Shown here: positions 1 to 64,000 of the stretch, in pieces
Numbering within the stretch: the stretch's first letter is position 1
How the letters are laid out: the number at the start of each line of letters is the position of its first letter
Source: Thermodesulfobacteriota bacterium
GTDB lineage: Bacteria > Desulfobacterota_D > UBA1144
Length of the DNA: 64,000 nucleotides
Direction of reading: 5' to 3'
NCBI GenBank assembly: GCA_036340075.1
Contig: JAYYZJ010000004.1
Span: 8,614 to 72,613 of the forward strand
Notes under the pieces: generated by a model
Told to the model about the DNA's origin: nothing
Seen by the model: the letters and a program-made list of their open reading frames with translations, nothing else
Database searches by the model: none
Program-made: the position numbers and the translations under genes

Positions 1-142
1 AAAACAGGCGTCAATATCAATGATTCAAAGAAGATTAAAGATTGGTTACAATAGAGCTGCAAATATAATAGAAATGATGGAAAGAGAAGGTATAGTAGGA
101 GAACAAGAATCTGCGGGGAAACCAAGAAAGGTTTACTTGTAG
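1..142 (+). CDS. ftsK: DNA translocase FtsK, C-terminal gamma domain (partial, 5' end outside window)
   Basis: Frame from nt 2 reads KQASISMIQRRLKIGYNRAANIIEMMEREGIVG...KPRKVYL*, the FtsK gamma winged-helix signature; not in the ORF track. Confidence 0.93.
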   Translation, partial: KQASISMIQRRLKIGYNRAANIIEMMEREGIVGEQESAGKPRKVYL

Positions 143-1173
143 CGAGACGACTCCTTATACATTTTAATAGCAAGTAGCAAAGACTGCTCCATACTACTTG
201 TTGAAGCTTTCTTTCTCCATGCGATATCATAAGCAGTTCCATGGTCTGGGGACGTTCTTATAAACGGCAAATTAAGAGTCACATTCACTCCTGTATCAAA
301 AGACAACATCTTGAATGGAATAAGTGCCTGATCGTGATATGGGCATAAAATAATATCGTATTTTTTTCTATTTGTATGCAGAAATAATGTGTCTGAAGGG
401 AACGGGCCTTCAACAGATATCTTTTTTTTTCGTGCCAGCGCAACAGCTGGAAAAGTTATTTTGAGGTCGTCGTCTCCTAGATTCCCATCTTCTGAAGCGT
501 GGGGGTTGATTGCCGCTAAAGCAATTTTAGGTTTTTTAATACCAAAATACTTTTTTAATGATTTATCTAGCACTGCAAGGTGATGTAGCAAAAGAGTTGT
601 ATGCAATTCTTTAACTACTTTCTTTAAAGGTATATGGGCTGTACAGACAGCTACGTTGATATCTTTAGAAAAAAATGACATTAAAACATTGTCAACTTTA
701 AAATGTTTTTGTAACAAATCTGTATGTCCTTTAAATTTAGATCCTGCCTTGGCAATTGCAGTTTTGCTAATTGGAGCTGTAATAAGACAATGTGCAGCTC
801 TTCTTTTAATGAGATCGATACCAGAGTCTATATAATCAAGCGAAGCTTTTCCTGATAGGACAGATGGTTTACCAGGTGTTATTTTTACTTTATTCGATCT
901 CTTATGTATTGAAATACTTTCATCTAATCTAATTTTAAGTGCATCTAAAACTTGGGTATCAGCAATCAAAATAGGATGACATAAAGCTAAGATTTCTTTT
1001 TTATTTATAGCTTTTACAGCAACCTCAGGACCAATACCATTAAAGTCACCTATTGTAATTGCGATTCTTGGTTTAGACCGAGCTTTGATTTTTTCTCGGA
1101 ACAACTCGTCCTTTTTGCGGGAATGCTTCAATGATAAGAAAAAATCATAATGATTTAATTTAGTGCTAAACAT
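133..1173 (-). CDS. pdxA: 4-hydroxythreonine-4-phosphate dehydrogenase
   Basis: GD..GIGPEV, TAPISK, GHTD, NPHA, YHDQ, RTSPDHGTAYDIA motifs. Confidence 0.93.
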   Translation of the reverse strand: MFSTKLNHYDFFLSLKHSRKKDELFREKIKARSKPRIAITIGDFNGIGPEVAVKAINKKEILALCHPILIADTQVLDALKIRLDESISIHKRSNKVKITPGKPSVLSGKASLDYIDSGIDLIKRRAAHCLITAPISKTAIAKAGSKFKGHTDLLQKHFKVDNVLMSFFSKDINVAVCTAHIPLKKVVKELHTTLLLHHLAVLDKSLKKYFGIKKPKIALAAINPHASEDGNLGDDDLKITFPAVALARKKKISVEGPFPSDTLFLHTNRKKYDIILCPYHDQALIPFKMLSFDTGVNVTLNLPFIRTSPDHGTAYDIAWRKKASTSSMEQSLLLAIKMYKESSRYK

Positions 1174-1181
1174 AAGGCGTA

Positions 1182-1934
1182 TTATAATTTAAAAAATTTA
1201 ACTGTGTTGTTTCTAATTTTTTCAGAAATTTTTAAATACTCCTCCTTTTTAATTAATGATAAGCATTCTGCTATATATACAAGATTCCTCGGATGATTTT
1301 CCTTTCCTCTCTTTGGTTCAGGTGATAGATATGGCGAATCAGTTTCGATCATAATTCTATCTGTAGGTATATAATCAACTACCTCACGTAATTCATTAGA
1401 TTTTTTAAAGGTTATTATTCCTGTAAAAGAAATATAAGATCCTAAATCCAAAAAGTCTTTCGCATCCTCTTTGTTTCCCGTAAAGCAATGTATTACAAAA
1501 TTTGTTTCTGGTTTTCTTTTTTTTAAAAAAGTGGCAACTTCTTTGTAAGAATCTCTAGAATGAACAATAAATGGTAAATTTTTATTTTCAGCTATCTCTA
1601 TTTGTCTATCAAAGAAAGCTAGCTGCTGTTTAGAGTTGTCCCTAGAATAATAAAAGTCCAATCCTATTTCTCCTATAGCTTTGTTTCTTGTATCGGTACA
1701 AAGCCTTTCTATTTCATCTAAATCATCAAGCTCAAGAGTTTTTATATCGCAAGGATGGATTCCAACAGCGCTAAAAATCTGATTGAATTTATTCGCAATT
1801 TTAACATTATCGATTGATGAATGAATATCAGTAGAAACCGAAATTATTTCGGTAACATCTGACTCAATAGACTCTCTGACTACTTCTTCAGTATCTTTTA
1901 AATTATTTAAATGTGCATGTGTATCAATTAGCAT
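1182..1934 (-). CDS. tatD: TatD family metal-dependent DNase
   Basis: DTHAHL, GIHP, GEIGLD, HSR, HCF, ETDSPYL motifs. Confidence 0.93.
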   Translation of the reverse strand: MLIDTHAHLNNLKDTEEVVRESIESDVTEIISVSTDIHSSIDNVKIANKFNQIFSAVGIHPCDIKTLELDDLDEIERLCTDTRNKAIGEIGLDFYYSRDNSKQQLAFFDRQIEIAENKNLPFIVHSRDSYKEVATFLKKRKPETNFVIHCFTGNKEDAKDFLDLGSYISFTGIITFKKSNELREVVDYIPTDRIMIETDSPYLSPEPKRGKENHPRNLVYIAECLSLIKKEEYLKISEKIRNNTVKFFKL

Positions 1935-1939
1935 AATAG

Positions 1940-2401
1940 CTATTTTTCTTTTATTAATCTTTTTAATTCATCTAAGAACTCTGAAAGATTGTCAAAAGCT
2001 CTATAAACAGATGCGAATCTAATATATGCAACCTGGTCTATTTCATAAAGATGTCTCGTAACAAGCTCACCTATTTGACTAGTATTTATTTCTCTTTTTC
2101 CTGATTCAATCAACTCTTTTTCAATCAAAAAAACTACATTTTCTATCTGCTTTATACTAACAGGTCTTTTTTCACAAGCTGTAAGCATGCCATCCATAAT
2201 CTTAGATTTGTCATATTTTTGTGTAGCTCCATCTTTTTTGATTACTACTAATTCATACTCCTCGACTCTTTCATAAGTAGTAAAACGCTGACCGCAGCTG
2301 GCACATTCTCTTCTTCTTCTAATAGATTTTGAATCGGCGCCTGGTCTAGAATCGATTACCCTCGACTCTACTGTGTCGCATTTTGGATTATTACAGAACA
2401 T
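1940..2401 (-). CDS. nrdR: Transcriptional repressor NrdR
   Basis: Zn ribbon VIDSR..IRRRRECxxCGxRFTTYE, ATP cone, AYIRFASVY. Confidence 0.97.
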   Translation of the reverse strand: MFCNNPKCDTVESRVIDSRPGADSKSIRRRRECASCGQRFTTYERVEEYELVVIKKDGATQKYDKSKIMDGMLTACEKRPVSIKQIENVVFLIEKELIESGKREINTSQIGELVTRHLYEIDQVAYIRFASVYRAFDNLSEFLDELKRLIKEK

Positions 2402-2447
2402 AAAAAGATACTATCACAAAATTAATATAAAGGCTGAAAATATAAAG

Positions 2448-3689
2448 CTAGATTAAATGGGAATATATAGGGAATTGAGAACAAAGCTCTTTAACATCTT
2501 TTTTACAAGAAATTAAAATTTTATCATTTCCATGATTATTTAATGCCTTAGATATGAGTTCAGCTATTATTTCTATCTCTTTTTCTTTCATACCTCTCGT
2601 CGTTATTCCAGGAGTACCAATTCTCACACCAGAAGCTATTGCAGGAGGTTGAGGGTCAAATGGTATTGCATTTTTATTTGTTGTAATTCCTGCATCTGAC
2701 AAAGCTTTCTCAGCTTCTTTACCAGTTATTCCAGATTCTCTTAAATCCAAAAGAACTAAATGTGTATCTGTCCCACCAGTTATACAGTCAAAACCATCCT
2801 TGATTAGCAACTCTGCTAAAAGTTTTGAATTAATTAAAACTTGTTTTTGATAATCTTTAAACGAAGGGTCCAACGCTTCTTTGAAAGCTACAGCTTTAGC
2901 AGCAATCATATTCATCAAAGGTCCACCTTGAGTTCCAGGAAAAACTCTGCTGTTGATTATTTTGGCATGCTCTTCTTTCATCATGACCATTCCACCTCGT
3001 GGTCCCCTCAAGGTTTTATGTGTAGTAGTTGTCACAAAATCACAATATGGTACAGGATCAGAATAAAGTTTTGCAGCTATTAGTCCGGAAGGATGTGCAA
3101 TATCAGCCAACAGAAGTGCTCCCGATTTGTCAGCTATTTCTCTAAATCTAGCAAAATCCAAATCTCTTGGATAAGAACTCCATCCGGCTATTATTAATTT
3201 GGGCTTGTTTTTTAATGCTAGCTCTTCTATTTGTTCGTAATCAATTAAAAAGGTATCTTCCTTAACTCCATAAGAAATAGAATTATAAACTCTTCCTGAG
3301 AAATTTACTTTTGAACCATGAGATAGATGACCACCATGATCAAGACTCATCCCTAAAACTGTATCTCCTGGATTTAGAAATCCAAGAAAAACAGCCATAT
3401 TGGCTTGAGCACCTGAATGAGGTTGTACATTTACAGCTTCTGCTCCAAATACGAGCTTAGCTCTCTCTATAGCTAATTCTTCAGCAGCATCATAGTATTC
3501 GCATCCACCATAATATCTTTTTCCTGGATAGCCCTCGGCATACTTATTAGTAAATGGAGAGCCCATAACTTCCATAACTTCCTGACTAGCATAATTCTCG
3601 GAAGCTATCATTTGAAGCTCAAATTCCTGTCTTCCTATTTCTTTATTTATTAGGTTAAAAATTTCAGAATCTTTATCTAATAGACTCAT
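2448..3689 (-). CDS. glyA: Serine hydroxymethyltransferase
   Basis: [34 protein letters not shown]. Confidence 0.98.
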
Positions 3690-3761
3690 GGGAGTACAAT
3701 CAGGTTACTTAAATTGTAAAAAAAATTCAAGCAAGTGTGCAAATATAGTTAATATTAATAT

Positions 3762-6473
3762 ATGGATAAAGAGATTCGTATTTTGGGAGCGGCTCAAAAT
3801 AATCTTAAGGGTATAGATGTCAACATACCATGGTACAACTTATGTGTAGTTACCGGTCTATCTGGTTCCGGAAAATCTTCTTTGGCAATTGATACTATAC
3901 ATGCAGAGAGCAGAAGAAGGTATCTCGAATCATTGTCTACTTATGCAAGACAATTCTTAGAAAAAATAGATAAACCTAAAGTGTTATCAATAGATGGAGC
4001 CCCTCCGTCAATATCAATTGAAAGTAGAAATAATGTTAAAAATTCAAGATCAACAGTGGGTACGTTAACCGAAGTGTATGACTATATGAGAGTAATTTAT
4101 AGCAGAATTGGAAAAATTTATTGTACTGAGTGTGATACTGAATGCGTATCTATATCAACGATTGATATTTATAAATATTTGTTAAAGGACTATGGGAATC
4201 ATGAAGTAATAATTTGCATAGAAAATGAAAATAAGATTGATCAAAAGGATTTAGTTAAAGCAGGAATTTTTGAAGCTATACTTTTAAATAAGATAATTAA
4301 TTTGAGCGATACATTGGAAGACGAAACAATATATCCATTAATAGACAAGGTAAAGCCTAGCAAAAACAATCAATCAAGAATAATAGAATCCTTAGATCTA
4401 GGATTTTCTATTTCAAAAACTATATGTATTTACGACAAGAAGAAGCAACTTCTAAAAAGATTTAAGAAAGAGCTGTGTTGTCCAAGATGCTTTAAGGAAT
4501 ATAAAAAAATATCTCCTAATAAATTATCCTTTAATAGTCCTGATGGTGCTTGTAAGCAATGCAAAGGATTTGGAAATATACTACTCCCAGATTTAAATCT
4601 CATAGTAAAAGACAAAAAGAAAAGTATTGAAGAAGGGTGCATCTCTATATTGCAAAGACCTTCTTTAGGTTATGAAAAAAGAAGATTTTTGGATTTCTGT
4701 GACAGATCTAAAATTAACACAAAAACGTCCTATGAGAATTTGTCAAACAAAGATATCGATTCAATTTTGATAGGAGACAAAAAATATAAAGGACTTTACG
4801 GTTTATTTAAGAGACTAGAGTCAAAATCTTATAAGATGCATATTAGAATGCTACTTAGTAAATATAGATCTCCTTCTGAATGTAATGAGTGTAATGGTTC
4901 AAGAATAAATTCTCTTGGCTCTAAGGTTCGTTTACAAAATAAGACTATAAAAGATTTATGCACTATGCCTATTAATAAACTTTTAATCTTCCTAACTAAA
5001 ATAAAAATATCAAAAACAGATAGACAGATTGTTGATGAATCAATAAAACAGTGCACTTCTAGATTGACTTATTTATTAGAAGTTGGATTAGAATATTTAA
5101 CCTTGGCAAGGTTAGGTAGAAGTCTGTCTGGTGGTGAAGCGCAAAGAGTAAATTTGGCGCAACAATTAGGGTCCCGTTTAACTGATACTTTATATGTGCT
5201 CGATGAACCATCTATTGGGTTACATCCAAAAGACATAGAAAGACTTTTTAAAACACTTGTTAATCTAAGAAACCTAGACAATACAATCATATTAATTGAA
5301 CATGATTTAGACATAATTTCTAAATCAGATTGGATAATTGAGCTTGGTCCCTCTTCAGGAGAAAAAGGTGGGGAATTAATTTATTGTGGCAAACGTCAGA
5401 ATATAAATAGAAATTCTAAGTCGATTACAAATAAGTATATCAATGGGATTTTAAAAGTTGATACGCCTAAAACAAGAAGAAGTGGAATTAGCAAAATTAA
5501 GGTTAAAAACGCTTCTAAAAATAATCTAAACAAAGTTTCTTTTGAGATTCCAATTAATTGCATAACTTGTGTTACTGGAGTATCTGGCTCAGGGAAAAGC
5601 ACTCTCATTAAAGACTGTTTTTATGGAAATGCTATAAGAGAATATGGAAAAACATATGACAACTTCGGTCAAGTATTATCAATTACAGGTCTTGAACATC
5701 TAACTGATTTGGTAATGATTACTCAAGAATCAATTGGGACAAGTGCGAGATCTAATCCCGCTAGCTATATGAAAATTTATGATGATATTAGAAAAACAAT
5801 GTCGAATACCAGTAGTGCCATTAAAGCTGGATATGCACCAGGAGATTTCTCCTTCAATACAAAAGGAGGCAGATGTGAAGAATGCCAAGGAGAAGGAAAA
5901 AAAACTATAGAAATGCAATTTTTATCTGATTTAGAAATAGATTGCGAAGCGTGCCAAGGAAAGAGATTCAATAAAGAAATACTAAATATAAAATACAAAG
6001 GAAAAAACATTGATGATATTTTAGAGTTAACTGTTTCAGAAGCTACAGATTTTTTCAATAACAATAACTCCATAAAAAATAAATTAAATATTCTTTCCTC
6101 CGTTGGACTTGGATATATAAAAATTGGTCAACCTTCAAATACGCTTTCAGGCGGAGAATCCCAAAGAATAAAAATCGCGAAATCTCTGATTCCAAAAAGG
6201 ACAAAAAATGTTCTTTATATTTTTGATGAACCATCTATTGGTTTACATATAGATGATTTAAAAAATCTCATTAATACTTTTAATTTAATCATGGAAAGAG
6301 AGAATACAATAATAATAATCGAACATAATATTGAATTAATCAAAATTGCCGATTACATAATAGATATGGGACCAGGTGGGGGTAAAAATGGTGGAGAAAT
6401 TATTGCTACTGGTACTCCAGAAAAAATACAACAAAATAAATCTTCTATAATAGGAAGGTATCTAAATCTATAG
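3762..6473 (+). CDS. uvrA: Excinuclease ABC subunit A (probably a second-paralogue type)
   Basis: Two ABC ATPase modules (GLSGSGKSS, GVSGSGKST, LSGGE twice, DEPSIGLH twice) and Zn fingers. Confidence 0.9.
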   Translation: MDKEIRILGAAQNNLKGIDVNIPWYNLCVVTGLSGSGKSSLAIDTIHAESRRRYLESLSTYARQFLEKIDKPKVLSIDGAPPSISIESRNNVKNSRSTVGTLTEVYDYMRVIYSRIGKIYCTECDTECVSISTIDIYKYLLKDYGNHEVIICIENENKIDQKDLVKAGIFEAILLNKIINLSDTLEDETIYPLIDKVKPSKNNQSRIIESLDLGFSISKTICIYDKKKQLLKRFKKELCCPRCFKEYKKISPNKLSFNSPDGACKQCKGFGNILLPDLNLIVKDKKKSIEEGCISILQRPSLGYEKRRFLDFCDRSKINTKTSYENLSNKDIDSILIGDKKYKGLYGLFKRLESKSYKMHIRMLLSKYRSPSECNECNGSRINSLGSKVRLQNKTIKDLCTMPINKLLIFLTKIKISKTDRQIVDESIKQCTSRLTYLLEVGLEYLTLARLGRSLSGGEAQRVNLAQQLGSRLTDTLYVLDEPSIGLHPKDIERLFKTLVNLRNLDNTIILIEHDLDIISKSDWIIELGPSSGEKGGELIYCGKRQNINRNSKSITNKYINGILKVDTPKTRRSGISKIKVKNASKNNLNKVSFEIPINCITCVTGVSGSGKSTLIKDCFYGNAIREYGKTYDNFGQVLSITGLEHLTDLVMITQESIGTSARSNPASYMKIYDDIRKTMSNTSSAIKAGYAPGDFSFNTKGGRCEECQGEGKKTIEMQFLSDLEIDCEACQGKRFNKEILNIKYKGKNIDDILELTVSEATDFFNNNNSIKNKLNILSSVGLGYIKIGQPSNTLSGGESQRIKIAKSLIPKRTKNVLYIFDEPSIGLHIDDLKNLINTFNLIMERENTIIIIEHNIELIKIADYIIDMGPGGGKNGGEIIATGTPEKIQQNKSSIIGRYLNL

Positions 6474-7244
6474 CTTACATTCAAGAATATAAAGTAAATC
6501 TTTATGTATTAACGAGTTAGAAGCAACTATATCTTTCTGATGAATTTCATATTCTTCACCATTAATTTTTGTAATCATTCCTCCAGCTTCTTCTACAAGT
6601 AGGATTCCAGCTGCTGTATCCCAAGGATTTAAACCAAGCTCCCAAAAACCATCCAATCTTCCACAAGCAACATAAGCAAGATCCAAAGCTGCGGATCCGT
6701 CTCTTCTAATTGATCTGCACTTGTATAATAAGTTCTTAAAATTTTCAACATTAGCTTCGCCATATTCTTTATTTGATGTTATAAATCCAGTGCATAACAA
6801 AGCCTGGTTCAGCTTATTATTGTTACTTACAAAAATTTTCTTATCATTCAAATAGGACCCCGCCCCCTTCTCTGAATAAAAGAATTCATTTCTTACTGGA
6901 TCCAAGATAGCTGCATGAGAAATAATACCTTCAATCATTAATCCAATAGAAATGCAAAAAAAAGGGTAATCGTGGATATAGTTATTAGTTCCATCAATTG
7001 GATCTATAATCCAATGTAAACTTGATTTTTTGTTGTTATTAGAATTTAATTCTTCAGCAAGAAAAGATGAGTCGGGATAATCTCTTTTAATTAAATTCAC
7101 TATAGTGTTTTCAATTTTAATATCAATTTCTGTAACCCAATTATTTTCTCCTTTGGATTTAATTTCCTTGTTTTGCTCGAAACTTTCCATCATTATCTCG
7201 CCGGCTGAGTAACAAGACTTTTTCATGATATCAAAAAAATTCAT
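6468..7244 (-). CDS. suhB: Inositol monophosphatase family protein
   Basis: WIIDPIDGTNNY, GSAALDLAYVACGRLD, WDTAAG. Confidence 0.9.
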   Translation of the reverse strand: MNFFDIMKKSCYSAGEIMMESFEQNKEIKSKGENNWVTEIDIKIENTIVNLIKRDYPDSSFLAEELNSNNNKKSSLHWIIDPIDGTNNYIHDYPFFCISIGLMIEGIISHAAILDPVRNEFFYSEKGAGSYLNDKKIFVSNNNKLNQALLCTGFITSNKEYGEANVENFKNLLYKCRSIRRDGSAALDLAYVACGRLDGFWELGLNPWDTAAGILLVEEAGGMITKINGEEYEIHQKDIVASNSLIHKDLLYILECKL

Positions 7245-7308
7245 TATAAATAAACCTATAATATTTCTATTAAATTATTTTAAAGTATTATTAACTATAT
7301 ATTCTATT

Positions 7309-7752
7309 ATGAAAAAAAATATCTCTTTTTCTTTTGGTGCAGATACCTTGTCTCCTTCCGTTGTTAAAGCAAAGGAATACTTAGAAAAGATTGATGAAAA
7401 TATCAAAATTTATGGATTAATTAACAATGATGGATTAAACTGGGTAGAAATTGCAAAGAAAATAGCTCTAGATGTACAATGCGGAATCTCAAATTATGGA
7501 ATAATCTTTTGCTATACAGGAACAGGAGTTTCTATTGTTGCAAACAAGTTTAAAGGAATAAGGGCGGCTCTTTGTAATGATAAAGAAATTGCAGCTGGTG
7601 CAAGAAGATGGAATGATGCTAATATTCTGACCATGGGTGTTTTATCAGTGAAAGAAAATGATGTAGAAGATATAATAGAGACATGGATCAATACAGATGT
7701 TGATTCCTCTGAAATGAAAAATATTAAAAGTATAAGTGAGATTGAATTATGA
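7309..7752 (+). CDS. RpiB/LacA/LacB family sugar-phosphate isomerase
   Basis: CYTGTGVSIVANKFKGIRAALC, ARRWNDANIL; start placed at ATG 7309 to avoid overlap with divergent suhB. Confidence 0.8.
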   Translation: MKKNISFSFGADTLSPSVVKAKEYLEKIDENIKIYGLINNDGLNWVEIAKKIALDVQCGISNYGIIFCYTGTGVSIVANKFKGIRAALCNDKEIAAGARRWNDANILTMGVLSVKENDVEDIIETWINTDVDSSEMKNIKSISEIEL

Positions 7753-8738
7753 GAGTCGGAATTGTAGGCGCAAGCGGAGCAGTAGGATTAGAAATAATTA
7801 AACTGCTAGAATCAAGACGATTCAAACTTCAATCTTTATCTCTATTTGGTTCTGATAGATCTGCTGGAAGATATTTATATTTTAAGAAAAAAAAGATTAA
7901 GATTAAAAAACTTACTAAAAAAGGATTAGAAAATCTTGATTTGGTTTTTTTCTCTGCTGGTTCAAGGATTAGTAAAAAATTTGCAAATATTGCTGCATCA
8001 TATGGGGCAATAGTTATTGACAATAGCTCTGCATTTAGGATGAATGCAGATACCCCATTAATTGTTCCTGAAATTAATCCTGAAGATATGGAAAAAACTA
8101 AAAGTAGAATTATTGCTAATCCAAATTGCACTACTATTATTTCATTGATGGCAATTAAACCGCTGTATAATTTATCAAAAATTCGCAGAATAGTTGCTAC
8201 CAGTTTTCAGTCTGTATCAGGAGCTGGGAGTAGAGGTATTGATGAATTGCTAAGCAACACTGCATCTTTATCAAAAAACAAAAAAACCTCAAATCCTATA
8301 TTCAAAAAACAGATAGCTTACAATGTTATACCTAAAATTGGAGATTTTAACTCGAACTTGTTTAGCGAGGAAGAAATGAAATTACATAATGAATCAAGAA
8401 AAATACTTTCAGACAAAAAAATAAATATCAGTGCCACTACTGTAAGAGTGCCTGTAATTAGATCTCACAGTGTAAGTTTAAATATTGAATTTACTAAATC
8501 TATAACAATAAAAAGAGCTTTGAAAGCATTGAACCAATTTTCTGGTATAAGAATTGAACCAACTTCAAAGGGGATTAGTTTTCCTACACCCATAGAAGCA
8601 ACAGATAAGGATTATTGTATAGTTGGAAGACTTAGAAAGGATTTTACTAGAAAAAACACACTATCTTTATGGGTTGTTGGAGATCAAATTAGGAAAGGTG
8701 CTGCTTTGAATGCCGTTCAGATTGCTGAACTTTTGTGA
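7749..8738 (+). CDS. asd: Aspartate-semialdehyde dehydrogenase
   Basis: GASGAVG, IDNSSAFRM, ANPNCTT, VRVPV, DQIRKGAALNAVQI. Confidence 0.96.
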   Translation: MRVGIVGASGAVGLEIIKLLESRRFKLQSLSLFGSDRSAGRYLYFKKKKIKIKKLTKKGLENLDLVFFSAGSRISKKFANIAASYGAIVIDNSSAFRMNADTPLIVPEINPEDMEKTKSRIIANPNCTTIISLMAIKPLYNLSKIRRIVATSFQSVSGAGSRGIDELLSNTASLSKNKKTSNPIFKKQIAYNVIPKIGDFNSNLFSEEEMKLHNESRKILSDKKINISATTVRVPVIRSHSVSLNIEFTKSITIKRALKALNQFSGIRIEPTSKGISFPTPIEATDKDYCIVGRLRKDFTRKNTLSLWVVGDQIRKGAALNAVQIAELL

Positions 8739-8770
8739 CTACTAAGAATTGTATAGTATTATATATCTAA

Positions 8771-9655
8771 ATGCAGAAAATAAGAGGTTGTATAACTGCT
8801 TTAGTTACACCATTTGATACCAAGGGTAATATTGATAAAACTGCGCTTAAGAGTTTAATTGCAAATCAGATTCGTTCCGGGGTACATGGCCTAGTACCAT
8901 GTGGAACAACAGGAGAGTCCCCTACACTTAGTCATGAAGAACATGAAGAAGTAATTCGTATAACTATAGAGATAGTAAATAAAAGAGTTCCTGTCATTGC
9001 TGGCACAGGTTCTAATTCAACAGATGAGGCTTTAAGGTTAACTAGAGCTGCGGAAAAGGCTGGTGCAGACGCAAGTCTTCAGGTTGTACCTTATTACAAT
9101 AAACCTAATCAACTTGGCCTATATAAACATTTTAGCAAAATTGCACAAAATACATCTTTGCCAATTATCTTATACAATATTCCGGGGAGATCGGTTGTAA
9201 ATCTTGATAATTCAACTATTAAAAAGCTTAACAAAGAAAACAAAAATATTGTTGGTATAAAAGAAGCCACGGGAAAAATTTCCAAAGTAAAAGAAATAAG
9301 AAAAAGTTGTCCGAAGAGTTTTATAATATTATCAGGAGATGATAGTTTAAATTATCGTACGTTAAAAGAAGGTGGTAATGGGTATATTTCAGTTACATCA
9401 AATATAGCACCTAAAGAATGTTCTGAAATGTTTAATGCTTTTGTAAAAAAGAATTACAAAGAAGCTAAAAGAATAGACACCAAGCTTAAGAAGCTTAACA
9501 ATCTTTTATTTGTTGATACAAATCCTATAGCTATAAAATATGCATTATCTGAAGCTGGTTTTTGTAAGAACACTTTAAGATTACCTCTAACGAAATTAAA
9601 ATTAAAAGATTCTTCATTGATTAAAAAAGAGCTAAAACAGTTGAAATTAATTTAA
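8771..9655 (+). CDS. dapA: 4-hydroxy-tetrahydrodipicolinate synthase
   Basis: GTTGES, PYYNKP, LYNIPGR, GIKEA, SGDD. Confidence 0.96.
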   Translation: MQKIRGCITALVTPFDTKGNIDKTALKSLIANQIRSGVHGLVPCGTTGESPTLSHEEHEEVIRITIEIVNKRVPVIAGTGSNSTDEALRLTRAAEKAGADASLQVVPYYNKPNQLGLYKHFSKIAQNTSLPIILYNIPGRSVVNLDNSTIKKLNKENKNIVGIKEATGKISKVKEIRKSCPKSFIILSGDDSLNYRTLKEGGNGYISVTSNIAPKECSEMFNAFVKKNYKEAKRIDTKLKKLNNLLFVDTNPIAIKYALSEAGFCKNTLRLPLTKLKLKDSSLIKKELKQLKLI

Positions 9656-10239
9656 TGGAATCTTTAAGCAAGCTGGAAAAGAGTTTAATTGATGACAATA
9701 AAATTGTTGCGGGTGTTGATGAAGTTGGACGTGGTTCACTTATAGGTCCAGTTGTTACTTGTGCATTCCTAATCGATAAACATTTCAATACATTCGTAAA
9801 AGATTCCAAAGCACTTACAGAAAAAAAAAGGAATGCAATTTTCTTAGAACTCATTAGTTCGAATACAAATTTCTCCTTAGGACTTTCTTCTCATAAAGAA
9901 ATTGACAAGTTAAACATACTAAATGCTACAAAATTGGCAATGCTTAGGGCTGTGAACAATTTAAAAATAAAACCAAACATTTTACTGATAGATGGTAACC
10001 AAAAAATAAATTCTGATATTTCTCAAATATGTATTACAAAAGGTGACAATATATGTAAATCTATTGCTGCCGCTTCGATAATTGCAAAAGTTGTTAGAGA
10101 CTTTATAGTGAAACAAATATCTCATGCCTATCCTTACTATAGTTTGGATAAAAACAAAGGCTATGCTACAAAGCACCACAAAAAATCAATTGCTACTTAT
10201 GGGCTTAGCCCTGTCCACAGAAAGACTTTTAAGGTTTGA
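9655..10239 (+). CDS. rnhB: Ribonuclease HII
   Basis: GVDEVGRG, DSK, IDG, SIAAASIIAKVVRD, HRKTF. Confidence 0.95.
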   Translation: MESLSKLEKSLIDDNKIVAGVDEVGRGSLIGPVVTCAFLIDKHFNTFVKDSKALTEKKRNAIFLELISSNTNFSLGLSSHKEIDKLNILNATKLAMLRAVNNLKIKPNILLIDGNQKINSDISQICITKGDNICKSIAAASIIAKVVRDFIVKQISHAYPYYSLDKNKGYATKHHKKSIATYGLSPVHRKTFKV

Positions 10240-10282
10240 TTAAATAATTGACAATATAATATTATTGACTTATTTTGATTTC

Positions 10283-10615
10283 ATGAACAAAGGAGAGAAA
10301 AAATATTATTTTAAAATTGGAGAACTTGAAACTATAACTGGAATACCTGCCAATAAAATTAGATATTGGACTAAAAAATATGAATATCTATCAGAGCAGC
10401 TAAGAGAAAATACTTCGGGTATTCATAAACTTTATCATAAGGATTCAATAGAAATTATTTATAAAATTAACGGTTATCTTAATGAAGTTAATATTAAAAT
10501 GGATGACAAAAAGATTAATGAAAAATTAGAAAATACATTTAAAAGGAACAGTGAACTATTGGATTCCTTAAAAAGTATAAGAATTAGATTAGAAAAAATT
10601 TTAAATACTCCTTAA
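10283..10615 (+). CDS. MerR-family HTH protein (type usually found beside tRNA-Pro/surE)
   Basis: KYYFKIGE...IRYW signature; position just upstream of tRNA-Pro(GGG)-surE; start uncertain (10265 or 10283). Confidence 0.75.
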   Translation: MNKGEKKYYFKIGELETITGIPANKIRYWTKKYEYLSEQLRENTSGIHKLYHKDSIEIIYKINGYLNEVNIKMDDKKINEKLENTFKRNSELLDSLKSIRIRLEKILNTP

Positions 10616-10618
10616 TTC

Positions 10619-10691
10619 CGGGGTGTGGCGCAGCTGGTAGCGCACTGGTCTGGGGGACCAGGGGTCGTCGGTTCAAGTCCGATCACCCCGA
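10619..10691 (+). tRNA. tRNA-Pro(GGG)
   Basis: CGGGGTG/CACCCCG acceptor stem, CTGGT-CT GGG GG-ACCAG anticodon arm, GTTCAAGT T-loop; no CCA. Confidence 0.96.
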
Positions 10692-10697
10692 TTAAAA

Positions 10698-11426
10698 ATG
10701 AGAATATTATTGACAAATGATGATGGTATACATTCAGAAGGTATTTATATCTTACAGGATATACTTTCAAAATTTGGTGAAACAATAGTAGTCGCTCCAT
10801 CTAATAATCAAAGCACAAAAAGTCATGCTATAAGTCTTAGTGTTCCATTAAGAGTAAGGGAATTTGATAAAAATAAATATTCCGTTCTTGGTTTACCCGC
10901 GGATTGTGTCAACTATGCAATAAATAGCAAATTAGGAAAGAAGAAGTTTGATTTAGTTGTTTCGGGAATAAACAATGGTGCTAATATGGGAGATGATATA
11001 AATTATTCAGGTACTGTTGCAGCTGCAAGAGAAGGCTTTTTGCATGGTATAAATTCTATTGCACTATCAATAGCTAACAAGAAAAATCCAAAATATAAAG
11101 ACTGTGCAATCTCTTTCGAAACTATTCTTTCAAAAATTTTAAAGAAGAGATTAAAATCATTTTTCTTCAACATTAATTATCCAAATATTAATTATAATAA
11201 AATCAAAGGTGTTAAGATAACAAAACAAGGAGCTAGGGCGTATGGTCAAAAAATTGTCTCAAAGAAAGATCCGAGGAATAATGAATATTTCTGGATTGGT
11301 GGTAATGACTTAAGCTATATGGCAAAGAAGGGAACTGATATTCATGCTGTCAGAAGTGGATTTGTTTCGATAACTCCACTTATAACAGACTATACAAAAT
11401 ATTCGGATCTCAATTTAAAATTATGA
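10698..11426 (+). CDS. surE: 5'/3'-nucleotidase SurE
   Basis: ILLTNDDG, VSGINNGAN, YSGTVAAARE. Confidence 0.95.
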   Translation: MRILLTNDDGIHSEGIYILQDILSKFGETIVVAPSNNQSTKSHAISLSVPLRVREFDKNKYSVLGLPADCVNYAINSKLGKKKFDLVVSGINNGANMGDDINYSGTVAAAREGFLHGINSIALSIANKKNPKYKDCAISFETILSKILKKRLKSFFFNINYPNINYNKIKGVKITKQGARAYGQKIVSKKDPRNNEYFWIGGNDLSYMAKKGTDIHAVRSGFVSITPLITDYTKYSDLNLKL

Positions 11427-12007
11427 TAGATAAATTAACTCAACAAACTTTAAAGTTCGCCACTGGATTTAAAGGAATAGTTATTATGGCTATAGTTTCT
11501 TTCACAGAGGCAGTTTTTTTTGTAATCCCACCCGACCCTTTTTTAGGGCTACTTTGTATTAAGCAAAGCTACAAAAAAGTCCTTAATCTTACTTTAATTT
11601 GTCTTGCTGCTTCTATTTTTGGCGGATGCATAGCATATTTCCTTGGTGATGAGATTGTTCAATATTCGATAGCAAATAATATTACTCCTATTACAAAGAA
11701 TTTAGACAAATTAGATTTAATAAAAGAAAAAATAAATGAGGACACCTTTTTATTGATGATTTTATCCGGATTTACTCCTCTGCCTTTCAAGATTTTCTGC
11801 ATAGGCGCAGGCATACTTAACGCTAGCTTTATTCCTTTCTTGATAGGCTCAATTATAGGTAGGTTTCTTAGATTTGCTCTAGTGGGATATTTAGCTAAAG
11901 AATTCGGCGAAAAATTTATGAATATATTAAAAAGTAAAAAAGTTTTATACCCAACCATTGCTCTTATGGGTATTCTAGTTATATATTTTATTTATAAATG
12001 GAATTAA
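11423..12007 (+). CDS. YqaA/DedA (VTT domain) membrane protein
   Basis: SFTEAVFFVIPPD, GFTPLPFKIF, GRFLRF; hydrophobic. Confidence 0.85.
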   Translation: MIDKLTQQTLKFATGFKGIVIMAIVSFTEAVFFVIPPDPFLGLLCIKQSYKKVLNLTLICLAASIFGGCIAYFLGDEIVQYSIANNITPITKNLDKLDLIKEKINEDTFLLMILSGFTPLPFKIFCIGAGILNASFIPFLIGSIIGRFLRFALVGYLAKEFGEKFMNILKSKKVLYPTIALMGILVIYFIYKWN

Positions 12008-12507
12008 AAAAATATATTAGAGACATACCAGATTTTCCAAAAGCAGGGATTCTATACAGGGACATAACTCCCCTACTAGAAGATCATGAAGCTTTTACCT
12101 ATGTAGTCAACCAGCTTTCTGAGAACATACCTGAGAGTGTTACATCTATCATTGCACCTGAATCTAGAGGTTTTATTTTTGCGTCAGCTGTTTGCTATAA
12201 AGCAAAAAAGAATCTAGTGCTTGTTAGGAAAAAAGGGAAGTTACCATTTAAAACATTTGAAATTGATTATGAATTAGAATATGGAACTGATACTTTTCAA
12301 ATTCATACTGATTCAATAGAAAAAAACTCAAAAGTTGCCATTATAGATGATTTACTAGCAACTGGTGGGACGATATCTGCTATTGAGGATTTGTTAGAAA
12401 ATTTTAATTGTAAGATACTTAATATATCCTTCGTAATTGAGCTAATTGGCTTAAATGGAAGAGAAAAGATTGCTTGCAAGGAGATAGACTCTATAATCAA
12501 ATACTAA
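11998..12507 (+). CDS. apt: Adenine phosphoribosyltransferase
   Basis: IPDFPKAGILYRDITP, ESRGF, RKKGKLP, DDLLATGGT. Confidence 0.96.
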   Translation: MELKKYIRDIPDFPKAGILYRDITPLLEDHEAFTYVVNQLSENIPESVTSIIAPESRGFIFASAVCYKAKKNLVLVRKKGKLPFKTFEIDYELEYGTDTFQIHTDSIEKNSKVAIIDDLLATGGTISAIEDLLENFNCKILNISFVIELIGLNGREKIACKEIDSIIKY

Positions 12508-13595
12508 TGGAAATAATAGTTAATCAAAAATCTACTTCTAATAATTACAAAATAAAATTTGTAGAAAAAACTAATAGATTATTTGGAATAAGAATTACAA
12601 AATATCAAAAGGTTGCTATACTAACTGACAATAATCTATACAAAAGCTACGAAAGATATCTAAAAATCAATAATATTCTTTTAATCAAAGTAAGTCCTGG
12701 TGAATTATCAAAGTCTATTGAAACAAAAGTTTATATTGAAGATTTATTGTTTAAGAATGGGTTTAATCGTAAAAGTTTAATAATTGCATTCGGGGGTGGT
12801 GTCATAGGAGATCTTGGTGGCTATGTAGCATCTACGTTCATGCGCGGTATAGATATAATACATGTCCCAACATCATTAATTTCTATTGTTGATAGCGCCA
12901 TAGGAGGAAAGACCGGAATTGATAATAAATTTGGAAAAAATTTAATTGGTACTTTTTATAATCCTAAAGAGATAATTGTAAACAAGAATTTTTTAAAAAC
13001 GCTTCCTAAAAAAGAGATTAGACAAGGGCTAGCAGAGATAATAAAGTACGGAATTATTCAAGATAAATCATTAATACGTTTACTAGAAAATATTGAAGTT
13101 GATTTTATAAAAAATACAAGAAGGATTCAAGACGAAATAATTAAAAAGTGTATAAACATAAAAGTTAAAGTAGTTAGAGAAGATTTCAAAGAAAGCAACA
13201 AAAGAATGATTCTAAACTTTGGCCATACGATTGGTCATGCAATTGAGAAATACTACAAATATAAAAAATCTCATGGTGATTGCATTGGAATCGGAATGCT
13301 AATAGAATCAAAAATTGCCACGGATATAGGAATTCTGTCTGAAAAGGATTACTCTAAGATAAAGAATATCCTATTAAGATTTAATCTTCTATCGCTTAAA
13401 CTAAAACCTACTTCATCAAACAAGCTTATTGATAATATGAAATTAGACAAGAAGAATAAAACTAACAAGATAACTTTTGTATTACCAGAAGCGATTGGGA
13501 AAATAAGAAAATGGTCTAATTCGTATTCTATAGAAATCCCCGAAAAAATTATTACAAAATCAATAAGAAATGCGCTTAATGAAATTAAAAATTAA
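12507..13595 (+). CDS. aroB: 3-dehydroquinate synthase
   Basis: GGGVIGDL, DSAIGGKTG, AEIIKYG, LNFGHTIGHAIE; ATG overlaps apt stop (TAATG). Confidence 0.95.
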   Translation: MEIIVNQKSTSNNYKIKFVEKTNRLFGIRITKYQKVAILTDNNLYKSYERYLKINNILLIKVSPGELSKSIETKVYIEDLLFKNGFNRKSLIIAFGGGVIGDLGGYVASTFMRGIDIIHVPTSLISIVDSAIGGKTGIDNKFGKNLIGTFYNPKEIIVNKNFLKTLPKKEIRQGLAEIIKYGIIQDKSLIRLLENIEVDFIKNTRRIQDEIIKKCINIKVKVVREDFKESNKRMILNFGHTIGHAIEKYYKYKKSHGDCIGIGMLIESKIATDIGILSEKDYSKIKNILLRFNLLSLKLKPTSSNKLIDNMKLDKKNKTNKITFVLPEAIGKIRKWSNSYSIEIPEKIITKSIRNALNEIKN

Positions 13596-14175
13596 TCAGT
13601 TTTCAAGATATTTGATAGACCCTTCGCTGTCCTCTTCATTAAAGAATTTTACAAAAGGCAGAAGCATATATCTCGATATAGGCTGCGGAGATGGTGAATT
13701 TGTTACTGAATTAGCTGAGAAATATCCAAAAAAATATTTTGTTGGAATTGAAATCAAATATGGAAGAATAATAAAATGTCTTAAAAAGGCAAAATTAAAT
13801 AAAAATCATAATTTACGATACATGCTAGCAGATGCAAGCATAATGCTAAATCAAATAATACCTCCAAATTCAATAAATAAGATATTTATCAATAATCCGG
13901 ATCCCTGGCCAAAAGAAAAACATGAAAAGAATAGAATTTTAAACAGTATGTTTTTCACTGTTCTACATAAAGCACTAAAAAGAAGAGGATTTCTATACAT
14001 AAAAACCGACGACAGAGGATACAAAAGTTTCATAGAAAAAGAAATATCCAAATCACAATTTAAAAAAAACAATAATCTAACTAGATTTGACAAATCACTT
14101 CCATTAACTAAATTTCAAAAATTATATTTGAATAACAATAAAAGAATCTATAGTTTTAAATTAGAAAAATTATAG
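13570..14175 (+). CDS. trmB: tRNA (guanine-N7)-methyltransferase
   Basis: DIGCGDG, GIE, PDPWPKEKH, KTD, TKFQ. Confidence 0.9.
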   Translation: MRLMKLKINQFSRYLIDPSLSSSLKNFTKGRSIYLDIGCGDGEFVTELAEKYPKKYFVGIEIKYGRIIKCLKKAKLNKNHNLRYMLADASIMLNQIIPPNSINKIFINNPDPWPKEKHEKNRILNSMFFTVLHKALKRRGFLYIKTDDRGYKSFIEKEISKSQFKKNNNLTRFDKSLPLTKFQKLYLNNNKRIYSFKLEKL

Positions 14176-14871
14176 TTACATATTTTTTAAAAATATTTCA
14201 AAAGTATCTTCTCTCAATTGATCTATGGATTCTTTTTTGTCTTCATAAGAATCAACATAAATTTCTGGGAGTATTTCGATTTCTATCTTTCCTGGCTTAA
14301 TCAACAAGGAACCCTTTCTTACTATTTCACCAGAACCTCTAATTATCATTGGCACTATATTAGTATTAGTCTTTTTCGCGATATAGAATCCGCCATTCTT
14401 AAAATCAATTAATCCTGGGTTAGGGTTTCGTGTTCCTTCTGGAGCTATAAAAACAATTTTGCCTTTTTTTATTTTTTTTAACATCTTCACAACTTCTCTT
14501 CTATCATCAAAAGATCCATCTCTTGATACAAAATAATGGTCCATAATTTTTACAGTTTGACCAAAGAAAGGAACTTTTAATAATTCTTTTTTCATCATCG
14601 CTCTCCAATCATATTTCATAAATGATGCAAAAGAAAAAATATCAAACATGCTTTTATGGTTATACATTACGATTAAAGGTTTATTCTTTATATTTTCTAA
14701 TCCTTTTACTTTAAGTTCTACATTACAACTTAATATTATTAGCTTCCCCCATATTTTCACTATTGTCTTATTAGCGAATTTAGGAGAGAAAATTGAAATT
14801 GCCGCTGCTGGGATAGCTAAGAATACTGTTAAAAAGGCTATTATGAACCATCTTATATATGAAGATATCAT
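14176..14871 (-). CDS. plsC: 1-acyl-sn-glycerol-3-phosphate acyltransferase
   Basis: NHKSMFD (HX4D), APEGTR, FKNGGF. Confidence 0.87.
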   Translation of the reverse strand: MISSYIRWFIIAFLTVFLAIPAAAISIFSPKFANKTIVKIWGKLIILSCNVELKVKGLENIKNKPLIVMYNHKSMFDIFSFASFMKYDWRAMMKKELLKVPFFGQTVKIMDHYFVSRDGSFDDRREVVKMLKKIKKGKIVFIAPEGTRNPNPGLIDFKNGGFYIAKKTNTNIVPMIIRGSGEIVRKGSLLIKPGKIEIEILPEIYVDSYEDKKESIDQLREDTFEIFLKNM

Positions 14872-14961
14872 TATAAAATCATAATAAATAAGTTTTTTTT
14901 TTCAATTAATTTGATATAGACTAAATTTTCAATAGAATACTATAGATATTGGAGGGGTCTA

Positions 14962-15981
14962 ATGATAATAATCCTTAAAAGCACGGCAACGAAAGATGAT
15001 TTAGAAAAAATTATTGAATCTGTTAAAGAGTATGGCTATAAAGCTGAAGTAGTTAAAGGCGAATCTAAAACAATTGTAGGGGCTGTAGGAAATCAAAAAG
15101 AAAAACAACAACATATGAATTTAATAGGACAGCTACCTGGTGTTGAATCCGTTGTTCCTATAATGCAACCTCATAAGCTTGGAAGTCGTGAATTCAAAAA
15201 TGATGATTCCTCTTTTGCTGTAGGAAACACAACAGTTGGCGGAGAGACCATTACGATAATTGCTGGTCCTTGTTCAGTTGAATCAGAACAACAAATATCA
15301 GAAATTGCTGAAGCTGTAAAAGCAAGTGGTGCAACAATTTTAAGAGGTGGTGCCTTTAAACCAAGAACTTCACCTTACACGTTCCAAGGGATGGGAGAAG
15401 AAGGACTTAAGCTGCTTAGAAAAGCTGGTGACATGGTAGAACTTCCAATAGTCACTGAAGTTTTAGATGTCGAGGATTTAGATCTAGTTTGCGAATATAC
15501 TGACATGATTCAAATTGGTGCAAGAAATTGTCAAAACTATGCTCTTCTAAAAGCTATAGGAAAAAGTAATAAACCAGTTTTATTAAAAAGAGGTATGTCT
15601 ACTTCTATTAACGAATTTTTATTATGTGCAGAATATCTCCTAGCGGAAGGCAATATGAATGTAGCACTATGTGAAAGAGGTATAAGAACTTTTGAAACAG
15701 CCACAAGGAATACTTTTGATATTAATGCTATTCCGGTTCTGAAGGAAAAAACTCATTTACCAATAATAGCTGACCCAGCTCATGGTACAGGTTATTGGCA
15801 ATATGTTTCTCCGATTGCATATGCATCAATTGCTGCTGGAGCAGATGGTTTAGCAGTAGAAGTGCATAACAAACCTGAAATTGCGCTTAGTGACGGTGGC
15901 CAATCCTTGAAGCCAAAAAAATTCCAAATAATGGTAGATAAATCTAGAATTATTGCTGAAGCAATAGGAAGAAAGCTTTAA
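14962..15981 (+). CDS. aroF: DAHP synthase type I-beta with N-terminal regulatory domain
   Basis: IAGPCSVE, RGGAFKPRTSPY, QIGARN, LCERGIR; SD GGAGG upstream. Confidence 0.95.
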   Translation: MIIILKSTATKDDLEKIIESVKEYGYKAEVVKGESKTIVGAVGNQKEKQQHMNLIGQLPGVESVVPIMQPHKLGSREFKNDDSSFAVGNTTVGGETITIIAGPCSVESEQQISEIAEAVKASGATILRGGAFKPRTSPYTFQGMGEEGLKLLRKAGDMVELPIVTEVLDVEDLDLVCEYTDMIQIGARNCQNYALLKAIGKSNKPVLLKRGMSTSINEFLLCAEYLLAEGNMNVALCERGIRTFETATRNTFDINAIPVLKEKTHLPIIADPAHGTGYWQYVSPIAYASIAAGADGLAVEVHNKPEIALSDGGQSLKPKKFQIMVDKSRIIAEAIGRKL

Positions 15982-16592
15982 GAGTCATCATCAATAAAAA
16001 CTCTTCTTCCATCTATTCTTTGTACTTTATTTTCTGATAATATTCTTATTGCTTTTGGTAAAATTTCATGTTCTTTTTCATGTATTTTTGTTAACAAGGT
16101 TTCCTCTGTATCGTTTTGTAAAACTTCTACAACTCCTTGTAAAATAATTGGTCCAGTATCAATACCATCGTCAACAAAATGTACTGTGCAACCTGCAAAT
16201 CTTGCTCCATAATCAAGAGCTTGTTTTGGTGCATTTAGTCCCGTAAAAGCTGGTAGCAGAGAAGGATGCAAATTTATTACTTTTTTCTCATATTGTTGAA
16301 TAAAAAATGGAGAAAGAATTCTTTTAAATCCTGCTAATACAATTAAATCAAGATTCAGATTATTGATTTTCTTGATAATCTCTTTTTCGAAATCTTTCCT
16401 AGATTCAAAGCCTTTGTGAGAGAGTAGTATAGAATCAATAGAAAGCTTTTTGGCACGTTCTAAAACTTTTGCACCTTCCACATTGCAAAACAGTAATGAA
16501 ACTTCTACATTCGGTATTTTGGCCTTAACTATTGCTTCAAAATTAGTGCCACTACCAGAGGAAAAAACAGCAATTTTAAAAATCTTGGACAT
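15978..16592 (-). CDS. purN: Phosphoribosylglycinamide formyltransferase
   Basis: SGSGTNF, LAGF, NLHPSLLP, GCTVHFV, DTGPII. Confidence 0.96.
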   Translation of the reverse strand: MSKIFKIAVFSSGSGTNFEAIVKAKIPNVEVSLLFCNVEGAKVLERAKKLSIDSILLSHKGFESRKDFEKEIIKKINNLNLDLIVLAGFKRILSPFFIQQYEKKVINLHPSLLPAFTGLNAPKQALDYGARFAGCTVHFVDDGIDTGPIILQGVVEVLQNDTEETLLTKIHEKEHEILPKAIRILSENKVQRIDGRRVFIDDDS

Positions 16593-16606
16593 AACAAGAA
16601 CACTGA

Positions 16607-16721
16607 TTAGGCGGCTACCTACTTTCCCAAAACTTCATGTCTCAGTATCATCGGCCTCTGAGGACTTAACTGCCGGGTTCGGAATGGAACCGGGTGTACC
16701 CCCTCCAGTTTGACCGCCTAA
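16607..16721 (-). rRNA. rrf: 5S ribosomal RNA (unlinked, single copy in window)
   Basis: Minus strand has terminal helix TTAGGCGG..CCGCCTAA, CACCCGGTTCCATTCCGAACCCGGCAGTTAAG, GCCGATGATACT and GGGAAAGTAGG, all typical 5S elements. Confidence 0.95.
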
Positions 16722-16729
16722 AGGATACA

Positions 16730-16757
16730 ATCATAAACAAAAATATATTCTTGTCAA
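16730..16757 (-). promoter_or_regulatory. sigma70 promoter of the 5S rRNA gene
   Basis: TTGACA (16757-16752), 16 nt, TATGAT (16735-16730). Confidence 0.75.
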
Positions 16758-16763
16758 TAAAGT

Positions 16764-18107
16764 CTATTCTAAATAGTTAAGTACAGGGGATTTTCTTAAT
16801 TTTTTAAGTTTTTTTAAAGCTTTCAGTTCAATTTGCCTAATTCTTTCTCTAGTAACATTAAACATGTTTCCGATTTCTTCCAACGTAAATACCTGATCTT
16901 CGTCAATACCAAATCGTTTCTTTATTACATCTTTTTCTCTTTGATTTAGTACCTTTGATAGAGAATCATTAATGATTTCTTTTAATTCAACGCTTTCAAA
17001 AAACTCGTACTGAGATGGGCTTGCATCATCTTTAACAGAATCTAAGAGAGTTTGATTTGCATCATTCTCGCTAACAGGAGCATCTAAAGCGATAGGATCT
17101 TTTGTTACTCTTAAAATCTTTTCAATTTTATCAATATCAAAATTTGATTTTTCAGCTAACTCCTCAGATGTTGGTTCTCTACCTAGTTGTTGCACTAATT
17201 GCCTTGAAATAGAGAATATTCTATTAATCTGTTCAGTCATATGTACTGGTATTCTAATAATTCTAGCTTGATCTGCTAGGGCACGAGTAATCGACTGTCT
17301 AATCCACCAAGTTGCATAAGTAGAGAATTTATATCCTCTTCTATATTCGAATTTTTCTACAGCTCTAATCAATCCAATATTTCCTTCTTGAATTAAATCT
17401 AAGAAAGGAAGACCTTTGTTGATATATCTCCTTGCAATACTTACTACTAATCTTAGATTTGACTCTACAAGTTTCTTCTTTGCAGTTATATAATTTAATT
17501 TTGCTCTATGAAATTCATTTGTTTCTATTGATTTAGTCTTTTTCTTTTTCATGTAAACATAAATTTTATTTAAAATCTCACGATTAAATTCAATCTCTAG
17601 CAATTCTTGATTTAACAAATCTTTGTCTTTTTTTGAAATTTTCTTTTTCTTTAAGATGTCACTTATTGTTTCTGAAAGATTTCCAGTTCTTCTGTTTGCA
17701 TAATCACTCATTCTTTTCTTATTATTTGGTTTATCAGTTTCATCAAAACCAAAAGAATCTGTATTTAGATTTTTAGCAAGATAACTCTCTAAGAGTATAG
17801 AAAGTATTTTAATATCTGTAATCATAGATGAACATAATTTTGTTTTTGCATTACTGAGCTTCGATGCTACTTCAGTCTCTTCTGTTCTATTGAGCAGTGA
17901 ATGAAAGGCGATAGAGTTAAGATAGCTTTTAACTGAATCTTCTGCGTGATCACTTGTAGTTTGTATATTACCAACAATCTTGCCACTATCTTTTTTTCTG
18001 TTCCTTCGTATTTTGATTTTTGGTAGAACTTTTGAAACAAATTCCGGCAAAAAGTTCATAGCAACAATTAAATCATTCTTTTTTGTTTCTGTTTGAACAT
18101 TAGTCAT
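16764..18107 (-). CDS. rpoD: Primary RNA polymerase sigma factor
   Basis: [48 protein letters not shown]; downstream of dnaG. Confidence 0.92.
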
Positions 18108-18145
18108 GCTAAATCTCTGGAATATAATAAAAGTTCTATTGTAAC

Positions 18146-19906
18146 CTATTTTTTAAGCTTTTTCTCTTCTTCGATTAAAACTTGTAATTCACTTAACAAT
18201 TGTTTTTCTTCTTCTGTTTCTAATTGTTCATTATTGTTTAATTTTAAGCTTATTTTTCTTTTCTTATTCTTGATTGTATCAATCTTATTTTTTTTGATAC
18301 AATCATTGATAATTTGCATATTGATTGAATCTGTATCACCAATTTTATAAGCATTGAACAGGAGGCTTGTTATATAATTTCTTAACTCTTCATTGTCTGT
18401 ATTATTTATGAGCTCTGACGCTTCTAGTTTAAGATTTTTATCGATGAATTGAAGAGTGCTTATAAAATCATCAGATTTAAAGAGTAATGTCAAATTATAT
18501 AACAGCTCTTTCTCTCTTAATCTTGGGTTCTCTATTAAAATTTTTAAAATTATATCATCAGGGGTTAAATTATTCTTTTTGCTTTCCTCGTTTTCACTAG
18601 CACTTGATGGTACTTGTTTGTAGAATATTTTCTCAAATTCAATTTTAGATATTCCAAAAGTTGAAACAAATTTATTAATAGAAATATCTGCCTGTATTCT
18701 ATCTTTCATGTATTTAATCTTCGAAACAAAGTCATTAATAAGTTCATTAATTGAAATATCTTTATCCATAAATTGTTTCTTCAAAAAATTAATATACTCA
18801 TCAATAATTAATGTGGATTTTCTAGCTTTATCTAGAAAGACTTTTGTGCTAAATTTCTCGATGAAAGAGCATGGGTCATGGTTGTCTTCTAGTCTTAACA
18901 TATAAACCTCGATGCCTAATTGATAGAGTGGTTCGATATTTTTAAAAGATGCATTTATACCAGCATCATCGGAATCAAAGCACAAAATAACTTTATTAGA
19001 ATATTTTTTAATTTCGTTTGCATGTTCAATTGTTAGAGCTGTCCCCATTGTTGCAACAACATTATAAAGATTGTATTTATTCATCATCATTACATCTGTG
19101 TATCCTTCTACTATAAAAATATAATTTGATTTACCTCTTTTTAGATTTGAGAATTTATCTATACCATAAAGGACCTTTCTCTTAGAGAAGATTTCGGATT
19201 CATGAGAATTAATGTATTTCGGGGGTTCATCAGTAATTGACCTACCAGCAAAACCTAAGACTTGGTTTTGTCTATTCTTTATTGGAAACATAATTCTATT
19301 ACGAAAAAAATCATAAAGCTTCCTTTCCTTTTCTTTTTTTACAATCAGTCCGAGTTTGATTGCCATCTCCATATGTTTCTCATTTTTATTTAAAAATGAA
19401 ACAAGAAAATCCCATTTGTTAGGAGAAAAGCCAAGATCATTCTCAAGGATATCTTTTTTATCAAAGCCTCTTTCTTTCAGATATGCTAATGCATCTTTGC
19501 TATTTTTACTCTTCAACAAAAATTCATTGTACAGTTTAGATATATGTTCATTAATTTTGTAAAGCTCATTTTTAAAACTTAAGTCTTCTTTGAAGTTGGT
19601 TTTTGATATTTTAATTTTAATATTAAAAAAATCACAAATTTCATCAATTGCTTCAGAGGAATTTAGATTCTTGAATTCTTTTACAAAGGTAATGAGATTC
19701 CCTCCTGCTTTACAAGAAAAACAATGATAAAGTCCCTTGGAATCATTAACCGACATTGAAGGATTGGTGTCATCATGAAAAGGACAACGAGTAAGAAAGT
19801 TAGAACCAGACTTTTTAAGTGGGGCCCAATTCTTTTCTATGTATTCTACAATAGATGTTTTATCTAAAAGATTACCGAAATCGGTGTATTGCTCATTTGG
19901 TGGCAT
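18146..19906 (-). CDS. dnaG: DNA primase
   Basis: CPFH..CFSC Zn finger, [33 protein letters not shown]. Confidence 0.96.
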
Positions 19907-19916
19907 TTATATTAAA

Positions 19917-20111
19917 TTATTTGGATATTCGTTTTTTCTTATTAATTCTTTTTTTTGCAGCAAAAAGCTTTTTTTTCTTAGTTTCGCTAGGTTTCTCAAA
20001 ATATTCTTTTTTCTTTGCATCAGACAGTACCCCACCCTTTTCTACTTGACGTTTAAATCTTCTAAGAGCATTCTCTAGGTTCTCATTATTTCCTACATAT
20101 ATACCAGGCAT
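19917..20111 (-). CDS. rpsU: 30S ribosomal protein S21
   Basis: [25 protein letters not shown] 7 nt before ATG 20111. Confidence 0.94.
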
Positions 20112-20134
20112 AAGCACTCTCCCATAAGGTAGAA

Positions 20135-20163
20135 AATTTATATTAGTATTAATTTAAAGTCAA
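20135..20163 (-). promoter_or_regulatory. Putative sigma70 promoter of the rpsU-dnaG-rpoD operon
   Basis: TTGACT, 17 nt, TAAATT. Confidence 0.55.
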
Positions 20164-20172
20164 GAAAATGAT

Positions 20173-22152
20173 TTATTTAATAGCTTTAAGTGCCTTAATT
20201 ACTATATTGTCTTTAGTTATTTTGAAATGTTTATATAGGTCATTTTTAGGTGCACTAGCTCCAAAAGTTTCAACGGTAACAAAACTTGACAAGTCATCAA
20301 AATAACTTCTCCATCCTAAAGATAATCCTGCTTCTACTACAATTAATGGGGAATCTCCTAAAATGCTATCTTTAAAAGCTTTTGTTTTTCTCATAAATTT
20401 TTCTACACATGGCATTGAAACAACTGAGGCTTTTAGTCCTTGCTTGCTAATTTCTTCTGCAGCCGAGATTGCAATTTCAACCTCCGATCCAGATGCAATT
20501 ATAGTTACATCTCTTTCTTTTTTAGTTCCAAAAACAATTCTTGCGGATGGTTCTGTTAATTTCTTATTTTTTGTAATAGTGCCACCCTTAAAATTTTGTT
20601 CCGGTATAACAGATAAATCCTGCCTTGATAATGCAATAACAGAAGTTTCATTAGAAGTTAATGCATCAACCCAACAATCTAGGGTTTCATTTAAATCACA
20701 CGGTCTGTAAATATTTAGATTTGGTATAGATCTTAGACTCAACAAATGCTCTATTGGTTGGTGGGTTGTTCCATCTTCTCCTAAACCTATAGAATCATGT
20801 GTCATAATGTAAATTACATTCAATCCCATTATGGCTGACAATCGGATAGAAGGTCTACAGTAATCAGTGAAAATCAAAAAAGTCCCTCCGTATGGGATAA
20901 CTCCTTTGTGTAAAGCAAGACCATTCATTATAGATGCCATTCCATGCTCTCTAATTCCATAATGGACATATCTCCCACTATAATCTTTTTTAGTAATGGG
21001 AGTCATATGGCCAATCTTAGTATTATTTGATGGTGTTAAATCTGCTGACCCACCAATTAATTCGGGTATCTTAGGAATCAAGATTTCTAGTACCTTTTCA
21101 CTCGCCTTCCTAGTAGAAATTTTTTTTATATCATTGTTTTTTCTATAAAATTCTTTGTAAATATTCTTAATTAAACTTTCTGTAATTGAGTAGTTGATTG
21201 ATTTCTTAAACTCTTTAAATCTCTTGCTCTTGCTCAATTTTTTTTGCCAACTTATCCTTTTCTTTCTAGATCTACTTCCTGCCTTCCTCCAGAAAGATAA
21301 AATATCTTTAGGGACCTCGAATGGTTTATAGTGCCAATCCAAATTTGCTCTTGTTTTGTCAACCTCTTCAAGTCCTAATGCAGCACCGTGAGATTTTTCT
21401 GACCCTTCCTTGTTAGGTGAGCCAAAACCTATCTTTGTTTTGCAAGCAATCATTGTTGGTTTTTTAGATTTTTTTGCCCTAACAATTGCTTTTCTAATCT
21501 GATTATAATTATGTCCATCTATCGATATAAAATTCCAGCCATATGACAAGATTCTACTTTTTATATCATCAGATGTTGCAAGACTTGTTGGTCCATCAAT
21601 TGATATATTATTGTCATCAAAAAACACAATTAATTTGTTTAATTTCATATGTCCTGCAAAACTTAAAGCTTCATGGCTTAAGCCTTCCATTAAACATCCA
21701 TCGCCACTAAATACATATGTATAGTGATCAACGATTCCGTTTCCGAAACGTTTATTTTGAATTCTTTCGGCCAGCGCCATACCTACTGCATTTCCTAAAC
21801 CTTGAGCAAGAGGGCCCGTAGTTGTTTCAACTCCTGTAGTGAATCCATACTCTGGATGACCAGGAGTTTTAGAGTTTAATTTACGAAACCTTTTTATATC
21901 TTGTAAAGATGGTTCAGGATAACCTAGCAAATATAATAAGGAATAAAGCAGCATTGACCCATGGCCATTAGACAAAACAAATCTGTCCCTATCTTCCCAG
22001 TCTGGTTTTTTTGAATCAAACTTAAGAAACTCGGTAAAAAGCACTGTTGCAATATCTGCCATACCCATTGGCATACCCGGATGACCAGAATTAGCTTCCT
22101 GGATAGCATCTATAGATAAAAACCTTATAGCATTGGGAATTCTAGAATCCAT
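20173..22152 (-). CDS. tkt: Transketolase
   Basis: SGHPGMPMG, DRFVLSNGH, GDGCLMEG, GIREH, THDSIGLGEDG. Confidence 0.97.
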   Translation of the reverse strand: MDSRIPNAIRFLSIDAIQEANSGHPGMPMGMADIATVLFTEFLKFDSKKPDWEDRDRFVLSNGHGSMLLYSLLYLLGYPEPSLQDIKRFRKLNSKTPGHPEYGFTTGVETTTGPLAQGLGNAVGMALAERIQNKRFGNGIVDHYTYVFSGDGCLMEGLSHEALSFAGHMKLNKLIVFFDDNNISIDGPTSLATSDDIKSRILSYGWNFISIDGHNYNQIRKAIVRAKKSKKPTMIACKTKIGFGSPNKEGSEKSHGAALGLEEVDKTRANLDWHYKPFEVPKDILSFWRKAGSRSRKKRISWQKKLSKSKRFKEFKKSINYSITESLIKNIYKEFYRKNNDIKKISTRKASEKVLEILIPKIPELIGGSADLTPSNNTKIGHMTPITKKDYSGRYVHYGIREHGMASIMNGLALHKGVIPYGGTFLIFTDYCRPSIRLSAIMGLNVIYIMTHDSIGLGEDGTTHQPIEHLLSLRSIPNLNIYRPCDLNETLDCWVDALTSNETSVIALSRQDLSVIPEQNFKGGTITKNKKLTEPSARIVFGTKKERDVTIIASGSEVEIAISAAEEISKQGLKASVVSMPCVEKFMRKTKAFKDSILGDSPLIVVEAGLSLGWRSYFDDLSSFVTVETFGASAPKNDLYKHFKITKDNIVIKALKAIK

Positions 22153-22251
22153 AACAAGAAATACATTATCCTAAAGGAATTAAAATTTAAAGTTTTTTGA
22201 TAGATTAATTGAAAAAAGTATTTACTAATATAAAATTCACTATCTGACGAA

Positions 22252-23529
22252 ATGGCAACCGTAACTTATTTAAAAGCAAGGCAAATATTGGATTCTAGGG
22301 GTACACCAACGGTGGAGGCTGATATGAGACTTGATAATGGAAATATTTGTAGAGCTTCTGTGCCTTCAGGAGCTTCAACTGGATCATACGAGTCTGTAGA
22401 ATTAAGAGATAAAGACAAAAATAAATTTAATGGAAAAGGTGTATTAAAGGCCATTGAAAATATTAATTCTATAATATCTAAGGAGATAAAAAATAAAGAA
22501 TTTCAAACTATTAATGAGTTTGACTCGTTTCTAATTAATTTGGATGGAACTGACAACAAATCAAAAATTGGTGCGAATGCAATTCTAGCATGTTCCATGG
22601 CTTTCATGAAATGTTCTGCTAGTAATATGAATAAAGAAATTTATGAATTTTTAAATCCTGATGGTCCTTACCTTTTACCTACACCGCTAATGAATATAAT
22701 AAATGGTGGAGCTCATGCAAATAATGGTTTAGATATCCAAGAATTTATGATTGTACCAGCTGGCTTTGATACATTTTCTGAAAGTCTAAGAGCAGGCGTA
22801 GAGATATTCATGAGCCTTAAACAGATTCTGGAAAAAAAGAATTATTCAACAGCTGTAGGAGATGAAGGTGGGTTTGCTCCTGATTTAAAATCTAATCAAG
22901 ATGCTTTAGAGCTGATATCTATTTCAATAAAAGATGCAGGGTACAAATTAGGAGAAGAGGTTTACCTGGCTCTCGATGTAGCTGCTTCAGAAATTTGTAC
23001 TAACAAAAAATACAAGATTGATGGTAATTTGCTGCTGCCGGATGAACTTATAGAATATTACAAAAACTTATGCAAAAAGTATCCGATTATCTCAATTGAA
23101 GATCCTATCCATGAAGATGACTGGAGTAATTGGTCAAATTTAACCTCTCAGATAGGAGACCATGTACAAATTGTAGGTGACGACTTATTTGTGACTAATG
23201 AGGCGAGACTAAATAGAGGTATAGAAGAAAAGGCTGGGAACAGTATTTTAGTTAAAATCAATCAAATAGGCTCAATATCTGAAACTATAGATACTATTAA
23301 TTTAGCTAATTCTAATAATTTTTCTTATATTGTCTCACACAGATCTGGAGAAACAGAAGATTCAACAATTTCCGATATCGCAGTTGGAACTAACTCAGGA
23401 CAAATTAAAACTGGTTCTTGTTCTAGAACGGATAGGACATCAAAATATAATCAATTGATAAGAATTGAGGAATTTTTAGGAGATAAAGCAGGATTTGCAA
23501 AATTATCAACCTTTCATCAAAAACTTTGA
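22252..23529 (+). CDS. eno: Enolase
   Basis: DSRGTPT, VPSGASTG, GDEGGF, SHRSGETED, GQIKTG. Confidence 0.98.
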   Translation: MATVTYLKARQILDSRGTPTVEADMRLDNGNICRASVPSGASTGSYESVELRDKDKNKFNGKGVLKAIENINSIISKEIKNKEFQTINEFDSFLINLDGTDNKSKIGANAILACSMAFMKCSASNMNKEIYEFLNPDGPYLLPTPLMNIINGGAHANNGLDIQEFMIVPAGFDTFSESLRAGVEIFMSLKQILEKKNYSTAVGDEGGFAPDLKSNQDALELISISIKDAGYKLGEEVYLALDVAASEICTNKKYKIDGNLLLPDELIEYYKNLCKKYPIISIEDPIHEDDWSNWSNLTSQIGDHVQIVGDDLFVTNEARLNRGIEEKAGNSILVKINQIGSISETIDTINLANSNNFSYIVSHRSGETEDSTISDIAVGTNSGQIKTGSCSRTDRTSKYNQLIRIEEFLGDKAGFAKLSTFHQKL

Positions 23530-23551
23530 TTGTGTATTATAATAACTTCAA

Positions 23552-24970
23552 ATGAGTGCTAAGACTTTATTCGAAAAAATTTGGAACAAGCATGTTGTTC
23601 ATGAAGAAGCTGACAAGCCTACTTTGCTTTATATTGATTTACATTTAGTTCATGAGGTAACATCACCACAAGCATTTGAGGGGTTACGAGAAAACAAAAG
23701 AAAAGTAAGAAGAAAAGATTTAACTTTTGCTACGATGGATCATAATGTTCCAACAATTAATAGAAATACTATTGAAGATGAAATTTCTGCAAAACAAATC
23801 GACGCGCTAAGGAAAAATTGTGCTGAATTTGATGTTGAACTTTTTGATTTATCAAGTCCATATCAGGGAATAGTCCATGTGATTGGACCAGAACAAGGGT
23901 TGACTAGGCCAGGAATGACTATAGTTTGTGGCGACAGTCATACTTCAACTCATGGTGCTTTTGGTTCTCTTGCTTTTGGAATAGGGACTAGTGAAGTAGA
24001 ACACGTTTTAGCAACTCAATGTCTATGGCAGAACAAGCCTAAAACTTTTGAAGTAAGAGTAGATGGAAAGAGACAGAAAGGTGTTACTGCAAAAGATATA
24101 ATCCTTAGCATTATTGGCGAAATAGGTACAGCAGGAGCCACTGGAACTGTTGTTGAATACACCGGAGAAGCGATATCTTCATTGTCTATGGAACAACGAA
24201 TGACAATTTGCAATATGTCAATTGAAGGTGGAGCAAGGGCTGGAATGATAAGTCCAGATGAAATCACTTTTAATTATTTAAAAGATAAACCCAGAATTAA
24301 AGAAATTGATAATCTTGATGATTTAATTAAAGATTGGAGCAGTCTAGCTACTGAGGAAGGCGCGAAATTTGACAAAACTATTATTCTAAATGCAGATGAC
24401 ATGTCGCCGCAGGTTAGCTGGGGTACAAGCCCTGGGATGGTAACTTCAGTAACCGGAATGGTACCAAACCCAAAGAATGAAGAGGATCCAGTAAAAAGAA
24501 AATCTATAGAATCTGCATTGAATTATATGAATCTTAAGCCAGATACAAAAATTGAGGATATCAGACTAGATACCGTATTCATAGGTTCTTGTACAAACTC
24601 TAGGATTGAGGATTTAGTTGCTGCAAGCAAGGTTATAAAAGGAAACAAGGTCTCTTCTAATGTTAATGCAATTGTCGTTCCTGGTTCTCAGCTTGTAAAA
24701 TATGAAGCAGAAAAACTTGGTTTAGATAAAATATTCAAGGATGCTGGTTTTGACTGGAGAGAGTCGGGATGCAGCATGTGTTTAGGTATGAATCCAGATC
24801 AGTTATCTCCTGGGGAAAGATGTGCTAGCACGTCGAATAGGAACTTCGAAGGAAGGCAAGGGAAGGGAGGAAGAACTCATCTTGTTAGTCCTATAATGGC
24901 CGCAGCTGCCGCAATAAATGGAAGATTTGTTGATATAAGATCTTATGACATTGATTTTGGAGAATATTGA
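23552..24970 (+). CDS. leuC: 3-isopropylmalate dehydratase large subunit
   Basis: [41 protein letters not shown]. Confidence 0.98.
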
Positions 24971-24971
24971 A

Positions 24972-25565
24972 ATGGAAAAGTTTAAAAAAATAATTAGCAT
25001 ACCTACTCCTTTAGACTCAGCAAATGTAGATACTGACCAAATTATTCCTAAGCAATTTTTAAAGAAAATAGAAAAAACGGGGTTTGGTGAATTTTTGTTT
25101 TATGATTGGAGATACAATAACGATGGTTCTTCAAATATGAATTTCATACTTAATAATAAAAAATATAAGGACTCACAAATATTATTGGCAAGAGATAATT
25201 TTGGCTGTGGCAGCTCAAGGGAACATGCTCCATGGGCACTTAAGGATTATGGTTTTGCGGTAATAATCTCTACATCATTTGCTGATATCTTTTATAATAA
25301 TTGTTTTAAAAATGGGATACTTCCAATAATAGTAGGACAAAATCATTTAGATAGCTTATTTAGTAAAGCATCAGAATTAAACGATTTCCTTCTAGAGGTT
25401 GATCTTAAAAAAAATCAAATCACAGATAAAGATGCCTTTAGTCTCAACTTTGAAATTGATAGCTTTAGAAAGAAATGCCTTATTGATGGTCTTGATGATA
25501 TAGATTTAACTATGGCTCACTCTGAAAAAATAGACGAATTTGAAAAGAATTTAAAACTTGCTTAA
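24972..25565 (+). CDS. leuD: 3-isopropylmalate dehydratase small subunit
   Basis: NVDTDQIIPKQFL, NFGCGSSREHAPWAL. Confidence 0.97.
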   Translation: MEKFKKIISIPTPLDSANVDTDQIIPKQFLKKIEKTGFGEFLFYDWRYNNDGSSNMNFILNNKKYKDSQILLARDNFGCGSSREHAPWALKDYGFAVIISTSFADIFYNNCFKNGILPIIVGQNHLDSLFSKASELNDFLLEVDLKKNQITDKDAFSLNFEIDSFRKKCLIDGLDDIDLTMAHSEKIDEFEKNLKLA

Positions 25566-25760
25566 TAAATAAAAGACAACTGATAGAGCTATGCTGATAA
25601 TTATTGAAGTTCCAATAGGAATGAAGATAGTAAAATTCTCCCTTTCAATCTTAAAATCTAGGGGGATTTTCTTAGATAAAAAAATACTTATAAATTCATA
25701 AGAAATTCCTACCAAAATAAGTATTATTCCAAAAATTATAATGAGTTTGCTAATAGCCAC
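25551..25760 (-). CDS. DUF2905 family small membrane protein
   Basis: Two TM helices around PLDFKIERENFTIFIPIGTSIIIS. Confidence 0.75.
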   Translation of the reverse strand: MAISKLIIIFGIILILVGISYEFISIFLSKKIPLDFKIERENFTIFIPIGTSIIISIALSVVFYLLSKF

Positions 25761-25796
25761 AAAAACATTTTAAACTAATTAATACGGTATAACCAA

Positions 25797-27146
25797 ATGG
25801 GTAAAAATAAACTAGTAACAAAAACCAAACAATCTCAAAAGGGATTATTGAGTCCTAGTTCGAAGTTATTTATAAAACTTATCAATTTAAATCTGATTCA
25901 ACTTGGAGAATTAATAGACAAAGAACTAGCAGAGAATCCATGCATAGAGGAGTTACTCAAAATAGATTCTTCTAAAGAAGAAATCAATGTTTCAAGTAAA
26001 TTATCGAACATCCAAAATGATAGTTTAGGCTTTAACGAGAATATCATAGAAGATAGAACACTGACTTTTGCCGATTACCTATTAAGACAATTAGGGTATT
26101 TTAAATTAGACAAAGAAGATAAAAAGATTATTTTTTCTCTTATTCAATTAATAGACGACGATGGTTTTTTAAGCTACACAAATGATGAAATTATTACAAT
26201 AATAGAAGAAAAGAATAAGTTACATATCAACGAGATTAAAATTGAAGAGAGTATTTTGTGGTGCCAGAGAAATTTTGACCCGACTGGGATTTTTTCAAGA
26301 AGTACAGTCGAATCTCTCCTAGTTCAATTGGAATTGAAAAATAATCAGAATTTGTCTTTTTACAGAGAAATCATAAGCAATTATTTAGAAGAATTAGCAT
26401 CTGGAGAATTTAATTTGATAGCTAAAGAATTAAATATAGATTTAGAGATAGTTGAATCATGTCTTGATGCAATATCAGAATTAGAACCTAGACCAGCAAG
26501 AAACTTTATAAAAGAACAAGATGGGAGGTTTGACACAGAACCTGAGGCATTTATTTTGGAAGATAATAACAAGCTTCGAGTTCATATAAATAAAAACTTT
26601 AGAAATTTTGAAGTCTCATCTTACTATGAAAATATGTTGAAACGAAATACAGACTTAGATAAAGATGTTAAGGAGTACATTAAGGACAAGATAGAAAAAG
26701 GAAAAACATTAATAAAAACAATAGAAGAAAGAAATGAAATCTATGCAAGGGTTTTAAATACTATAGTTGATATCCAAAAAGATTTTATCAGAAAAGGGGA
26801 TCAGTATCTTAAGCCTCTCAAATTATCAGATATAGCATCTATAGTAGATACACATGAATCTACTATTAGCAGAATTACAAGCAATAAATATGTTGGCACA
26901 CCAAGAGGAACGATTAATATGAAATCATTTTTTAGTAATAAAGTAGAAAGTAAAGATGATAAGTCATCAGTTGCAGTAAAAGACATAATAAATGAAATAA
27001 TTGAAAATGAAGAAAAGATTAATCCTCTGTCGGATGAGACAGTAAAAGAAATTTTGGCTGCTAAAGATATAAAAATATCAAGAAGAACAGTTGCAAAATA
27101 TAGAAAGATGCTTAAAATACCATCATCATTCAAAAGGCGGTTGTAA
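25797..27146 (+). CDS. rpoN: RNA polymerase sigma-54 factor
   Basis: ELAENP, DDDGFL, HESTISR, PLSDE, SRRTVAKYR RpoN box. Confidence 0.93.
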   Translation: MGKNKLVTKTKQSQKGLLSPSSKLFIKLINLNLIQLGELIDKELAENPCIEELLKIDSSKEEINVSSKLSNIQNDSLGFNENIIEDRTLTFADYLLRQLGYFKLDKEDKKIIFSLIQLIDDDGFLSYTNDEIITIIEEKNKLHINEIKIEESILWCQRNFDPTGIFSRSTVESLLVQLELKNNQNLSFYREIISNYLEELASGEFNLIAKELNIDLEIVESCLDAISELEPRPARNFIKEQDGRFDTEPEAFILEDNNKLRVHINKNFRNFEVSSYYENMLKRNTDLDKDVKEYIKDKIEKGKTLIKTIEERNEIYARVLNTIVDIQKDFIRKGDQYLKPLKLSDIASIVDTHESTISRITSNKYVGTPRGTINMKSFFSNKVESKDDKSSVAVKDIINEIIENEEKINPLSDETVKEILAAKDIKISRRTVAKYRKMLKIPSSFKRRL

Positions 27147-27598
27147 TGAAAATCTCAAATCTAATTAGTCCAGAATTGATTTTTTTTGATATCGATTATC
27201 AAGATAGACAGAAGACAGTAAAATCAATAGTTAACAACCTATGTAATGTTGAGAAATCGCTAAATAACTCAACTATTGTAGAATCAATTCTAAAACGAGA
27301 AGAATTATGCAGTACGGCTTTGGATAACTATATTGCTATCCCACATGCAAAGATTTCAGGAATATCAAAAACTTATGCCTCTATGACTATTTGTAAGGAA
27401 GGAACAGATTTTGGATCTGTAGATGAATTAAAAACAAAAATATTCGTACTAATTTTACATCCTGAAAACACTGATAATAATCATCTTGAAATTCTCAGGT
27501 CTGTTGCAAATATTTTTGCCAAAAAAAGTATTGTGGATGAAATTTTATCTTTAGAAGACAAAAATCTTATCTATCAAATAATCCAAACCCATGAGTAA
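27146..27598 (+). CDS. ptsN: PTS EIIA (Ntr/fructose-type)
   Basis: REELCSTA..IAIPHAK with the phospho-His; follows rpoN. Confidence 0.85.
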   Translation: MKISNLISPELIFFDIDYQDRQKTVKSIVNNLCNVEKSLNNSTIVESILKREELCSTALDNYIAIPHAKISGISKTYASMTICKEGTDFGSVDELKTKIFVLILHPENTDNNHLEILRSVANIFAKKSIVDEILSLEDKNLIYQIIQTHE

Positions 27599-28094
27599 TG
27601 TTAAAGAAGAAATAAAGAAAATTAGTCAGCATGGAGTATTAATCAATCACAACAATATAGGATTGCTAATTCAAGGAGAAAGTGGGATTGGAAAAAGTGA
27701 ATGTGCAATTGAGCTAATCAATAGAGGAGCTTTCTTGATTTCAGACGATATAGTTATCATAAGAAAAGATAATGCTTCCTTGATTGGCGAATCACCAAAA
27801 GAAACTAAAGAATTAATTGAAATTAGAGGAATAGGGATAATAAATGTAAGAGAAATTTATGGATCTAAATCAGTCATGAAACAAACACAAATTGATTTAG
27901 CAATAGAACTAATAGAGTTTAATGAGAAACATGACTATGAAAGACTTGGATATGACAGAGATTTCTTACAAATACTTGGAATAGATGTGCCAATAATGAA
28001 AATTCCAGTTAGTCCTGGCAGAAATTTATCAACACTTATTGAAATTGCTATAAAGAAAATAAAATTAGAAACCAGCTTTATTAAAAACACTTAA
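27591..28094 (+). CDS. hprK: HPr kinase/phosphorylase, catalytic domain only
   Basis: HGVL, GESGIGKSE Walker A, DD, EIRGIGII, PGRNL. Confidence 0.88.
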   Translation: MSNVKEEIKKISQHGVLINHNNIGLLIQGESGIGKSECAIELINRGAFLISDDIVIIRKDNASLIGESPKETKELIEIRGIGIINVREIYGSKSVMKQTQIDLAIELIEFNEKHDYERLGYDRDFLQILGIDVPIMKIPVSPGRNLSTLIEIAIKKIKLETSFIKNT

Positions 28095-28111
28095 TACATT
28101 AGAATTTAGAG

Positions 28112-28507
28112 ATGTTTGGTATATTGATAATCACACATGGAAAACTTTCAGAAGAGCTAAAGTCTTCTGTCGAGTTTGTTCTAGGTGAAAAGATTGTAAG
28201 GGAGATATTTACTCTCAATATAGATGAAGATTCGCGCGATTATGAGACATATTCTAATAAAATTGCGAATTATCTAATGGAAAATTCAAATACTATCATT
28301 TTTACCGATATGTTTGGCGGAACACCTTCGAATATTGGTCTAGCTTATTTTAAGAAAGATTCTGTTGAGATAATTTCTGGAGTCAATCTTCCAATGCTAA
28401 TTAAAGCTGCAACGATTGAAAATTGTGAAACCTTCAAAGAAGCTGTTAATATAATTAGAGAATCGGGGAAAGAAAATATTATTGTTGCTGGAGACTTAGA
28501 AATTTAA
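28112..28507 (+). CDS. PTS mannose-type EIIA component
   Basis: IITHG, TDMFGGTPSN, GVNLPMLIK. Confidence 0.9.
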   Translation: MFGILIITHGKLSEELKSSVEFVLGEKIVREIFTLNIDEDSRDYETYSNKIANYLMENSNTIIFTDMFGGTPSNIGLAYFKKDSVEIISGVNLPMLIKAATIENCETFKEAVNIIRESGKENIIVAGDLEI

Positions 28508-28509
28508 TC

Positions 28510-28833
28510 ATGAGTGAAATAAACCATAAAGAAATACTTGAACAATGGTCAAAGATTTATTTAAGGAATGAATATGAAGATTGGAAGTTGGAAATTGACC
28601 CATCAATTAATCAGGATTTTGCTTCTATAGCACTTTTTTTAGATTATAGATCATCAAAAGAAGCAGGAGAACAGCAAGATGTATACAAAGGTTTTCAAAA
28701 AGCTGCATTTCTTGTTTTAGATTTAATAGGAGTAGCAATTATTGACGACCCAGAAGCAAAAACTATAAAACTTACAAAGAAAGAACGTGATAGTGAACGA
28801 GACAAAAAACTTGCAAAAGAAATCTGGGGATAA
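28510..28833 (+). CDS. Hypothetical protein
   Basis: 107-aa ORF tightly packed in the operon; no recognised motif. Confidence 0.6.
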   Translation: MSEINHKEILEQWSKIYLRNEYEDWKLEIDPSINQDFASIALFLDYRSSKEAGEQQDVYKGFQKAAFLVLDLIGVAIIDDPEAKTIKLTKKERDSERDKKLAKEIWG

Positions 28834-29633
28834 TGGATATATCAGATAAATACAGAGGATTCATAATAGATTTGGATGGTGTTATTTATCTAGATGGGAA
28901 ATTGCTGCCCTTCTCTAAGAATTTTGTTTCAAAGTTATCCAAGGAAGATAAAAGATACGTTTTTTTAACTAATGATTCTATTTTGCCAAGCAATAGTTAT
29001 TCAAAGCTTTTAAATAAATTAGGTATACCTTGCAGTGAAAATCAAGTTATAACTCCTATTAAATCCTTCGAAGAAAAAATAAATAATACAAAAAAAACCA
29101 AAGTTAAAGTTTTAGTGATTGCTAGTAAGAAGATAAAAACATATTTAAAAAAGAATAAAAAAATTAATGTAATTGATCCTAAGAAAAATTTTAAAAATGC
29201 TGACATAGTCTTGGTTGCTGGTAGTAGGGAGTTTAATTATATTGACCTAATGTACGCTTGTTTGGCAATACAAAACGGTTCAAAGCTATTTGCAACCAGT
29301 ATCGACAATACTTATCCAACTAGATTAGGAAACGTACCTGCAACTGGATCAATTATTGCAGCAATAGAGAAAGCTACCGGAGCAAAAGTCGAGAATTTAG
29401 GGAAACCATCTAAAAACATATTTCGTTTAGCATTAAATTCTTTAAATATTAAGAAATCAGAAATCTTAGTTATTGGGGATAACCTTAATACAGATATTCG
29501 AGGGTCGTATCAACTACAACTAGATTCTGCACTTGTATTAACAGGTAAAACTAAAAAGAAAGATTTAAAGAAATCTGATTACCTTGCAAAGCCAACTTAT
29601 GTTGCTAAAAATCTTAAAGTTATTTCAGGATAA
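28833..29633 (+). CDS. HAD-IIA family hydrolase (NagD-like)
   Basis: DLDGV, LTN, GKPS, GDNLNTDI, VLTG. Confidence 0.9.
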   Translation: MDISDKYRGFIIDLDGVIYLDGKLLPFSKNFVSKLSKEDKRYVFLTNDSILPSNSYSKLLNKLGIPCSENQVITPIKSFEEKINNTKKTKVKVLVIASKKIKTYLKKNKKINVIDPKKNFKNADIVLVAGSREFNYIDLMYACLAIQNGSKLFATSIDNTYPTRLGNVPATGSIIAAIEKATGAKVENLGKPSKNIFRLALNSLNIKKSEILVIGDNLNTDIRGSYQLQLDSALVLTGKTKKKDLKKSDYLAKPTYVAKNLKVISG

Positions 29634-29635
29634 GA

Positions 29636-30862
29636 TTATTCTTTGCTTCCTTGAACCATGCAAACCATTTTTCCAGAATGTTTATTTTCATACATATTCT
29701 GATGAGCTAAAGGAATCTCTTCATATGAATACACTTCAGAAACAACTGGTTTAATTAAACCCTGATGAACAAGTTCATTTGCCCTGATACATTCAAGAGC
29801 ATTTGCAAAATGTGAACCTATTACATCTTTTTGTAACATCCAAAGATATCTAACATCAAACATACAGTCATATCCTGAAGTTCCTGCGCATATAACTATT
29901 CGGCCAAATTTTTCTGCAACAAAAACACTTGTTGGAAAAGTTGTTTCTCCTGGATGCTCAAAAACAACATTAGGGCTTTTTCGTTCACCTAGAAGTTCCC
30001 ATATTTTTTTACCAAAATTTTTCATTTCCTGGAATCTTAGTTTAGACTCCTCGTCACTCTCATTTTTTCTGTATGCTAGATTAGGAAAATCTTTTCTATT
30101 GATAACACCTACTGCTCCTAGTTCTTCACATAATTTAAATTTATCATTAGACGAAACAACAGCTATAGCTTTCGCTCCTAACATTTTACAAATTTGTAAA
30201 GCAAATACCCCTAATCCCCCTGCGGCTCCCCAAACTAATACAACTTCTCCTGGTTGGACATTCGCTTTTGATACAAGCATCCTATATGCAGTAAAATAAC
30301 AAAGTGCATATGAAGCCGCATCAATCCAATTTAAATTCTTAGGTTTTTTTAATATTTGTTGAGCTTGCACTCTTGTGAATTGAGCAAAACATCCATTAGG
30401 AGTTTCGTATCCCCAGATTTGTGCTTTTTTACTAACCATTGGATCATAACTAATAAAATCTCCAGTTGATTTTGTCATGTTAGAATGTGGCTCTTCACTT
30501 TCAACTCCACAGTGAATAATAACCTCATCACCTTTTTTCCAACTTGTAACATTTGATCCTACATCCCACACAATCCCTGAACAATCGCTTCCGGCAATAT
30601 GGTGATCCTGCTTATGAACATCTAGTACAGAAATAGGCTCACCTAGCCCGGCCCAAACACCATTAAAATTTATTCCTGTAGCAACAACCAAAACTAAAAC
30701 ATCATTTGGTCCACACTCTGGTACTGGCATAGTTTCTTCTTGAAAAGATTTCATTGGTTCTCCATGACGTTCTTTTCTAATAACCCAAGCCCTCATTGTT
30801 TTTGGCTTAAACTCCAAATCTTCGGGTATAACTCCTATAGGTAACGGATCTGAATAACTCAT
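29636..30862 (-). CDS. ccr: Crotonyl-CoA carboxylase/reductase
   Basis: NFNGVWA, HIAGSDCSG, IWGYETP, TAYRML, VFEHPG, RYLWM, GSHFAN. Confidence 0.9.
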   Translation of the reverse strand: MSYSDPLPIGVIPEDLEFKPKTMRAWVIRKERHGEPMKSFQEETMPVPECGPNDVLVLVVATGINFNGVWAGLGEPISVLDVHKQDHHIAGSDCSGIVWDVGSNVTSWKKGDEVIIHCGVESEEPHSNMTKSTGDFISYDPMVSKKAQIWGYETPNGCFAQFTRVQAQQILKKPKNLNWIDAASYALCYFTAYRMLVSKANVQPGEVVLVWGAAGGLGVFALQICKMLGAKAIAVVSSNDKFKLCEELGAVGVINRKDFPNLAYRKNESDEESKLRFQEMKNFGKKIWELLGERKSPNVVFEHPGETTFPTSVFVAEKFGRIVICAGTSGYDCMFDVRYLWMLQKDVIGSHFANALECIRANELVHQGLIKPVVSEVYSYEEIPLAHQNMYENKHSGKMVCMVQGSKE

Positions 30863-30881
30863 ATTTAAAACTCCTTAATCA

Positions 30882-31886
30882 TTAATTGAAGCTTATATTC
30901 ATAGCTTCTTTGATAATCTCAATATTACTTTTTGCAATTTCTCTAGCCTTTTTTGAACCCTGAGAAATTATATCAAAAATTTCAGTTTTATTCTTCAACA
31001 CTTGTTCTCTTTTATTACGAATGGGGTCAAGGAAAATGTTTATATTCTTAGATAAGGATTTTTTTACTTCAACATCTCCTATTTTTCCCTTTTTATATCT
31101 ATTTTTAAAATCTTCAAGCTCTTCTTTGTCAGAATTAAAAATATCATGATATATAAATACTGGATTTCCGTCAACTTCACCTGGAATATCAGCACTTGTT
31201 CTCTTTGGATCAGTAAACATTTTCATGACTTTTTTATGAACTTCTTTTTCAGAATCGCTTAAATAAATGCAATTGTTTAATGATTTACTCATCTTACTTT
31301 GTCCATCGATTCCTACAAGCCTAGAATTCTTACTTATTAAAGGCTCAGGTTCCTTAAACACATCTTTATAGTTTGAATTAAATTTTCTTGCCAATTCTCT
31401 TGCAAGCTCTACATGACTCAACTGATCCTCTCCTACTGGTACCTTTGTCGCGTTAAATATTAGAATGTCACATGACATCAAAACAGGATAAGACAAGAGA
31501 CCCAAAGAATAGTTCTCTTTAAGATTTAAATCTGATATTTTTTCTTTTAGGGTTGGTATTCTCTGAACTCTTGGTACCGAACAAAGCATAGACATGAGAA
31601 CAGTTAATTCAGAAATTTCTGGAACTAAAGATTGAAGATAGAAACACGATTTATTTGGATCTAAACCCACAGATAACCAATCAATAACGAGCTCTTCAAT
31701 ATTAGACCTTAATTCACCTACTCTTTCTTGGTGAGTAGTAAGCATATGTAGGTCAGCTATCAAAAAGTAACATTCATAAGTATCTTGAAGTGACAGCCTA
31801 TTTTCTAATGTTCCAACATAATGACCAAGGTGTAGATTTCCAGTTGGTCTATCTCCAGTAACCAAAACTTCTTTACTTTTTTTCAT
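30882..31886 (-). CDS. trpS: Tryptophan--tRNA ligase
   Basis: GDRPTG, HLGH, VPVGEDQ, KMSKS. Confidence 0.96.
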   Translation of the reverse strand: MKKSKEVLVTGDRPTGNLHLGHYVGTLENRLSLQDTYECYFLIADLHMLTTHQERVGELRSNIEELVIDWLSVGLDPNKSCFYLQSLVPEISELTVLMSMLCSVPRVQRIPTLKEKISDLNLKENYSLGLLSYPVLMSCDILIFNATKVPVGEDQLSHVELARELARKFNSNYKDVFKEPEPLISKNSRLVGIDGQSKMSKSLNNCIYLSDSEKEVHKKVMKMFTDPKRTSADIPGEVDGNPVFIYHDIFNSDKEELEDFKNRYKKGKIGDVEVKKSLSKNINIFLDPIRNKREQVLKNKTEIFDIISQGSKKAREIAKSNIEIIKEAMNISFN

Positions 31887-31951
31887 AAATTATAATTAAA
31901 TATGATATCTTAGTATCCGCAAAACGGCCAGAGATATGAAATTTGAAATCT

Positions 31952-32026
31952 CGCGCCTGGAAGGACTCGAACCCTCGACCTCCAGAGCCGTAATCTGGCG
32001 CTCTAATCCAACTGAGCTACAGGCGC
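31952..32026 (-). tRNA. tRNA-Arg(ACG)
   Basis: GCGCCTG acceptor, CCAGA-TT ACG GC-TCTGG anticodon arm, GTTCGAGT; no CCA. Confidence 0.95.
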
Positions 32027-32031
32027 AAATA

Positions 32032-32121
<90 letters not shown>

Positions 32122-32132
32122 AGAAGACTGAA

Positions 32133-32141
32133 ATTATAGCA
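32133..32141 (-). promoter_or_regulatory. Extended -10 promoter for tRNA-Ser/tRNA-Arg
   Basis: TGCTATAAT 11 nt upstream of the tRNA-Ser 5' end. Confidence 0.55.
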
Positions 32142-32156
32142 CAATTAATAAATAAA

Positions 32157-33467
32157 TTATGTCTGATGAACAGGTAAAAATAAATCTGTAAAATTTTTAA
32201 CTGGTGTAAAGGATTTTTCGGAAATTTCAACAAAAGTAGTATGCCAATTATGCATTGAACCATTCCACAAACCTGGCTTCTCTACGAATATTGCTTCTTT
32301 CTCTAAAATATTTTTCTTAGTTTTCATTTGAAGTGACATGTTTGAGTATTCAGATAAATCATACTTAAGGCCTTTCGAATCTTTAAATGAACAAATCATT
32401 TCTACAGGATTAAAGTAAGTGCCTAGCTCCCAAATCTTTTTTTGTTCTCTATTGTTAAAGTCAACTTGGGATTCCTCGACAATTTGAAGTGAAAGATCCG
32501 TGCCATCTGAGACCCAAAAAGGCTTGCCACCTTTTGAATTTTGATCTTTTATAACTCCACATACTCGTATTGGTTTACCTAAAGTTTTGTTTTTATCTTT
32601 AATATTTCGTATTAACTTATACAGCATCTTCGTAATTTCATATCGTAAAGATTTAGTTTTTGGTGAAAGATTATCAATATTATTAATCAGAATATAATCA
32701 GAATTAATTTCATTAAGATTTTTTAATAATGCACCATGACCTGAAGGATGGGTATATACCAGCCCGTCTTCTTTTCTTAGGACATTTTTGTTTTCATCAA
32801 AACACAAACTATCAGTTGAGTGGTCTTGATAAGTAAATTTTACAAATTCTTCAAAGTTAATATCATTTATGAACTTAGAGTTCTCTAATTTTTTAAAATA
32901 TTCGTCTTTATTCTCTTCCTGTATAGCAAAGATTAAATTTGAATTTACAATATCATTAGCAAAATAACTAATTATTTCTTCAATTGGTGAAACAGATAAA
33001 TTGTTTATTTTATGAAATGGCAATAAAGCTTTAGGTGTATTTTTAAGATTCAATTTAAAATCTGATAATAATATATCTTCGAGTTCATCAATATTCTTTT
33101 CTTTTATTATTGCTTCTAAATCAATATTATTTTTAGCAGAAAAATCATAAATTAATTCAAAGATTGGTGTAAATTTGAGATTATTAAAAAATGATTTATC
33201 GGAATCTTTTAACTGAAACATTCTTGTTCCAAATCCAGAAGCAGGAATAAATCTTGATATTTCATCTTCTGATTCATTTTTTAAATCAGCTATATTAACT
33301 GCTTCTTCTTTTGAAATAATTCCATCTCCCACAACACATGGCCTTATCAATTTTAGTTTAATTGGGTTATGTGAATCTAGAAATGATATTTGAGAATCTA
33401 TATCTGATTTATTAATCCCAATAGATTCCAAATAAGATAAATCATTCTTGCTTATACTATGAATCAT
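32157..33467 (-). CDS. DUF4301 family protein (nucleotidyltransferase-like)
   Basis: FIPASG..RMF, PSGHGALL, NIDN, PIRVCG, GGKPFWV, FNPV, PGLWNGSM..W, FTPVK. Confidence 0.8.
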   Translation of the reverse strand: MIHSISKNDLSYLESIGINKSDIDSQISFLDSHNPIKLKLIRPCVVGDGIISKEEAVNIADLKNESEDEISRFIPASGFGTRMFQLKDSDKSFFNNLKFTPIFELIYDFSAKNNIDLEAIIKEKNIDELEDILLSDFKLNLKNTPKALLPFHKINNLSVSPIEEIISYFANDIVNSNLIFAIQEENKDEYFKKLENSKFINDINFEEFVKFTYQDHSTDSLCFDENKNVLRKEDGLVYTHPSGHGALLKNLNEINSDYILINNIDNLSPKTKSLRYEITKMLYKLIRNIKDKNKTLGKPIRVCGVIKDQNSKGGKPFWVSDGTDLSLQIVEESQVDFNNREQKKIWELGTYFNPVEMICSFKDSKGLKYDLSEYSNMSLQMKTKKNILEKEAIFVEKPGLWNGSMHNWHTTFVEISEKSFTPVKNFTDLFLPVHQT

Positions 33468-33475
33468 AATATTAA

Positions 33476-33549
33476 CGGGGCCGACGGGATTCGAACCCGC
33501 GACCTCTGGCGTGACAGGCCAGCGTTCTAACCAGCTGAACTACGACCCC
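33476..33549 (-). tRNA. tRNA-Asp(GTC)
   Basis: GGGGTCG acceptor, CTGGC-CT GTC AC-GCCAG; no CCA. Confidence 0.96.
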
Positions 33550-33560
33550 TTTAAATTCAT

Positions 33561-33632
33561 TGGGCGCTACAGGATTTGAACCTGTGACATCTTCCTTGTA
33601 AGGGAAGCGCTCTCCCGCTGAGCTAAGCGCCC
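33561..33632 (-). tRNA. tRNA-Val(TAC)
   Basis: GGGCGCT acceptor, CTTCC-CT TAC AA-GGAAG; no CCA. Confidence 0.96.
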
Positions 33633-33644
33633 GAATAGTTCTGT

Positions 33645-33672
33645 ATAGTATATTGAGCGGTTTAAATGTCAA
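33645..33672 (-). promoter_or_regulatory. sigma70 promoter for tRNA-Val/tRNA-Asp
   Basis: TTGACA (overlapping the lon TGA stop), 16 nt, TACTAT. Confidence 0.6.
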
Positions 33673-36065
33673 GATAACCCGATAGGCTTCTCAGTCTTTT
33701 CAGTATCTACTGGAATATCAGGAACTACTAAATCTTCTAGAACGGGTTTGTCAGAAATAATAGCATGAGGAATCACTTCGTCCATGTGATTAACCAATAC
33801 TATATTTACATCTTTCAAAACTTCTTTAGGTATATCAGCTAAATCTTTTTCGTTCTCTTTAGGAATTAGTACTACTTTTACCCCACCTCTGTGAGCTGCA
33901 AGAATTTTTTCTTTAAGTCCACCAATAGGAAGAACTCTTCCTCTTAATGTAATCTCTCCGGTCATAGCAAGGTCTCTTTTAACTTCCTTTTGAATTAATG
34001 CAGAAAGTATAGCAGTAGCCATGGCAATACCTGCAGACGGTCCATCCTTTGGCTGGGCTCCTTCTGGAATATGAACATGTATATCAATTTTTTGATAAAA
34101 ACTTCTATCTAGACCGAGTCTTTTTGCTCTAGATCTTACATAACTCATAGCGGCTCTAGTTGATTCTTGCATAACCTCTCCAAGTTTTCCAGTTACAGTA
34201 AAGGTGCCTTTACCAGGAACAACACTCACTTCAACATTCAGTATCTCTCCTCCTACCTCTGTCCAAGCTAACCCTGTTGACATACCTATTTGATTCTTAT
34301 CTTCTATTTCACCATGTTTGAATTTCGGCACACCTAAAAATTTTTGCACTATTTTTGGATTAATACTAAGTGAATAATCCTTACCATTTTTAACAACTTC
34401 TTTAGCTGTTTTTCTACAAACAGTTCCGATTTCTCTCTCTAATGTTCTTACTCCTGCTTCTCTTGTATACCTTTGGATTAAAAAATTCAAAGACTTATCA
34501 GAGATTCTAATGTTTGAATCGGAAAGTCCATTATTTTCAACTTGTTTAGGTATTAAATATTTTTTAGCTATAGCATTTTTCTCTAACTCTGTATATCCTG
34601 AAAGTTTTATAATTTCCATTCTATCTTGTAAGGCCCAAGGTATTGTATGTAATACATTAGCTGTAGTTATAAATAAAACCTGAGAAAGATCATAGTCGAC
34701 TTCTAAATAATGATCATTGAAATTATTGTTCTGTTCAGGATCAAGAGCTTCTAGTAATGCGGAAGACGGATCTCCTCTAAAATCTGTTCCTATTTTATCT
34801 ATTTCATCAAGTAGAAAAACTGGGTTCTTTGATCCAGCCTTCTTCATTCCTTGTATTATTTTTCCTGGAAGTGCTCCAATATAGGTTCTTCTGTGTCCTC
34901 TAATTTCAGCTTCATCTCGAACTCCGCCTAAAGACATCCTAACAAATTTTCTACCCATTGCTCTTGCTACTGACTTTGCCAAAGAAGTCTTTCCAACTCC
35001 TGGGGGTCCAACAAGACATAATATTGGTCCTTTTTGTTTTGACGTTAAAGCTCTTACTGCAAGATACTCAGTTATTCTTTCTTTTGGTTTTTCAAGACCA
35101 AAATGATCTTCATCTAAAACTTCTTGAGCTTTGTCAATCGACATTTCGTCCTTAGTAGTGTCATTGTTCCAAGGCAATGTAACTAGCCAATCGATATAAT
35201 TTCTTACAACTGTTGCTTCAGCAGACATAGAAGACATACTTTTTAGCTTTCTTATCTCTTTTTCTATTCTTTTTTTAATATCGTCAGGTATGTCTTTCTT
35301 CTTTAATTGCTCTTCAAATTCTGCTATCTCACTTTTTAAATCATCCTTGTCGCCAAGTTCTTTTTGTATAGCTTTCATTTGTTCAGTTAGATAGTATTCT
35401 TTCTGAGCTTTTTCCATCTGTTTCTTTACTCTATTTCTAATTTTCTTTTCCACCTGAAGTATTTCTAATTCAGATTGAATTTTTCCATATAATATTTCTA
35501 ATCTTTCTGAACAATCTAAACATTCTAGAACTTCTTGTTTATCTGTTAGTTTAAAACTAAGATGTGAAGCAATAGTATCAGAAAGTTTGCTAGAATCTTC
35601 AATTGAAGAGATAGTAACAAGGGTTTCAGTTGGTACCTTCTTATTAAGTTTCGCATATTCCTCAAATGATTCTGTAAGAGTCCTCATCATTGCATTAGTT
35701 TCTACATTTGTATCGTTTGTTTCTTTTAGGTCTTCTACATTTACGCTAATAAATTTATTTTCATCTGAAAAACTTTTAAGTAATGCTCTATTCTGCCCTT
35801 CTACTAAAACTTTAACTGTTCCATCAGGCAACCTAAGCATTTGAACTATACTGCCCACAGTACCTATTGTATAAATATCTTCAGGGCCCGGGTCATTTGT
35901 TTTTGCATCTTTTTGAGCACATAGAAGTATCTTTTTATCATTCTTCATTGCTTCTTCAAGAGCTCTAATCGATCTCTCTCTTCCAACAAAAAGTGGTGCA
36001 ACCATGTGTGGGAAAATAACAACGTCTCTTAGTGGAAGAAGTGGTATAGTGTAAGTCGTTTCCAT
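33669..36065 (-). CDS. lon: Lon protease
   Basis: [46 protein letters not shown]. Confidence 0.98.
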
Positions 36066-36173
36066 TATAAACCTCCTTACTGTCTTATATATTCAAAGTT
36101 AACCATTAAATGAATTTATGCAAGGTTTTTGTATAAAATACTTAAAAAACTCTTGAAAATGGCAAGTTTTATA

Positions 36174-37451
36174 TCAATTTGAAGCCGTTTTTGCCTCATT
36201 ATCAAAAGTTAGAAGTGGAGAAGTCCCCTTTTTAATTACATCTTCTGTTATTAGACATTTTTTTAAACCTTGCAATGATGGTATTTCATAAATTAATTCA
36301 AGAATTGAATTCTCAATAATTGACCTTAATCCCCTGGCTCCTGTATCTCTTTTTATTGCTTCTTTTGCAATTGCTACTAACGAATCTTCAGTAAACTCCA
36401 AAGAGACTTTATCGTTAATCTTAACTAATTTCTGATATTGTTTAACTAAAGCATTTTTCGGTTCAGTAAGTATCCTGATTAAAGCATCTTCGTCTAACTT
36501 GTCTAGAGATGAAATTACTGGGACTCTGCCTATAAATTCTGGTATAAAACCAAATTTGATTAAATCTTCTGAATGTAAAGACTTCATACATTCACTCAAC
36601 TCCAATTCTTTTGAGCTTTTAGTCTCATTTTGACCAAAGCCAATAGTGTTTCTTCCTATTCTTGCTGCTATTAACTTATCAAGCCCGCTGAAGGATCCTC
36701 CTAAAATAAAAAGTATTTTGGTTGTATCTATAGGTATAAAATCTTGTTGTGGATGTTTTCTCCCTTGCTTTGGAGGTACATTAACTATAGAACCTTCTAT
36801 TATTTTCAATAATGCCTGTTGTACTCCTTCTCCAGATACGTCTCTTGTTATAGATGGACTATCACCGCTTTTTCGTGCAAGTTTATCAATTTCATCAATA
36901 TATATTATTCCTCTTTCAGTTTCTTTGGTGTCAAAATCAGCTGCCTGATGCAAACTAAAAAGCATGCTTTCTACATCTTCTCCAACATATCCTGCTTCCG
37001 TATAACAGGTAGCATCTACAATTGTAAAAGGTACATTTAGAAATTTTGCAAGGGTTTGAGCAAGCAATGTCTTTCCGGATCCAGTTGGTCCAATAAGCAT
37101 TATATTACTTTTCTCTATCTCAACTTCTTCGTCTTGATTCTTTCTTTTCTTAGGAGCTGAATTGTGCTCGATTCTCTTATAATGATTATAAACAGCAACT
37201 GATAAATATTTTTTTGCTTGATCTTGTCCTATTACATAAGAATCTAAATGTGCTTTTATCTCTTGAGGAATTGGGAGCTCTGTTTTTTCAACAGATTCGA
37301 CAGTTTGAATTTCTTCGTCTTCTATGATTTCAACACATAAATCTACACATTCATTACAAATATAAACGGTCGGTCCCGCTATTAGCTTTTTAACTTCCTT
37401 CTGACTTTTTTGACAAAATGAGCATATAAGGTTATCTCTCGCAGGCGACAT
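36174..37451 (-). CDS. clpX: ATP-dependent Clp protease ATP-binding subunit
   Basis: CSFC Zn finger, [31 protein letters not shown] loop. Confidence 0.98.
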
Positions 37452-38047
37452 TATACTTTCTCCTCTTTTTTAGTGATAATATTATCAATGATTCCATACT
37501 CTAAGGCCTCTTTGGCGGTCTGGTAAAAATTTCTTTGTAGATCTATGCTAATTTGAGCTTCTTCTTTTTTTAGATGCTTAGAAAGAATTTTGGATAATAT
37601 TTCCTGTTTTCTTTTTGTTTCTTCCATTTCTTTTTCTAAGTCATGAAATTGACCATCTAATCTTGTTCCGACTGAGTGAAGCATGATAGTTGAATTGGGT
37701 AATGAATTTCTTTTTTTATTTGCACCACTTGCAAGTAATACTGCTCCCATACTAGCAGCTAGACCAAAACAAAGTGTTGATACGTCTGGTTTAACATATT
37801 GCATTGCATCATAAATTGCTAGACCTGATGTAACGCTTCCACCGGGGGAATTAATGTACAAATTTATATCTTTTTTGCTATCAACAGATTCAAGAAATAA
37901 AATCTGTGCAACTACAACATTTGCTACATTGTCATCTATTGCGCCTCCAATAAAAACAATCCTCTCATTAAGTAGTCTGGAATAAATATCGTAGGCTCTT
38001 TCTCCACCTGATCCTTGTTCTACAACATAAGGTATGAAACTTGACAT
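37451..38047 (-). CDS. clpP: Clp protease proteolytic subunit (catalytic Asp apparently replaced by Asn)
   Basis: [33 protein letters not shown]; between tig and clpX. Confidence 0.93.
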
Positions 38048-38103
38048 AATGCAGTCTAATTTAAACAAAATTTATTTTATAGTCAATTAAGCAAAATGCT
38101 TAA

Positions 38104-39393
38104 CTATTTAGGGACTTTTGCTTTAATTTCCTTAATTTTTGCCTTAGAAATAAGAAATTTAATAACTTTTTCATCTGCTAGCTTAGCTCTAATATCGTCA
38201 ACAAGATTATTTTCTTGATAATATTTCTTAATTTTTTCTATCGGAACATTTTGAGTAGAAGCCATACTGTTAAAGACTTCTTCTATCTCTTCATCAGAGA
38301 CAGATATCTTCTCTAATTTTGCAATCTCTGCAAAGATAAGTGCAAGATTAATGTTTCTTTTTGCAGACTCGCTGATTAGCTCACTGGTTTTAGCGTCTAC
38401 CTTGTCTAAATTCATCCCTTGTTCTTTCATTCTATTGATATATTCATTTGTGAGTCTTTCCTCTTCGTTTTTGACAAAAAAATCTGGGAATTCTAATTTG
38501 TTCTTTGAAACTAATAGGTCTCCTAAATTCTTCCTTAGAGAAGACTCGGACTTTGAATCGAAAGATTTTGTTAAATCTTCTTTAACTCTTTCCTCTAGTT
38601 GTTTTTTTGATTCGAAACCAATTCTTTTTAAAAACTCTTTATCTAATTTTGGTACGACTCTCTTTAGAATCTTGTTGACTTTTATATTACATTCTATTCT
38701 TTTCCCTGCTGCGCTTTGGATTGGAAAATCAACAGGATAGTTAACATCAAAAGTTTTTTCTTCTTCTTGATTCATTTTTAATAATTCCTTTTCTATCTCT
38801 GGAATCAAGGATTTATTTCCGAGTGAAATAACAGCATTGTCACGTGATAATTCTTTGATTAATTGATCACCAAATTTTCCTGAGAAATTAATCTCCAATA
38901 TATCTAAGTCTTTTACTTTTTTTCTATTTTTTATTTCTTCGTTTGTAGCAAAATTCTCCAAGAGATTTTTTATAGCATCGTCAATATCCTTCTTCTTTAC
39001 AGAAAAGATTTCTTTTTTAACTTCTACTGAATCATACTTAGATAATTTAATTTCTGGAATAAATTCCACCGTTAAAGAAAAGGAGAAATCTTGGTCCTTT
39101 CTTATTTCGTCAGACTCTAAATCTTTAGTTCTTACAATGTTTAGTTTTTGTTCAGATGCAAGTTTTCTTAGATTTAAATTAATCAATCTAGTGCGTAATT
39201 CTTCATTTATTTCATTTGAATACATGGATTCAACAACATTACTAGGCACTTTTCCTTTTCTGAATCCTTTTATTTCAGCATCTTTCTGAAATAGCTTAAC
39301 TACATCGGCAAAGTTGTCATTTACGTCAGATTTACTAACAATAATCTTCGCTTTTTTTTCTGTTTTACTTAAATCATTTATCTCAAATCCCAT
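38104..39393 (-). CDS. tig: Trigger factor
   Basis: IKGFRKGKVP ribosome-binding motif, FKBP-like domain; start at ATG 39393 after tRNA-Leu. Confidence 0.92.
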   Translation of the reverse strand: MGFEINDLSKTEKKAKIIVSKSDVNDNFADVVKLFQKDAEIKGFRKGKVPSNVVESMYSNEINEELRTRLINLNLRKLASEQKLNIVRTKDLESDEIRKDQDFSFSLTVEFIPEIKLSKYDSVEVKKEIFSVKKKDIDDAIKNLLENFATNEEIKNRKKVKDLDILEINFSGKFGDQLIKELSRDNAVISLGNKSLIPEIEKELLKMNQEEEKTFDVNYPVDFPIQSAAGKRIECNIKVNKILKRVVPKLDKEFLKRIGFESKKQLEERVKEDLTKSFDSKSESSLRKNLGDLLVSKNKLEFPDFFVKNEEERLTNEYINRMKEQGMNLDKVDAKTSELISESAKRNINLALIFAEIAKLEKISVSDEEIEEVFNSMASTQNVPIEKIKKYYQENNLVDDIRAKLADEKVIKFLISKAKIKEIKAKVPK

Positions 39394-39405
39394 ATCGTCT
39401 CCAAT

Positions 39406-39487
39406 TGGGAGCGGGGAGACTCGAACTCCCACACCCGAAGGCGCTAGATCCTAAATCTAGTGCGTCTACCAATTCCGCCACGCTCCC
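39406..39487 (-). tRNA. tRNA-Leu(TAG)
   Basis: GGGAGCG acceptor, CTAGA-TT TAG GA-TCTAG, variable arm; no CCA. Confidence 0.95.
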
Positions 39488-39556
39488 ATTCACAATATTT
39501 GTATCTTGTGAAAGAGTAAATATAATCGTTATCCATACAAAATCAATTAATGTAGT

Positions 39557-42154
39557 TTATGCTGGATCGACTGACACGGTTACTTTGTTTTTTTTGTAAA
39601 GATAATTTTGTATGGCTTTATTTATTGATTCTTGAGAGACTTTCCTAATTTTTTCTGAGAAATCAAAAGGTTCAGTTAAATCTAAATTATATAATGCTGC
39701 ATGAGAAATTCTTGCATTAATAGAGGAGTTTCTTTGAAGCGATATGTCATTTCTTCCAATTAAATAATTTTTTGCTCTTTCTAGTTCTTTTTCTGTTACT
39801 CCATTACTTGCTAAATTTTCAATCTCTTTATTAATCGAATCAATGCTTTGATTTTTCTTATCTGGTGAACAGCCAATGTAGACACCAAAATATCCATAAT
39901 CAAGATTAGGATTAAAAAATGATGATACCGTATAAGCTAAACTTCTTTTTTCTCGTAATTCCATAAATAACCTGCCTCCCATTCCAGACAAGATAGAATT
40001 AATTAAATGAAAAGCATACTTATCATCAGAATGTAGATTTGGAGCATAAGTTCCAATGATTATGTGAGACTGTTCTTTATCGCCCATCTTTATCGACTCG
40101 TTGATATCATGATTTATCAATTTGCAGTCATCATTATTAGGGAAGTCTGTCTTGGCTTGTTCAAGCAAAAGAGACTCATCTAATTTGTCTACTAATTCAA
40201 CAACATCAAAATTTCCTACTGCAGAGAGATATATATTGTTTTTTGATATAAAGTTTTGGTGTGCTCTTACTAAATTATCTCTATTTATGTTGGCAATACT
40301 TTCTTCAGTACCAAATTGATCGAAAGAGTATGGATGGTTATTGAATAACAATTCAAAAAATTTATCGGCTACTATGGAAGCATAATTCTGCTTTTTTCTA
40401 TTTAAATATGAAAGTACATCTTTTTTTGCTATTTTGATTTCCGAGTCAGAAAAAACTGGTCTTGCTATGACATCAGAAAATATAGGAACAAGCTCGTTAA
40501 GATTTGCACTTGGTCCTATCATTTTTAACCCTAGACTATTTCTTCCTGAAAATCCTTCAATTTCTGCCGCTAAAATTTCTGTATTCATTGCTATATAATC
40601 TTTACTATAATTTTCAGAACCTCTAGTAAATAATTCTGAAAGTAAGTTGAATTTCCCATTTATATTTTTTGTTTCAAATTTTGATCCACCTAATGAAACT
40701 GATCTAAGAGATATTAGAGGTGTTTTTTTATTTTGTAATACAATTAATTTTACTCCCCCCTTTAAATTTAAAACTTTGGGAACTGAGTAATCAATATCAA
40801 AAGTATTATAGCTTTTTGAAACAAATGAACTAAAAGTCTTTTTGTCATACGAAAGCTCTTCTTTGAAAGATTTTTTTAGAAGAATTTTGAGTTGTTCAGA
40901 GCTTTCTTTTTTTGAGTCCTTTGGCAAAATTAGATTTAAAGATAAGTTTTCGGGTTTGATAAATTGATTAGAAATCTCGCTAAGCTTTTCTGGGCTTATT
41001 GATTTTATGGAGTCTAAATATATTTTTTCAAAATCAAGAGATCCTGCTTCAGACTCTAAAAAGCCAATTTTTTGTGCCTGGCTTTGAACAGTTTCGTTTT
41101 CATAAAGATTCTGGGTCAATAGTTCAGTTTTTGCTCTCTGAAATTGGTTGGAATCAAAATCAAGATTAATTACTTTTCGAGTCTCTTCAATAATTAACTT
41201 TAGTGAATCTTTAAGATTGCTTGATAAAACTGTACCCCCTATGACGAATACCCCTCCATGTCTTGCTGAAAAATTATATGAGTAAATCGAAGTCACGAGT
41301 CCTAGTTCTTCTTTTAATTTTTTGTTCAATATAGAACTCTCTCCAGAACCTAACATTACTCCAAAGAGATCGAGAGTACTTGTTTTCATATTAGAGGCTT
41401 TTTCAGTTCTAAATGAAAGAGCAAAATAAGTTTCATTGACCTCTCGATAATCAACATCAACATTAAGTCCTGTCGCTTGAAACTTATCAGAAAATTTTTC
41501 ATCAGCAACATCTTTTGATTTAATTTTGCCAAATGTTGCATCTATATTATCTTTTAAATCTTTTCCTTCTTTTCCGGTAACAACTATTAAATTCATATTT
41601 TTCGCATGATACCACTTGTTGTAAAAGGCTTCTAAATCTTCTCTTTTGAATCTGCTTACGCTCTTTGGAGTTCCTATAATTGGCAATCCATAATTGTTAT
41701 CCTTGAAAGACTGAGAAAAAATCATCTGACTTAAACATCTACTTGGGCTATCCTCACCCCTTTTTATTTCCTCTAGAATAACCTCTAATTCTTTTTTTAA
41801 TTCATCTTCATCAAATAATGGATTAGAAACAGATTCGGAAAGTATATTGAGAGCAATATCGGCAAAATCATTTGAAATTGTTGTGTAGTAAACAGTTTCA
41901 TCATAAGAAGTAAAAGCATTTATATCCCCGCCGTGAGATTCGATTTGCCTTGAAATTTCTCCTACTTTGAGATTTGGAGTTCCTTTGAAGATCATATGTT
42001 CATTTACATGAGCAATTCCTCTCTGGGAATCGTCCTCATAAGCACTTCCTGTATTTATCCATACAAAAATTGAAGTAACAGGAGATAAAAAATCTGTCTT
42101 AATTATTACTTTTAAACCATTATCTAAAAAATATTGGGTAATTTCTTCTGACAT
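39557..42154 (-). CDS. M16 family zinc metallopeptidase (two fused modules)
   Basis: HVNEH (HXXEH), NAFTS, C-terminal RLFMELREKRSLAY. Confidence 0.9.
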   Translation of the reverse strand: MSEEITQYFLDNGLKVIIKTDFLSPVTSIFVWINTGSAYEDDSQRGIAHVNEHMIFKGTPNLKVGEISRQIESHGGDINAFTSYDETVYYTTISNDFADIALNILSESVSNPLFDEDELKKELEVILEEIKRGEDSPSRCLSQMIFSQSFKDNNYGLPIIGTPKSVSRFKREDLEAFYNKWYHAKNMNLIVVTGKEGKDLKDNIDATFGKIKSKDVADEKFSDKFQATGLNVDVDYREVNETYFALSFRTEKASNMKTSTLDLFGVMLGSGESSILNKKLKEELGLVTSIYSYNFSARHGGVFVIGGTVLSSNLKDSLKLIIEETRKVINLDFDSNQFQRAKTELLTQNLYENETVQSQAQKIGFLESEAGSLDFEKIYLDSIKSISPEKLSEISNQFIKPENLSLNLILPKDSKKESSEQLKILLKKSFKEELSYDKKTFSSFVSKSYNTFDIDYSVPKVLNLKGGVKLIVLQNKKTPLISLRSVSLGGSKFETKNINGKFNLLSELFTRGSENYSKDYIAMNTEILAAEIEGFSGRNSLGLKMIGPSANLNELVPIFSDVIARPVFSDSEIKIAKKDVLSYLNRKKQNYASIVADKFFELLFNNHPYSFDQFGTEESIANINRDNLVRAHQNFISKNNIYLSAVGNFDVVELVDKLDESLLLEQAKTDFPNNDDCKLINHDINESIKMGDKEQSHIIIGTYAPNLHSDDKYAFHLINSILSGMGGRLFMELREKRSLAYTVSSFFNPNLDYGYFGVYIGCSPDKKNQSIDSINKEIENLASNGVTEKELERAKNYLIGRNDISLQRNSSINARISHAALYNLDLTEPFDFSEKIRKVSQESINKAIQNYLYKKNKVTVSVDPA

Positions 42155-42937
42155 CTATTGTGTTTCTAAGTCAAAAACCTTTTTCTTTTTTATTTTCTGC
42201 AAACAGAAGCGAGCTAAACTAAATACTAAATAAGAATAGAACAAGACAAATGATCCAATTTCAATATGAGTCAATATGGCTACAGATATTATAGATACAA
42301 TAACTAATGCATTAAATTTTTTCATTTTGTTCAAAAAAGTCTTTTTAGTAAAAATAATATTGCTAACCATTAACATGCCGACTATAGGAAAGAAGACTAA
42401 AAAAATGTTTCGAACAATATCGTTTCCAAATAATGAGAATTTGTAATCAATAAGAATTAATGAAATTATCAACCCTGCACCCATTGGACTTGGTAGACCA
42501 ACAAAAAAGTTCTCTTTTTCATTATGTGATAATGCATTAAATCTGGAGAGTCTTAATGCAACACATACGACAAAAAAAACACAGCACATTATTCCTAATT
42601 TTCCATAATGAGATAGATAAGTAACATAAATTAGAAAGGATGGTGCAAATCCGAAACAAATTAAATCAGAAAGAGAATCGTAATGCATACCAAACTCAGA
42701 ATCTTTATTAAGTAATCGTGCGATCTTTCCATCTATAAAATCTATAAATGCTGATATATATAAAAAAATACAAGACCACCACAAAGGATTTTCAGTTATC
42801 AATTTAGTATCAATCCCTATAAATGAATTATTACCTGGCAAAATTTTTAGAATATTAAATACTGACAACAATCCAAAGCATAAAGAAAAAGTTGTCAAAA
42901 TATTTGGTATAAGAGATATAATTCTTTTATTTTTCAT
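42155..42937 (-). CDS. pssA: CDP-diacylglycerol--serine O-phosphatidyltransferase
   Basis: DFIDGKIAR..SEFG...DSLSDLICFG CDP-alcohol motif, LRLSRFN, FVGLPSP. Confidence 0.9.
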   Translation of the reverse strand: MKNKRIISLIPNILTTFSLCFGLLSVFNILKILPGNNSFIGIDTKLITENPLWWSCIFLYISAFIDFIDGKIARLLNKDSEFGMHYDSLSDLICFGFAPSFLIYVTYLSHYGKLGIMCCVFFVVCVALRLSRFNALSHNEKENFFVGLPSPMGAGLIISLILIDYKFSLFGNDIVRNIFLVFFPIVGMLMVSNIIFTKKTFLNKMKKFNALVIVSIISVAILTHIEIGSFVLFYSYLVFSLARFCLQKIKKKKVFDLETQ

Positions 42938-42938
42938 A

Positions 42939-43586
42939 TCAACCTTCTTTTCTGAATAATATTGTCTCTCCTGCAACAACATTATCGCCCGGCTTTAGAT
43001 TTGTAATATAAGAAGTTGGAACGTGTATGTCGACTCTAGATCCAAATTTAATTATTCCTATTCTATCACCTCTTTCTAAAACTGAACTAGTATTAATATA
43101 ACTAACTATTCTTCTTGCAATAAACCCTGCATATAAAATTAATACATGACTTTCATTATTTTCTGTTTTTAAATGTAAACATAATCGCTCGTTTTCTATA
43201 GCTTTTTCAGAGTTTGCGAAGTGAAATTCTCCATCATGATGAACATGAGCAACAACCGAAGATTTGATTGGAGAACGAGCTATATGAGCGTCAAAAATTG
43301 AAAGAAAAATGCATATTCTGTGCATTTCATTATTAGTAAATTCAGATTCATTAATTTTATCTATGGATATTATTTTTCCATCGGCCGGTGAAATTATACC
43401 TTCTTCGTTTGGTATAATTCTCTCAGGATCTCGAAAGAAATACAGAATAATTAAAAATACTAGAAAAAGAATCAACGATATGAGAGAAAGACCAAAAAAG
43501 GCAGTTCCTAACCAACAAACAAAGAAAGAAGTTAATATTGGTAAATATCCTTCTTTTGCAACTGACCAATTATAATCTATCTTCAT
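42939..43586 (-). CDS. psd: Phosphatidylserine decarboxylase proenzyme
   Basis: FFRDPER, SPADG, KFGSRVD self-cleavage site. Confidence 0.93.
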   Translation of the reverse strand: MKIDYNWSVAKEGYLPILTSFFVCWLGTAFFGLSLISLILFLVFLIILYFFRDPERIIPNEEGIISPADGKIISIDKINESEFTNNEMHRICIFLSIFDAHIARSPIKSSVVAHVHHDGEFHFANSEKAIENERLCLHLKTENNESHVLILYAGFIARRIVSYINTSSVLERGDRIGIIKFGSRVDIHVPTSYITNLKPGDNVVAGETILFRKEG

Positions 43587-44602
43587 TAGTTTTTAGCTTT
43601 GTCTACTAATTTCCTACGAAAAAGAGGTGTCATCATTGATCTCAAAGTTCCTCCAATATCTTCTATTGGATGAGACTCTCCATCTTTTAACAATTTAGTG
43701 TAATTAGGTCTTCCTGCTTCATTCTCGGCAACCCACTCTTTAGCAAAATCGCCATTTTGAATATCTTTCAAAATCTTTTTCATTCTCTCTTTAACATCTT
43801 TATCGATAACAACTGGGCCTCTTGTAATGTCTCCATACTTAGCTGTATCACTAATTGAGTATCGCATATTTGAAATTCCACCTTCATATATTAAATCGAC
43901 AATTAGTTTCACTTCATGACAACATTCAAAGTAAGCCATTTCAGGGGGATACCCAGCTTCAGTTAGTGTTTCAAAGCCGGCAAGTATCAAGCTAGATACT
44001 CCTCCACATAAAACAGTTTGTTCTCCAAATAAGTCTGTCTCTGTTTCATCTTTAAAGGTTGTTTCAATTACACCAACTCTTGCTGATCCAATTCCTGCCG
44101 CATAAGCCAGAGAGATTTCTTTAGTATCTCCTGAAGGATCTTGATTTATAGCAATCAAAGCAGGTACTCCTGCACCATCTTCGTATTGACCTCGAACTGT
44201 ATGTCCTGGCGCTTTTGGTGCAACCATAAATACATTTATATTTTCGTCTGGAATAATTTGCTTATAATGTATGTTAAAACCATGACCAAATGCTAAATAC
44301 TTTCCGGGTGTTAAGTTTTCTTTTATATTTTCTTCGAATATACCTTTTTGGCTCGTATCAGGGGCAAGAATCATAATAATATCAGATTTTTTCACTAAAT
44401 CTTGAACTTCTAGCACTTCTAATCCTGCTGCTACAGCTTTATCCCAACTTTCACCACCTTTTCTTAGTCCAACTGAAACATTTATTCCTGAGTCTTTTAA
44501 GTTTTGAGCATGCGCATGTCCTTGGCTTCCAAAACCAATAATGCCAACATGTTTTTCTCCTAGTAAATTTAGATTACAGTCTTTTTCATAATATACTTTC
44601 AT
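43586..44602 (-). CDS. ilvC: Ketol-acid reductoisomerase
   Basis: [35 protein letters not shown]. Confidence 0.98.
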
Positions 44603-44614
44603 ACTAATTCTCCA

Positions 44615-45097
44615 TTATTTTTTTTCTCTAGGCAGGGAAATTAATCCCGTCCTGGTAACCTCTTTTAAACCTAAAGGTTTTAATTTTTCTAAAAATTCGT
44701 CTACCTGTTCTTTGCTTCCAGAAAACTCTAATGTTAATGATTTTTCTCCAACTTCTAGTATGTTTGATTTGTAATAGCTAGCAGTTTTACTAACTGCAGA
44801 TTGTTTACTTTTATTTGACGTTACTTTCGCTATTACTAGCTCTCTTTGTATACTATTAGTATCAGTAAAATCAGTTACTTTGATAACATTAATCATATTT
44901 TCGAACCTTTTAACAATCTGATCAATTACCCAATCTTCACCAGAAGTTACTAATGTTATTTTAGATAAAGAAGAATTTTCAGTAGGGGCTACGCATAGAC
45001 TTTCTATGTTAAACCCTCTTGCAGTAAATAAACCTGAAATTCTTGCTAAAACACCAGGCTCATTGTCTACTAAAATTGTCAAGATATGACGCACCAA
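44615..45097 (-). CDS. ilvN: Acetolactate synthase small (regulatory) subunit
   Basis: VDNEPGVLARISGLF.ARGFNIESL, C-terminal EVTRTG; SD AAGGAG. Confidence 0.94.
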   Translation of the reverse strand: MVRHILTILVDNEPGVLARISGLFTARGFNIESLCVAPTENSSLSKITLVTSGEDWVIDQIVKRFENMINVIKVTDFTDTNSIQRELVIAKVTSNKSKQSAVSKTASYYKSNILEVGEKSLTLEFSGSKEQVDEFLEKLKPLGLKEVTRTGLISLPREKK

Positions 45098-45153
45098 AAT
45101 CTCCTTTTTTAGAAATAACTATAATAAACTAATTTAAAAGTATTATATAGTAA

Positions 45154-46707
45154 TCAGATTAGAATTTCGATTAGCCTCAAACCCTTGTGAGATAAATGTT
45201 TTTTTAGCTGATTTTTAATATTCTTACCAAGATTTATTGTTACAGATTTTACACCAAAGGATTGGCCCATCATCTTATAGTCTGGATTTTCATGCCCTTT
45301 TCCATTTAATTGAGAATCTTCATTTAAAACTATAATTGTCAAATCTAATTTTTGTTCTCTTGCAACGATTAATTCTTGCATATTAAATTGAAAATTCTCT
45401 CCAGAAGAGATACTGACAACTTTACTTCTAGGTCGAGAAAATTTTGCTCCGATTGCTGCAGGGAAGCCATATCCCGGGGTACCTACCCCTCCCGACATGA
45501 TACTGTTTCTGTAATCTGTAAAATTATAGAATTGCTGTAGATTAACATCTTCATAACTAAAATCGGAACATATTATCGCCTTGTCTCCTAAAAGTTCAGA
45601 CAAAGTTGAGAATATAAATGCCTTTTTGTTTTTAGAAATTATTTTTAATTTGTTTTCAGAATTCTTTTTATGTAATAAACTCAGGTCTTCTTTGTCCCAA
45701 CTAAACTTCATCTTATCTTTCAATCTAGAAAAGGCTTCTAGAAAAAAAGAAGAGTTGGTTAATATGTTCAAAATATTTTTATTATCATTAAGGAACTGCG
45801 TATTGTCTATATTGACGACTACCATTTTCTTTCCATCTAAAGATGATTCTGGGATGATTTTCTTTAAATCACATCCGATTGATATTATTAGATCAGACTC
45901 GTTAATTAAAATATTTGAGGCATAAGAACCTTCTTCCCCAACTAATCCAAAATTATTTTTACTTTTTCCTAAAACACCAAGAGATAGAATTGATGACAAG
46001 GAAGGTATTTTGAAAATTTGTGAAATTTTTTCTATATATTTAGTATTTGATTCAGCACAGCTCCCTCTGCCATAAATTAATAAGGGCTTGTTAGAATTTT
46101 TTAATGCGGATTTGAACTTATTGAAATCTTTTTTTTGTAATTCTGGATTCTCAGAATAATTTTTAAGTTTTACTTTGTTTGGTATCTTAAATTCACTCTC
46201 GCCAATCAAAACATCTTTGGGCATGTCGACAAGTACTGGTCCTTTTCTGCCAGTTGATGATATATGTAAAGCTTCGGCAATAGCTTTTGGTAAATCCACA
46301 GTTTTCCTAACTAAAGTATTATGCTTTGTGCAGGAACGTGTTATTCCAATATGATCAGCTTCTTGAAATGCATCACTCCCCAAGAAAGGTACTGGGACTT
46401 GGCCTGTAAATATTAATACTGGAACTGAATCTATATGAGCTGTGGTTATTCCAGTAACTGTATTAGTTGCAGCAGGTCCAGAAGTACATAGAATAACACC
46501 AGGCAAATTACTGGCTCGGGCAAAACCATCTGCCATATGAGTAGCAGCTTGCTCATGTCTAGTTAATATATGTGTTATTTTTTTTGCATATGATGGCATA
46601 ACATCATAAATTTTTAATACATATCCGCCAGGCAAACCAAATATTATTCTTATTCCAAGCTTATATAATGACTCAAAGAAAAGTTCTGCACCTAGATATT
46701 TTTTCAT
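45154..46707 (-). CDS. ilvB: Acetolactate synthase large-subunit homologue with degenerate FAD and ThDP-diphosphate domains
   Basis: N-terminal FGLPGG, RHEQ, TSGP, GQV, DAFQEAD, PKD conserved; GDG motif reads SGE; first gene of the ilvB-ilvN-ilvC cluster. Confidence 0.85.
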   Translation of the reverse strand: MKKYLGAELFFESLYKLGIRIIFGLPGGYVLKIYDVMPSYAKKITHILTRHEQAATHMADGFARASNLPGVILCTSGPAATNTVTGITTAHIDSVPVLIFTGQVPVPFLGSDAFQEADHIGITRSCTKHNTLVRKTVDLPKAIAEALHISSTGRKGPVLVDMPKDVLIGESEFKIPNKVKLKNYSENPELQKKDFNKFKSALKNSNKPLLIYGRGSCAESNTKYIEKISQIFKIPSLSSILSLGVLGKSKNNFGLVGEEGSYASNILINESDLIISIGCDLKKIIPESSLDGKKMVVVNIDNTQFLNDNKNILNILTNSSFFLEAFSRLKDKMKFSWDKEDLSLLHKKNSENKLKIISKNKKAFIFSTLSELLGDKAIICSDFSYEDVNLQQFYNFTDYRNSIMSGGVGTPGYGFPAAIGAKFSRPRSKVVSISSGENFQFNMQELIVAREQKLDLTIIVLNEDSQLNGKGHENPDYKMMGQSFGVKSVTINLGKNIKNQLKKHLSHKGLRLIEILI

Positions 46708-46722
46708 TTCGATTATTATATA

Positions 46723-47394
46723 TTAATTTTCTTCATTAACTACAAAAGAATAAGTATTAAAAGGAGATAGTGGAGACTCTCTGAAGATTAGCTTATCGTT
46801 ATAATCTAAATCAATATTATGAAGAAATTTAGAACTGGTAACAAAATTTTCATTTCCCACGAAAAGCTCCTGTTTCTTATCCTTTAATATCTCTTTGCAC
46901 ATCTCTCTTCCAGTACCTACAATTGTAGTGTCTTGGAAATCAATGGATGCAAAATTATTTAAATCAATCTTGAAATCATATTCCGAGAGGACTATTTTTT
47001 TTTCTATTTTAGAAAATTTTGCATAAGCTAGATTCTTGTTTTTTAAATCAAACACTACAATTAGATTTTTGTAATTATATTCGCAATTAAACCCATAAGT
47101 TAGAAACGAAGATATTCCATAAACTGGTATTTTTACAAAATTAGCAAAAACATTGGCAGTAGAAATACCTACCCTTAAGGATGAAAGGTTGCCAGGTCCA
47201 ACATTTACTCTAACTTGAGTAACATCTTCTACTTTCATAGATGAAACAAGAAACAATTCTTTAATCATAGGAGACAAGAGTTCACAATGATTTGGTTTTT
47301 TGTTCTTCTCTTCTAATAAAAATAAGATTTCTTTTTCTGATGAAAGGCAAACGCTTGTATTAGTTTGTGAAGTGTCAATATTAAGAGATAACAT
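46723..47394 (-). CDS. tsaB: tRNA t6A biosynthesis protein TsaB
   Basis: NIDTS, H..LL.P.I, VGPGN..SLRVG. Confidence 0.8.
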   Translation of the reverse strand: MLSLNIDTSQTNTSVCLSSEKEILFLLEEKNKKPNHCELLSPMIKELFLVSSMKVEDVTQVRVNVGPGNLSSLRVGISTANVFANFVKIPVYGISSFLTYGFNCEYNYKNLIVVFDLKNKNLAYAKFSKIEKKIVLSEYDFKIDLNNFASIDFQDTTIVGTGREMCKEILKDKKQELFVGNENFVTSSKFLHNIDLDYNDKLIFRESPLSPFNTYSFVVNEEN

Positions 47395-47401
47395 TAAATA
47401 A

Positions 47402-48439
47402 TTAATTCTTTGAAATAATTTTTTTCTTTATTTCTTTTTCCAATTGGTTTGCCAACTTAGTGTTATCTTCTAGGAACTTCTGTGCATTATCTCTTCCTTG
47501 ACCTATTCTTTCATCTGAATAAGAGAACCATGCTCCTGCTTTATCCACGAAACCAAACTCAACACCTAAGTCGATAAGTTCGCCATATCTTGATATACCT
47601 TTTCCAAATATAATATCCATTTCTGCTTCTTTGAATGGTGGTGCCACCTTGTTTTTAACTACTTTGACTCTAACTCTGTTTCCAACAACACTTTCAGTTG
47701 TTTTTATCGATGCAATCCTTCTTACATCAAGCCTAACAGAAGAATAAAATTTTAAAGCATTTCCTCCTGTGGTTGTTTCTGGACTCATATATGCTGGCAC
47801 TCCGATTTTCATTCTAAGTTGATTAATAAAAATTACTGTAGATTTTGATTTTGATACCGTGGCTGTGATTTTCCTTAAAGCTTGAGACATAAGTCTGGCT
47901 TGTCTTCCAACATGCGTATCCCCCATCTCTCCATCTAATTCGGCTTTTGGAGTTAAGGCAGCAACTGAGTCAATAACAACCATATCAACAGATGCGCTCC
48001 TAACTAATTGATCGACGATTTCCAAAGCTTGTTCTCCATAATCTGGCTGAGATATAAGGAGCTCTTCTGTTTTAATTCCTAATCCTTTTGCATATGTTGG
48101 ATCAAAAGCATGTTCCGCATCAACAAAAGCAGTTATTCCACCGTTTTTTTGTGTTTCTGCAATAGCATGAAGTGCTAAAGTAGTTTTTCCTGAAGCTTCA
48201 GGACCATAAACTTCAATTATTCTTCCTCTAGGAAACCCTCCAACACCAAGCGCGGAATCAAGGCCAATAGAACCAGTAGGAATTGAACTAACGTTCTTAA
48301 CCGTAGAATCATCATCATCTAATCTCATTATAGAACCTTTTCCAAATTGTTTTTCTATAGATGAAATAGTTGCTTCAATGGTCTTCTTTTTATCTTTGTC
48401 TGAATCTTTTTCGGGAATTTCTGTTTTTGCTTGTGCCAA
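47402..48439 (-). CDS. recA: Recombinase RecA
   Basis: [34 protein letters not shown] start at 48439 after SD AAGGAG. Confidence 0.98.
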
Positions 48440-48486
48440 AATGTGCTCCTTTTTGATACTATACAGCATTTAACAAATTGTTTCTA

Positions 48487-49734
48487 TCAATTAATTAATT
48501 CTTTTCTAAGTTTATCTAACGCAATCAAGCAAGTTCTCAATTTAATAGATTCTCTATTCCCCGACAATGAATACTTAGTTACTCTAGTGCCTTTTTTAGA
48601 ACTTAATCCAATAAAAACTGTACCAACAGGCTTATCTTTTGTACCTCCAGTTGGTCCAGCAATGCCAGAGATAGCAACTGAAATATCGGTGTTTGATTTA
48701 TTTCTGATATTTTTTGCCATTTCAGAAACTACGTTTTTGCTAACAGCCCCATAAGTCAATAAAGATTTACTCTTAACATCTAATATTGATTCTTTAGCTT
48801 TATTACTATAGGTTATTGCACCAAATTCAAAAAACTTTGAGGATCCTGGCACATCGGTAATCATGCTAGACAACAATCCTCCTGTACATGATTCAGCAAT
48901 AGATATTTTAACTTTCTTTTCTAAAGCAATAAGAACGACATGGTGTGCAAGAGTAATGTTCTCGTCTGTAAAAATAAGGTCTCCCAAAACCTTTCTTATT
49001 TTCTTTTCTGTAGCAAGGGTCTCTTTTTTTGCATCTGACAAAGTATTAGATTGAGTAATTAGCCTTAAATGGATTTCATAATTATAAGGTCTAAAACCTA
49101 TATAGGTTCTTTTTCGTGAAATCTTATTTATTCTTTCCGCAACTTCAGACTCAGGAGCACCAAAAATCTTCAGGGTTTTTGAAAAAGAATAAAGTTTCAT
49201 CTTTTTTTGAACACTTGCTAAATCTTTTAAAAAACTATTTTTTATCATTGAATTAAATTCTTTTGGGACACCTGGAAAGAAATAAAATTTAGTAGAAGAT
49301 TTGGTTAAAGTGAAGCCTGAAGCAGTTCCGTTAACATTATTAATAATAGAGCTACCTTTTGGAAAATAAGCCTGCTTCTTATTCAATGAGCTGTATTTTC
49401 GTTTTCTTTTTGCAAAAAGTTTTTTTATCTTCTCTTCTTCTTTCTTAATAAATATCAATTCTTTGCTAAAATATTCTGATGCTACCTCTCTAGTTAAATC
49501 ATCTTCGGTTGGTCCCAGCCCGCCAGTAATAATTACAAATGATGAACGGGAATTAGCAATCTTAAGAGCTGAAATGATATCGTTTTTGGAGTCTCCCACA
49601 CATTGATGGTAACGAATTTTCAAACCCATTGTGAAAACTTTTTCTGCAATTGAAAAAAAATTTGTATCGAGAGTTGTTCCGCTTAGGAGCTCCTCGCCAG
49701 TGGTTATTATTTCTATATTAGAATCTTTCTTCAT
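48487..49734 (-). CDS. cinA: Competence/damage-inducible protein CinA (MocF-like domain plus NMN deamidase)
   Basis: GEELLSG, TGGLGPTEDD, AESCTGG, SGIAGP..G...KPVG. Confidence 0.93.
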   Translation of the reverse strand: MKKDSNIEIITTGEELLSGTTLDTNFFSIAEKVFTMGLKIRYHQCVGDSKNDIISALKIANSRSSFVIITGGLGPTEDDLTREVASEYFSKELIFIKKEEEKIKKLFAKRKRKYSSLNKKQAYFPKGSSIINNVNGTASGFTLTKSSTKFYFFPGVPKEFNSMIKNSFLKDLASVQKKMKLYSFSKTLKIFGAPESEVAERINKISRKRTYIGFRPYNYEIHLRLITQSNTLSDAKKETLATEKKIRKVLGDLIFTDENITLAHHVVLIALEKKVKISIAESCTGGLLSSMITDVPGSSKFFEFGAITYSNKAKESILDVKSKSLLTYGAVSKNVVSEMAKNIRNKSNTDISVAISGIAGPTGGTKDKPVGTVFIGLSSKKGTRVTKYSLSGNRESIKLRTCLIALDKLRKELIN

Positions 49735-49817
49735 TTATCAATTTAATAATACCTTGAATATACCTTTGTAATGCGTAAACTCTCTTAAATAATAAGTAAA
49801 TTAAGTTTGGAGAAATA

Positions 49818-50621
49818 ATGAAGATAGAAAACTGGCTTGAAGGTCACTGGGCTTTGATTCTGGGTTCCTCTAGCGGATTTGGAGCAGAGGTTTCAATAAA
49901 ACTCTCAGAATATGGAGTTAACATAATTGGGGTTCATCTTGATAGGAAAGGTACAATGAAAAATGTTGAGGACATTGTTGCTAAAATTAAGAGTAATGGG
50001 GTTAAAACGGAATTTTTTAATATCAATGCTGCAGATGAAACTAAAAGAAAAGAATGTTTAGATTCAGCTCTAAAATTAATTGAGAGTTCTGAGAAAAAAA
50101 TTAAAATTCTATTACACTCACTAGCATTTGGATCTTTAAAGCCTTATGTTTCAAGCGATTCCGAAAAAAACGTTACACAAAAGAATATGGATATGACTTT
50201 AGATGTCATGGCTAATTCTCTTGTGTATTGGGCACAAGATGTTCACTCAAGAAATCTTTTTAGCACAAAAGCACGCATCTATGCTATGACGAGTGCTGGT
50301 AGTAGAAAAATATGGCCAACGTATGGCCCTGTCTCTGCAGCCAAATGTGCTCTTGAATCTCATATCAGACAGTTGGCAGTTGAACTTGCACCAAGCGGAA
50401 TAACAGCAAACTCTCTTTGTGCCGGTGTTACTTTAACACCCGCCTTGGAAAAAATTCCAGGCAATGATGCCATCGTAGAAGGAGCATTGAAAAGCAATCC
50501 AAGCAATAGACTAACTTTAACAGAAGATATTTCTGGAAGCATTGTGGCTCTATCTCATCCTGGAGCAGACTGGATAACTGGCAACATAATTAGAGTTGAT
50601 GGTGGAGAAGAGTTATCTTAA
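49818..50621 (+). CDS. SDR family oxidoreductase, enoyl-ACP reductase (FabL/FabI)-like
   Basis: GSSSGFG Rossmann motif, YGPVSAAK (Y-X6-K), VDGG. Confidence 0.8.
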   Translation: MKIENWLEGHWALILGSSSGFGAEVSIKLSEYGVNIIGVHLDRKGTMKNVEDIVAKIKSNGVKTEFFNINAADETKRKECLDSALKLIESSEKKIKILLHSLAFGSLKPYVSSDSEKNVTQKNMDMTLDVMANSLVYWAQDVHSRNLFSTKARIYAMTSAGSRKIWPTYGPVSAAKCALESHIRQLAVELAPSGITANSLCAGVTLTPALEKIPGNDAIVEGALKSNPSNRLTLTEDISGSIVALSHPGADWITGNIIRVDGGEELS

Positions 50622-51988
50622 TGGATTATGAATTACAAGTTTATAATTCTCTAAAAAACAAAAAAGAAATCTTCAAGGAAATTAATCCTGGAAAGATTGG
50701 CATATATGTTTGTGGTCCGACCGTGTACAGCAGCTCTCACATGGGACATGCACGTTCTGCAATAGTTTTTGACTCTATAGTTAGATTTTTAAGATTTATA
50801 GGATATGAAACTACTTATGTTAGAAATTTTACTGATGTGGACGACAAAATAATTAATAGAGCTAACGAAGAAGGAGTCTCTGTTGAATCGATTGCCAATA
50901 AATATAAGTCGGAATATGTTGATGATATGGTCAATCTTGGGTGTATTGATCCAAACTTTCAACCATGCGTATCAGAGAATATTCAAGAAATCATAGAATT
51001 GATAGAAAAAATTATTACAACTGGTCATGCATATGTAGCAAATAATGAAGTTTACTATGATATAAATAAATTTTCAGATTATGGAAAACTCTCAAATCAG
51101 AGTACCGATTTAATGCTTTCAAACAGCAGATTAGAACTTAATCCAAACAAAAAAAATGATTTGGATTTTGCCTTATGGAAATCATCTAAGAAAGATGAGC
51201 CCTCTTGGGAAAGTCCTTGGGGACCAGGTAGACCTGGTTGGCATATAGAATGCTCTTGTATGAGCATGAAATATCTAGGTGAAACATTTGATTTTCATGG
51301 CGGAGGAAGAGATTTAATTTTTCCCCATCATGAAAATGAAATTGCTCAATCAGAATGTGTTACAAAGAAAAAATTTGCAAATTATTGGCTTCATAATGGA
51401 TTAATCAATATAAACAATGAGAAAATGTCAAAATCAGTAGGGAATATAATTAATATTAGAGATGCTCTTAAAATTTGGAACAAAGATATTGTAAGAGTTT
51501 TTTTTCTAACACATCATTACAGAACACCAGTAGATTTATCAAATGAGAAACTGAAAGAGATTGAAAAAACACTTTTAAAAATTAATAAAAACCTAGAAAC
51601 AAAAAATAATAACTCTACCTCTAATAGTTGTAATGATTTTAAAAAATTATGGATTAATGCTATGTTAGATGATTTCAACACCGCTAAAGCTTTTGGTTAT
51701 TATTTTAAATATATAAATGAAGGTCTTCTTTCATTAAAGGATAATGAATTCATAGAAGAATTTGAAAAAACTATGGGTATCTTTGGATGGAGAAATCAGT
51801 TTGTAGAAAATCAAACATCAACCATCAAGCCCAACGAAGAAGAGATTGCATTATTAATAGCTGATAGAAACAGAGCTAGAAATGAAAAAGATTGGGAAAA
51901 AGCTGACGAACTAAGATTAGAAGCAGAAAAACTTGGAATCAAACTTATAGATTCAAAAGATGGAACAAGCTGGGAAGAGATTAATTAA
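50621..51988 (+). CDS. cysS: Cysteine--tRNA ligase
   Basis: [38 protein letters not shown]. Confidence 0.97.
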
Positions 51989-52962
51989 ACACCTATTAGC
52001 TCTTTAGCTTTACTTAGCACTGGAGCTTGAGTTTCTCCTCTACAACCAAACCAGCAAGTATTGCACTTGGTTTCAGTAAAAAAGTCTGGGGTGTAATCAG
52101 TATAATGACAAACGGCTGGCATTTCAGAACATCTTTTTACATGTCCATCTGGAGTTACTGTTATCATTGAACTACCAGCATTACATTTAGGTCCATAACC
52201 ATTTTTAAAAAATAGGGGAACCTGTTTTAAATAATAGTCGCTTGAAACTATAGTGTCGCCCCACTCTTTCTTTAGTCTTATTAGTTCATTGGTAACATCT
52301 TCAACTTTTTGAATCTGCTCCTTAACAAAATGTTCCTCATTATTTGCCTTCATTACAGAATAAGAGCTATATGAAATGTTTGCTCCCCAATCTTTTGCTT
52401 GTTTCGCCATATCTATCATCTGGTCTAAATTTTCATCCATTATAATAGTGTTGATTGATATAGTCTTCTTTAGTTTGGTGGAAATTTCTGGTATCAGATT
52501 TGATATATGATTCCATAAACCGTTAACTCCCCTATTCTTAGAATGTCTGTCTCCTAAGAAGTCCAAAGAAATTGCAATTTGATCTATGCCTGCGTCATAG
52601 AGTTCTTTAGCTTTATCTATGTTGAGCATATCTCCCTTTGTGATTATTCCTGTGTAGGTAAAAAAAGATGCTGATTTAATTTGCTTAATAATATCCACAA
52701 TATCTTTTCTTAGCATTGGTTCTCCACCAGTGACCATAACAACTAATGGATTAATTTTTTTTATTAAATCAGAATAATCATCTAATCTTTCTTCGTTCTT
52801 AGTCTGCCAATAATCACAGAAATCGCATCTCGCATTACACAGTTTTGTTACTTCAAGGTTTATCAATTTTGGTGATTTTGTTGCACTGGTTTGTACCCAC
52901 TTTGACAAGCCCAGGACGCTAAAATTAAAAGACTCTAAAAAAGATTTGTTTCTATCCAGCAT
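51985..52962 (-). CDS. Radical SAM protein with C-terminal SPASM/twitch-like Cys cluster
   Basis: CNARCDFC, TGGEP, CNAG..TPDG...C, CNTCWFGCR. Confidence 0.85.
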   Translation of the reverse strand: MLDRNKSFLESFNFSVLGLSKWVQTSATKSPKLINLEVTKLCNARCDFCDYWQTKNEERLDDYSDLIKKINPLVVMVTGGEPMLRKDIVDIIKQIKSASFFTYTGIITKGDMLNIDKAKELYDAGIDQIAISLDFLGDRHSKNRGVNGLWNHISNLIPEISTKLKKTISINTIIMDENLDQMIDMAKQAKDWGANISYSSYSVMKANNEEHFVKEQIQKVEDVTNELIRLKKEWGDTIVSSDYYLKQVPLFFKNGYGPKCNAGSSMITVTPDGHVKRCSEMPAVCHYTDYTPDFFTETKCNTCWFGCRGETQAPVLSKAKELIGV

Positions 52963-53063
52963 TATTATTAAAAGAAATTATTACTAAGAATTGTATTTAA
53001 TTCAATTAAGAGAAATTCTTAAATTACTATTGTAATTCTTATTTATGGTTTATGATTTAGAAT

Positions 53064-54629
53064 ATGAAGCTTGCTGGGACTAAAGAAATAAAAGAAATTG
53101 ATTACTTATCAAGCTCGAAATATAAGATTTCTAGTAAAATAAGGATGGAAATTGCTGGATTAAAATCTTTCGAGTTAATTAAAAGTATATTCAATCCTAA
53201 AAAAACTCTTGTGATAGCTGGGACTGGAAACAATGGAGGAGATGGTTTGGTAATTGCAAGATATCTTCAATTAAATGGGTACGAATGTGAAATATTAGTC
53301 AGCAAGAATTCGAATAAAAGCTCTTCCGACTATAAAGAGAATCTAAAAATAATTAATAAAATGGGGATTAAAATTATAAAAGAATGTACTTCTGCAAAGA
53401 TAAAAAAGTTTGATTTAATTGTTGATGCATTTTTTGGGGTTGGTCTAAACAGAGAGCTAGACAGAAAAGCAAAAAATATAATAAAGAAAATCAACGCTAG
53501 CAATACCCCGGTTTGTGCTATTGATTTACCATCAGGGCTAGATGCAGACACTGGTTTAATTTATGGGGGATGTGTAAATGCAGACAGTACAATAACATTT
53601 GATTTTTTCAAGCCTGGATTATTAAGTGATCCGGGATGCAAATACAGCAAAGATGTTCATCTTGTTAAACTGCCGACACCAATTCAGCTTTCCAATAAAT
53701 TAAACAATTTTTTTATTGAAGAAAGTTTCTTTAAAAATTTTTTCAAACAAAGAGATAAATCATCAAACAAAGGAACCTTTGGTCATGTTTTAGTCATAGG
53801 TGGCTCAAAGAATATGTCTGGCGCTATTAATCTTGCTGGTCTTTCTGCATACAAGACGGGCTGTGGCCTAGTAACTTTATGTGTACCAAAATGTATTAGC
53901 AATACATTGAAAAAGAAATTTCCTGAATCAGTTTTTATTGAAATTCCAAACAATGTTGATGGTTTAACTATGGATGAAAGTTGTTTTATAGATGAGATAA
54001 AACAGAAATTAATGAAAAAGCCATCTGCAATAGTTATAGGGCCAGGAATGACAAATAGGAATGGTTTGTTGAAATTAATTAAAGACGCTTTGCTGTACTT
54101 TGATTGTCCAATAATATTAGATGCCGATGCGCTTAATTTAATTTCTAAAGATTTGAGCATTATTAAAAAATGTAAACAACAGATTATTCTTACCCCTCAC
54201 CCTGGAGAGATGGCTAGGATAAGTCAAAACAGTATTAAGGATATTCAAAAAAATAGAATAAGTATTGCTAAAGAGATATCTGCAATCACTAAGGCCATAA
54301 CTATACTAAAAGGGAACAGAACTATTATCTCTTCACCTAAAGGTGAAACTTATATAAATAGTTCAGGAAATGAAGGAATGGCTACTGGTGGCATGGGAGA
54401 TTCATTAACAGGAATAATTGCAAGTTTTATTGCTCAAGGATATAACCCATTAGAAGCAAGCATCCTCGGCGTATTTGTACATGGAAAAGCTGGAGACATC
54501 ATTTCCGAGAAAAATACTAGGCGTGGGATTCTGGCTTCAGAAGTTATAGATTTACTACCAAAAACAATTTCTCAAATTGAAGAGGAGTCAAAAAAGGATA
54601 TTGAAGTCAATAGAATATCAAATGTATGA
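53064..54629 (+). CDS. nnr: Bifunctional NAD(P)HX epimerase/dehydratase
   Basis: GTGNNGGDG, DLPSG, KGTFG, DADAL, TPHPGEM, ATGGMGD. Confidence 0.94.
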   Translation: MKLAGTKEIKEIDYLSSSKYKISSKIRMEIAGLKSFELIKSIFNPKKTLVIAGTGNNGGDGLVIARYLQLNGYECEILVSKNSNKSSSDYKENLKIINKMGIKIIKECTSAKIKKFDLIVDAFFGVGLNRELDRKAKNIIKKINASNTPVCAIDLPSGLDADTGLIYGGCVNADSTITFDFFKPGLLSDPGCKYSKDVHLVKLPTPIQLSNKLNNFFIEESFFKNFFKQRDKSSNKGTFGHVLVIGGSKNMSGAINLAGLSAYKTGCGLVTLCVPKCISNTLKKKFPESVFIEIPNNVDGLTMDESCFIDEIKQKLMKKPSAIVIGPGMTNRNGLLKLIKDALLYFDCPIILDADALNLISKDLSIIKKCKQQIILTPHPGEMARISQNSIKDIQKNRISIAKEISAITKAITILKGNRTIISSPKGETYINSSGNEGMATGGMGDSLTGIIASFIAQGYNPLEASILGVFVHGKAGDIISEKNTRRGILASEVIDLLPKTISQIEEESKKDIEVNRISNV

Positions 54630-55065
54630 TTCAACTATATGCTCAATCGAGGATACAAATAAAATTGCATTAAAAGTTTCGGAAAAAATACGAGAAGGAA
54701 CTATATTGCTTTTAAATGGAGATCTAGGCTCTGGTAAGACTCAATTTGTAAGATTTTTAGGTAATCATTTAGAATCCGTCGATACGATTAGTAGTCCTAC
54801 GTTTCTTATATTGAATATTTATGAATGCAAGGAAAAGCTCAAAATATATCATTTTGATTTTTACCGTGTTAAAGATGTACAGGAGCTTGAGGATATAGGT
54901 TTTTTTGAAATACTAAACGATGAAGAAGGATTGATAGTTGTCGAATGGGCAGAGAGATATCAAGAGGTATTCACAAAATTTAAAAATAGGACTATAGATA
55001 TTTATTTTAATTTTATAAAGGATAATATAGATTGTAGGGAGATTTTAGTTAAAGGTAATTTGTAA
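54622..55065 (+). CDS. tsaE: tRNA t6A biosynthesis ATPase TsaE
   Basis: GDLGSGKT, SPTF, HFDFYR, EWA. Confidence 0.93.
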   Translation: MYDSTICSIEDTNKIALKVSEKIREGTILLLNGDLGSGKTQFVRFLGNHLESVDTISSPTFLILNIYECKEKLKIYHFDFYRVKDVQELEDIGFFEILNDEEGLIVVEWAERYQEVFTKFKNRTIDIYFNFIKDNIDCREILVKGNL

Positions 55066-56289
55066 ATGGATTTAATTGTTCAAAAGTATGGTGGAACTAG
55101 TGTAGGAAACATCAAAAAGATAAAAAATGTAGCTAGAAATATCCAAAAATTAAGAAAAAAGAAAAAGTCATTAGTTGTCGTTGTTTCGGCAATGGCGGGG
55201 CAAACCGACAAACTCCATAGTCTGACTAAAGATATATCCAAAATTCCTAACGAAAGAGAATACGATCAAGTAATTTCAACTGGTGAAAAAGTATCAGCTG
55301 GTTTAATAACCATAGCTCTTTTAGAAATTGGCGTTAAAGCCATTTCTCTAGACCCTGCAAAATTTGGATTGATTACAAATAATTTACATGGAAAGGGAAC
55401 TATACTTTCTGTTGGAACAAATGAGATTAAGAAATATTTAAAAAAAGGTTTTGTAGTTGTAGTTCCAGGATTTCAAGGGATTAATTCAAACAATGACGTA
55501 ACAACTTTGGGAAGAGGAGGATCTGATTTATCTGCAGTAGCAATTGCATCAGCACTAAAAGCATCTTATTGTGAGCTACTTAAAGACGATGTTGATGGAA
55601 TTTACACTACTGATCCTAATCTTTATAAAGGTGCAAAAAAAATTAATTACATTTCTTATCAAGAAATGCTTGAAATGTCTAGCTTGGGATCAAAGGTTCT
55701 ACAAGCCAAAGCGGTTGAATATGCAAATAATTTAAATATTAAATTGCATGTTAAATCAACTACGAAGAATTCACAGAAAGGAACTTGGGTTATAAATGAG
55801 AAGTCTATTCCAATTAAAGAAAAAAAAGTTGTTAGAGGAATCACCCACGACTTAAAACAGTCTAAGATTTCGATTCTAGGAATTGCTGATAAACCAGGAG
55901 TAGCATCAAAGGTATTTCAACCTATAAGTAAAGCTGGGATAATTGTAGACATGATTGTCCAAAATATAAGTACTGATGGTAAATCTGATTTAACTTTTAC
56001 TATCCCTAAAGAAGATTTAAATAAAACTGTAAAAATCTTGCAACAAAACAAGGTAAAACTAAATTATAGACACCTATTACAAGATGATAGAATTGCATTA
56101 ATATCAATTATTGGAGCTGGAATGAAAACAGAAACAGGTGTGGCATCAAGGATGTTTAAATGCTTGTCTCGTTCTAAAATCAATATAAGCATGATAACAA
56201 CATCAGAAATTAAGATATCTTGTGTTATCAATAAAAATAAATGCAAGTCTGCTGTACAAGCATTGCATAAGGAATTCAAATTAAGCTGA
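55066..56289 (+). CDS. lysC: Aspartate kinase
   Basis: QKYGGTSV, VSAM, TLGRGGSD, two ACT domains, TSEIKIS. Confidence 0.96.
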   Translation: MDLIVQKYGGTSVGNIKKIKNVARNIQKLRKKKKSLVVVVSAMAGQTDKLHSLTKDISKIPNEREYDQVISTGEKVSAGLITIALLEIGVKAISLDPAKFGLITNNLHGKGTILSVGTNEIKKYLKKGFVVVVPGFQGINSNNDVTTLGRGGSDLSAVAIASALKASYCELLKDDVDGIYTTDPNLYKGAKKINYISYQEMLEMSSLGSKVLQAKAVEYANNLNIKLHVKSTTKNSQKGTWVINEKSIPIKEKKVVRGITHDLKQSKISILGIADKPGVASKVFQPISKAGIIVDMIVQNISTDGKSDLTFTIPKEDLNKTVKILQQNKVKLNYRHLLQDDRIALISIIGAGMKTETGVASRMFKCLSRSKINISMITTSEIKISCVINKNKCKSAVQALHKEFKLS

Positions 56290-57854
56290 TGTCAAAAGAA
56301 GTATTAGCATATGATGTTACTTTACGAGACGGGACACAGGGAGAAGGTGTTTCCTTTTCAATAGAAGACAAGATTAGAGTAAGCCATAAACTCGATGAGC
56401 TAGGTGTAGCCTATATTGAAGGGGGTTGGCCTGGTTCAAATGATAGAGATGAAGGATTTTTCAAAGAAGCTCAAAAGCAAAATTATAAAGTATCCAGAAT
56501 TACTGCCTTTGGTAGCACAAGAAGAGCTAGTCAAGATTGTGATAAGGATATAAATATTCAATCCCTATTATCTGCAAATACTTCGGTTGTTACAATTGTT
56601 GGAAAAACTTGGGACTTTCATGTAACTGAAGCTCTAGGTATAACAAATGAACAAAATATTGAATTAATTTCTGATTCAATTGAATATCTTTCTAAACGAG
56701 TTGATGAAGTATTTTTTGATGCAGAACATTTCTTTGATGGTTTCAAAGCAAACCAAAAGTATGCAACTGAATGTATTAAATCTGCAATTAATTCGGGAGC
56801 TAAAGGAGTAGTTCTCTGTGATACAAATGGGGGGTCTACACCTTGGGATATAGGTGAAATAGTCCAAAAAATTAGAAAAATTAATAAAAAAAGTATTTTG
56901 GGAATCCATACACATAATGATTCAGATTTAGGCGTGGCAAATGCATTGCAAGCAGTTTTATCAGGTGCTAATCAAGTACAAGGGACAATTAATGGTTATG
57001 GGGAGAGATGTGGGAATGGTAATCTCTGTTCAATAATTGCTAATCTCAATCTAAAAATGGGAATTGCCTGTATTTCGGATACAAATCTCAAAAAACTCTA
57101 TGAAGTATCTAATTATATAAACGAATTGGCTAACTTACCCAGAAATAATAAATTACCATTTGTTGGCAAAAGCGCTTTTGCGCACAAAGGTGGAATACAT
57201 GTAAGCGCAGTAGTAAAAAATAATTTAACTTATGAACATATAGAACCATCTTCTGTAGGAAACTCGAGAAGGATTCTTATCTCAGACCTTTCTGGAAAGA
57301 GTAATGTTAAATATAAATTAAACGAACTAAAGATAAATAATATTTCTGATGAAGAAATTATCAAGATAGTAAATGAATTAAAGAGATTGGAAAATCAAGG
57401 ATACGAATTTGAGGGAGTTGATGCATCATTCGAACTACTTGCAAAAAAAATATCTGGTGATTATGAAGCAAAGATAGAGTTAATCGAATCAGAGATTAAT
57501 ACCAGACAGATAATTCCTTCGACAAAGTCTTCGGCAAGAGTAAAAATTAAAATCAATAATGAAACAATTGAAAATACAGCAGAAGGTTTAGGACCAGTCA
57601 ATGCTCTTGATATAGCTCTTCGAAATGCTTTAATAAAATACTATCCACATTTAAAAGATATCGAACTAACAGATTATAAAGTTCGGGTAGTTACCGGTAG
57701 CAAGGGAACTGAATCTTTAGTTAGAGTCATAATGGAATCAACTGATGGTAAATCTACTTGGTCAACGATTGGTGTTTCTAGAGATATTGTTGAAGCAAGC
57801 TGGAAGGCTCTGATTGACAGTATTGAGTATAAACTTATCAACTCTTCTTCTTAG
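56289..57854 (+). CDS. cimA: Citramalate synthase
   Basis: TLRDGTQGE, EGGWPGSN, FDAEHFFDG, HTHND, AFAHKGGIH, GPVNALD. Confidence 0.92.
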   Translation: MSKEVLAYDVTLRDGTQGEGVSFSIEDKIRVSHKLDELGVAYIEGGWPGSNDRDEGFFKEAQKQNYKVSRITAFGSTRRASQDCDKDINIQSLLSANTSVVTIVGKTWDFHVTEALGITNEQNIELISDSIEYLSKRVDEVFFDAEHFFDGFKANQKYATECIKSAINSGAKGVVLCDTNGGSTPWDIGEIVQKIRKINKKSILGIHTHNDSDLGVANALQAVLSGANQVQGTINGYGERCGNGNLCSIIANLNLKMGIACISDTNLKKLYEVSNYINELANLPRNNKLPFVGKSAFAHKGGIHVSAVVKNNLTYEHIEPSSVGNSRRILISDLSGKSNVKYKLNELKINNISDEEIIKIVNELKRLENQGYEFEGVDASFELLAKKISGDYEAKIELIESEINTRQIIPSTKSSARVKIKINNETIENTAEGLGPVNALDIALRNALIKYYPHLKDIELTDYKVRVVTGSKGTESLVRVIMESTDGKSTWSTIGVSRDIVEASWKALIDSIEYKLINSSS

Positions 57855-58551
57855 TTTTCATATATTTTTTAAGTGATGTTCTGAACTCTTCTTGGACTTT
57901 CTTTGTTGCTTTTTCTATTGGACCCATGACCATTTGATTGTAGGTTTCGAATGCAATAGCTTCTAAATCTTTATCCTTAGATTTTCTTGCCAATTTTAAA
58001 CACACTATAGATAGATAAAACATTGATCTAAAAAGTGATTTTCTTGCTTCATTAACATTGTATTGCTCCAAAGAAGTGTTTGAATCAAGCAATGAATAAA
58101 AGCTTTGTCCTGCAAACAAACTCAGCAATTTTGACAATTCTTTAGAATTATTAGTTTCAATAACTTTTATCAAAGGAGCCTCTAGAATCGATGATAGTTG
58201 GTCACTTCCCTGGGAAAGCAGTTGCGCCAACTGCTTAAGCTTAGCTTTATCTTCAGTTTCTAATATATCTTTTATCGTATCTCTTACGTAGTCTAAAGCA
58301 TAAGAGTCTTTTATTTCATCCAATTCGAGGCCTTTATTTTTTAATTCTTTTATTTCAATGATTTTATTTATTGTATCAACTGGATAAGACACATCTGGCT
58401 CTAAATCTGAATCAATTCTTGCTGTAATTTTTGGTGGAGGAATGATTCCTAATTCCGAGTACATACTTACTGTAGCTTTAGGGTCAGGTCCCAAATTAAT
58501 TTTTCTCTTCTTGAGTTCAATTATTAAGTCATGCAAAGAAATCATCTTCAT
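57838..58551 (-). CDS. Hypothetical protein with an N-terminal MerR-like HTH
   Basis: TVSMYSELGIIPPP...Y..DTINKIIEIKELKNKGLELDEIK resembles a MerR winged HTH; helical C-terminus. Confidence 0.6.
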   Translation of the reverse strand: MKMISLHDLIIELKKRKINLGPDPKATVSMYSELGIIPPPKITARIDSDLEPDVSYPVDTINKIIEIKELKNKGLELDEIKDSYALDYVRDTIKDILETEDKAKLKQLAQLLSQGSDQLSSILEAPLIKVIETNNSKELSKLLSLFAGQSFYSLLDSNTSLEQYNVNEARKSLFRSMFYLSIVCLKLARKSKDKDLEAIAFETYNQMVMGPIEKATKKVQEEFRTSLKKYMKTKKKS

Positions 58552-58595
58552 AGCTTAATAATAATTATTCCTCTTGGTGATTTAATGTCAAAATG

Positions 58596-58940
58596 TTACT
58601 TATTAACAAAAGTTAACCAAATATTGTTTTTGTTCACTTTTCCCCAAAATGGGATATGTGCTTTTAATAAGAATTCGTCATTTTTAAGATTTATTTTAAT
58701 AATGAATTTATTCTTTTTGTTGTAAATCAATTCTCCTGAGATTTTAAAAGATTTTTTATCAAAGCTTTTTAAGTTACTATTGTCTAAATAGTCAGACATC
58801 TTATTTATTTCTATTGCAATCATATGTCCTTTAAAAGGAAAATCTTTCAAATTAACAAATAAGAAATTTCTTTTTAAAGAATCTTTTATTTTTAAAAAAT
58901 ATAAACTTTGTGAACTAGAAAAATAGTGTATTAGTTCCAT
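58596..58940 (-). CDS. Hypothetical protein
   Basis: Very AT-rich ORF filling the gap after coaX; no motif; start uncertain (58940 or 58964). Confidence 0.4.
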   Translation of the reverse strand: MELIHYFSSSQSLYFLKIKDSLKRNFLFVNLKDFPFKGHMIAIEINKMSDYLDNSNLKSFDKKSFKISGELIYNKKNKFIIKINLKNDEFLLKAHIPFWGKVNKNNIWLTFVNK

Positions 58941-58944
58941 GATA

Positions 58945-59703
58945 TTATTTTGTGTTTTCAACAATATAGGCCATGCCTTTTAATGTTAATTTTGAATCAA
59001 TTAAATAGTTTTTAGGGAAAAAGGATCTGAATATTTCTGACAATCCTCCGGTAACAATAACCTTGAAAGGTTTTTTGTATTTCTTTTTTATTAAATTCAC
59101 AAACGAGCTTATCATCAAATAGTGTCCGTAAGTAAATCCTGAGCTTAAACTTTCCTTAGTTGAATTGCCTAATATTTTTTTTGTTATTCTAATGCTATGA
59201 TTGCCTATCATTGAAGTAGACGATATTAAAGATTGATAAGAAGTTATTGGCCCAGGTATGATAACTCCTCCTATAAAAGTAAGCTTTGAATCAATTACGT
59301 CAATTGTGGTTGCGGTCCCAATGTCGACTACAATAAATGATTTTTTTATAGATATTGATTGAGCACCAACACAATTTAAAAATCTATCCATTCCAAGAGT
59401 GTTAGGCTTGTTGTATCTAAGTTTAAAATTCTTAAAAGTTCTTTTGTTTAGTATTTTCGTTTCAACGCCTACAAGTTCTTTTTTTATAATCTTAAGAACT
59501 ATATCCTTGGCATATTTATTAACATACGAAATATAAACTATTTCGACTTGTTTATTTTTTAGAATCTTTTTAATAGTCCTTGAAAAATTAGATTGAATAC
59601 TGCTCTTATTTACGCAATCTACAGATTGAACAGCTCCTATAGATAATTTATTATTCAAAGCTAATTTGATACTAGAATTTCCACATTCAACAAGTAATCT
59701 CAC
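58945..59703 (-). CDS. coaX: Type III pantothenate kinase
   Basis: ECGNSSIK, LGMDR, VDIGTATT, GGVIIPG, TGG. Confidence 0.92.
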   Translation of the reverse strand: MRLLVECGNSSIKLALNNKLSIGAVQSVDCVNKSSIQSNFSRTIKKILKNKQVEIVYISYVNKYAKDIVLKIIKKELVGVETKILNKRTFKNFKLRYNKPNTLGMDRFLNCVGAQSISIKKSFIVVDIGTATTIDVIDSKLTFIGGVIIPGPITSYQSLISSTSMIGNHSIRITKKILGNSTKESLSSGFTYGHYLMISSFVNLIKKKYKKPFKVIVTGGLSEIFRSFFPKNYLIDSKLTLKGMAYIVENTK

Positions 59704-59773
59704 AGAATAGTTAGTATAACATTGACAAAAGGATTAATTTAGTTTTCACTTATAGCACTAGGAGGCCTTGTTT

Positions 59774-59977
59774 ATGGAAAAAATTAAAAGAATTTGCTGG
59801 GATTGTCCAAACGAGCCAGTTACTAATTGGAAAGTTAATAGCGTTCAAGAAAGAAGAGAAGGACACTTGCTTACAATTTCTTGCGCAAAATGCGGCAAGG
59901 AATCTCAAGTGTTTGGCTGGATGGTTGGCTGTGAGTGTGATACTTGCAAAAATCAATCTATTGGCGCCGCAAAATAA
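59774..59977 (+). CDS. Small Cys-rich (probable Zn-binding) protein
   Basis: CWDC, CAKC, CECDTC; SD GGAGG at 59761. Confidence 0.7.
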   Translation: MEKIKRICWDCPNEPVTNWKVNSVQERREGHLLTISCAKCGKESQVFGWMVGCECDTCKNQSIGAAK

Positions 59978-60005
59978 TATTTTTAGCAATAACTAAAATT
60001 GAAAG

Positions 60006-60221
60006 ATGAATAATAAATCTGTTAATAAGTTTGACTTGCGTCTGAGAGAAAGACTTCTTAAAGATGGACAAGTTTCCAAAGAGGAAATTACTCAATATGA
60101 TGCTTCTTTAGAAGACCAGTCTGAAAACATGTTGGATATCCAAGAAATAATTGATAGAGAAGAAGAGGAGTCATCTGATTCTGAAGAAGTAATAGAGGCA
60201 TCAGAAGAAGTCGAAGAATAG
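60006..60221 (+). CDS. Small protein with acidic tail
   Basis: FDLRLRERLLKDGQVSKEE core plus E/S/D-rich C-terminus. Confidence 0.7.
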   Translation: MNNKSVNKFDLRLRERLLKDGQVSKEEITQYDASLEDQSENMLDIQEIIDREEEESSDSEEVIEASEEVEE

Positions 60222-60433
60222 TGGGAAAATTTCAATATAAAATTGTAAATTATCACGATTTTATCAAACCTGAGAGTTCATCTCATGAACTCAATATAGA
60301 AGAATCATCTGAGTCAAAAAAAGAAGCAGAAAATTCAAAAATGATTGAGAATGAATTAAACGAATTAGGAAAAGAAGGTTGGGAGCTTGTAGAAATAATC
60401 AATAATAAATTTTTTCTCAAAAGGGCATTGTAA
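60221..60433 (+). CDS. DUF4177-like small protein
   Basis: FQYKIV...LNELGKEGWELV...FLKR. Confidence 0.75.
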   Translation: MGKFQYKIVNYHDFIKPESSSHELNIEESSESKKEAENSKMIENELNELGKEGWELVEIINNKFFLKRAL

Positions 60434-60447
60434 GACAAATATAGATA

Positions 60448-60570
60448 CTAAAAAATAAATATACAATTATTCCAAATGCACTTTGCTGATAATAATTCAT
60501 AAACCAAGATAAACAAAATAAAGAACCAAATCCCTATACTGGCCAGTATAGTTTTAACAAAGAAATCCAT
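60448..60570 (-). CDS. 40-aa single-TM microprotein
   Basis: Hand translation: MDFFVKTILASIGIWFFILFILVYELLSAKCIWNNCIFIF*; ATG 2 nt after the upstream stop. Confidence 0.5.
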   Translation of the reverse strand: MDFFVKTILASIGIWFFILFILVYELLSAKCIWNNCIFIF

Positions 60571-60572
60571 AA

Positions 60573-60719
60573 TCAATTTAAATAGAAATACATTATGATT
60601 GATCCAAAAATAAGACCTTCAAAAAAAGCAATCCATAAAATTCCATAGTGAGAAATGTTAAATTCTTTCATAAAGTATTCAACTAAATCTTTATGCCATT
60701 TAATAAATTTATCAATCAT
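60573..60719 (-). CDS. 48-aa membrane microprotein
   Basis: MIDKFIKWHKDLVEYFMKEFNISHYGILWIAFFEGLIFGSIIMYFYLN; amphipathic helix plus TM. Confidence 0.65.
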   Translation of the reverse strand: MIDKFIKWHKDLVEYFMKEFNISHYGILWIAFFEGLIFGSIIMYFYLN

Positions 60720-60721
60720 AA

Positions 60722-60784
60722 CTATAGAAATAAGAAAGTAACTACACCAAAAAACAACATTAGCATTGGCAAGCATCCGTACAT
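60722..60784 (-). CDS. 20-aa hydrophobic microprotein
   Basis: Hand translation: MYGCLPMLMLFFGVVTFLFL*; fills the gap with 3-nt and 2-nt spacers. Confidence 0.4.
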   Translation of the reverse strand: MYGCLPMLMLFFGVVTFLFL

Positions 60785-60787
60785 AGG

Positions 60788-61309
60788 TTAATCATCCCAT
60801 AATTCTCTTTGATTTAATAGCCAAGATTGATAATCATTCTCATTTACAAGATAAGACCAATGCAACAATGATTGTTGAATTCTTCTGCTTATATTTCCGC
60901 TTTCTTTTATAGCAGACCCTGAGCTATGAATTTTTCCATAAATTGTATTTCTCCATCTACCAGAAGGTCCACAAAAAGCTAACCATCTTTTTATCTGTCT
61001 TTCATCATCCTCATGCCTTCTCCCCATATAATATTTACAGTACCATTCAAACCATCCTCGTGGATCATCAGGATGTATCCATCCAGCATCTTCCCACTCT
61101 TTCTGACTCTGACCAGATTTAATTTTAAAAAAATTAACTTCGGGTAAATAAGTCTTTGAACAATAAAGATTTTTATCTACCCCTCTAAACCATTCTTCAG
61201 GAAAATCCTTAAAACTAATTATTTCTGCGAAATATGTACCTCCGAAAATCCCTTTTTTAATCATCTCTTTTGGGGTTAGCATCGGTTTAAACATTGATTG
61301 GCTTGTCAT
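60788..61309 (-). CDS. Conserved hypothetical protein (Trp/Arg-rich)
   Basis: FKPMLTPKEM..GIFGGTYF, GWIHPDDPRGWFEWYCKYYMGRR..DDERQIKRW, QSLLHW. Confidence 0.75.
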   Translation of the reverse strand: MTSQSMFKPMLTPKEMIKKGIFGGTYFAEIISFKDFPEEWFRGVDKNLYCSKTYLPEVNFFKIKSGQSQKEWEDAGWIHPDDPRGWFEWYCKYYMGRRHEDDERQIKRWLAFCGPSGRWRNTIYGKIHSSGSAIKESGNISRRIQQSLLHWSYLVNENDYQSWLLNQRELWDD

Positions 61310-61643
61310 CTTTCCAAATTCCCTTAATTACGCTTCCATCTTTCGAAGTATATTTTCCTTCTCCATTTCTTTTATTGTTTTCATATTTTCCCTCATATTT
61401 TGATCCATCAGAATATGTGTAAATACCATTTCCATGGAACTTATCATTGTTAAACTCTCCTATATACAACGAACCATCTGGAAATGTAAATGTTCCCTTC
61501 CCGTGCTTTTTATCATTTTTGTACTCACCCACATATTTTGATCCACTTGGATAAATATAAGTACCCTTGCCATGTCGTTTTCCATTTTGAGATTGTCCTT
61601 TATATTCTCCACCAGTAGGCGAAGTGTAAGTTATTGTTTTCAC
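61287..61643 (-). CDS. MORN-repeat protein (no signal peptide)
   Basis: Several 23-aa YxGx(Y/F)xxxxxHGxGxxx(Y/F)xxG repeats. Confidence 0.85.
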   Translation of the reverse strand: MKTITYTSPTGGEYKGQSQNGKRHGKGTYIYPSGSKYVGEYKNDKKHGKGTFTFPDGSLYIGEFNNDKFHGNGIYTYSDGSKYEGKYENNKRNGEGKYTSKDGSVIKGIWKDDKPINV

Positions 61644-61653
61644 AATTAATAAT

Positions 61654-62307
61654 TTACTTAATTATTTTATCGTTATCGAATTTAACAGAATGTTTTTTTC
61701 CATCTGGCAAAGTAAAGGTTCCCTTTCCGTGCTTTTTGCCTTCTTTGAATTTCCCTACAAACTTTGCTCCATCGGGATATGTCATAGTTCCTTTTCCATG
61801 AATTTTTCCATTTTTAAATTGTCCTACATATTTAAGGCCATCACCATAAGTCATAGTTCCTTTTCCATGCATCATATCATCTTTCCAGCTACCATCATAT
61901 TTATTTTCTTTATATGTAAAAACTCCCTTTCCATTTCTTTGTCCATTCTTATATTCTCCTACATATTTTGTGCCATTAGGGAAAGTATGCACACCCTTGC
62001 CATGCATTTGATTGTTTTTCCATTCACCTTCATATTCTTCACCATCAGGGAAAGTAAGAGTTCCTTTTCCGTTAACTACACCTTCTTTGTATTCTCCTAC
62101 ATATTTTTCTCCATTAGGAAAAGTGTAAGACCCTTTTCCATGACCTTTTCCATTCTTCCATTCTCCTTCATATGTTCTTCCTTCTGCGCTAAGAACTCCA
62201 TAACATTTATTCCATTTAGTTGAATCCTTTCCTTCGCATTTGGGTAAAGAAAATGAACTCCCAGTAAGCAATAATAAAAATAAGAAAATAAAACTGAAAA
62301 ATTTCAT
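61654..62307 (-). CDS. Secreted MORN-repeat protein
   Basis: Signal peptide, LPKC..W.KC cap, about 7 MORN repeats. Confidence 0.9.
   Translation of the reverse strand: MKFFSFIFLFLLLLTGSSFSLPKCEGKDSTKWNKCYGVLSAEGRTYEGEWKNGKGHGKGSYTFPNGEKYVGEYKEGVVNGKGTLTFPDGEEYEGEWKNNQMHGKGVHTFPNGTKYVGEYKNGQRNGKGVFTYKENKYDGSWKDDMMHGKGTMTYGDGLKYVGQFKNGKIHGKGTMTYPDGAKFVGKFKEGKKHGKGTFTLPDGKKHSVKFDNDKIIK
61781..61869. repeat. Exact 20-nt direct repeat at a 69-bp MORN period
   Basis: gtcatagttccttttccatg at 61781 and 61850. Confidence 0.85.
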
Positions 62308-62347
62308 AAAGTAATTGTATCAAATTTTGATAAAATTAAACCATATT

Positions 62348-62965
62348 ATGAAAATACCTATTTATTGGGCTAAAGCGAAGCAGCATTTATCTAAAAAAGA
62401 TAAGAGGCTTTCAAAAATTATTCAAAGCCATCAAGGAGCTTTATCAACAAGGAATAATCCTTTTTATTCCTTATGTAAATCTATAGTCGGACAACAAATA
62501 TCAGTACAAGCAGCTGATTCTGTTTGGAATAAGTTAAGTAAGAAATGTAAAAGAATCTCTCCAAATCGAATAAATGAATTAAAGAAGACTGAATTATTAC
62601 AATGCGGTCTATCAAGACAAAAAGTTGAATACATTAGACTTTTATCTAAAAACTTTTTAAATAAAAAATTTAGTATTTCTAAATTAAAAAAAATGAATGA
62701 TCAAGATGCAATTAAATATCTTTGCACAAATAAAGGCATTGGTGTATGGACTGCGGAAATGTTTTTAATGTTTAATCAAAATAGACCTAATATTTTTCCA
62801 GAACAAGATATTGGACTATTAAAAGCAATATCAAAGAATTATAAAACTGATTATCCTCCAACTAAAGAACAACTAAAAAGGTTTAAGAAAAAATGGGAAC
62901 CTTATTGCAGTGTTGCGACTTGGTATTTATGGAGAAGTATAGACCCTGTTGCAGTTGAATATTAA
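62348..62965 (+). CDS. alkA: DNA-3-methyladenine glycosylase II family
   Basis: SIVGQQISV.AA, GLSRQK, KGIGVWTAEMFLMF HhH, D.G, W.PY.SVATWYLW. Confidence 0.88.
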   Translation: MKIPIYWAKAKQHLSKKDKRLSKIIQSHQGALSTRNNPFYSLCKSIVGQQISVQAADSVWNKLSKKCKRISPNRINELKKTELLQCGLSRQKVEYIRLLSKNFLNKKFSISKLKKMNDQDAIKYLCTNKGIGVWTAEMFLMFNQNRPNIFPEQDIGLLKAISKNYKTDYPPTKEQLKRFKKKWEPYCSVATWYLWRSIDPVAVEY

Positions 62966-62986
62966 TCCAATAGTTATTATTTTCTT

Positions 62987-63223
62987 TTAAAGTTTTTTAT
63001 GAGAACCATCGCACAAGGCTTCATTGGATGTATTTTTACAACCACAAAAATATACCTTTTTGCTTTCTTGTGCTTCAAATTTTATTGGCGAGAAATCTGT
63101 ACCTTTGTGAGAGCCATTACAAAAAGGTTGATTATCACTAAGACCACAAGTGCAGTAATAATAAGTTTTACCACTTTCTACTTCTACCGCAAAAGGAGAT
63201 TTTTGAACAATTTTTGCTTCCAT
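62987..63223 (-). CDS. CDGSH iron-sulfur domain protein with two motifs
   Basis: CTCGLS..QPFCNGSH and CGCK.T....CDGSH. Confidence 0.9.
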   Translation of the reverse strand: MEAKIVQKSPFAVEVESGKTYYYCTCGLSDNQPFCNGSHKGTDFSPIKFEAQESKKVYFCGCKNTSNEALCDGSHKKL

Positions 63224-63260
63224 AATTAATTGTAGCAAATTTTTAAAAAGAATACCTCCT

Positions 63261-63854
63261 CTATTGTTTTACGAATCCTCTTTCATTCCATTCACATACA
63301 AACCCTGAGTTATCTGGCTTATAGCACATACCTTTTCCAAACATTTTTCCATTTTTAAAACCACCTTCGTATCTAGCGCCATCAGGAAAAGTAAAAACTC
63401 CTTTCCCATGAAATTGATCATCTTTTGATTGTCCTTCATATTTGATTCCATCTGGATGTGTATAAGTTCCATACCCATTTCTTTTTCCATTTTTAAATGT
63501 GCCTATATATATTCCTCCATCCATATAATTAAAAGTTCCTTTCCCGTGTTTTCTTCCGTTTTTGAATGTTCCTTTATAATTAGCTCCAGTTGAATATGTA
63601 TACTTCCCCATTCCATTAGCAATATTATTTTCCCACTCACCTATATATTTATCTCCGTTGATAGCTATAAATGATCCTTTACCATGTCTTTTACCATTCT
63701 TGTATTCACCTATATATTTATCACCATTTTTAAATGTAAAAGTTCCTTCGCAATTATTCCACTTCTTATAATCATCCCCTTTACACTTAGGTAAAGAATA
63801 TGAGTTAAGTGCAAATAAAAAGAAAAATAAGAGAAATAGATTTAATGTTCTCAT
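63261..63854 (-). CDS. Secreted MORN-repeat protein
   Basis: Signal peptide, LPKC..WNNC cap, about 6 MORN repeats. Confidence 0.9.
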   Translation of the reverse strand: MRTLNLFLLFFFLFALNSYSLPKCKGDDYKKWNNCEGTFTFKNGDKYIGEYKNGKRHGKGSFIAINGDKYIGEWENNIANGMGKYTYSTGANYKGTFKNGRKHGKGTFNYMDGGIYIGTFKNGKRNGYGTYTHPDGIKYEGQSKDDQFHGKGVFTFPDGARYEGGFKNGKMFGKGMCYKPDNSGFVCEWNERGFVKQ

Positions 63855-63896
63855 AAGATAATTGTATCAAAAATGTGAGTTTTTAGGGAAAAAGTA

Positions 63897-64000
63897 TTAC
63901 TCCCATTCTATTGTGCTAGGTGGCTTGTTTGAAATATCAAAGACAACTTTATTAATACCCTTAACATTATTAATAATTTCAGAAGATATTAAATCTAAAA
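63897..64000 (-). CDS. guaA: GMP synthase, C-terminal end (partial)
   Basis: Minus strand reads [33 protein letters not shown]. Confidence 0.92.

Follow-up and report, generated by a model that had tools for sequence, protein, structure and literature searches.

AHAS, a homodimer that depends on ThDP, is a major target of both herbicides and antimicrobials. In enzymes of this class two chains contribute to every ThDP site, one through its Pyr domain and its partner through the PP (plus FAD) domain. Several further ThDP enzymes are divided between gene products, among them sulfopyruvate decarboxylase ComD/ComE, the E1 alpha and beta chains of 2-oxoacid dehydrogenases, and the split transketolases; these originated by gene fission or from domains that were separate, and each tetramer has two sites, both of them active.

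Dependence of an enzyme on a degenerate relative is described in the accessible text of PMC3663545, where trypanosomatid deoxyhypusine synthase and other 'prozyme' pairs are heteromers that require a dead or impaired paralog. A laboratory counterpart is given in the available part of Despres et al. (PMC10888846), in which a homodimeric enzyme, yeast cytosine deaminase, was duplicated and the copies altered by single mutations, such that each copy was dead alone and a functional asymmetric heterodimer resulted.

Here we analyse an AHAS large-subunit homolog, gene A, encoded in the window (the whole 64,000-nucleotide stretch of DNA under study), together with a paralog, gene B, from a different contig of the genome. 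A and B retain opposite halves of the AHAS active site, a pattern that probably reflects an obligate A:B heteromer. A literature search returned no description of an AHAS with its active-site halves on two different full-length paralogs, and the terms acetolactate, valine, thiamin and branched are all absent from the main text of a genomic survey of marine Dadabacteria.

Gene A occupies the ancestral ilvB position

The genes around A were characterized from their NCBIfam scores and their order (Table 1). ilvN and ilvC lie directly 3' of A, and the preliminary description of this locus was right to call both normal, as each scores over its cut-off. ilvN is present in single copy, with one match across its own genome, and every one of the 19 family genomes has it beside A. 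All 19 family loci show the order recA-tsaB-[ilvB or A]-ilvN-ilvC; with flanks of only 1.5 kb covered, 2 of the 11 same-class loci that carry a canonical ilvB showed recA-tsaB-ilvB-ilvN-ilvC in full and 6 more showed part of it. The presence of recA and tsaB upstream of A thus marks its locus as the ancestral ilvB position, and A is the positional ortholog of ancestral ilvB.

Table 1. Features of the A locus, in window positions, and location of paralog B.
Feature	Position	Strand	Remarks
Paralog A, AHAS large-subunit homolog	45154..46707	(-)	intact ORF, 517 aa, ATG start
A residues 1-185, canonical Pyr (alpha) domain	46153..46707	(-)	GLPGG, RHEQ, TSGPAATN, GQV, DAFQE, PKD
A residues 199-324, central (FAD-type) domain	45736..46113	(-)	fold kept, FAD motifs gone
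A residues 390-515, PP (gamma) domain	45163..45540	(-)	without ThDP-Mg motif, mobile loop and C-terminal lid
ilvN, AHAS regulatory small subunit	44615..45097	(-)	TIGR00119 182.4 bits (cut-off 56.9)
ilvC, ketol-acid reductoisomerase, next pathway enzyme	43586..44602	(-)	NF004017 539.8 (cut-off 336); TIGR00465 442.4 (cut-off 226.15)
tsaB-like gene	46723-47394	(-)	TsaB TIGR03725 83.4 bits; upstream synteny anchor
recA	47402-48469	(-)	upstream synteny anchor; tsaB + recA span 46723..48469
Paralog B, 579 aa	G000:C12:5971-7710 (L001:1501-3240)		other contig, same genome

Pfam searches detected all three ThDP-enzyme domains in A, in order and with lopsided scores: 117.5 bits for PF02776 (E = 3.6e-34), 47.2 for PF00205 (E = 2.3e-12) and 79.5 for PF02775 (E = 2.9e-22), where canonical enzymes give about 129-139, 167-180 and 187-196 bits for the N, M and C domains, respectively. 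A scores 402.7 bits with TIGR00118, under the curated cut-off of 538.35, and falls under every NCBIfam AHAS cut-off.

A promoter and terminator scan of positions 42900-49900 was uninformative, with 25 promoter-like sites where 29.2 were expected. Four marine metatranscriptome runs covered only small parts of the window, with near-identical short contigs over ilvC and ilvN; within A, run X2 contributed one 151-nt contig (45509-45659, a single difference), and there were a few low-depth bins, and these contigs, coming from RNA libraries that possibly contain DNA, have little bearing on transcription of A.

A retains the Pyr half of the active site

Motifs were read in the translation of A and in its alignments to E. 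coli IlvI and yeast AHAS 1jsc, and all of the readings given in the preliminary description were borne out. The Pyr domain contains FGLPGG, RHEQ, TSGP, GQV, DAFQEAD and PKD; its six motifs, in the form listed in Table 1, are identical in all 19 A sequences and in 11/11 same-class canonical enzymes. The catalytic set on the Pyr side (the Glu of RHEQ, the Q-loop Phe-Gln of DAFQE, TSGP and GQV) is complete in 19/19 A sequences, and over this domain A sequences share a mean identity of 0.89 with one another and of 0.70 with canonical relatives.

The motifs of the other two domains are replaced. GMHG and RFDDR of the FAD domain read GEEG and DLKKI; DVGQHQM and GTMG of the PP domain read DFSYEDV (DFSYxDV across the family) and GTPG; the ThDP-Mg motif GDG..NN reads SGE..NE; and the GMVRQWQ loop and C-terminal tail are deleted. 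The Mg ligand Asp448 (IlvI numbering) is Gly and Met423 of GTMG is Pro in every A sequence, and the second Asn of the Mg motif, Asn475, is Glu or Asp in 18/18 readable ones. The glycine-rich diphosphate loop GG-GT-G-G-PAAIGA is retained. This part of A had been described as eroded, which is correct in that the canonical motifs are gone, but the replacement residues Pro423, Tyr425, Asn450, Phe395, Ser396, Lys285 and Ile286 are each found in 19/19 sequences, and the region is under purifying selection (see below).

Paralog B retains the FAD and PP half

A partner gene elsewhere in the genome, perhaps a reciprocally degenerate IlvB, had been predicted, and B, found on another contig, has the mirror motif pattern. 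B keeps GMHG, RFDDR, DVGQHQM, GTMG, GDGSF..NN, GMVRQWQ and the C-terminal lid. Its ThDP-Mg motif is canonical (Asp in 15/15 readable sequences, the remaining positions in 15-16/16), and all 16 sequences have the same AHAS-specific loop and lid. Both motifs by which a second IlvB was to be recognized, GDG..NN and RFDDR, are therefore present, and B is predicted to bind ThDP. Pfam scores for the three domains of B are 58.1, 154.5 and 195.2 bits (E = 9.5e-16, 1.8e-45 and 6.7e-58), and its TIGR00118 score of 624.9 bits is over the cut-off of 538.35.

In the Pyr domain of B, GYPGG is gone, RHEQ reads G[NST]EQ, TSGP reads DSDT, GQV reads CHF and the Q-loop DAFQE reads N[VI]F[DNE][QHT], such that only the Glu and Gln of HEQ and a Phe survive. 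Glu51 (IlvI numbering) is kept in 15/15 readable B sequences and Gln52 in 16/16, and the Q-loop Gln is Asp, Asn or Glu in 16/16. Of the two motifs whose loss was to be checked in the partner, HEQ and DAFQE, DAFQE is rewritten and HEQ keeps two residues. Among the positions lost in B is the Q-loop Phe-Gln pair, which the available text of a weed-genomics paper (PMC9277346) describes as invariant, substrate-contacting and critical for catalysis.

A further protein, P0137 (61% identity to B), was considered as an evolutionary intermediate and rejected as a probable chimeric assembly; it is encoded on a single 2.3-kb contig and consists of a foreign-looking canonical N-terminal half and a B-type C-terminal half. 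P0137 was excluded from trees.

Losses are complementary and all domains are under purifying selection

For a quantitative comparison, we used as reference the 181 alignment columns that are invariant across 33 canonical AHAS, 73 of them in the Pyr domain and 108 in the FAD domain, PP domain and tail. A keeps 65/73 Pyr columns but only 30/108 of the others (FAD 11/39, PP 19/60, tail 0/9; Fisher p = 6e-17), whereas B keeps 36/73 Pyr columns and 97/108 of the others, including 37/39 in the FAD domain and 9/9 in the tail (Fisher p = 2e-9). The motif tables are invariant inside each of the two families. Loss of active-site elements in A and B is therefore complementary and non-overlapping.

Phylogenetic analysis placed A and B each in a monophyletic group (SH-aLRT 100), both arising among same-class canonical AHAS. 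Stem branches, in substitutions per site, measure 0.46 for A and 3.63 for B on Pyr columns, and 5.88 for A and 0.51 for B on FAD and PP columns.

Tree-wide codon models gave omega values all far below 1, with synonymous sites saturated (tree lengths of 12-32 substitutions per codon); the argument on selection is therefore made from close pairs only, with dS of 0.25-0.8. Across these unsaturated pairs omega for A was 0.014-0.074 in the Pyr domain, in agreement with the purifying selection anticipated there, 0.07-0.19 in the FAD domain and 0.017-0.12 in the PP domain. The corresponding values for B were 0.03-0.06, 0.03-0.07 and 0.01-0.04. Every domain of both proteins, the 'dead' ones included, is thus under purifying selection, with dN/dS far below 1. 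Rates of the two dead halves, regressed on those of the live halves, showed no significant covariation across 16 taxa and 29 branches (Pearson r = 0.19, p = 0.32; Spearman rho = 0.32, p = 0.09).

A and B replace canonical ilvB throughout the family

The claim that A is an intact ORF extends to its relatives: A is intact in 19/19 family genomes, which span 6 genera, at 61-100% identity. B was found in 16 of the 19, all of which also carry A. In two of the genomes without B (G009 and G013) the expected position is cut by a contig end, and in the third (G017), an 80%-complete assembly, the neighbour gene is absent too; assembly gaps plausibly account for all three. Searches of the 19 genomes revealed no canonical ilvB, and no AHAS homolog besides A and B at E <= 1e-60. 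By comparison, each of the 22 genomes sampled from four other families of the class has one canonical enzyme, which is 43-46% identical to A, and these 22 yielded neither A- nor B-type proteins. In each of the assemblies examined, A and B are on separate contigs, and their assignment to one cell relies on consistent binning across 16 assemblies. One A-type protein cluster, P0012, is recorded on a contig of 1.05 Mb.

Other branched-chain pathway genes in the genome are ilvC, ilvD, ilvE and a leuA fragment, so the pathway needs an AHAS, and the role of A and B in it is presumably that of the canonical enzyme. We also considered thiamine economy, in which one cofactor per dimer would be favoured in a B1 auxotroph; this idea is unsupported, since thiC, thiE and thiG are present.

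An obligate A:B heteromer is the probable form of the enzyme

Judging from the distribution of motifs and its conservation, we think it likely that A and B form an obligate heteromer with one composite active site per dimer. In this model, ilvB would have been duplicated in the common ancestor of the family (marine genomes of about 1 Mb; Candidatus Dadabacteria / Thermodesulfobacteriota), and each copy would then have lost the half of the shared active site that the other preserved. A would have stayed in the ilvB-ilvN-ilvC operon with the Pyr half (the catalytic Glu, the Q-loop Phe-Gln and the pyrimidine pocket), and B would have moved elsewhere, keeping the ThDP-diphosphate/Mg site, the FAD site, the GMVRQWQ substrate-specificity loop and the C-terminal lid. 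Because the site is shared between the Pyr and PP/FAD domains of two chains, A paired with itself would lack an anchor for the cofactor, and B paired with itself would lack the catalytic Pyr half. In an A:B dimer, on the other hand, the Pyr domain of A and the PP/FAD domains of B would make up one complete site, and the remaining domains (B Pyr, A PP/FAD) a vestigial one, which makes the obligate heteromer the most likely form of the working enzyme. Such a heteromer would be regulated by the single IlvN, each catalytic dimer would bind a single ThDP and a single FAD, and the dead domains would be retained as its structural parts. Heterodimerization, inactivity of the homodimers and this cofactor stoichiometry are what we infer from sequence, and an origin of the pair by neutral complementary degeneration is inferred likewise.

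It is also conceivable that B alone is the AHAS, a homodimer with a remodelled, working Pyr half, and that A serves as a non-catalytic scaffold or regulator, for example as the docking partner of IlvN. The position of A next to ilvN, the TIGR00118 score of B and the retention of Glu51 and Gln52 are all in keeping with such an arrangement. We consider it unlikely, however, as 37/73 canonical-invariant Pyr columns are gone from B, with losses that cluster in the loops of the active site (GYPGG, the His of RHEQ, TSGP, GQV and the Q-loop), and the Pyr stem branch of B is 3.63 substitutions per site. It would, moreover, leave the invariant catalytic Pyr motifs of A unexplained (19/19, at an omega of about 0.02, as tight as in canonical enzymes), since a mere scaffold needs no catalytic Glu, Q-loop or pyrimidine pocket. 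Nor is decay of A a better account of its low scores: although A is under every NCBIfam AHAS cut-off, a pseudogene is already contradicted by an ORF intact in 19/19 genomes at 61-100% identity, with omega <= 0.19 in every domain. The related proposal that A and B are relics and that a third ThDP enzyme, of the L003 type, supplies AHAS activity draws on the intact HEQ and GDG..N motifs of the L003 protein and on the name of its best NCBIfam match, acetolactate synthase (PRK05858, 418.5 bits). L003 is, however, under all cut-offs (418.5 versus 587), the AHAS-specific loop and lid of B are invariant in 16/16, and similarly distant homologs occur also in relatives with canonical ilvB, which identifies L003 as an older paralog with another role. 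Pseudogene decay and activity from L003 are together very improbable.

The conservation of the dead domains could alternatively mean that one or both proteins have acquired a new function, with the rewired site of A (Asp448 to Gly and Asn475 to Glu/Asp) binding a metal and a phosphate-bearing ligand, or ThDP, or with the vestigial site acting allosterically. The seven family-invariant replacement positions (each 19/19), the retained diphosphate loop, the acidic residue at the second Asn of the Mg motif, dead-domain omega far below 1 and the Glu kept in the dead Pyr half of B would all fit. Against this, residues of A that hold the cofactor are replaced, for example Met of GTMG by Pro; Gln-His-Gln of DVGQHQM has become Tyr and acidic residues, which should repel diphosphate; and A lacks the loop and lid by which the site is closed. 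Constraints at the interface and packing inside an empty pocket would account for the conserved replacements just as well, and no ligand can be named; we regard a new function as quite unlikely. Constructive neutral evolution from a homodimeric AHAS to an obligate heterodimer can be combined with this idea in a bolder form of the heteromer model, where the vestigial site would have become a new regulatory or cofactor-sensing pocket (the Glu of the B Pyr domain with the acidic residue and glycine loop of the A PP domain) that communicates with the live site; we consider this reading unlikely.

Comparison with known systems

If confirmed, the A:B heteromer would be a clean natural example of complexity gained through complementary degeneration, a process whose only recent demonstration, going by the available part of PMC10888846, comes from the laboratory. 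It would be long fixed in strongly streamlined bacteria of a lineage otherwise noted for shedding paralogs, and under streamlining an unneeded extra gene of 1.7 kb would be expected to disappear. It would also offer a natural single-site ThDP dimer for models of half-of-the-sites behaviour and site-to-site communication. Annotation is at risk of obscuring the pair: pipelines would label B as a normal ilvB and A as a generic 'thiamine pyrophosphate-binding protein', which is exactly one of the names found in a database, and pathway reconstructions would then miss the need for both.

A and B share with canonical AHAS (IlvB/IlvI/IlvG with IlvN) the three-domain ThDP fold, the operon context and the phylogenetic family. 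Two identical sites are present in the canonical homodimer, whereas neither A nor B has the full active-site set, and the unit implied for them is a heterodimer with one site. As in the split ThDP enzymes, the Pyr and PP halves of the cofactor site would come from two gene products; A and B are, however, full-length three-domain chains, such that the split is functional rather than physical and half of the sites would be dead. The prozyme pairs differ in fold, chemistry and kingdom, A and B being bacterial proteins of core amino-acid biosynthesis, and in that, as far as the accessible account of those pairs extends, the degeneration of A and B is cleanly reciprocal by domain. Compared with the yeast cytosine deaminase construct, as presented in the available text, the A:B pair would be natural, ancient, extensively diverged and fixed family-wide.

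A large subunit with one conserved half

The window has a G+C content of about 31% and comes from a 963-kb genome in 12 contigs, with an estimated completeness of 92.9%. A, the AHAS large-subunit paralog in the window, is followed by ilvN, which is single-copy in the genome, and ilvC, and is preceded by recA and a tsaB-like gene. All three Pfam ThDP-enzyme domains were matched in A, unevenly (N-terminal 117.5, central 47.2 and C-terminal 79.5 bits), and its best NCBIfam model, TIGR00118 (biosynthetic AHAS large subunit), scored 402.7 bits, below the cut-off of 538.35. The top match among solved structures was yeast AHAS (E = 9.7e-73), with a strong N-terminal segment (residues 5-280, 200.5 bits) and a weak C-terminal one (residues 374-515, 45.3 bits). 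The preliminary description had reported a conserved pyrimidine (Pyr) domain joined to eroded central (FAD) and diphosphate (PP) domains, and alignments with E. coli IlvI and yeast AHAS bore out all of its motif readings. Near-identical metatranscriptome contigs extended over ilvC and ilvN, while just one 151-nt piece fell inside A; such contigs do not prove transcription. Elsewhere in the window a 5S rRNA gene was found; it seems to lie apart from the large rRNA genes, as neither 23S nor 16S was matched at gathering score anywhere in the 64 kb.

Features in the window and in the rest of its genome (G000; C, contig; L, excised locus)
Feature	Position	Strand	Remarks
A	window 45154-46707	minus	intact 517-aa ORF; Pfam and NCBIfam
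ilvN	window 44615-45097	minus	3' of A
ilvC	window 43586-44602	minus	3' of ilvN
5S rRNA	window 16606-16721	minus	87.5 bits
B	G000:C12, L001:1501-3240		579 aa; contig differs from that of A; TIGR00118 624.6 bits
264-aa ORF	L001:3273-4067 (G000:C12:7743-8534)		directly 3' of B; no NCBIfam match
Generic ThDP enzyme	L003:1486-3153 (G000:C12:185425-187078)		ORF runs past contig end

A reciprocally degenerate paralog

Searching the genome with TIGR00118 gave three matches: A, a second large-subunit paralog (B) and a generic ThDP enzyme. In its motifs B is the mirror image of A, and it answers to the reciprocally degenerate second IlvB that had been predicted. GMHG, RFDDR, DVGQHQMW, GGLGTMGFG, GDGSF...NN, GMVRQWQ and the C-terminal lid are all canonical, and the Pyr motifs are rewritten (FGYPGG to FTPLRR with a 3-residue insertion, RHEQ to GNEQ, TSGPGATN to DSSTSGTST, GQV to CHF and DAFQE to NVFDQ). 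Its Pfam scores were 58.1, 154.5 and 195.2 bits for the N-terminal, central and C-terminal domains, compared with ~129-139, 167-180 and 187-196 in canonical enzymes. B proteins also carry a conserved extension of ~9 residues near the C-terminus (P-x-G-P-V-P-D-M), and the 3-residue insertion at the old GYPGG site (B residues ~23-30) is family-wide; both are missing in canonical relatives and might be new contact elements of a heteromer.

Of the 16 B loci, 15 have the 264-aa ORF downstream (57-100% identity), and a paralog of it, ~36% identical, is encoded at G000:C5:108145-108837; its steady linkage to B could be functional or incidental. A leuA fragment lies upstream of B in 7/16 loci. In genus g4 a katG-like catalase-peroxidase gene sits between B and the 264-aa ORF (L040/L067; G004:C3, G009:C10).

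Complementary conservation and selection

Genome searches yielded 19 A, 16 B and 11 canonical proteins (C), the last from other families of the same class. Six Pyr-side motifs showed no variation across all 19 A and all 11 C and were altered in B; the FAD/PP motifs were all identical in B (15-16/16) and C and altered in A. The comparison was enlarged with 21 canonical proteins from a public protein search and E. coli IlvI, and columns invariant in the resulting 33 canonical sequences were counted as kept in a family if 90% or more of its 10 representatives had the canonical residue. Kept columns were strongly biased by domain in both A (Fisher p = 6e-17) and B (p = 2e-9). Many replacement residues in the dead domains of A are themselves invariant, including Pro for the Met of GTMG, Tyr425, Asn450 and Lys-Ile for the last two residues of RFDDR (IlvI numbering). 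The Mg-ligand Asp (IlvI 448) is Gly in 19/19 A, and the Asn ligand 27 residues on (IlvI 475) is Glu or Asp in 18/18 readable sequences; the Mg-site carboxylate seems to have shifted position, not disappeared.

Conservation and selection by domain (omega: Nei-Gojobori, unsaturated pairs with dS 0.25-0.8)
Measure	Pyr	FAD	PP	C-terminal tail
Invariant columns	73	39	60	9
Kept by A	65	11	19	0
Kept by B	36	37	51	9
Mean pairwise identity within A	0.89	0.49	0.66	
Mean pairwise identity within B	0.74	0.85	0.87	
Mean pairwise identity within C	0.88	0.74	0.80	
Mean pairwise identity A to C	0.70	0.21	0.36	
Mean pairwise identity B to C	0.42	0.61	0.64	
Omega, A	0.014-0.074	0.07-0.19	0.017-0.12	
Omega, B	0.03-0.06 (~0.10 deeper pairs)	0.03-0.07	0.01-0.04	
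Omega, canonical relatives	0.01-0.08	0.01-0.08	0.01-0.08	

The domain-wise dN/dS comparison that had been proposed found the Pyr domain of A as tightly constrained as in canonical enzymes. The live halves of both paralogs were constrained as in normal enzymes, and the dead halves were relaxed two- to five-fold yet remained far from neutral, which excludes pseudogene decay and shows that the dead domains still serve a purpose, the simplest being a structural one within a dimer. Tree-wide codon models gave the same omega ranking, but with synonymous sites saturated. Rate covariation between the dead halves of A and B was not significant.

Distribution and origin

We compared 41 genomes, the window's own and 40 relatives. 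Each of the 19 genomes in the window's family (six genera, ~0.8-1.1 Mb) carried an uninterrupted A-type gene (61-100% identity), and 16 of them a B-type gene (71-100% identity). No further homolog was found in the family at E <= 1e-60, so no family genome has a canonical ilvB. In four other families of the class (22 genomes, 1.2-2.4 Mb), every genome encodes a canonical enzyme that shares 43-46% identity with A, and none encodes the A or B type. Absence of B from three family genomes is likely an assembly gap: in G013 the contig start cuts the conserved gene that follows B; in G009 the contig opens inside the katG-like gene, which in the congeneric G004 separates B from the conserved downstream gene; and in G017 (80% complete) the conserved neighbour is missing too. 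The katG-like region of G009 contains many ambiguous bases. In a public protein collection the A clade comprised 17 clusters (60-100% identity, next ~44%) and the B clade 13 full-length clusters (75-99%, next <=57%).

Quick IQ-TREE searches (53 rows) recovered A and B as monophyletic (SH-aLRT 100 each), both emerging from poorly resolved canonical enzymes of the same class. Stem lengths were 0.46 (A) and 3.63 (B) substitutions/site on Pyr columns, and 5.88 (A) and 0.51 (B) on FAD+PP columns, where the exact placement of A is tentative, being flagged as a long-branch join. The order recA-tsaB-A-ilvN-ilvC was found in 19/19 family loci; among 11 canonical ilvB loci of the class, viewed with 1.5-kb flanks only, ilvN-ilvC follow in 6, tsaB precedes in 6 and the full order occurs in 2. 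This shared order marks A as the gene still occupying the ancestral ilvB position and B as a relocated copy; a single duplication on the family stem, followed by complementary degeneration, is the simplest history. One public protein left out of the trees, P0137 (574 aa, on a lone 2.3-kb contig), joins a canonical, foreign-looking N-terminal half to a B-type C-terminal half that includes B's special extension. It was considered as an evolutionary intermediate and rejected, a chimeric metagenome assembly being most likely.

A proposed heteromer and alternative readings

In this enzyme class the ThDP site lies at the dimer interface, where one chain supplies the Pyr domain and its partner the PP domain; in AHAS that partner also contributes its FAD domain, its mobile loop and its C-terminal arm. 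An A:A dimer would lack the cofactor anchor (Mg-ligand Asp to Gly, Met to Pro, lid gone) and a B:B dimer the Pyr-side catalytic loops. An A:B dimer would hold one complete and one vestigial site. Among the Pyr-side elements, Phe206/Gln207 of the Q-loop (Arabidopsis numbering, DAFQE motif) are described as invariant, substrate-touching and critical (PMC9277346). The organism needs an AHAS, since ilvC, ilvD, ilvE and leuA are present together with the single ilvN. The A:B heteromer would be the sole arrangement using all conserved catalytic elements, and it is probably the working AHAS. The half-site observation of the preliminary description is confirmed and its interpretation supported. A cofactor-economy rationale was also considered, but the genome carries thiC, thiE and thiG, which leaves it unsupported.

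B might instead work alone with a remodelled Pyr half, as it scores above the TIGR00118 cut-off and keeps the Glu in 15/15 readable sequences; this would leave the perfect conservation of the catalytic motifs of A unexplained, and we consider it unlikely. Retention of the glycine-rich loop in A, and the acidic residue gained in place of the second Asn of a Mg motif that has lost its Asp, would suit a vestigial site, or A itself, binding something. However, the lid is missing and the Gln-His-Gln that contacts the diphosphate has given way to acidic residues and Tyr, which makes such binding unlikely.

It is most improbable that A is a decaying pseudogene or has been replaced by an enzyme like the generic ThDP enzyme, given its uninterrupted frame, an omega far below 1 in every domain and the invariance of live-half motifs in both paralogs. 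The generic enzyme has intact HEQ and GDG..N motifs and also resembles 2-hydroxyacyl-CoA lyase and oxalyl-CoA decarboxylase models; it falls below all cut-offs, its best model, PRK05858, giving 418.5 bits against a required 587.

Relation to known systems

Phylogenetically A and B nest inside the AHAS large-subunit family, and neither chain alone carries its full set of defining residues. The preliminary description knew of no account of such an AHAS, and we found none in the literature searched, whose coverage excluded most subscription journals. The main text of a genomic survey of marine Dadabacteria contains none of the terms acetolactate, valine, thiamin or branched; it reports limited or no gene duplication in pelagic clades (PMC8115339), against which a retained paralog pair stands out. 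The pair would be a clean and ancient instance, found in nature, of reciprocal loss turning a textbook enzyme into an obligate heteromer.

ComDE and E1 alpha/beta are ThDP enzymes with Pyr and PP domains on separate chains. The A/B pair likewise would draw these domains from different chains; it differs in that each chain retains the complete set of three folds and that one site in two would be dead. Functionally, the pair resembles the dead-paralog heteromer reported for trypanosomatid deoxyhypusine synthase (PMC3663545), and a laboratory experiment showing how, once duplicated, a homodimeric enzyme can give rise to a heterodimer whose two copies are each inactive alone (PMC10888846).
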